20,000 nucleotides of DNA from an uncultured virus (IMG/VR IMGVR_UViG_3300037843_000618). Lineage: Duplodnaviria > Heunggongvirae > Uroviricota > Caudoviricetes. The position numbers and the translations under genes are program-made. The DNA is taken from IMG/VR virus record IMGVR_UViG_3300037843_000618; one strand, written 5' to 3'. The notes beneath the pieces were generated by a model. The model saw only the letters and a program-made list of their open reading frames with translations. It was not told the DNA's origin and made no database searches. Positions 1-20,000 of this stretch are shown here, one piece after another; position 1 is the first letter of the stretch; each line of letters opens with the position of its first letter.

Positions 1-3
1 GCA

Positions 4-1584
4 TCATTCTGTAATACCCGATTTCCTATAGGCCTTCCACAACGTGAGCTTGGCTTTCAGGTAGCTCACGTGTGGCGGCATGGGTGGCTGATTTGGGAGC
101 TTATGCGGGTGTTTGGCGTCGTCCAAGGCGTGTTTACCGAGATACGCCTGAAGCTCTGGTAGGGTATTACCACTCCCCTTGATCTTGTCCCAAGCATGAT
201 GCAACCAGCCGTCGTGTAATACTTGGATTTGTTCCTGCGGTTTGACTGGGTCAGACCAGTTGTCATGCTCTGCGTAATTCCACCCAAGGTCTTTCATGTA
301 TTGATTTAATCCTGCTTGGATGTCCCCCGCCGCCTGTTTGGCGACAGCCTTTACGTCGCTGGCGGTTATACGGCGAGTGGCAAGTCCATTAGACTGGAGA
401 CCCAGCCGCTTCGCCAGTTTCGTCAAGGCGGCGGCAAGTTCAAAGCGCAGGTCTTCATGGCGACGGTTTTCAACTGACTGTTGAAGCTTTTCTAAAATCG
501 CCTCGCCTTCTTGCACAACCCGGTTCAGGTCGTTGGTCATCACTATTTCTTCGGGGGTGAGGGGTCCTTTTTCCGGTTTGTAGGTGAGATCGTGGCAGAT
601 TTCGGACCACGCGTGCATGAGCACGGACGCGACCTGAATCTCGACGTTTGTGTCCGCATACTGGTATTCGTCCTTGTGAAGAGATTGGGGTTTCAGTCTG
701 ACAAGGTAGTGCGTGGCGACGTAGCCGATGCCGTCCCTCGGCCCCCTGTCCTCGGGAAAGTTCTTGGGCTTCCGCATCAAGGTGAACCGCTGTTCGATAA
801 GCTGACCCACGGCGGTGCGGTCGTTGGGCAGGTACAGCGCCACGCGGACCCCGGCAAGGTCCACGATGTCGTCGTAGATGTCCTGGAAGGACTGGTAATT
901 CTTTGTTTTGTTGCGCTCAAGGAGCTTTCCCTTGAGCTTGCGGGGCTTCTTGGCACGGTAGGTCACGATGGCGCGGATTCCGGCTTCTTGGAGGGCGTCC
1001 GCAAGGTGCTCGTGGACTTTCTCGGCGACCTTATCGAAGTACTCGAACTCGTGCTTGTACAGCTTGACGAAGGCGTCGATCAGGGAGAGCTTCTCCTCCT
1101 CGGCGACGTGGCGCTTGTCTTCGTGCTTCTCGGCACGCTCCTCGTGTATCTCCCCCTCGTGCTCCTCGGCTTCTGGCAGTTCCCTCATGGCAGCGTCGAG
1201 GAACTCGTCGAATGGGACTTCCGTGATCTCGCCCAGCGCCTCCTCCGGCATGTGCTCCAGGTACAGCTTTTCGGCCTCTTCGAGGGAGTCGAACCCGAGC
1301 ATGACCTTGTACTCGTCGAATTTTCCGTCCTTCATCTGCTCCAGCACGTAGACGTACTCGGAATCCTCGTTGGGGCCGATGTACACGTCCACGTGGTCGT
1401 CGTCGTCTGCGTCCACCGTGCTCGGGATGTAGCCGTAGTCGCACTTCATGTCCATCTTCCAGCTTTCCCCGTTGTCATGCTTGCCAACGCGGACGCTTCC
1501 CTTAGGCCACTCGATGATGATGGGGATACCGTGGAACTCGGTGCTGTGCATGTTCGGCAACTTGTCTGCGGTCACGGATTTCAT
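4..1584 (-). CDS. Fusion of phage-type inorganic pyrophosphatase-like (InPase) domain and RelA/SpoT small-alarmone-synthetase-like domain, 526 aa
   Basis: N-terminal IEWPKGSVR...DYGYI...DADDDDHVDVYIGP...FDEYKVMLGF resembles PPase-like InPase domains. The central part carries RelA/SpoT synthetase motifs RAKxxxxLxxKL, DIVDLAGVRV, GYVATHY and EIQVASVLMHAWSEICHDLTYK. Confidence 0.85.
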   Translation of the reverse strand: MKSVTADKLPNMHSTEFHGIPIIIEWPKGSVRVGKHDNGESWKMDMKCDYGYIPSTVDADDDDHVDVYIGPNEDSEYVYVLEQMKDGKFDEYKVMLGFDSLEEAEKLYLEHMPEEALGEITEVPFDEFLDAAMRELPEAEEHEGEIHEERAEKHEDKRHVAEEEKLSLIDAFVKLYKHEFEYFDKVAEKVHEHLADALQEAGIRAIVTYRAKKPRKLKGKLLERNKTKNYQSFQDIYDDIVDLAGVRVALYLPNDRTAVGQLIEQRFTLMRKPKNFPEDRGPRDGIGYVATHYLVRLKPQSLHKDEYQYADTNVEIQVASVLMHAWSEICHDLTYKPEKGPLTPEEIVMTNDLNRVVQEGEAILEKLQQSVENRRHEDLRFELAAALTKLAKRLGLQSNGLATRRITASDVKAVAKQAAGDIQAGLNQYMKDLGWNYAEHDNWSDPVKPQEQIQVLHDGWLHHAWDKIKGSGNTLPELQAYLGKHALDDAKHPHKLPNQPPMPPHVSYLKAKLTLWKAYRKSGITE

Positions 1585-1620
1585 AGGTTTGTTGGAAAAT
1601 CGGGCATGCGCCCAGACAGC

Positions 1621-1642
1621 CCCCTATATTGGAACGGGTAGT
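1621..1642 (-). promoter_or_regulatory. Recurrent upstream motif copy (ACTACCCGTTCCAATATAGGGG), putative phage promoter
   Basis: Matches the fixed-spacing motif found before six genes; lies ~36 nt upstream of the ATG at 1584. Confidence 0.5.
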
Positions 1643-1689
1643 TCCGTCAAGGGCAAAGTACTGGCAATTCGCGGGTTGGAGAAATGCGC

Positions 1690-1710
1690 AGTATCTATTC
1701 CATAGTAGAG
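1690..1710 (+). promoter_or_regulatory. Recurrent upstream motif copy (AGTATCTATTCCATAGTAGAG), putative phage promoter
   Basis: One mismatch in ACT; CC at positions 11-12 and GAG at 19-21; upstream of the GGAGG RBS and the TTG at 1739. Confidence 0.4.
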
Positions 1711-1738
1711 CAACCATTTTCCTCGGGAGGTACACCAC

Positions 1739-3037
1739 TTGACGAGCAAATCCAACAGGACAGAGCCGGGACAGAAGCCAACTCACGGCACACGCGAGCA
1801 ACTGGTCACAGACATCAAGAAAATCCGCAAGAACTTTACCAACGCCACGATCACGCGAGACTTCTACCGAAAGCACGGCAAATATGCGGACATCGCATGG
1901 GCGGAGTATTTCCCCACCTTCAAGGCTTTTGTCGAGGCCGGGGGCGGACAGCCCGAGGCCGCGGTGGCAACGCCGAAGATGCCCCCGGCCGAGCTTACCT
2001 CGGAAGACAGGCTCAAGGTAGACCTTGAAAAGGTCGCCGTCAAGAAAGAGGGCACGCAGAAGAAGTATACTGAGGCCCTCAACCGCATTAAGCAGCTTGA
2101 AACTGAAAAAGAAATCCTGATCGGTCTTGACGAGCACACCCCGCAAATAATCGACATCCTTCCAAGAAGTAGCAGTGGCAGCAGCTACTCCGTGGCCGTA
2201 ATCGTCTTCTCAGACTGGCACATTGAGGAGCCTGTCAGCCTCGATGACGTCAGTGGCGTGAATGAGTTCAACCTTCAGATCGCCGAAAAGCGCGTGGTCA
2301 AGGCTTGGCAAAGCGCTCTCCGCCTGTACCAGAAGGAGTCGAAGGAAACCGAGATCAAGGAAGTCATCATCGCCCTTCTTGGCGACTTCATTACCAATCG
2401 CATCCACGAGGACCTGGCTGAGTCGAACCTGCTCCAGCCTACCGATGCGATGTATAAGGCGCAGGGTCTTATTATCAGCGGACTACGGTTCCTGCTGGAA
2501 CATTTGCCGAATGATGTGAAGATCACCGTCGTGTGCCATAGCGGAAACCATGGAAGAATGACCCCGGAACAGCGTATAAAGACCGAGGCGGGCACCTCCA
2601 TCGAGCGCTTCATGTACTTCAACATCCGCGACCAATTCAAGGACGAGCCTCGCATGACGTGGCAAATCGCGTCAGGCTACCACACCATCATCCGCCTGTT
2701 CGACAAGGACAAGCCCTACGTGATCCGCTTCCACCACGGGCACGCCATCAGGAGCACTGGTGGCGTCGGTGGCATCTACCCCACGGTCAACAAGGCGATT
2801 GGCAACTGGAACAAATCGGTGCGCGACGTCAACCTTGACGTGTTTGGGCACCATCATCAATTCATAGACGGTCAGGATTTTATCTGCAACGGGTCGCTGA
2901 TTGGTTACAACTCCTTTGCGATAAACATCAAAGCTCCTTATGAGCCGCCCAAACAAGCGTTCTTCCTGATCAATAGGAAGCACCGCTGCAAGGCGATGGT
3001 GACCCCGATCTTCGTCGAGGGCGATGACGAGAAGTAA
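1739..3037 (+). CDS. Calcineurin-like metallophosphoesterase with N-terminal helical (HNH-associated-repeat-like) module and coiled coil, 432 aa
   Basis: Five metallophosphoesterase motifs in order: SDWH, GDFI, GNHG, HHGH, GHHH. TTG start 8 nt after GGAGG. N-terminus TREQLVTDIKKI...TRDFYRKHGKY...YFPTFKAFVEAGG. Confidence 0.85.
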   Translation: MTSKSNRTEPGQKPTHGTREQLVTDIKKIRKNFTNATITRDFYRKHGKYADIAWAEYFPTFKAFVEAGGGQPEAAVATPKMPPAELTSEDRLKVDLEKVAVKKEGTQKKYTEALNRIKQLETEKEILIGLDEHTPQIIDILPRSSSGSSYSVAVIVFSDWHIEEPVSLDDVSGVNEFNLQIAEKRVVKAWQSALRLYQKESKETEIKEVIIALLGDFITNRIHEDLAESNLLQPTDAMYKAQGLIISGLRFLLEHLPNDVKITVVCHSGNHGRMTPEQRIKTEAGTSIERFMYFNIRDQFKDEPRMTWQIASGYHTIIRLFDKDKPYVIRFHHGHAIRSTGGVGGIYPTVNKAIGNWNKSVRDVNLDVFGHHHQFIDGQDFICNGSLIGYNSFAINIKAPYEPPKQAFFLINRKHRCKAMVTPIFVEGDDEK

Positions 3038-3076
3038 TGCGTCTCCGCAATCCGCAACACTTTTAGAAAATCCAAA

Positions 3077-3424
3077 TTACTCGTTTTCTGGAAGATCGTC
3101 GTAGTACTTTTTAAGGGACTCTTTGAGATTGTCTAGTTCGCGGTTGCTGGCCTCCTCGACTTCGGGCGTGAAGGCCACGTTGCCGTGCCAGCCGTCGATA
3201 GACGCCATGCCTCGGTTGTACTGGGCAGGACAGGGCAGGATCACGCCGCCGTTCCCGTCCGGGAGAGGGTTGCCCTGCTTGTCGAATGAATGCCCGGTGA
3301 AGGCGATACCCCATGCCTTGCGCAACTCTTGCCAGTCCCCGTGCTCATTACAAAACTGACAATTGTCTTCAGGTGCATGCAGAATACGGGGGTCGCAATG
3401 GGGAAACTGTTGGATGTGCTTCAT
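3077..3424 (-). CDS. Hypothetical protein, 115 aa, Cys/His-rich N-terminus
   Basis: Clean ORF with HCD..LH...CQFC. Preceded by TGGTATCAT-5 nt-ATG, an extended -10-like element suggesting a leaderless transcript. Confidence 0.7.
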   Translation of the reverse strand: MKHIQQFPHCDPRILHAPEDNCQFCNEHGDWQELRKAWGIAFTGHSFDKQGNPLPDGNGGVILPCPAQYNRGMASIDGWHGNVAFTPEVEEASNRELDNLKESLKKYYDDLPENE

Positions 3425-3442
3425 GCCTTATGATACCACGAA

Positions 3443-3763
3443 TCAGCCACCGGCACCGGAGTCAACATTGGGGGCTGCGGGAGCCGGAGGCGTAGCATTG
3501 GCGTTTGCCGTATTGGTGTTGTCCACGTTCACAACCGTGGTCGAGCTTTTGTCAGGCCAGATTTGGCTACCCACGAAATGACCGCCCAGCAGCGCGTAGA
3601 AACTGAAGACCGTGCCTTGGACATTCGGTCCCAAGTCCCTCCCTGTATGCCAGTGCCAAGCCAAGATCGCCGCCTGGAAAACGCAGGCGATAGGGATGTG
3701 GAAATAGTTCTGTAGCCTGTCCAGCCACGGTTGGAGCTTGGGAAGACATTTCTTGAAGTCCAT
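3443..3763 (-). CDS. Small membrane protein (two hydrophobic segments; possibly holin-like), 106 aa
   Basis: Hydrophobic stretches FHIPIACVFQAAILAW and TVFSFYALLGGHFVG, with a Pro/Ala/Asn-rich tail. The holin role is inference only. Confidence 0.6.
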   Translation of the reverse strand: MDFKKCLPKLQPWLDRLQNYFHIPIACVFQAAILAWHWHTGRDLGPNVQGTVFSFYALLGGHFVGSQIWPDKSSTTVVNVDNTNTANANATPPAPAAPNVDSGAGG

Positions 3764-3771
3764 AGGAGAAT

Positions 3772-3795
3772 CCCCTCATTTGAGGGGTGGAAAGT
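3772..3795 (-). promoter_or_regulatory. Recurrent upstream motif copy (ACTTTCCACCCCTCAAATGAGGGG) containing an inverted repeat
   Basis: Motif match; CCCCTCA-TT-TGAGGGG palindrome; 8 nt upstream of the ATG at 3763. Confidence 0.5.
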
Positions 3796-3804
3796 GGGAA
3801 ACCT

Positions 3805-3834
3805 TTGCCAAAAATCCCGCCGATATGGTATCCT
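3805..3834 (+). promoter_or_regulatory. Sigma70-type promoter driving the candidate ncRNA
   Basis: TTGCCA (3805-3810), 18-nt spacer ending TGG, TATCCT (3829-3834). Predicted +1 near G3841, exactly where the closing stem begins. Confidence 0.65.
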
Positions 3835-3840
3835 ATGTAT

Positions 3841-4144
3841 GTGGACGGCTTGACCGAACCAATTCCCTGCCGGGGAATAAGGTGTGTCCCGCGTGAAGAA
3901 CGCTGGGATGGCGGTACAGGCGTTTGCGCGATAAGGCTGAAATAGCCGGGGTCGTACAACCCCGAGCGACGTAAGAACCCGTCAAACCGTAACCATACAC
4001 TGACGGCTGTATCGGGTTGCAGGCAACCAGTCCTGCCCAGTGCCGCAAGGCAACGCTTAGGCAGATCACCAAAGCGGCTGGTGGCTGAAACAATCGTGCG
4101 ATGTCCAAGGCTTATCCGTAATCAGTAATCGGATAGCCGTCCAC
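3841..4144 (+). ncRNA. Candidate large structured non-coding RNA of unrecognised class (~304 nt)
   Basis: 5' GTGGACGGCT (3841-3850) is the exact reverse complement of AGCCGTCCAC (4135-4144). About nine internal helices, including a GCAA tetraloop hairpin. No credible ORF. Promoter upstream and terminator downstream. Confidence 0.75.
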
Positions 4145-4163
4145 GCTTATCTTATAATACTTT

Positions 4164-4205
4164 GCCCACCCGACTGCTTTTGGCGCTCGGGTGGGCTGTT
4201 TTTTT
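4164..4205 (+). terminator. Intrinsic (rho-independent) terminator
   Basis: 10-bp stem GCCCACCCGA (4164-4173) / TCGGGTGGGC (4187-4196) followed by TG and T7. Confidence 0.85.
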
Positions 4206-4213
4206 GGTATAAT
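4205..4213 (+). promoter_or_regulatory. Extended -10 promoter (TGGTATAAT)
   Basis: Consensus TGnTATAAT overlapping the terminator T-tract, upstream of GAGGTG RBS and the ATG at 4234. Confidence 0.6.
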
Positions 4214-4233
4214 CTGGGTATGAGGTGTTCTCT

Positions 4234-4458
4234 ATGTTGGCCGAGATCGTCTACACGGCGGTGATCTGGGAAAGCGAGCGCGGCTGGGGCAAGCGCCTCG
4301 ACGAGACCAAGGAGTTCGAGACCGAGAAGGCCCGGGACAAGTTCATCGCGAAATTCAACTCAAAGAACAATGAGCCTGTCACGCCCGACTGGTACATGTA
4401 CGCGGAAAGTGGTGCGGACATCGTCCGGCCCCGCTCAAAGCGCAAGAAGCGCAAGTGA
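4234..4458 (+). CDS. Hypothetical protein, 74 aa
   Basis: GAGGTG RBS before ATG 4234; WESERGWG...PDWYMYA; GTGA overlap with the next gene. Confidence 0.75.
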   Translation: MLAEIVYTAVIWESERGWGKRLDETKEFETEKARDKFIAKFNSKNNEPVTPDWYMYAESGADIVRPRSKRKKRK

Positions 4459-4889
4459 CACTCTCCGAGTTCATCCTCGCCTGGCGTTCGCTCGCGCCGA
4501 CTGTAAGGGGGAAGTGCTTCTACTGCGGCAGGCAGACCAGCAAGGACGGCAAGCCGAAGCACGCCCATTTCCAAACGAAAGACCACGTGGTCCCGAAGAG
4601 CGCGATGAGCCATGCCCTACGAAACGCGGGGATACCGCACGGTAACTGTGTGATTTGCTGCCGGAAGTGCAACAGCGCGAAGGAGGACCTCACGATGCAG
4701 GAGTTCAAGCTCCGCAGCGGGATCGGGACCTTCTACGCGGAGGAGGTCCTCGGGACGCGGATCGACGACCTCAGCGACATCGCCGAGGTCACCCTCCACA
4801 TCGTGAATACCCGCAGGGTCGATGGGCGCAGTATCAAGTTCCATGGGAAACCCGAACCTCGCGTCCGACCTGCTAGTCAGCAAGCCTGA
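4455..4889 (+). CDS. HNH endonuclease, 144 aa
   Basis: CFYCG...TKDHVVPKS...GNCVICCRKCNSAK, a Zn-binding HNH signature. Confidence 0.85.
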   Translation: MTLSEFILAWRSLAPTVRGKCFYCGRQTSKDGKPKHAHFQTKDHVVPKSAMSHALRNAGIPHGNCVICCRKCNSAKEDLTMQEFKLRSGIGTFYAEEVLGTRIDDLSDIAEVTLHIVNTRRVDGRSIKFHGKPEPRVRPASQQA

Positions 4890-4947
4890 AACCCCATATT
4901 TACAGCCTATTTCGCAGCTAGGCGCGATACCCGCGACTATCAACGGG

Positions 4948-4969
4948 ACTACCTGTCTCTTGAGAGAGG
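4948..4969 (+). promoter_or_regulatory. Recurrent upstream motif copy (ACTACCTGTCTCTTGAGAGAGG)
   Basis: Motif match upstream of the Clp ATPase gene; TCTCT-TG-AGAGA inverted repeat. Confidence 0.5.
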
Positions 4970-5023
4970 CTTGTGGGCGGTAACGCCGCAGCGAAGCCAG
5001 CACCCACAAAGACAGGAGTCTCT

Positions 5024-6178
5024 GTGAAAAGTGCAGCAAAGACCGCCGCTTCCAACTTGCTCGACCCCCGCCGACGCAGCGCCCAGGCGAAGGAGTTCCA
5101 GGACGCCCTGCGCCAGCGCGTTGTGGGCCAAGACCCCGCGCTCGAAAAGGTCGCGGAAATCTACCAGATGTTCCTTGCCGGGCTGAATCCCCCCGGCCGC
5201 CCCGTAGGCAATCTCCTGTTTCTCGGTCCGACTGGATCGGGAAAGACCCGTGTGGTCGAGGCGACGGCGGAAGCGCTGTTCGGCGACTCACGTGCCTGCA
5301 TCAAAGTGGACTGCGCCGAGTTCCAGCACTCGCACGAAATCGCCAAGCTGATCGGCTCCCCTCCGGGCTACCTTGGCCATCGGGAGACGCACCCGCTGAT
5401 CACGCAGGAAGCGTTGGCGCAATACTACACCGAGAACCTCAAGCTGTCGATCCTTCTGTTCGACGAGATCGAGAAGGCGTCCGACTCGCTGTGGCAGCTT
5501 TTGCTAGGCATGCTCGACAAGGCGACGTTGACGCTGGGCGACAACCGCCGCGTGGACCTGTCGGCGACGATAATCTTCCTGACTTCCAACCTCGGGACCG
5601 GGGAGATGCGAAACCTCCAAGAGGGCGGGGGCATGGGCTTCGGCAGAGGCGACGTCGTGATGGACGAGGGATTTGACCAGAAAATCCAGCGTACAGCCAC
5701 GGAGGCGGCGCGGCGCAAGTTCACGCCTGAGTTCATGAACCGCATCGACAAGACCGTGGTCTTCGGCATGCTTCGAGATGAGCACCTTCGCGAGATACTC
5801 GACATCGAACTGGGCCTCGTGCAGGGGCGCATCCTGTGCGCCACCAAGGGATTTGTGATCTATGCCGACCAGCAGGCCAAGGAAGCCCTGCTGCTGGAGG
5901 GCACCGACTTAAAGTACGGCGCTCGCCACCTCAAGCGTGCGATAGAGCGCAACGTCGTCCACCCGCTGGCCAACCTGGTCGCGACGGACCAGGTGGCGCT
6001 CGGCGACGTCATCCAGATCGGGTACGATGGCGACCTCCCGGTTCGCGGCGAGACCCCGGTGACTGGGGAGTACACATTCACGAGACGCCAAGAGGGCGTC
6101 ATAATCCCCAGGGAAGCCGGGGCAATCGGGTCGGCCGCGCCCTCGGGCGTGAGGATCACAATCCCGAAGAAAGACTAA
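5024..6178 (+). CDS. Stand-alone ClpA/B/C D2-type AAA+ ATPase, ~384 aa
   Basis: Walker A GPTGSGKT, pore loop GSPPGYLG, Walker B LLFDEIEK, sensor-1 TSN, PEFMNRID, sensor-2 YGARHLKR. GTG 5024 follows AGGAG; alternative start at 4973. Confidence 0.9.
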   Translation: MKSAAKTAASNLLDPRRRSAQAKEFQDALRQRVVGQDPALEKVAEIYQMFLAGLNPPGRPVGNLLFLGPTGSGKTRVVEATAEALFGDSRACIKVDCAEFQHSHEIAKLIGSPPGYLGHRETHPLITQEALAQYYTENLKLSILLFDEIEKASDSLWQLLLGMLDKATLTLGDNRRVDLSATIIFLTSNLGTGEMRNLQEGGGMGFGRGDVVMDEGFDQKIQRTATEAARRKFTPEFMNRIDKTVVFGMLRDEHLREILDIELGLVQGRILCATKGFVIYADQQAKEALLLEGTDLKYGARHLKRAIERNVVHPLANLVATDQVALGDVIQIGYDGDLPVRGETPVTGEYTFTRRQEGVIIPREAGAIGSAAPSGVRITIPKKD

Positions 6179-6185
6179 GGATTTT

Positions 6186-6386
6186 ATGCGAGAAGAGTGG
6201 CAACGGGCGTTCACCAGCGAGGAGCCGCGCCTGAGCGAGATGGTGGAACTGTACGAGTCGCTGGGCTACGAGGTCCGCGTGGAACCCGCTTGCAACGACC
6301 TTCCTTCCACCGAGTGCTCCGCCTGCTGCCAGCAGGCGTCCTGCAAGACGATCTTCGTCCGAAGGTCCGATTCTCAGCTTCCCTAA
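6186..6386 (+). CDS. Small conserved-looking hypothetical protein with CxxC, 66 aa
   Basis: AAGGA RBS; EPRLSEMVELYESLGYEV...CSAC...IFVR pattern recalled from small bacterial/archaeal hypotheticals (unverified). Confidence 0.7.
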   Translation: MREEWQRAFTSEEPRLSEMVELYESLGYEVRVEPACNDLPSTECSACCQQASCKTIFVRRSDSQLP

Positions 6387-6403
6387 AGTCGAGTGCGCAA
6401 GCT

Positions 6404-6769
6404 CTATATGTTTATCTGCTGCGTCGTTCCCGGCAGGGTTCCGGGGACGACGATGATCATGTTAAACGGAAGCGCGATCACGAAGATGTCGGACGTCCAC
6501 AGGTAGCCAAACAAACCGCTGTTCGGTTCGAGTGGGATGTACGTCGGCGTGCTGTTGGCGCTCCCGCCGTCCTTCATGTAGACGAGCGAGGAAGGTATCC
6601 AGGCGAGGAAAGGGTCCCCCTGCCCGAGCCAAGAGATAGACTTCTGGGTTCCCGCGTACAGCAGGGGCCATTTTGTGACGGTGGGAAACCAGGTCGCCGC
6701 CGATGGCGGGGACCCCGGAGTCTCGTCCCTCTGTCCGAGCCATGCTGCGACTGGGTTGTTGGCCGGCAT
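6404..6769 (-). CDS. Putative virion-associated protein, 121 aa
   Basis: Last gene of a tightly packed operon (3-nt gap, GAGG RBS); Pro/Trp/Gly-rich. Confidence 0.7.
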   Translation of the reverse strand: MPANNPVAAWLGQRDETPGSPPSAATWFPTVTKWPLLYAGTQKSISWLGQGDPFLAWIPSSLVYMKDGGSANSTPTYIPLEPNSGLFGYLWTSDIFVIALPFNMIIVVPGTLPGTTQQINI

Positions 6770-6772
6770 TCC

Positions 6773-8431
6773 TCACTCCCACCTGATCCCGATGGCGCAG
6801 TTCGGGACGGGAGTATAGTCGAAAATCTTCGTCATAAGGAACGTGTGCAGCGAGCCGTACATGTAGACGGAAATTAAGCCACCTTCGACGCAGTCCCCGG
6901 TCTTCATGCATATTGCACCAAGCAGCGGATTCCCCATGTAACCTACCGAAGGAAAGACGGGCAGAGGCGTTTGCAGTCCGGCGTCGGAAAGGGTCGTCAG
7001 CGAGGGGTATGGGGCCCACACGGGCCAGGTGTTGATGTTGGTTCCGATTGTCGCGTAGAATGTGGCGGGCATTGTGGGCTGAGCGCTGCCCGGCTTGAAG
7101 AGGGTGATGGCCCCCACCATGTTTCCCGGATTGCTGTTGCCGCAGCCTGTGCCGACGTATGTCGCATAGCTGTCAAGGTCGGTCCCGCTGCTGCTCTTCG
7201 CCCTGTCTATGGTTATTATAAACGGCGGAAAAACGCCGAACGAAGACGCGGTGCGCCACAGCATCATCGACAAGCTCCCCCCGGAATCGCTGGCGCAGAA
7301 GTCGCACTCCCACAGGGTGGCACCCGTCCCCGAGAGCGATGCGGCTGCCGACATCCCTATCTCGCTCGCGCCCAGCTTGTTCCCGGTGATCCAGCCGCCG
7401 CCCGTGGTTCCTGTCCCTATCATAAACAATATGGCCGGAGCGTTGGGGCTGCTCACACACCTGCCGTAGACCAAGCGCATGTAGAGGGGCGACAGACCAT
7501 CGTTGGTCTGCCAGACCTCGTAGGGATAAGGCGACCAGTGCGTCGTGTCCGTCGCCGGGTTTGTGTTTTCCGTGAAGGTGCCGTTTACGCCAGTCTCCGA
7601 CGTCCCTGTCGCCGTGACAGCGATAAGCCCTGCTCCACTGCTTATCTGGCCAGCGGAGGTGACCGTGAACGTCCCGCTGTTCCCCGCTCCGGTGACGGCG
7701 ACTACTATCGAGTGCCCCGCCATCGCGTAGGCGACCGAGTTGAGGCCCCCAGCCCCGGAAACCCAGGTGCCGAAAGCGGTGTTCGTCGAGCTAAAAGTCA
7801 GGACGGAGGGGGAAGAGACGGCGGTCCCGGACTGCAAGGTCGAGGCGGTCGCGTTGGGGTTGTTGAGCGTGATGCTCGTACCGGCGGATGCGGCGACGCA
7901 CATGAACGTCCCGTTGTTGTTCGACGCCGTCATCCCGGTGACGACGAATTGCACCCCGACCATGGCGGCGGTCGCGCCCGTGGTGGAGTACACGCTGCCC
8001 CCAACCCCCGCCGTCGTGCAGGCGGTGATGGGGTCGTTGATGGGAGGGCTGCCGGGCGAACCGAGGGTGATGTTCGGGTTTTGGGCAACCGTCACGCCAG
8101 CGGATACGGAGACTTGGGTGGCGTTGTAGCACCAGTACGTCAGGCCCGAGGGCGCATACGTGACGACGCTGAACGCCGCCTCCGTGGCCGGGATTGCCGT
8201 GGTGTAGGCGGTGCCTCCCACCCAAGCCGCTGGTGTCACCCAAAAGCCGTCCCCCGTGAACGGATAGGCGCTGGCGGTGGGAGTCGTGGTCAAGTTGCCC
8301 CAGACGATCTGCCCCGTGTCTGCGGTCTTTATCCATCCGAGCGTGGACATGGCCGTGCTTATGCCCTGCGCCCAAGCGAGGAAGTTGGCGAGGGTCGAGT
8401 TGTCATACGGCAAAGAGACTTGGTACTTCAT
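6773..8431 (-). CDS. Putative virion structural / fibre-like protein, 552 aa (paralogue of 8432-9625)
   Basis: Thr/Gly/Ala/Ser-rich, beta-type composition with few charged residues; shares several blocks with the upstream ORF. Confidence 0.75.
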   Translation of the reverse strand: MKYQVSLPYDNSTLANFLAWAQGISTAMSTLGWIKTADTGQIVWGNLTTTPTASAYPFTGDGFWVTPAAWVGGTAYTTAIPATEAAFSVVTYAPSGLTYWCYNATQVSVSAGVTVAQNPNITLGSPGSPPINDPITACTTAGVGGSVYSTTGATAAMVGVQFVVTGMTASNNNGTFMCVAASAGTSITLNNPNATASTLQSGTAVSSPSVLTFSSTNTAFGTWVSGAGGLNSVAYAMAGHSIVVAVTGAGNSGTFTVTSAGQISSGAGLIAVTATGTSETGVNGTFTENTNPATDTTHWSPYPYEVWQTNDGLSPLYMRLVYGRCVSSPNAPAILFMIGTGTTGGGWITGNKLGASEIGMSAAASLSGTGATLWECDFCASDSGGSLSMMLWRTASSFGVFPPFIITIDRAKSSSGTDLDSYATYVGTGCGNSNPGNMVGAITLFKPGSAQPTMPATFYATIGTNINTWPVWAPYPSLTTLSDAGLQTPLPVFPSVGYMGNPLLGAICMKTGDCVEGGLISVYMYGSLHTFLMTKIFDYTPVPNCAIGIRWE

Positions 8432-9625
8432 TTAGTCGAACCTCACCCCGACCCCCGCCATCGTCGCCTGTCCCAGCCCGAGGATTCCATTGGCGAAAGC
8501 CGTGACTGTCATGATGTAGCTGTGCGTCGCCCCGTAAACCGTGCAGGACTGCGTCGCTCCCTCCGTCGTGTCGGCCTCCTGCTGGACGATCAGCGCGGTC
8601 ATCGGGTTGCCGCAATACCCCACCAGCGGAAAAACGGGAAGAGCCGGGGTCGTGTTGTTCACGATGAGCGATGCCGTCGCTCCACCCAGCGTGGGGGCGT
8701 TGCCATAGAGGACGCGGACGGCGACGGCGGGGGTGCCGCTCAGGAACAAGCTCTGCTGCGCCCAGTTGGTGACTGCGGCGTAGCCCCTTACGTAGGTGAT
8801 GTAGTTCGAGTTGTAGACCGGGGCCGACGCGGTCGTGCCGGAGATGCTGCGTTCCACGCAGAGGATCGCGGGGCCGCTGGTGACCGAAGCGATGCCGCGA
8901 GACAGGTTCATGGCGAGATAGTTGGAGCCGTCAGAGGCGAAGTCGCATTCCCCCACGGTGGCCCCCACTCCTGTGCCGAAGAGGTATTCTGTCGATGTCA
9001 CGTTTCCGGTCAGGTAGCCGCTCGCCCCTACGCTGTAGCCCGTGCCGAACTGCACCGTCGCCATCGGGTCGGCGACGGCGGTGGCGCTGCACCCGTACTC
9101 GATCTTCATGTAGAACGGGGTTAGGCTTCCCGCGCCGGGCGTGAACTCCCAGATTTCCATGTAGTAGGGAGACCAGTAGGTCGTGTTGGACGGGATTTCC
9201 CCCACGGTGTTCGTCGTCGGGGAAATACAGATGTAGGTCAGCCCCGTCTCGCCGATGGACGGGGAAGACGCCGGAGTCCATATCACGACATTGCCCACCG
9301 CGTAGATGCCCTGCTGCCAGACCCCCATGAAGTTGGTCGAAGCCAATGCGGCGCGGGGCAGCGGGGCGACCCCAGCGGGAAACGCCGTGCCGTTCAAGCC
9401 GGAGACAGTTTGCCCGTTCGGCAGCGCGGCTGCGCCCACGGAAAGGGCGGTCGCCCACTGCGCCGTGTAGGTGTCCGCCATCTTGGTGAGCACACCGGCT
9501 CCCAAGGCTGTGCCGAGAACATAGGAGATGCCGCTGGTGGCGGGAGTGCCGGAGTTCCCCGCCCACGCGACCATGTGGGCTATGGTGTCGTTGATGAATG
9601 CGATTTGTGACTGAAAGGATGCCAT
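8432..9625 (-). CDS. Putative virion structural / fibre-like protein, 397 aa, with CBM5/12-like segment
   Basis: AGGAG RBS. WQQGIYAVGNVV...GLTYICI...PSNTTYW resembles the W-x-x-x-x-Y-x-x-G-x-x-V carbohydrate-binding module pattern. Confidence 0.75.
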   Translation of the reverse strand: MASFQSQIAFINDTIAHMVAWAGNSGTPATSGISYVLGTALGAGVLTKMADTYTAQWATALSVGAAALPNGQTVSGLNGTAFPAGVAPLPRAALASTNFMGVWQQGIYAVGNVVIWTPASSPSIGETGLTYICISPTTNTVGEIPSNTTYWSPYYMEIWEFTPGAGSLTPFYMKIEYGCSATAVADPMATVQFGTGYSVGASGYLTGNVTSTEYLFGTGVGATVGECDFASDGSNYLAMNLSRGIASVTSGPAILCVERSISGTTASAPVYNSNYITYVRGYAAVTNWAQQSLFLSGTPAVAVRVLYGNAPTLGGATASLIVNNTTPALPVFPLVGYCGNPMTALIVQQEADTTEGATQSCTVYGATHSYIMTVTAFANGILGLGQATMAGVGVRFD

Positions 9626-9664
9626 GATTGCTCCTAAATTAGGGTCGTGTATGCCCTTCCTTTG

Positions 9665-12352
9665 CTACGACTGGGTTGTCCAGACCGCTCCCGATATTTG
9701 CACCGCCGCAGACGAGTTGACCGAAATCTGCTTCCCCGATGTGCTCACGTAGTAAGGCTCCCCGTCCCCAGCGTGGTTGAGGACTCCGCTGCTGATGAGC
9801 AGAACGGGGCCGGTGAATGTGACGGGGATGCTGTTTGTGTCTTGAATAGTTATATTCGTCGTCGTCGTCGTGTTGCAGTTGACCAGGAACAGGCGCATTA
9901 CCCTGACGGTCTTTCCGGCCACCGCTGCGGGACCGATGTTGTTCACCCCCAAGGTGTTGAAGTTGACAGGCGTGCAGGTCCAGTTCGCGGTCGCCGGGGA
10001 GCCGGGGCGGATGCGATGGCTGCCCTGCAAATCGACAGATTGGAGAACTTGGTCGCCTTCCGTCCAAGGTCCCGGAGGCGCGGCGTTTGCGACGGCGGGC
10101 AGAACGCCGACGTTCGTCGCGGTGGGCGCGGCGTTGTTGTTGCTCAGGGTTCCCACGACCGTGGCATTCAGAAGGGAAGCGGTGCCTTGGCTGACTACCC
10201 ACGGCGATGTTGACTGTGTGACGCCGACAGACCCAGTGATCCCGACAGTTCCGCTCACCGTGACAGCCGGGGTGTTATTGGGGGAGATGGCAACGACCAG
10301 AGCCGGGTCGGTCGCAATTGCGGCGGTGGAAGCCGCCTTGACCGCAGCGATGTTCGTCCCGTCCGTGACCTTGATCGGCCAAGCGTTTCCCGTCGAGTTC
10401 GGGGTCCCCTGGCTGCTGTTCACGGTGATCGTACCCGTGTTGACCGTGCTGCTGACGTTCGGGGCGGCCAAGCCCTGCACGGTGTAGCTGACCACGGCCT
10501 CCGGCGCGGGGGGCGACCCAGTGCCCGAGATGGCGGTGTCATTGAAGATGCGGAAGTAGTTGAAGCCCGTGATGTTGAAGATAAACGCGGCAGCACCGGA
10601 CGTCCCGATGAGGGAGTACACGCCGTTGAACGTCATTTGCGTCCCAACGTTGACACCCGCCAATGCGATCCAATGGATGTTGTCGATGCTCACCTGGAAC
10701 GTGAGCGAGCCTGCGCTTATGGAACCGCTTGAGACGACCTCGACCGCCACGGAGTTGTAGTGGAGCGAGTTGCTCACCATGATCAGTGGGGCGGTGTGGG
10801 TCGGGTCGTATGTGTACGCCCCGACGCTGGCGGCCCCGGAGCCGCTCATGTTCAGGGCCGCCTCGGTCGAGATGTTCACGTTGGCGTAAGTCCCGGTGGG
10901 GGTCGTCCCGGCGAGCACGGAGCGGACAAGCTGCCCGTGCATGCCCGAGGTCAGGATGTCTGCGAGGTCGGTGATCACACCGTTGATCGGATTCGCCTTC
11001 AGGGTTGTTTGCAGCCTGAAGGTTGCCTGGGTCACCGACCCGTTCGTGTAAACAACTTGGTAGTATTGCCGCTTAACGGGGAAGATGAAGCTCTGCCCGG
11101 TCGGAAGCACGTCGGTGGCGGTAACGTAGGCTATGTCGAAGTCCCCCACATTCACGCCGTCTTCCGACCAATTGACAACCAGGCCAGCCGTGGAAGTCGC
11201 CGCCGAAATTTGGTCGGTGTCCACCGCGATCTGGAGCGCCGAGTAGCCCAGCGCGGAGTGCCACGCGCCCGTGAAGGCGAAGGTCGCCGACAGGGGGGTT
11301 GTCGAGGAGTTCCCCGCGTCAACGACGTCGTTCCCGGTTACCGTGCCCGAGACGCGGAGGGTTGGCTCCGCAGGTGATCCTGTGGTCTCCACCACGCTGG
11401 CAAGCGTCGTCAGGCTGGCTTCCGCCGCCAAATCTTGGACGACCCACGGGGAGGTCGATTGCGTTACGGCGACCGTGCCAGTGACCGTCGTCGATGCAAG
11501 GGAGACGACCCACGGGGAAGTTGATTGAGTTACGGCGACGGTGCCGGTCACGCTGACTGCTGATTGGTCGGAGGCTATGACTACCGGAACGGACGAGACC
11601 GAGACTTTTTGCCCGAGTGTCGTGGCTGTGCCGCCCCACTGGGAAACGTTCACGCTGGAGGAACTGCCGCCGACCTGCACGTTGACGTTCAGGTTGCCAC
11701 TGGCATCGACATGCAGGTTTTCAAGTAGACCGCTGGGGTTCTGCGCCCCCACAAGGATTGGGTTAAGGGGCGATGGCGGGCTTGCGCCGTTTGCCGTGGG
11801 CAGGTATGTGCCGGGAGGAAAGACGCCTTGCACCAGCGGGTCGGCCCATAGCGCGGTCGTGTTTCCGGGCTGAGAGATCAAAATCTCCCCAGCGTGCATC
11901 GGCAGGTTGCCGTCGATGTTTACCGTGCCGATCTCGTTCGCGTTGAGCACGCCCGAGCCTGCGTAGCCGAGGGACGCGCCGGTGCCGACGACCATGGCGG
12001 CGGTTGTGTTAGTGCCGGAGGTGATCACGCCAAAGCTGGGCGTTCCCCCTGCGGAGTACCATGCGCTGACATCCCCGCCAATGTCGGACGTCCAGACGAC
12101 GGCGGTGTAGCCGCCGCCGGGGCTTGGTGCGCTGCCGTTGAAGTCCGGGCTGGAGACCGGGGTGCCGTTTACGGAGACGGTCGATCCGCCCCCCGAGATC
12201 ATGGAGGAGTCTATCTTACCGGATGATGCGAGCAGGACGACCTTGCCCGCGTCCGCAGCGCCGCCAGAGGCCTGCACCGCGCCAACCAGAGACTCGTTGA
12301 GCGGTCCGCCAGGCTTCGTCTGCGTGACCTTGAACGTCTTGAATGTGTCCAT
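9665..12352 (-). CDS. Large putative virion structural / tail-fibre-like protein, 895 aa
   Basis: Very Thr/Ser/Val/Gly-rich with internal repeats; N-terminal SGGAADAGKVVLLASSGKIDSSMI segment of the kind seen in phage fibre proteins. Confidence 0.75.
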   Translation of the reverse strand: MDTFKTFKVTQTKPGGPLNESLVGAVQASGGAADAGKVVLLASSGKIDSSMISGGGSTVSVNGTPVSSPDFNGSAPSPGGGYTAVVWTSDIGGDVSAWYSAGGTPSFGVITSGTNTTAAMVVGTGASLGYAGSGVLNANEIGTVNIDGNLPMHAGEILISQPGNTTALWADPLVQGVFPPGTYLPTANGASPPSPLNPILVGAQNPSGLLENLHVDASGNLNVNVQVGGSSSSVNVSQWGGTATTLGQKVSVSSVPVVIASDQSAVSVTGTVAVTQSTSPWVVSLASTTVTGTVAVTQSTSPWVVQDLAAEASLTTLASVVETTGSPAEPTLRVSGTVTGNDVVDAGNSSTTPLSATFAFTGAWHSALGYSALQIAVDTDQISAATSTAGLVVNWSEDGVNVGDFDIAYVTATDVLPTGQSFIFPVKRQYYQVVYTNGSVTQATFRLQTTLKANPINGVITDLADILTSGMHGQLVRSVLAGTTPTGTYANVNISTEAALNMSGSGAASVGAYTYDPTHTAPLIMVSNSLHYNSVAVEVVSSGSISAGSLTFQVSIDNIHWIALAGVNVGTQMTFNGVYSLIGTSGAAAFIFNITGFNYFRIFNDTAISGTGSPPAPEAVVSYTVQGLAAPNVSSTVNTGTITVNSSQGTPNSTGNAWPIKVTDGTNIAAVKAASTAAIATDPALVVAISPNNTPAVTVSGTVGITGSVGVTQSTSPWVVSQGTASLLNATVVGTLSNNNAAPTATNVGVLPAVANAAPPGPWTEGDQVLQSVDLQGSHRIRPGSPATANWTCTPVNFNTLGVNNIGPAAVAGKTVRVMRLFLVNCNTTTTTNITIQDTNSIPVTFTGPVLLISSGVLNHAGDGEPYYVSTSGKQISVNSSAAVQISGAVWTTQS
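10193..11551 (-). repeat. Three copies of a 48-nt / 16-aa repeat VTGTVAVTQSTSPWVV (11504-11551, 11438-11485, variant 10193-10240)
   Basis: Read directly from protein and DNA; synonymous positions differ between copies. Confidence 0.9.
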
Positions 12353-12363
12353 CCGCTTCCCTG

Positions 12364-12386
12364 CTCTCGCTAAAGAGCGGGAAAGT
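12364..12386 (-). promoter_or_regulatory. Recurrent upstream motif copy (ACTTTCCCGCTCTTTAGCGAGAG) heading the structural operon
   Basis: Motif match 11 nt upstream of ATG 12352; GCTCT-6-AGAGC inverted repeat. Confidence 0.55.
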
Positions 12387-12447
12387 CAACTAGCTAGCTG
12401 AGATTGAGTGGGTTTGTGTCCTGCTATCTATCTTGAAAATCACGGGG

Positions 12448-12645
12448 TTAGGGGTTGGCTTGGTATTTGCCGAACTTCTTTTCGTAATAGACCAATAGCT
12501 GCTGCCGAAGCGGTCGTACCCGCATCTGCTTCACGCGTGACGGTAAGTTGCTGCCGTTGATGGCGTTTATCCTTCCCGCCAAGGCGAGTCCCTCGGTGCG
12601 GGGTATAAAAAGTCCGTTGATGTAATAGACGTCGATGTTGTCCAC
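12448..12645 (-). CDS. Hypothetical protein, ~65 aa
   Basis: GAGGAG RBS then GTG at 12645; co-oriented, immediately after the IF2-N-like gene. Confidence 0.6.
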   Translation of the reverse strand: MDNIDVYYINGLFIPRTEGLALAGRINAINGSNLPSRVKQMRVRPLRQQLLVYYEKKFGKYQANP

Positions 12646-12653
12646 GTTTCTCC

Positions 12654-13115
12654 TCAAATTTCCTCGCCGAAAGAATTCGCTATAGATTTTGCGCGGCCCA
12701 GCGTAACGCTGTCAACCCTCGGCTCCCTCAGGTTCGGGTTCGCCGCGAAGTGCCTCCGCACCTTTTCCGCTTCCTCGGCTTCGATGCGTGTGTTGTGCGT
12801 GATAATATTCGGGCGGCTGATGCTGAGTCCCGGCAACACAGCTAAGATTTCCCTCGCCTTGCAGCGCAGTTCTCCCGCAAGCTCGCTCACCCGTGTCCTC
12901 GCGGTCTTCATGGCGATCTTCGGTTCCACTGTTGCACCCGCAAGTTCCCTGAAATGCTTGCGTACTTCTTCCGCAGTGACGAGGCTTATCCGGCTCGAAT
13001 GAGTCTTCTTTTCGATGACGCCGATTTCCGGCAAATAGTCAATGACGGTTTTAGCTTTCACTTTAAGCTCGCGAGATAGCTCATTGATCCAAATCTCCTT
13101 CGGTTCCAGGTTCAT
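12654..13115 (-). CDS. Protein of two tandem translation initiation factor IF-2 N-terminal-like domains, 153 aa
   Basis: Repeats IWINELSRELKVKAKTVIDYLPEIGV..KKTHSSRI....AEEVRKHF and TRVSELAGELRCKAREILAVLPGL...THNTRIEAEEAEKVRRHF. ATGA overlap with the ligase stop; no GTPase domain. Confidence 0.8.
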   Translation of the reverse strand: MNLEPKEIWINELSRELKVKAKTVIDYLPEIGVIEKKTHSSRISLVTAEEVRKHFRELAGATVEPKIAMKTARTRVSELAGELRCKAREILAVLPGLSISRPNIITHNTRIEAEEAEKVRRHFAANPNLREPRVDSVTLGRAKSIANSFGEEI

Positions 13116-14140
13116 CTGTGTTGTTGTTCCTTTCTCAGCCCGTTGAACTCCACTGGCTTGCTCATCCAATGCTCGTCCGTCTGCACATGACCGCGCCGAA
13201 CATACTTGCCGACCACGAACGGGTATTCCCGCATGTGGAAGGAGCGAGCAGGGCGGGCGACAATGCCTTCCTGCTTGTCCGGGTGGATCGTCGCGCACAA
13301 TTCTTTGCACAGCGCGTCGCTGTACGGGCCGCGATGGATGACCGGGACGTGCTCAAGCCCAAGAAGCTGCGTCCATTCGACCGTCTCGTCCCATGCCAGG
13401 CACGTCAGTCCGTGCCACACGCCGAAGACCATAAAGTATGACGGCAGCCCACTGTATTTGATGCTGTGTTTCGCCGTTAGGTTCTCGCCGCACACGCGGT
13501 AATTTTTCGGTATGTCGTAGCTGCATGCCGCGTGGATCACCTTGATGAACGTTCGGCTGGGGTGCGCCTCGAACTCCAGCGACCGGGCGTGCAGGTCTCC
13601 GTTGTAAAATGTCGTGCCCTCGCCGTCCATCTTTTCGGTGAACACGTACTCGACGCCCTCCCACTCCTCGGTGCTCTTGAGCATCCGGTCGTCGTTCTGT
13701 AGGTTCGGACTCCATTTGAAATGAAAAGTTCTGGGGTACTTAATCCGATCAGTAAAGAAGTCTAGGACAGGTCGCAGGATTTTTTGGACAGGCTCTTCGT
13801 AAAAAAGCTCCCCCATCATCCTAGTCCCGTTTGAAAGGATCATGTTTCCCCACTTGTCGTACTCTTGATCCGAGAAAAAATGCGATGGCAGAACTATTTG
13901 CTCAATGTTTGCTTTAGCCCTGAGGGTTGTGCAGGAAATGAGCGTAGCTTCCGCAGCCAGATGGCACGTTTCACATAACATGACTCCGTTTTTGATGTAG
14001 TATCCTCCATCTGAAAATAATCTGCGCTCTACGATATGGTGGGCGTCTACACCTAGAAGACCGCAATTGACACAGCGATGCTTATCTCGCGTGAAAACTG
14101 CTTCACGGAACTGGTCGCGGGTTAGAAGTAGCCCTGACAT
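13112..14140 (-). CDS. RNA ligase (nucleotidyltransferase family) with N-terminal HNH domain, ~342 aa
   Basis: N-terminal RDKHRCVNCG...DAHHI...NGVMLCETCH; ligase motifs KYPRTFH, TEKMDGE (I), CGEN (III), FMVFGV (IIIa), EGIVAR (IV), KYVR (V). Start uncertain (14140 or 14164). Confidence 0.85.
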   Translation of the reverse strand: MSGLLLTRDQFREAVFTRDKHRCVNCGLLGVDAHHIVERRLFSDGGYYIKNGVMLCETCHLAAEATLISCTTLRAKANIEQIVLPSHFFSDQEYDKWGNMILSNGTRMMGELFYEEPVQKILRPVLDFFTDRIKYPRTFHFKWSPNLQNDDRMLKSTEEWEGVEYVFTEKMDGEGTTFYNGDLHARSLEFEAHPSRTFIKVIHAACSYDIPKNYRVCGENLTAKHSIKYSGLPSYFMVFGVWHGLTCLAWDETVEWTQLLGLEHVPVIHRGPYSDALCKELCATIHPDKQEGIVARPARSFHMREYPFVVGKYVRRGHVQTDEHWMSKPVEFNGLRKEQQHR

Positions 14141-14669
14141 GGTCTTCTGCGGTGCAGCCTCCATATTTCTTAGCGTTGTGGCAGTTCGCACAAAGCAGTT
14201 GTAGATCGTCGCGTTTCCCTTGCTTGAGGACAAGCTGATAGAACCTGCCGCCTCTAACTGATGCTGGAATTGATCGTCGTTCCTTTGCTCCATCATTGTT
14301 TTTGTGGTCTAGTTGCAAATGCTTTTGGTTGTCATCGCCGCAGGCTATTCCACTCGCGATGCAGGCACACTTCCCGCCGTACAATTCCAATACGTCAAGT
14401 CTGATCTGCCGATACTGCTTTTTGCCTTTCTCCCTCTCGCGTTCACGGCAGACCTTGCAAGTACTACGTCCTGTTACAGCCTTTCGCACTAAACATGACC
14501 TGCAAGTTCCTTTTGGTCGTCTAGCTTTTTGCCGTGCCGATATATCGCATCGGTCAGCCGCACACTCGTCGCACCGGACAATCCCCGCTCGCGGTGGTAA
14601 CTTACCGCAAGTGACACAAACGCCTTGTTCTTTCCGCCGATGGTAGAGTCGTAGTTGTGCTGATGCCAT
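14103..14669 (-). CDS. Free-standing HNH-type (probable homing) endonuclease with CxxC repeats, 188 aa
   Basis: Four N-terminal CxxC pairs, then YGGKCAC...LQLDHKNNDG...LQLLCANCHNAK; lower GC than the flanks. Confidence 0.8.
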   Translation of the reverse strand: MASAQLRLYHRRKEQGVCVTCGKLPPRAGIVRCDECAADRCDISARQKARRPKGTCRSCLVRKAVTGRSTCKVCREREREKGKKQYRQIRLDVLELYGGKCACIASGIACGDDNQKHLQLDHKNNDGAKERRSIPASVRGGRFYQLVLKQGKRDDLQLLCANCHNAKKYGGCTAEDHVRATSNPRPVP

Positions 14670-14689
14670 ACATATAAATACCCAGTAGT
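14670..14689 (-). promoter_or_regulatory. Recurrent upstream motif copy (ACTACTGGGTATTTATATGT) abutting the HNH start codon
   Basis: ACTAC plus G at position 19; degenerate at positions 11-12; no RBS before the ATG. Confidence 0.4.
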
Positions 14690-14707
14690 TCAGAAACTTG
14701 GGGTATT

Positions 14708-15172
14708 TTACTTCTTGTCTTCCTTGCAGAGCGGACAATCCTTCATCTTCATGCGGACGAGATCGCCGTGCTCGCGGGGATCGGTGTTCTTCTTCACGTC
14801 GGCGAGGCTCGTGCCCCACGCGCAGCCGTACTGCCCGACGTTGCCTGATTTGCTGATGAAGGCGAAGTGCAAGTAGTGCTTCTTCTTCTTCCTCCGCTTC
14901 TTCAGCAGCGCCGCCAGGGTCGAACCGGGCTGCGGGTGCTTCTCGTTGAGCCACTGCCCGTACTCGTTGCACGTCTTGAGGTCGTCCTCTGCGAACTCCT
15001 TGTACTCGATGCTGCAATCTGCCATCGCCTGCTTGATCTGCGCCCGGAGCCACGCCGGGACTTTCCTCCAGACTTCAGGCATGTGATCAGTTAACAAGTG
15101 GAACGTGGCGGTGAGCATCTCCGCCTTTGCCGCATGTGACAGCCGTTTTTCCCAATCATTCTTTTTAGACAT
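14708..15172 (-). CDS. Hypothetical protein, 154 aa
   Basis: Operonic ORF, GC3-rich codons, basic patch KKRRKKKK, C-terminal CPLC. Confidence 0.75.
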   Translation of the reverse strand: MSKKNDWEKRLSHAAKAEMLTATFHLLTDHMPEVWRKVPAWLRAQIKQAMADCSIEYKEFAEDDLKTCNEYGQWLNEKHPQPGSTLAALLKKRRKKKKHYLHFAFISKSGNVGQYGCAWGTSLADVKKNTDPREHGDLVRMKMKDCPLCKEDKK

Positions 15173-15596
15173 CTTCGCTCCATCCGCATTCGTCGCAGCG
15201 GTAGTATCCCACTAACTTGTCGCCCTCGTAGCCTTCGCCGTAGCTCATCTCGGTGTCGCACTCTTGGCAGAACGGGGCGCTCATGTCGCCCATGTACACC
15301 GCCTTACCCAGTTCGCTCCGGCACAGGGCCTTGAAGAGAAGCTGTTTGGAGACCCTTCCCTCCCACTCTCGGCGCTCGCCGCCCGAGGTCATCCACCACT
15401 CACCCTTGCGAATGAGAATGTGCCTCGTCCTCGTGTACTGCCACGGGCATCCCACGCCCGACCAAGCGGAATGCCCCTTGATCCTGAAGATCACGAAACT
15501 CCGGCTTTGCTGGGCGACCGAGATGTGCTCGCGCTCCGCGATGCCGGAGGAGAAGGCGTCGATCAGTTCAGCGTCGGTCTTGGGTTTCTTGCTCAC
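15165..15596 (-). CDS. Hypothetical protein with C-terminal zinc ribbon, ~143 aa
   Basis: GGAGG RBS and GTGA overlap at 15596; CQEC...CDEC. Confidence 0.75.
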   Translation of the reverse strand: MSKKPKTDAELIDAFSSGIAEREHISVAQQSRSFVIFRIKGHSAWSGVGCPWQYTRTRHILIRKGEWWMTSGGERREWEGRVSKQLLFKALCRSELGKAVYMGDMSAPFCQECDTEMSYGEGYEGDKLVGYYRCDECGWSEDV

Positions 15597-15844
15597 TTGA
15601 TCATCCTCCCCACTTCCGGCGTGCAGGGCACGTAGGTGATGGTCGTCGTGTACCATCCGCTGTCCCCGTCGAGGCTGTTCATCGCTGCGTAGCAGATGCC
15701 CGTCCGAGTATCCTTGAAATACACGATGCTCTCCGGCTTCAGGTCGGACATGCTCGGCGCTGAGTTGTGTGCGCAGCCTCCTAAAGCCAGCAGGGACGAC
15801 AACAGCATGCCGATGACTATCTTTTCGGGCGTGTTTATTTTCAT
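15593..15844 (-). CDS. Putative lipoprotein, 83 aa
   Basis: AGGAGG RBS; basic N-terminus, hydrophobic core and LALGG-C lipobox-like site. Confidence 0.7.
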   Translation of the reverse strand: MKINTPEKIVIGMLLSSLLALGGCAHNSAPSMSDLKPESIVYFKDTRTGICYAAMNSLDGDSGWYTTTITYVPCTPEVGRMIK

Positions 15845-15854
15845 TTCGTTCCTC

Positions 15855-16007
15855 CTAATAGTAGTCGGTGCATATCCCGCCCGCAGCGAGGGTGAAGGAC
15901 ACCAGGATAAAGATTATCTCCCAAGGGCGCTGCCCGGCATGGGCGCATGTCGTCGAGACCATAGCGCACGTCCAACCCGCCGTCAGGAATTTTTCGAGCC
16001 TTGTCAC
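15855..16007 (-). CDS. Small hydrophobic protein, 50 aa (not in ORF track)
   Basis: GTGA overlap with the upstream stop; MTRLEKFLTAGWTCAMVSTTCAHAGQRPWEIIFILVSFTLAAGGICTDYY; fills the gap exactly. Confidence 0.6.
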   Translation of the reverse strand: MTRLEKFLTAGWTCAMVSTTCAHAGQRPWEIIFILVSFTLAAGGICTDYY

Positions 16008-16717
16008 TTTGAACTCTTAGGTCCTTCCCCAAGCTGGGGAAATTCCGGCATTTCCGTCCCGGCATCAATCATCTGCTTGGCTTTGTCAAGCGCGTACAGT
16101 CCGGTTCGGTGGATCAGCCGGGCAGCGGTCGCCTCCACTTCTGCCTTGGCGATGTCCACCTTCTTCTCCAGTTCATCGTTGAAGCTGCTCTCGATGAACG
16201 GGATGCTGCTGGTGATGGACATGATCGCGCTGTTGATCTTCCCTAGCAGGTCGCGCTGCTCGGTCTTGTTGAGCGGCTTGTTGCCGGGGAGCAGGGACTC
16301 GTTAAGCTGGTTGCGAAGCGCGACCAGTTCCGCCACGGCCGCCTTAGTCGTCGCCTTGAGGTCCTCGGAGAACTTGCTCGCGATTCCCTCCGGCTCCGGG
16401 CAGGCGGCCATCATCTTGCCATTGACGCCACGGATCGTGCAGGGCACGCCGTCGCCCATTCCGGGGCTGGTGATCAATTGCGCGAACTGCGAGTGGCTTA
16501 GTTCGATCTCAACCAGGGGCAGGCTGCTCGCATGGTACCAGTCGTTCGACAGGTGCCGGGTGACTTCGGCGCGTTTTACCGTCAGCGTGATGTAGTTGTG
16601 GTGCCGCGCCTCCGAGCCGAAGAGGTACGTGCCGCTGCTGTGCGGGCAGGTGATGCCCACCATGCCGAAGCTCTCGTGGTTCTCGGTCGTCTCTTTGCTC
16701 AATCCCTTGTTTGACAT
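16004..16717 (-). CDS. Phage hypothetical protein, 237 aa
   Basis: AGGAG RBS; HESFGMV...LFGS...IELSHSQFAQLITS...GVPCTI, then a helical C-terminus. Confidence 0.8.
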   Translation of the reverse strand: MSNKGLSKETTENHESFGMVGITCPHSSGTYLFGSEARHHNYITLTVKRAEVTRHLSNDWYHASSLPLVEIELSHSQFAQLITSPGMGDGVPCTIRGVNGKMMAACPEPEGIASKFSEDLKATTKAAVAELVALRNQLNESLLPGNKPLNKTEQRDLLGKINSAIMSITSSIPFIESSFNDELEKKVDIAKAEVEATAARLIHRTGLYALDKAKQMIDAGTEMPEFPQLGEGPKSSK

Positions 16718-16725
16718 ATCGTCTC

Positions 16726-17118
16726 CTATAGTATCCTGATCGGCTTGAATTTGCTATCGTGTTCCTGATTCTTGGGGGTGAACCACACGCCTCGTTCCTG
16801 CGTGACGCCTTCCATGGAAATGCCCCAACAGCCGTGGCTCCAATACGTGTTGAAATCACCGAGGCTCATGCGCACGTGCCCGGCTTGAGAGAGCAGACGG
16901 ACGGCGTCCGCTTTGCTGGCGGCACAGACGTACAGGTGACCGTCCAGCCCCTTGTAGCCGTAGTCGCCACGCCCGTTGGCGATCAGCAGCTTGCCCGGCT
17001 TGCACTTTGTCAGGTGCGTGACCTTGGCGAGACCCTGATCGCTCACAGCTTTCCCGCAGTGGCGGCAAGTCGCCTTGCCAGCCATCACGAGATAGTGGGC
17101 GTCAACTGGTTTCGTCAC
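16726..17118 (-). CDS. Hypothetical protein, 130 aa
   Basis: Operonic, 4-nt overlap with the upstream gene; CRHC...H...C. Confidence 0.7.
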   Translation of the reverse strand: MTKPVDAHYLVMAGKATCRHCGKAVSDQGLAKVTHLTKCKPGKLLIANGRGDYGYKGLDGHLYVCAASKADAVRLLSQAGHVRMSLGDFNTYWSHGCWGISMEGVTQERGVWFTPKNQEHDSKFKPIRIL

Positions 17119-17417
17119 AGACTTTCCCGTTCAATCATTTGGGCGATGCCCTGTGCCGCCTCGGCTTCGTCGTACCACTCCGGTGTTGTCTGCCTGTGGG
17201 CGTCGTACAGGTTTTGCAGGGCGTTGGTCACGGTCGTGATGTTCGCCAGTCCGTCACCTTTGTGGGTTTTGTGGATTTCAAGCACGAGTTCGTCGGCTGC
17301 GAAGCCGCCGAATGTGATCGCAATCTTGCACAAGTCCGCAGCGTACTTGGTAAGCCAGCCGTCGCCGAAGGTCGCCGGGGCTGGTGTGAATTCATCCTGT
17401 GTCAGTGGTTCGCTCAT
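17115..17417 (-). CDS. Hypothetical protein, 100 aa
   Basis: ATGA overlap; AAAGG RBS. Confidence 0.7.
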   Translation of the reverse strand: MSEPLTQDEFTPAPATFGDGWLTKYAADLCKIAITFGGFAADELVLEIHKTHKGDGLANITTVTNALQNLYDAHRQTTPEWYDEAEAAQGIAQMIERESL

Positions 17418-17839
17418 GCTGTCGCCTTTCTAGTCGTCAAAGCCTTGAGAAATTGGGTCAGCGGCTTCTGCGCCTTTTCTGCCCGTTGGTAGCACTCAAC
17501 GTAATCCCGAGAAATCTTTTCGGTCGCTTTTTCAGACGCCCGAAGCTGCTTCTCGGCTTCATCAAGAGAGTCCTTTGCGTCAAAAGCCTCGGTGATGCTG
17601 GCGACCACTTGCTTGCCCATCTTGAGAAACTCGGGACGAGCAAAGAGCGCTTCCAGTCCCATCACGATCTTGGCTGGTTCCATCTTTTCCGCCAGCTTCG
17701 GGTATGCGTCCCAAATTTGGAAAGCGATGTGCCGTGGGCTGTTGTCGGCGTAGATGCAGAGTTTCTGGCTGAACCCGTTCTCGGTGTAGTACAGAACCCT
17801 CACGAGATTTTGGCAGTATTTTGATCTGTCCTTCTTCAT
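17414..17839 (-). CDS. Hypothetical protein with C-terminal coiled coil, ~141 aa
   Basis: GGAGG 5 nt before ATG 17839; promoter immediately upstream. Confidence 0.75.
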   Translation of the reverse strand: MKKDRSKYCQNLVRVLYYTENGFSQKLCIYADNSPRHIAFQIWDAYPKLAEKMEPAKIVMGLEALFARPEFLKMGKQVVASITEAFDAKDSLDEAEKQLRASEKATEKISRDYVECYQRAEKAQKPLTQFLKALTTRKATA

Positions 17840-17857
17840 CGTTTCCTCCACACCCCT

Positions 17858-17887
17858 AGTATACAGCCGAGGGCTGGATTTCGTCCA
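17858..17887 (-). promoter_or_regulatory. Sigma70-type (early) promoter
   Basis: TGGACG-18 nt-TATACT; shares GCTGTATACTA and downstream GTGGAGGAA with 19732-19761. Confidence 0.65.
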
Positions 17888-17913
17888 GTAGTAAGTCTAT
17901 ACAAATCAGCTAG

Positions 17914-18087
17914 TTACGACTCGCTTTCTGCCTCTTGCGCCTCGTCGTAATCCACGCTTGCGGTGCCAGCCGCCAGCGCCGTGTGGAACTTCTCAAACCG
18001 GACGCACTTCGCCGGATGCCGACGCAGGAACCGCTTCTCGTCTTTCTTGTCCCGGCACTCGGAGCCGCACTTGACGCAGGTAATCAT
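17914..18087 (-). CDS. Small CxxC protein, 57 aa (not in ORF track)
   Basis: ATGA overlap with the upstream stop; MITCVKCGSECRDKKDEKRFLRRHPAKC... Confidence 0.65.
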   Translation of the reverse strand: MITCVKCGSECRDKKDEKRFLRRHPAKCVRFEKFHTALAAGTASVDYDEAQEAESES

Positions 18088-18428
18088 AGGTCAATCTTGA
18101 CTTCGCCCAAGTCGCCGTGTTCCATCAGGTAGTCCAACACGGTCTCGTCAATCTCCAGCCGCATATACAGCGTCTCGGCGATGATGCTGACCACCCACGA
18201 GGGGTTCGTGCCGTCACCGATTCGGCGGCGCAGTGCCTCGCCCATCGTCTTGTCAGTCAGGGCGGCGATCAGCGCAGCGGAATCCAGTGACCGGATATGC
18301 TTGACGCCGACGATGGAACTCACCGTGTAAGCCCCGAACTCTTTCCGCTCACGCTCAGTCAGGGGCGCACCGAGAATCTTCTCGGCTTCTGCCAGTTTCG
18401 CATCAATCTGCTCTTGGTAGTTATTCAT
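18084..18428 (-). CDS. Hypothetical protein, ~114 aa
   Basis: ATGA overlap at 18428 (MNNYQEQ...) with AAGG RBS. Confidence 0.7.
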   Translation of the reverse strand: MNNYQEQIDAKLAEAEKILGAPLTERERKEFGAYTVSSIVGVKHIRSLDSAALIAALTDKTMGEALRRRIGDGTNPSWVVSIIAETLYMRLEIDETVLDYLMEHGDLGEVKIDL

Positions 18429-18883
18429 GCTGCCTTCTTTCTGGTCTTGTCTACGGAGACGATCTTGCATCCGAGGAGTCCAGCCCAAATCTTGGCGATC
18501 TGTTCGGCGTACTTGCGCTCGGGGTGCCCTTCGTATTCTGTGCAGCACGCTCGGGTGTCCGGCAGGGTTTGCTGCTTGCCGTTTGCACCGATCAAGACTG
18601 CTCGGTACATTTCGGACTCACCGGAAGCGAACGCTCCGAATTTGCCTATGTACTTCACGATCTCAATGCGAATCTTGCCCTTCTTCGTTGGTGGGTTGAT
18701 TTTCAGAAGCTTGCGGCAAGCCGCCGCCATGCCTTCCCACGTCTTGAACCCGTAGTCACGGGTCTTGTCGTTCAGGTACGAACCGCAGTAGTTGTCATTG
18801 TAGGACAGGCTTTGCGGGTTAGTGATCGCCCCGTAATTGCGTAGGAAATCTTGTGCAACTCCCGTTGTCAATGTTCTCGGCAT
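18425..18883 (-). CDS. Hypothetical protein, ~152 aa
   Basis: ATG 18883 (MPRTLTTG...) 1 nt after the ligase-like stop. Confidence 0.7.
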   Translation of the reverse strand: MPRTLTTGVAQDFLRNYGAITNPQSLSYNDNYCGSYLNDKTRDYGFKTWEGMAAACRKLLKINPPTKKGKIRIEIVKYIGKFGAFASGESEMYRAVLIGANGKQQTLPDTRACCTEYEGHPERKYAEQIAKIWAGLLGCKIVSVDKTRKKAA

Positions 18884-18884
18884 G

Positions 18885-19715
18885 TTAGGCTCTCTTTCTC
18901 CAGTTTTTGTTGACCACGATCTGGTCAATGGTGCATCCAAGCGGGTTCTTATCGTCACGGAGCCGATTGATGCGTGGCTGCACAACGTCGTAGGTGCCCG
19001 TTCCGTACAGATAGATAATCTCAACCACGTCGCCCGGTTTGAGCACATACGAGGACTTCTTCGTCGCACCACAAATGTCTTTCAAGAATCCGTTCGGCAT
19101 GTACAGCCCGAGGCGCACGCTGTTCTTGAGCATGCCCTTGTCGTCCCGCTCCTGTGTGTCGCCGATCACTACGGCGTCAAGCGTCTTGATGAATTTGTAG
19201 CGGTAGTTGAAGCGCAGCGTCCCGCTCGGATTGCTCTGGCGATACGGAGCGTTCAGGTCTTTCATCACGAAGCCCTCGGCGAAGTCGTTCTGCAAGCGCT
19301 CAAACAGAGCGATCTTCGCTTCCGGCGTGAAGGCGCTTTCAATAGGAAGAATGTCGGGGTGGAAACCGTCAAACGAAGCGTGGACGTATTGCAGCCGTGT
19401 GCGGTACTTGTCGTTGACGATGTTGTAGTCGCCAAGGTGCAGCGCATCAAACACGTGCAGCTTGTTCTCGGCTCCGACGAACTCGCAGTCAATCACAAAT
19501 TGGTGAAGAGGGTGTTGCTTCAAGGCGGTGATGATATTCGGCGACAAGCCCTTGCCACGCTCGCCGTGGCGGTTGTAGTCAACGACCCTGTCGCCGCTCT
19601 TCTCGACAATGCGGCGGTCGCCGTTGTGCGTCTCCTGCCAGACGTAGTTAACGTCGTTGATGAGGCGCTGCACTAGCGTATCGCTGGCGTCCTGAAGTAG
19701 CTCGGGGTAGATCAA
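18885..19715 (-). CDS. ATP-dependent DNA ligase-like protein (adenylation + OB domains) with motif I Lys replaced by Thr, ~276 aa
   Basis: WQETHNGDR (I), VIDCEF (III), HVFDAL (IIIa), EGFVMK (IV), RYKF..TLDAVVIG (V/OB), VVEIIYL...QPR...LRDDK. TTG 19715 follows GGAGG. Confidence 0.8.
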   Translation of the reverse strand: MIYPELLQDASDTLVQRLINDVNYVWQETHNGDRRIVEKSGDRVVDYNRHGERGKGLSPNIITALKQHPLHQFVIDCEFVGAENKLHVFDALHLGDYNIVNDKYRTRLQYVHASFDGFHPDILPIESAFTPEAKIALFERLQNDFAEGFVMKDLNAPYRQSNPSGTLRFNYRYKFIKTLDAVVIGDTQERDDKGMLKNSVRLGLYMPNGFLKDICGATKKSSYVLKPGDVVEIIYLYGTGTYDVVQPRINRLRDDKNPLGCTIDQIVVNKNWRKRA

Positions 19716-19731
19716 GCGTTCCTCCACCCTT

Positions 19732-19761
19732 AGTATACAGCAGACAGGGTAGGTTTGTCTG
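19732..19761 (-). promoter_or_regulatory. Sigma70-type (early) promoter
   Basis: CAGACA-18 nt-TATACT; same architecture as 17858-17887. Confidence 0.6.
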
Positions 19762-19787
19762 GAAACAACGCCTGCGTTTTCAGTCGT

Positions 19788-20000
19788 TTACGATGACAAA
19801 AGGCGCGAAATGTATTGTTTCGCCTTGTCGTAGCCCCAGGCGTGGATGGTGCGCCCGATCTTGGTGACGTCCTCGCCGGGGAAAAGCTCGTCGGCTTCGT
19901 TGTTCACCGACGGCTCCCAGCTTATCTCGATCACGCGCTTGCGCCAACCGAGAGTGATGACGCCCTTGCGTGTCGTGACTTTGTACCACGGGGTCATCTC
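19788..20000 (-). CDS. Phage hypothetical protein, probably the C-terminal part of a gene starting beyond the window
   Basis: Open frame to the window edge; PWYKVTT..G.I.LGWRKRVI.I.W...F..EDVTK...IHAW. Confidence 0.7.
   Translation of the reverse strand, partial: EMTPWYKVTTRKGVITLGWRKRVIEISWEPSVNNEADELFPGEDVTKIGRTIHAWGYDKAKQYISRLLSS

Follow-up and report, generated by a model that had tools for sequence, protein, structure and literature searches.

An InPase domain joined to a FunRel-type alarmone synthetase domain in a probable head cargo of jumbo phages that probably infect Acidobacteria

Introduction

Why a phage would encode a pyrophosphatase-like domain and an alarmone synthetase in one protein, and what that protein would do, are the questions raised by a gene of the uncultured virus IMGVR_UViG_3300037843_000618, found in a 20,000-nucleotide stretch hereafter called the window. 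The first-pass annotation, which knew of no such combination of domains, suggested an enzyme for host takeover or anti-defence, possibly delivered with the virion. InPase and RelA/SpoT domains are both described from polyvalent proteins of phages in the available text of Iyer et al. 2017 (PMC5512222), which tentatively assigns them the same functions. For jumbo phages, the available part of PMC7824862 describes alarmone hydrolases, which undo the stringent response, and mentions no other alarmone enzymes; an alarmone synthetase probably carried in the head would point in the opposite direction.

Gene and domain organization

The open reading frame starts with ATG, has a GC content by codon position of 0.62/0.32/0.75 and encodes a protein, hereafter called P0001, which is identical in contig L032. 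Both domains noticed in the first-pass annotation scored above the Pfam cut-offs, InPase (PF18823) at residues 13-129 (E 1.3e-35, 122.6 bits against a cut-off of 26.8) and RelA_SpoT (PF04607) at residues 210-338 (E 1.2e-11, 45.4 bits against 27). The acidic/His linker and the C-terminal extension that it had described are also present (Table 1), the extension having no match in Pfam and, for residues 415-526, no usable match in the Atlas. P0001 is an InPase plus RelA/SpoT protein in which both predicted active sites are essentially intact, and no HD, TGS or ACT domain was found in it by Pfam. The AlphaFold2 model, built from a 79-row alignment, had a mean pLDDT of 84.7 and a pTM of 0.51; the packing of the domains is not fixed in it, and pLDDT was low at linker residues 156-163. 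Foldseek matches listed for P0001 were RSH enzymes throughout.

Within the extension, a comparison of the piece 420-500 with all proteins fetched gave matches to 24 further family members, fragments included, and to a single InPase protein that has no synthetase. A coronavirus SUD-C-like fold for residues 418-486 was rejected, as it came from two weak rows at background level (Z 6.0-6.2). An antisense ORF of 376 amino acids (511-1641, plus strand) was set aside; the Pfam matches lie in the minus-strand gene.

Table 1 Features of the P0001 locus (window coordinates)
Feature	Coordinates	Strand	Basis
InPase-FunRel polyvalent protein gene, 526 aa (P0001)	4..1584	-	ORF and Pfam; identical protein in L032
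InPase domain, residues 13-129	1198..1548	-	Pfam, invariant acidic residues, modest fold matches to family I PPases
Acidic/His helical linker, residues 130-164	1093..1197	-	Insertion point for ART, GNAT and other domains in relatives
FunRel-type small alarmone synthetase domain, residues 165-380	445..1092 (Pfam core 571-957)	-	Pfam, fold, FunRel assignment
C-terminal extension, residues 381-526: helices, small beta-rich accessory domain, terminal helix	7..444	-	Model
Beta-rich accessory domain, residues about 420-500	85-327	-	Model; matches in family proteins
V-T-A motif, residues 4-6, candidate head-protease site	1567..1575	-	Motif in 68/100 homologues vs 9.2 in shuffles
I-T-A motif, residues 406-408, candidate head-protease site after synthetase	361..369	-	78/100 homologues vs 29.0 in shuffles
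Pyrimidine-rich, TAG and purine-run motif, candidate late promoter	1619..1646	-	Score 17.8 with a matrix trained on 19 other family loci, best site of the window
Divergent calcineurin-like metallophosphoesterase (motifs by eye), syntenic neighbour	1739..3037	+	phrog_284, E 1.7e-36; same BLAST cluster in 12/22 loci

The synthetase domain

In the fold search, the region from about residue 165 to 374 was matched best by RelQ (5dec; Z 18.5, rmsd 2.5, 182 residues aligned), followed by RelP (Z 17.9 and 17.0), CapRel (11.8), Tas1 (10.3) and FaRel2 (7.4), and the domain carries RelQ-like C-terminal helices. The FaRel2 residues R64, K66, S70, K74, R77, D90, G93, R95, Y128, E145 and Q147, as given in the available part of PMC11782079, served as the catalytic reference. 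By motif alignment, 10 of these 11 donor and catalytic residues are identical in P0001 (R210, K212, K220, R224, D242, G245, R247, Y288, E315 and Q317), and, except for the neighbours of the G-loop, the retained residues occur in 110-111 of the 111 phage rows. The first-pass annotation had remarked that the usual Ser of RxKxxxS (S70 of FaRel2) reads Lys. The substitution is real, at position 216, and it is not special: the phage rows have R in 47, K in 45 and S in 18 cases (K or R in 92 of 111) and the bacterial rows have R in 79 of 83, so that the change from Ser to Lys is a trait of the subfamily, FunRel, to which the domain is assigned below.

Having a SYNTH domain without HD or the regulatory domains of long RSH proteins, P0001 would be classed, from its sequence and model, as a small alarmone synthetase, and the domain is very probably catalytically active. 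RSH-type synthetases move a pyrophosphate derived from ATP, according to the available part of PMC11782079. The acceptor is not fixed by fold similarity; (p)ppGpp is the leading candidate product, at somewhat less than an even chance, (pp)pApp and tRNA-PP are each considerably less likely, and any other product would be less likely again. A PADLOC assignment to PDC-S33 was not accepted, the match to the synthetase core being partial.

Relationship to bacterial FunRel genes

The best 80 of 219 genome loci were bacterial genes matching the synthetase only, and the top three were from Acidobacteriota (47-49%). A C-terminal RxxxxH is found in 66 of the 80 (three are mis-parsed and several short), and the profile of the bacterial C-terminus matched the HEPN structures of ApeA and HepT (E 6e-4 and 4e-3, respectively) and, weakly, HEPN families of Pfam. 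The nearest bacterial relatives are thus, as judged from these profiles, single FunRel-HEPN genes, of which the phage copy is a form without HEPN and with InPase. Phage and bacterial FunRel share 51% profile identity over 232 columns, C-terminal helices included.

The FunRel alignment rows available from PMC7229694 share the motifs GIRAIV..RAK, DLAGVRVALY.P and EIQVASVLMHAW (by eye, 9 of the 15 places shown). Four strains with a bacterial relative were each found, in the available part of Dataset S2 of Jimmy et al. (PMC7229694), with one FunRel (4/4); another strain of a fifth species is also listed there with a FunRel, and a sixth name was not found. On these grounds the synthetase appears to belong to the FunRel subfamily. 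In the literature searched, mostly without subscription papers, no experiments on FunRel were found.

In a maximum likelihood tree built from 49 of the 126 non-redundant rows, a single branch (support 100/99) parts the 28 phage synthetases from the 21 bacterial ones. The tree is unrooted, and the nearest sequences include an Acidobacteriaceae gene. Domain length was the ground for leaving five bacterial and two phage rows out of the trees. When four distant outgroups were added in a FastTree analysis, 15 phage rows, all divergent, fell outside the others, a placement that was weakly supported. It is nevertheless likely that the synthetase passed from a bacterium to the phages.

The bacterial genes bear on the kind of chemistry that FunRel carries out. 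Were it a nucleotidyltransferase and not a pyrophosphokinase, PPi would be released and the fused InPase would pull the reaction, a direct explanation of the pairing. Bacterial FunRel is joined to HEPN, as minimal nucleotidyltransferases are paired with it (PMC3710099, a HEPN survey whose main text has no 'SpoT'), and Syn4 of FunRel reads EIQVAS, with A319 and S320 invariant, where RelQ-type chains have EIQIRT. Against this improbable alternative, all ATP-donor residues of pyrophosphokinases are present, nucleotidyltransferase structures scored Z 7.5 or less compared with 18.5 for RelQ, and a fused PPase is absent from the bacterial FunRel genes.

Family architecture and the InPase domain

The homologue search gave 1,155 matches among 8,000 scored candidates. 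Both Pfam domains were present in 104 of the 120 best homologues (105 by our own HMMs) in a list ranked by whole-protein score, which favours fusions; the survey of architectures proposed with the first-pass annotation found the pairing to be that of a family. Inserts of more than 100 residues separate the domains in 23 of 100 tandem homologues, and the domains inserted or added in example relatives were GNAT, PARP/ART-like and HAD (Pfam). The order in P0102 is synthetase, HAD, partial InPase. In P0091, P0092, P0093 and P0188, which form a clade of their own in the maximum likelihood tree (100/99), the synthetase is inserted into the InPase behind the YGY strand, in a loop adjoining the acidic cluster; P0053 and P0104 were flagged by script as further insertion forms and on reading proved to be tandem. 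With at least two conflict-related domains in variable arrangements, and its occurrence in phage, the family would qualify as one of polyvalent proteins.

No stand-alone synthetase of the phage type was seen, every complete one being joined to InPase; short synthetase matches of high identity begin mid-domain on small contigs, and one longer match has InPase. The full architecture was found in no phage of INPHARED (0 of 456 records cover 80%), which gave eight weak synthetase matches.

Residues of note in the InPase of P0001 are D61/D63/D66, D90-E91-x-K93, E25, R32 and Y52, the roles of which we presume by analogy with E. coli PPase. D66, D90 and E91 occur in 150 of 150 InPase representatives and K93 in 148. 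In the whole-protein fold search, four entries of family I pyrophosphatases aligned over about residues 13-149 with modest scores (Z 6.0-6.9), and a PPase core of the OB-fold type, with its acidic metal ligands conserved, is predicted for the domain. Free PPi is the preferred substrate of family I pyrophosphatases.

A profile search with InPase gave 11,484 representatives. A synthetase accompanies only 18 of the 76 nearest (20 of the 150 listed), which marks InPase as the constant part, seemingly a carrier whose cargo can be exchanged, and the synthetase as one frequent cargo. The portal sequence of phage Pa193 includes InPase, as do PHROG head families, and that portal was the sole match of the InPase profile among PDB sequences; its residues 529-765 are unresolved in the structure (PMC11456595). 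In the available text of PMC5512222, InPase is described as probably packaged, and nucleotide-like substrates are proposed for it.

Carrier phages and probable host

The contigs carrying the family reach 300-463 kb. Tunturi_5 is described in the available part of PMC11924767 as a 309-kb myovirus of Tunturiibacter (Acidobacteriota). All four carrier genomes that are near-complete have its major head protein (72-74%) and its head protease (61-64%) in common with it; a fifth carrier genome, 78% complete, had no match to either protein. In the window, a protein with IF2_N repeats matched IF2 in both Acidobacteriaceae genomes searched (49-53%) and in none of three controls, and a short ClpB-like ATPase is 69% identical to an Acidobacteriaceae protein; these two window genes were best matched by Acidobacteriaceae among the five genomes tried. 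The carriers are probably a clade of jumbo phages infecting Acidobacteria.

An alternative reading is an anti-defence decoy: phage FunRel, lacking HEPN, would enter the FunRel-HEPN oligomers of the host, or compete with them for substrate, and so silence an immune gene. The 51% profile identity extending through the C-terminal helices and the Acidobacteriota among the nearest genome matches are compatible with such a decoy, as is a PADLOC-matching neighbour (E <= 1e-10) at 10 of 30 bacterial loci, a count from 124 of 149 called ORFs scanned with no background control. However, among 201 Acidobacteriaceae genomes FunRel-HEPN had one full match (the centre genome itself) and one partial match, too rare a target for a clade-wide counter-measure, and the catalytic site is conserved, unlike that of many decoys. 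The decoy is accordingly the least probable of the alternatives considered. Of the two roles offered in the first-pass annotation, the same rarity favours host takeover over anti-defence. The bacterial FunRel-HEPN gene is itself exposed by the comparison as a candidate defence system.

Neighbourhood and upstream motif

The downstream context was taken from L032, which is 99.965% identical to the window over 11,586 nt. There the P0001 gene is followed by an ORF resembling NUMOD3 homing endonucleases, then by a SprT-like gene and by a gene for a 2,944-amino-acid polyvalent protein with 2H, ART-PolyVal, GNAT and SprT domains. A giant polyvalent protein follows the synthetase gene in 20 of 22 loci, several of them near duplicates, and the other two loci end early. 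The divergent phosphoesterase is conserved as given in Table 1; in seven more of the 22 loci the divergent gene falls into two other clusters. Tunturi_5 has the same kind of neighbours: its gp272 (PP885688), with an N-terminal InPase 48.5% identical to that of P0001, precedes the giant polyvalent gp273. The cargo of gp272, however, is GP88 in place of a synthetase, and the Tunturi_5 genome has no RelA_SpoT match.

A TAG with a purine run precedes the start by 42-74 nt in 22 of 26 family loci. In Tunturi_5, a matrix trained on these loci gave scores above 8 in front of 11 of 36 virion or polyvalent genes; among the 34 non-virion genes, one had such a score (Mann-Whitney p = 0.036). The first-pass annotation had placed the gene behind the same motif as the structural operon, and this was partly borne out: the motif is real, family-wide and biased to virion genes in Tunturi_5, but no site above 9 is present upstream of the 895-amino-acid tail-like gene of the window. 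The motif lends modest support to head cargo.

The small gene that follows the synthetase gene varies, with two families in 9 and 7 of the 22 loci, and no known antitoxin gene adjoins the synthetase gene in the loci examined. A small gene in next position in most loci would suit a toxSAS that acts outside the virion, in superinfection exclusion or lysis timing, as is known for the phage-encoded PhRel gp29 of phage Phrann (10.1101/575399). An HD_4 hydrolase, unlinked to the synthetase gene, in four of five carrier genomes would fit as well, as it could oppose alarmone build-up. The small genes are, however, SprT-like or resemble gp271 of Tunturi_5 (by eye), a phage that lacks the synthetase, FunRel lies outside the validated toxSAS groups, and motif and synteny favour head cargo; a role outside the virion is hardly likely.

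Domain-boundary motif and head packaging

Herpesvirus-type assemblins cleave after Ala, and a short motif ending in Ala recurs at the domain boundaries of the family. The pattern, [KR][TVSIF]A or [VIL]TA, was chosen after inspecting the sequences, and the homologues are not independent; of 100 members, 68 have it ahead of InPase, 68 ahead of the synthetase and 78 behind the synthetase, compared with 9, 11 and 29 in shuffles, respectively. InPase windows contain it hardly at all (0-1). The same holds for the synthetase windows except three, one with the invariant core-strand RVA (98) and two further ones (21 and 12). P0001 has the motif near its start and after the synthetase (Table 1) and no pattern match between its two domains, so that these may stay fused.

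A set of 15 giant polyvalent proteins contains the form K[TVI]A[AGSD] 49 times (9.9 expected), and 21 neighbouring enzymes contain it three times (3.2 expected); in these enzymes the shorter K[TVI]A is also raised (22 compared with 11.6). In Tunturi_5, a similar motif is enriched 3-6-fold, with 13 occurrences in five head genes (2.1 expected) and 12 in six polyvalent genes (3.9 expected), and shows no enrichment in 18 tail or 28 non-virion genes; a reversed-motif control was also raised in the head proteins (12 compared with 4.1). The linker motif of gp272 is the same as that of the P0001 family, and head proteases bear such motifs near their own ends. Prohead proteases of giant phages cleave many head and ejection proteins, according to the available part of PMC10052503. 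The K/V/I-x-A motif stands at domain boundaries, as head-protease sites would be expected to. From these patterns, P0001 is probably packaged in the head, and it is somewhat less surely, though still on balance, cut at the boundary motif. The virion delivery suggested in the first-pass annotation is therefore probable in the light of synteny, upstream motif and linker motif. In the clade resembling Tunturi_5, the motif could serve to predict which proteins are head cargo and where their domains meet.

Role of the fusion

RSH synthetases transfer pyrophosphate to a 3'-OH and release AMP, not PPi, so a PPase would be unneeded to pull the reaction. Together with the cargo swaps, this chemistry leaves co-packaging as the simplest explanation of why the domains are fused. 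In the mechanism that we propose, the synthetase would have been captured once from a bacterial FunRel-HEPN gene, with loss of the HEPN RNase. P0001 would be produced in the late phase of infection, in an Acidobacteriota host, packed into the prohead, trimmed at K/V/I-x-A sites by the head maturation protease, probably like the neighbouring giant polyvalent protein, and injected together with the phage DNA. The FunRel domain would then donate the pyrophosphate of ATP to a 3'-OH, most probably that of GDP/GTP so that (p)ppGpp forms, and its product would damp host transcription and translation early in the infection. InPase would act in parallel, by clearing PPi or by carrying the cargo into the head, and not as a partner that removes the synthetase product. 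Taken whole, this chain from packaging and trimming to an injected (p)ppGpp synthetase for host takeover has an even chance of being right.

The insertion clade and the presence of InPase on every complete phage synthetase hint at a tighter coupling than co-packaging needs. The unlinked HD_4 hydrolase of four of the five carrier genomes, as a possible brake on alarmone accumulation, is a further point against the proposed mechanism. InPase might be a cis antidote or regulator that removes the 3'-pyrophosphate product or blocks the synthetase until proteolysis in the head frees it. Such a role would suit the joined domains (both in 105 of 120), the loop adjoining the acidic cluster into which a separate clade has placed its synthetase, the motif that 68 of 100 tandem members have between their domains and the lack of a known adjacent antitoxin gene. 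It is, however, unlikely: InPase mostly occurs without a synthetase (18 of 76 and 20 of 150 representatives), the model has no fixed domain packing (pTM 0.51), family I pyrophosphatases favour free PPi, and a protein stored in the capsid may need no antidote. The nucleotide-like InPase substrates proposed in the available text of PMC5512222 would accord with an antidote. More broadly, it is doubtful, though less so than the antidote itself, that the synthetase half captured from FunRel-HEPN, an undescribed immune gene, is a capsid-delivered, protease-activated effector with a functionally coupled InPase, whether as cis antidote or as PPi sink for a non-canonical nucleotidyl transfer. If it were, a jumbo phage of lytic type would inject an alarmone enzyme from its virion under a new mechanism of control, and FunRel would have its first function.

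Comparison with known systems

Both domains are known from phage polyvalent proteins, the pairing was not found in the literature searched (mostly without subscription papers), and MuF-Apk2 is a conceptual precedent. InPase and synthetase in one small protein do not appear in the available text of Iyer et al. 2017, whose Figures 5C/5D and File S2 may bear on novelty. Variable ART, GNAT and HAD inserts are a likeness between their polyvalent proteins and the relatives of P0001; their RelA/SpoT domains are reported, in the same available text, from Spirochaete and epsilonproteobacterial (pro)phages, and an MPTase is invoked for processing (PMC5512222).

With the toxSAS enzymes FaRel, FaRel2, PhRel, PhRel2 and CapRel, some of which are phage-encoded, P0001 shares the catalytic fold and donor site, but it belongs to a different subfamily, has no recognised antitoxin and gave lower fold scores to them than to RelQ and RelP. 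With the FunRel subfamily, as far as given in the available part of PMC7229694, it has motifs in common, whereas the bacterial members end in HEPN and the phage form has InPase without HEPN. P0001 offers a compact, testable member of this subfamily, which occurs in bacteria and fungi.

The Apk2 proteins, MuF-fused (p)ppApp synthetases for which co-injection with DNA is proposed, likewise join a head-associated N-terminal carrier to a C-terminal RSH enzyme (available parts of PMC10083569 and PMC12226406). Their carrier is MuF, while that of P0001 is InPase, with no MuF match in Pfam, and the enzyme of P0001 is a FunRel, RelQ-like and not Tas1-like (Z 18.5 compared with 10.3). Apk2 has IapK/Tis1 or Aph1 immunity genes downstream, and none of these was recognised among the genes downstream of P0001 in L032. 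Apk2 occurs in temperate phages, and P0001 in jumbo phages related to a cultured myovirus.

Window genes and adjacent DNA

The two-IF2_N-repeat protein encoded in the window shares 49-53% identity with the N-terminus of Acidobacteriaceae IF2 and is a possible mimic in translation initiation. The ClpB-D2-only ATPase has 69% identity with a 405-aa Acidobacteriaceae protein, and its cluster is found near the InPase-synthetase locus in 10 of the 22 phage loci compared. The HNH and RNA ligase domains share one reading frame, which may represent a single fused gene or two genes. The products of the Gly/Ser/Thr-rich run, for which there were no Pfam or PHROG matches, are probably tail or fibre proteins.

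On L032, a phage contig overlapping the window, an AT-richer, NUMOD3 homing-endonuclease-like ORF overlaps the stop codon of the InPase-FunRel gene; it has no counterpart in the neighbour-gene clusters of the other loci among the 22.

Features of the genes discussed
Feature	Location	Strand	Remark
Two IF2_N repeats, small protein	window 12657-13118	-
Short AAA+ ATPase, ClpB-D2 only	window 4973-6178	+
HNH and RNA ligase domains	window 13112-14296	-
Gly/Ser/Thr-rich gene run	window 6404-12352	-	121, 552, 397, 895 aa
NUMOD3 homing-endonuclease-like ORF	L032:11578-12210	+
Giant polyvalent protein	L032:12647-21481	+	K/V/I-x-A motifs between domains
Tunturi_5 gp272	L112:14926-16263	+	InPase-GP88
Second major-head-protein paralogue	G002:C1:273765-274649		genome of L007
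FunRel-HEPN single-gene fusion, bacterial	L113:5001-6257	+	same form in most of L113-L192

Related phages and bacteria

Unlinked HD_4 small-alarmone-hydrolase-like genes occur in four of five jumbo-phage genomes encoding InPase-synthetase proteins (L195-L198; G002-G005). The second major-head-protein paralogue of G002, a 456-kb phage, has 46% identity to Tunturi_5 gp334.

K/V/I-x-A motifs set apart the domains of giant polyvalent proteins in Tunturi_5-like phages and also mark their head proteins (in Tunturi_5, gp328, gp331, gp332 and gp334; L199). The motif is probably the cleavage rule of the head protease. Tunturi_5 gp272 is labelled 'minor head protein' in the record, its domain content being InPase-GP88, and several genes labelled NUDIX, portal or toxin there resemble polyvalent proteins.

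Bacterial FunRel-HEPN one-gene fusions, spread patchily over many phyla and often close to defence genes, are a candidate for an anti-phage system not yet described.

Follow-up and report, generated by a model that had tools for sequence, protein, structure and literature searches.

Does the region around position 4,000 of an uncultured Caudoviricetes genome fragment encode a free-standing RNA, and if so, of what kind? The stretch analysed here (the window) is 20,000 nt of IMG/VR record IMGVR_UViG_3300037843_000618, in which a sequence-only reading had placed a stand-alone, densely structured phage RNA gene of unrecognised class. Coordinates refer to the window, and all features of the RNA gene lie on the plus strand.

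A phage RNA family and its probable transcription unit

The segment 3841–4144 is one member of an uncatalogued RNA family on phage and metagenome contigs, represented by at least 38 distinct sequences. Pattern scans of viral sequences yielded 10, 14 and 9 loci, those of metagenomes 39 and those of genomes 5; the 38 distinct sequences are those obtained by collapsing the viral and metagenome loci. Two false pattern matches that look protein-coding (L029 and L078) were dropped. The family alignment (A2) holds 35 of the 38 sequences; the other three (L045, L050 and L067) were omitted because they are cut by contig ends, and their cores match R1, a partial covariance model of the 114-position core that we used together with R2, a model of the 5′ module. 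The RNA is 302–313 nt long in 31 of the 35 sequences and 302–346 nt in the family as a whole. Each of four large phage records searched whole carries a single copy, among them a genome of 225 kb that is rated complete and has terminal repeats. Relatives lie on IMG/VR contigs of 195–287 kb and on a 735-kb phage record, and the phage and phage-like contigs come from metagenomes of gut, rumen, peat and soil. A blastn search of phage records with the RNA matched two 735-kb records only, over 97 nt. PHROG matches were found within the window.

Family alignment and covariation delimit the structured RNA proper as the 304 nt enclosed by, and including, the two strands of the closing helix P1. The promoter suggested by the first reading was recovered as a promoter-like site (3805–3834) comprising a −35 box TTGCCA (3805–3810), an 18-nt spacer and a −10 box TATCCT (3829–3834) that is preceded by TG. 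It matches the consensus at 9 of 12 positions, with a predicted +1 near 3841, and sites of such quality numbered 2 in 3300–4700 versus 0.9 expected. By eye, L042, which is the closest relative, carries TTGGGG-18-TATTCC in the equivalent position. Downstream, the strong terminator that had been claimed is present in the predicted fold (4164–4205) as a 10-bp GC-rich stem (4164–4173/4187–4196) and a T-run ending at 4205; our pattern scanner missed it because the hairpin loop is longer than 8 nt. L042 has a different hairpin and T-run at the terminator's equivalent place, and many relatives have either a T-run immediately 3′ of P1 or a separate hairpin. The segment appears to be its own transcription unit, with a sigma-70-like promoter and its own terminator.

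The folding energy of the plus strand was low relative to shuffled sequences (z = −3.9, with 0 of 100 shuffles as low), and that of the minus strand gave z = −3.3. Since folding energy alone therefore cannot choose the strand, we compared G-U with A-C cells at paired positions, and the count (207 versus 21) assigns the RNA to the plus strand. The earlier description of a stand-alone, densely structured gene on this strand, with its own promoter-like site, terminator and tertiary pairings, agrees with these results and with the fold described below. Metatranscriptome contigs from four runs in three studies align to parts of 3862–4104 at ∼90–95% identity and are therefore relatives of the window RNA. 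The RNA-library support is weak, since the records are contigs assembled from libraries in which DNA may be present, and transcript ends and strand cannot be read from them; none covers 3500–3861 or 4105–4600, and, coming from relatives, they are uninformative on the flanks.

Consensus fold and pseudoknots

The consensus fold, which is strongly supported, consists of ten main helices (P1–P10), a sub-helix (P2a) and two pseudoknots (PK1 and PK2). Over its 71 pairs, pseudoknots included, 93.9% of cells were paired, a level that none of 500 shuffled alignments attained (72.6%), and sliding the partners dropped pairing to 35–46% of cells. Double compensatory changes occurred in 51 of the 71 pairs, and the covariation score was 0.596, compared with at most 0.129 when partners were slid. 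Of the 60 pairs that RNAalifold predicted, 43 showed double changes.

The closing stem of the sequence-only reading, 3841–3849 with 4136–4144, is P1 (helix 1 in the covariation analysis), with double changes in 10 of 10 pairs across the family; the MAFFT alignment gives it only 77% pairing, in part because the ends are misaligned. Next to it lies a manA-type 5′ module (3851–3885; R2 score 36.9 bits; helices 2 and 3), in which an internal loop GAACCAA/UAA separates P2 (ACC 3853–3855/GGU 3881–3883) from the P2a hairpin (3862–3867/3873–3878), previously noticed as ATTCCC/GGGAAT. P3 (3886–3909; helix 5) contains the hairpin drawn earlier at 3887–3908 and has stems 3886–3890/3905–3909 and 3891–3894/3900–3903 with a GAAGA loop, where 33 of 35 relatives have GAAA with a closing U-A pair. 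The long-range helices P4 (3926–3932 with 4093–4099) and P5 (3935–3938 with 4083–4086), supported by covariation as helices 6 and 7, together make up the GAAYAA/UAA internal-loop module a second time, their 3′ strands (4083–4099) flanking GAAACA, and R2 gave secondary matches on this copy in L081 and L083. P6 (3945–3952/3959–3967; helix 8) is a hairpin with the loop CGUACA (3953–3958), and its inner part is the GGGGT/ACCCC helix of the first reading.

The 3′ half begins with P7 (3976–3981/4013–4018; helix 9), which is 98.8% paired with double changes in 4 pairs and carries a large apical loop containing the invariant stretches CAAAYCG and CUGUAU. P8 (4019–4036; helix 11) pairs GCAGG with CCUGC around a conserved 8-nt loop. 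P9 (4037–4041/4077–4081; helix 12) is 100% paired, with double changes in 5 of 5 pairs, and encloses two hairpins, P9a (4042–4051), which has a GCAA tetraloop, and P9b (4054–4076), whose loop holds the palindrome GAUC (4064–4067). The last hairpin, P10 (4114–4134; helix 13), pairs AUCCG with CGGAU below an 11-nt loop, UAAUCAGUAAU.

Both pseudoknots use a single acceptor strand of nine nucleotides, ACUGACGGC (3999–4007), on which the P2a and P10 loops dock side by side. PK1 (helix 4) joins GCCG (3869–3872) of the P2a loop to CGGC (4004–4007) and is 93.6% paired, with double changes in 3 of 4 pairs; its partners occur as GCCG/CGGC, GCCA/UGGC, GAAG/CUUC, GACA/UGUC, GAUG/CAUC and GACU/GGUC, and as GAUA/UAUC in L045. 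PK2 (helix 10) joins UCAGU (4122–4126) of the P10 loop to 3999–4003. At its core pair (197/360), 30 sequences have CG, 2 have AU, 1 has GC, 1 has UA and 1 is unpaired; L007-type sequences carry a G-A mismatch in PK2. Either pseudoknot may form in cis or in trans, since covariation is compatible with both and does not separate them.

Several helices proposed from the single sequence fell away when conservation was measured as the percentage of cells paired across the 35 homologues. The CCGA/TCGG extension of the closing stem reached 60%, the helix CGGTACAG/CTGTATCG 37% and GGTTG/CAACC 76%. GGCT/AGCC was 89% paired but showed zero double changes and conflicts with the covarying P5 and P6, and CCGTCA/TGACGG (66%) overlaps the covarying P7. 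Three further helices, CTGCC/GGCAG (49%), TGCC/GGCA (43%) and CACCA/TGGTG (57%), lie within a variable, poorly aligned insert. The one pseudoknot that had been suggested, GTGTG/TACAC, was 60% paired, and the two supported pseudoknots are different ones. Neither these nor the covariation-backed long-range helices P4, P5, P7, P8 and P9 had been noticed before.

Relation to manA

No Rfam family reached its threshold in a gathering-score search, and to this extent the class of the RNA is indeed unrecognised; it does not stand alone, as it resembles manA (RF01745). RNase P, tmRNA, tRNA, 6S RNA and introns, whose hallmarks had been found wanting, were likewise unmatched in the Rfam search. At E values up to 10 over 3700–4300, manA was the only family matching the RNA, and three others (E 5.2–6) lay upstream at chance level. 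The manA match scored 23.8 bits (E = 4.8e-4), against a cut-off of 55.2 bits. Further loci scored 16.5–31.3 bits with the manA model in 17 of 20 cases, the other 3 having no match, and a separate scan of five loci matched 2, at 17.3 and 16.9 bits. True manA RNAs score 96.6–181.6 bits.

In the reverse direction, true manA examples were gathered with the Rfam model, because blastn of the S-CREM1 manA found itself only; 2 of 5 cyanophage records tried carried one. R2, which was built from the family only, matched the 5′ module in all three true manA RNAs: S-CREM1 (23.8 bits, E = 9e-4), S-SSM7 (20.0 bits, E = 0.0095) and P-SSM2 (16.5 bits, E = 0.08; all E values in 55 kb). R1 had 0 matches in the manA-bearing genome of cyanophage S-CREM1. 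With support from both directions, the family is a distant, enlarged relative of phage manA RNA, a homology that rests on two peripheral modules because the scores are far below 55.2 bits and the core is unmatched in the cyanophage.

The likeness extends over much of the periphery. P1 aligns to the stem that encloses the multi-helix junction of manA, and the 5′ module, GUGAC-GAAYAA/hairpin/UAAGGU, aligns at high posterior probability. P10 aligns with the last manA hairpin (4114–4134 to model positions 160–183), the two sharing an 11-nt UA...AAU loop and the adjoining closing helix, as checked by eye in three manA sequences. Both kinds of RNA have loop-loop pairings of 4–5 bp, and both occur either flush against tRNA genes or as their own unit; the S-CREM1 manA sits flush between tRNA-Leu and tRNA-Asn, and that of S-SSM7 adjoins tRNA-Gly. 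They differ in size (∼190–215 nt for manA, ∼300 nt for the family) and in the GAAYAA module, which the family has twice. The central domain of manA, a three-hairpin arm and a long bulged arm, is replaced in the family by its own P3–P9, and cmscan with manA accordingly treats the middle of the window RNA as insertions of 36, 34, 61 and 77 nt. The two palindromic loops of the family were not seen by eye in the three manA sequences, a sample of three only. Whereas manA is found in marine cyanophages, the family occurs in phages of gut, rumen, peat and soil. Literature searches, survey papers included, found no description of an enlarged manA-like family.

Palindromic loops and candidate self-assembly

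The P6 loop contains the palindrome GUAC (3954–3957), and all 35 distinct cores have a self-complementary tetramer at this place, whose sequence switches (GGCC in 24, GGCU in 4, GCGC in 3, GUAC in 3 and GGUC in 1). On the tree, GUAC must have arisen at least twice and GCGC at least once. In the P9b loop, 26 distinct inserts gave AGCU 13 times, GAUC 6 times and AAUU 4 times, with ACGU and CGCG once each by eye; the loops of L021 and L041 were read by eye, and one insert type (L047/L048) is without a perfect palindrome. Because adjacent loop bases cannot pair within one chain, the P6 and P9b loops most likely each kiss the same loop of another copy.

OLE and GOLLD share symmetric kissing loops whose tetramers switch among palindromes such as GGCC, GAUC and AGCU (PMC12286853). 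That paper argues such a switch for OLE L9.3 and GOLLD L21a, where kissing loops are visible in cryo-EM, and its authors interpret the switching as intermolecular pairing. The kinship in kind with ROOL and GOLLD suggested by the sequence-only reading was thus well judged with regard to the palindrome-switching loops and the tRNA-island context of relatives. ROOL and GOLLD are phage- or prophage-borne and often near tRNA islands, and like OLE they have many helices and pseudoknots. All three differ from the family member of 304 nt in being ∼500–800+ nt long and unrelated in sequence, and their Rfam models failed to match here, whether at the gathering score or with E allowed up to 10. Their multimers are solved structures, whereas multimerisation of the present family is predicted from sequence alone.

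We think it rather probable that this is a stand-alone, self-assembling RNA of the manA type. It would act as an RNA-only homo-oligomer in which two two-fold interfaces, P6 and P9b, could join copies into chains, rings or closed shells. Assembly may also draw on GNRA loops and pseudoknots, and PK1 and PK2 could act in trans, as do the kissing loops of manA, which according to a preprint link that RNA into pentamer-based decamers and a 60-mer cage in cryo-EM (bioRxiv 10.64898/2026.07.01.735769). Only tentatively, as a possibility that we would rate short of even, do we propose an uncatalogued RNA class that combines a manA-type core with two two-fold kissing loops and assembles RNA-only rings or cages in infected cells. 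More speculatively, the assembly could be a phage scaffold or compartment linked to the tRNA/translation island.

To our knowledge, natural RNAs that form protein-free multimers are few (OLE, ROOL, GOLLD and, from a 2026 preprint, manA), and none has a known function. Should the proposal be true, RNA-only compartments would be a tool that tRNA-island phages use again and again, from marine cyanophages to phages of gut, rumen and peat, rather than an oddity confined to a few families. The family adds a well-defined candidate, unusually clean in its covariation and equipped with two pseudoknots as well as two palindrome-switching loops; it connects marine cyanophage manA with phages of Bacteroidota-rich and peat communities, and at ∼300 nt it suits direct cryo-EM and mutational testing of each interface. 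It also favours the view that manA-type RNAs exist in their own right, either excised from tRNA arrays or transcribed from promoters of their own, over their being riboswitches.

It is unlikely, in our estimate, that the RNA is instead a compact monomer with a protein or small-molecule partner, in which PK1 and PK2 are intramolecular and the palindromic hairpins are dimeric-protein sites or simply stable hairpins. A cis core is plausible, as PK1 and PK2 adjoin on one strand and tie together the hairpins that flank P1. The P6 stem and loop form a perfect palindrome that is also a DNA inverted repeat, with R1 matching the reverse strand of the P6 palindrome in L007, and the palindromic loops could alternatively be dimeric-protein sites or DNA-level palindromes. 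However, adjacent loop bases that switch among five palindromes are what trans RNA-RNA pairing predicts (PMC12286853), and no recurring protein neighbour was found among the loci, whose flanks vary (tRNAs, tmRNA, other RNAs and unrelated ORFs). With riboswitches and other cis-regulatory leaders, the class in which manA was first proposed (PMC2864571), the family shares a complex conserved fold and invariant unpaired nucleotides; it differs in having its own promoter-like site and terminator, no consistent downstream gene and, in relatives, a place between tRNAs. In the window the terminator stands between the RNA and the next ORF, and what lies downstream changes from locus to locus. Because P1 is followed by the RNA's own terminator or T-run and the downstream genes vary, cis-regulation is unlikely.

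The surroundings of the relatives bear on another reading, that of a catalytic or translation RNA of the tRNA island (a tRNA-processing ribozyme, tRNA decoy or ribosome binder) in which oligomerisation would be incidental; we consider it quite improbable. The flanks examined contain tRNA or tmRNA genes at 10 of 31 loci, the RNA in L044 and L065 sits between two tRNA-Met genes at a distance of 6–11 nt, and at one locus a tmRNA gene adjoins it. The window codes for an RNA ligase, an IF2_N-domain protein and a RelA/SpoT-domain protein, and the many invariant unpaired stretches, GACGUAAGAA and CUGUAU among them, point to a precise site of catalysis or binding. Against this, RNase P, tmRNA, tRNA, T-box and ribozyme families were unmatched at E up to 10, no tRNA was found in the 20-kb window, and no cleavage-site or substrate-pairing feature was found.

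That the locus holds no functional RNA, and is instead protein-coding, a repeat at the DNA level or a fold arisen by chance, is barely conceivable and, as far as sequence analysis goes, refuted by the covariation, the G-U excess and the lack of a conserved ORF. A 91-aa ORF does occupy the minus strand at 3833–4108, and 12 of the 35 homologues have a longest minus-strand open stretch that at most 15 of 300 shuffles attained, but the open frame shifts between sequences, with no reading frame conserved on the minus strand among the 35 homologues. Family lengths differ by non-multiples of three, minus-strand stops number 117, 96 and 93 per frame, and in any one minus-strand frame only 1 of 35 sequences is stop-free.

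Membership of the RNA family

When the RNA (3841-4144, + strand, 304 nt) was searched against phage records with blastn, the sole matches were two 735-kb records titled 'uncultured phage', which align with it over 97 nt at 76.8% identity. Two invariant blocks from the comparison of the window with these records were used as pattern queries. Three scans of viral contigs returned 10, 14 and 9 loci, while metagenome contigs yielded 39 and a genome collection 5. L029 and L078 were discarded as false pattern matches. After collapsing, the viral and metagenome loci comprised 38 distinct sequences, confirming that the RNA has relatives, and a 35-kb peat metagenome contig (L070) was identical to the window across the RNA and is the window's likely origin. 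Length varied little: of 35 sequences, 31 measured 302-313 nt and the remaining 4 measured 321-346 nt.

Among the carriers are IMG/VR contigs of 195-287 kb, and one carrier is a 225-kb genome with terminal repeats that is rated complete. The four true matches in the genome collection were metagenome-bin contigs labelled Bacteroidales, Mycoplasmatota or 'uncultured bacterium', with one Bacteroidales bin labelled Candidatus Cryptobacteroides. In four phage records, of 735, 287, 195 and 225 kb, R1, a covariance model of the 114-position family core (P4 to P9), found a single copy per record. The window's stretch was itself present in DNA runs of peat and wetland metagenomes; with possible source samples set aside, six runs from six studies held 0.52-0.96 of its sampled words.

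The sequence-only reading had regarded the RNA as a class it could not recognize. Across the whole 20 kb, no Rfam family scored as high as its gathering threshold, and the family is not in Rfam 15. Full-text searches of largely open-access literature and term searches in survey papers likewise turned up no enlarged manA-like RNA.

A stand-alone, pseudoknotted fold

We aligned 35 of the 38 sequences with MAFFT, omitting three that were truncated by contig ends; the alignment is imperfect at P3, the P4 extension and the P9 insert. RNAalifold predicted 60 pairs, 43 of which were kept through changes on both sides. The consensus on the + strand consists of the closing helix P1 (3841-3849/4136-4144), P2 (3853-3855/3881-3883), P2a (3862-3867/3873-3878), the P3 hairpin (3886-3909), long-range helices P4 (3926-3932/4093-4099) and P5 (3935-3938/4083-4086), P6 with its palindromic loop (3945-3952/3959-3967), P7 with a large apical loop (3976-3981/4013-4018), P8 (4019-4023/4032-4036), P9 (4037-4041/4077-4081), which encloses P9a (GCAA loop) and P9b, and P10 with an 11-nt loop (4114-4118/4130-4134). 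In 33 of 35 members P3 ends in a GAAA loop with a U-A closing pair; in the window the loop is GAAGA. The P9a hairpin was found in six sequences (the window, its closest relative L042 and the L001 group), with a GNRA loop of GCAA, GUAA or GAAA.

Two further loop pairings, identified by a column-pair scan and inspection, land on one contiguous strand, ACUGA|CGGC (3999-4007). PK1 joins four bases of the P2a loop to the four bases 3' of CUGA (GCCG 3869-3872/CGGC 4004-4007 in the window). Its partners varied as GCCA/UGGC, GAAG/CUUC, GACA/UGUC, GAUG/CAUC, GACU/GGUC and GAUA/UAUC, with 93.6% of cells paired and double changes in 3 of 4 pairs. PK2 joins the P10 loop to the CUGA just 5' of the PK1 acceptor (UCAGU 4122-4126/ACUGA 3999-4003), with compensated variants UCAUU/GAUGA, UCACU/(U)GUGA and UCCAU/AUGGA and a G-A mismatch in one lineage. 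The fifth PK2 pair (196/361) formed in only 13 of 35 sequences, and the conserved core is therefore 4 bp.

Over 71 pairs (the consensus plus two P1 pairs, PK1 and PK2), 93.9% of cells were paired, compared to 72.6% after shuffling (0 of 500 as high) and 35-46% when partners were slid by 1-3 columns; because the aligned sequences are related, shuffling overstates significance, and more weight belongs on the slid partners and on how many distinct pair types occur. The covariation score was 0.596, against 0.188 for shuffled and at most 0.129 for slid partners, and double changes occurred in 51 of the 71 pairs. At the level of comparative analysis, this shows a stand-alone, pseudoknotted RNA family.

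Several helices drawn from the single sequence survived the alignment. The closing pairing, proposed as ten bases from 3841 with 4135-4144, is P1 of the family fold, and P2a, P3 and the inner stem of P6 had also been drawn correctly. The remaining proposals were paired in 37-89% of cells (57.9% overall) and most clash with covarying helices. Mapped onto the same alignment, CCGA/TCGG, CGGTACAG/CTGTATCG, GGCT/AGCC, CCGTCA/TGACGG, GGTTG/CAACC, CTGCC/GGCAG and a GTGTG/TACAC pseudoknot proved not to be family features.

The predicted fold of the + strand has an energy of -147.2 kcal/mol (z = -3.9), a value that none of 100 shuffles reached, but the minus strand also folded better than its shuffles (z = -3.3), so folding energy alone does not choose the strand. 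Paired positions held 207 G-U cells versus 21 A-C cells, and the + strand is therefore the RNA. On the minus strand the window has an ORF of 91 aa, and several homologues have long open stretches. Stops in the three anchor-relative frames numbered 117, 96 and 93, only 1 of 35 sequences was stop-free in any one frame, and RNA lengths among homologues differ by non-multiples of three; we rejected this ORF as a conserved gene. The possibility that the region encodes no RNA at all is excluded by the covariation, the G-U excess and the absence of a conserved frame.

The unit also carries its own putative signals. As first described, a promoter-like TTGCCA-18-TATCCT site with a TG before the -10 box lies at 3805-3834 (+), one of 2 such scanner sites in 3300-4700 (0.9 expected). 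The terminator was likewise recovered in the predicted fold, as a GC-rich hairpin (4164-4196) followed by a T-run to 4205; the pattern scanner missed it because its loop exceeds 8 nt. L042 has a -35/-10 pair with the identical 18-nt spacing and its own, different terminator, and many AT-rich members have a T-run immediately 3' of P1 or a separate hairpin. A GYTCTTTGAAA-type box was located 2-39 nt upstream of P1 in 13 of 28 loci, and in several a motif 20-30 nt further upstream resembles the Bacteroidota -7 promoter box. Directly after the T-run, window 4206-4235 contains a TATAAT box at 4208-4213 and a Shine-Dalgarno-like GAGGTG, and a 77-aa ORF starts there, so the downstream gene seems to have its own promoter.

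Metatranscriptome contigs from four runs in three studies (peat and soil) covered parts of 3862-4104. Their identity of about 90-95% assigns them to relatives, and none matched the exact window sequence. Such contigs are blind to ends and strand and could derive from library DNA, and they give only a weak sign that relatives are expressed.

Kinship with manA and possible assembly

A permissive Rfam search ranked manA (RF01745) first, at 23.8 bits (E = 4.8e-4), below its cut-off of 55.2. It was the only family on the RNA; three chance-level matches (E 5.2-6) sit upstream. The match covered three parts: the closing helix, the last hairpin (11-nt loop) and the 5' module, which is made up of a short helix, a GAAYAA internal loop, a hairpin and a UAAGGU return strand. 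The middle of the RNA was accommodated as insertions. Of 20 further loci, 17 also had a manA match on the RNA (16.5-31.3 bits), as did 2 of 5 loci in another set. In the reverse direction, R2, a covariance model built solely from the 5' module of the window RNA's family with no manA input, matched exactly the 5' module in all three true manA RNAs fetched, those of cyanophages S-CREM1 (23.8 bits, E = 9e-4), S-SSM7 (20.0 bits, E = 0.0095) and P-SSM2 (16.5 bits, E = 0.08), E values that are rough, from a 55-kb search. Weaker second R2 matches in two family members fell at P4/P5, where the GAAYAA/UAA loop recurs, and the module thus appears duplicated. R1 found no match to the core in the manA-bearing S-CREM1 genome. 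These searches support a distant kinship: the two families are related at the periphery, but the centre of the window family is larger and of another kind, and its scores stay below the curated manA threshold.

True manA RNAs occupy contexts like those of the window family. In S-CREM1 manA lies flush between tRNA-Leu and tRNA-Asn, an arrangement that speaks for a free RNA produced by processing and against a 5' leader; in S-SSM7 it abuts tRNA-Gly, and in P-SSM2 a TATAAT box immediately precedes it and a U-run follows. Such contexts make a leader less likely than a free-standing RNA that is either cut out during tRNA processing or transcribed from its own promoter. The S-CREM1 locus (9745-10643) interleaves wcaG, manA and abiF RNAs with five tRNA genes in 0.9 kb.

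The P6 loop reads N-tetramer-A. With G-U pairs allowed, all 35 distinct cores had a self-complementary tetramer there: GGCC in 24, GGCU in 4, GCGC in 3, GUAC in 3 and GGUC in 1. A tree that left out the tetramer columns requires at least two origins for GUAC and one for GCGC; the window has GUAC and its sister L042 has GGCC. Among 26 distinct inserts, the P9b loop was AGCU in 13, GAUC in 6 and AAUU in 4. By eye, it was ACGU in L021 and CGCG in L041, and one insert type (L047/L048) lacked a perfect palindrome. Six further members carry AGCU. Adjacent bases in so small a loop cannot pair with each other within one chain.

OLE and GOLLD have palindrome-switching tetramer loops like P6 and P9b, a pattern that Kretsch et al. 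take as support for intermolecular kissing loops (PMC12286853). According to a 2026 preprint (bioRxiv 10.64898/2026.07.01.735769), manA RNAs assemble into pentamer-based decamers and a 60-mer cage, with kissing loops between molecules and a GNRA-receptor contact holding them together. By analogy, each molecule of the window family would offer two distinct two-fold symmetric loop-loop interfaces, P6 with P6' and P9b with P9b', enough in principle for chains, rings or closed shells. As to biological role, our guess is a scaffold or compartment tied to the phage tRNA and translation island. Two rival readings of the RNA are that it works as a monomer together with a protein or ligand, or that it is catalytic or related to translation. 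PK1 and PK2 may form within one molecule and so link the P1-proximal hairpins with the P7 loop, or they could pair in trans, as kissing loops do in manA; covariation does not distinguish the two.

Genomic surroundings

A tRNA or tmRNA gene lay within the fetched few hundred bases in 10 of 31 relatives' loci, and in more with longer flanks. L044 and L065 carry the RNA between two tRNA-Met genes, 6-11 nt away, and in L041 a phage tmRNA gene (69-411, -; 77.6 bits; tag GNYNPVYALA) starts about 25 nt past its 3' end. A search of the 20-kb window found no tRNA. CUA-anticodon tRNA genes, labelled 'Pyl' by ARAGORN, lie near the RNA in L035 (816-889, -) and L081 (398-470, -), which hints that these phages recode or suppress amber stops. 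L035, L043, L050 and L060 share, immediately 3' of the RNA, a conserved block of about 90 nt that ends in a T-arm-like GGTTCAAATCC/GGTCCGAATCC hairpin; it was not called a tRNA by ARAGORN or Rfam and may be a tRNA-like or permuted element. L046 has a weak YrlA (Y-RNA-like) match (1150-1202, +; 31.6 bits versus a 69 cut-off) beside tRNA-Met, downstream of the RNA.

In the megaphage-type loci (L004, L007, L009, L010, L011 and L001) further conserved blocks, GC-richer and free of ORFs, lie on either side of the RNA, for example L004 reverse strand 1-360 and 700-960. The upstream block is preceded by a GTTCTTTGAAA box, as is the RNA itself; the downstream block matches the Bacteroides sRNA BTnc231 below threshold (29.2 bits versus 80.4) and has a terminator at its end. 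These blocks look like further uncatalogued RNAs in one array.

The window DNA looks phage-like, with PHROG or Pfam matches that include an exonuclease, an RNA ligase with an HNH insert, several HNH endonucleases, an ATP-dependent protease-like AAA protein, a DNA ligase and a RelA/SpoT plus pyrophosphatase-domain protein. The last (4-1584, -; 526 aa) combines an N-terminal 'InPase' pyrophosphatase-type domain (1.3e-35), with PHROG matches to parts of large phage virion and DarB-like proteins, and a RelA/SpoT nucleotidyltransferase domain (1.2e-11). The RNA ligase (13112-14296, -; PHROG, 4e-110) has its HNH endonuclease domain inserted on the N-terminal side. Its ORF overlaps by about 200 nt that of a 218-aa protein with two IF2_N-type stretches (12654-13310, -), so one of the two starts is probably miscalled.
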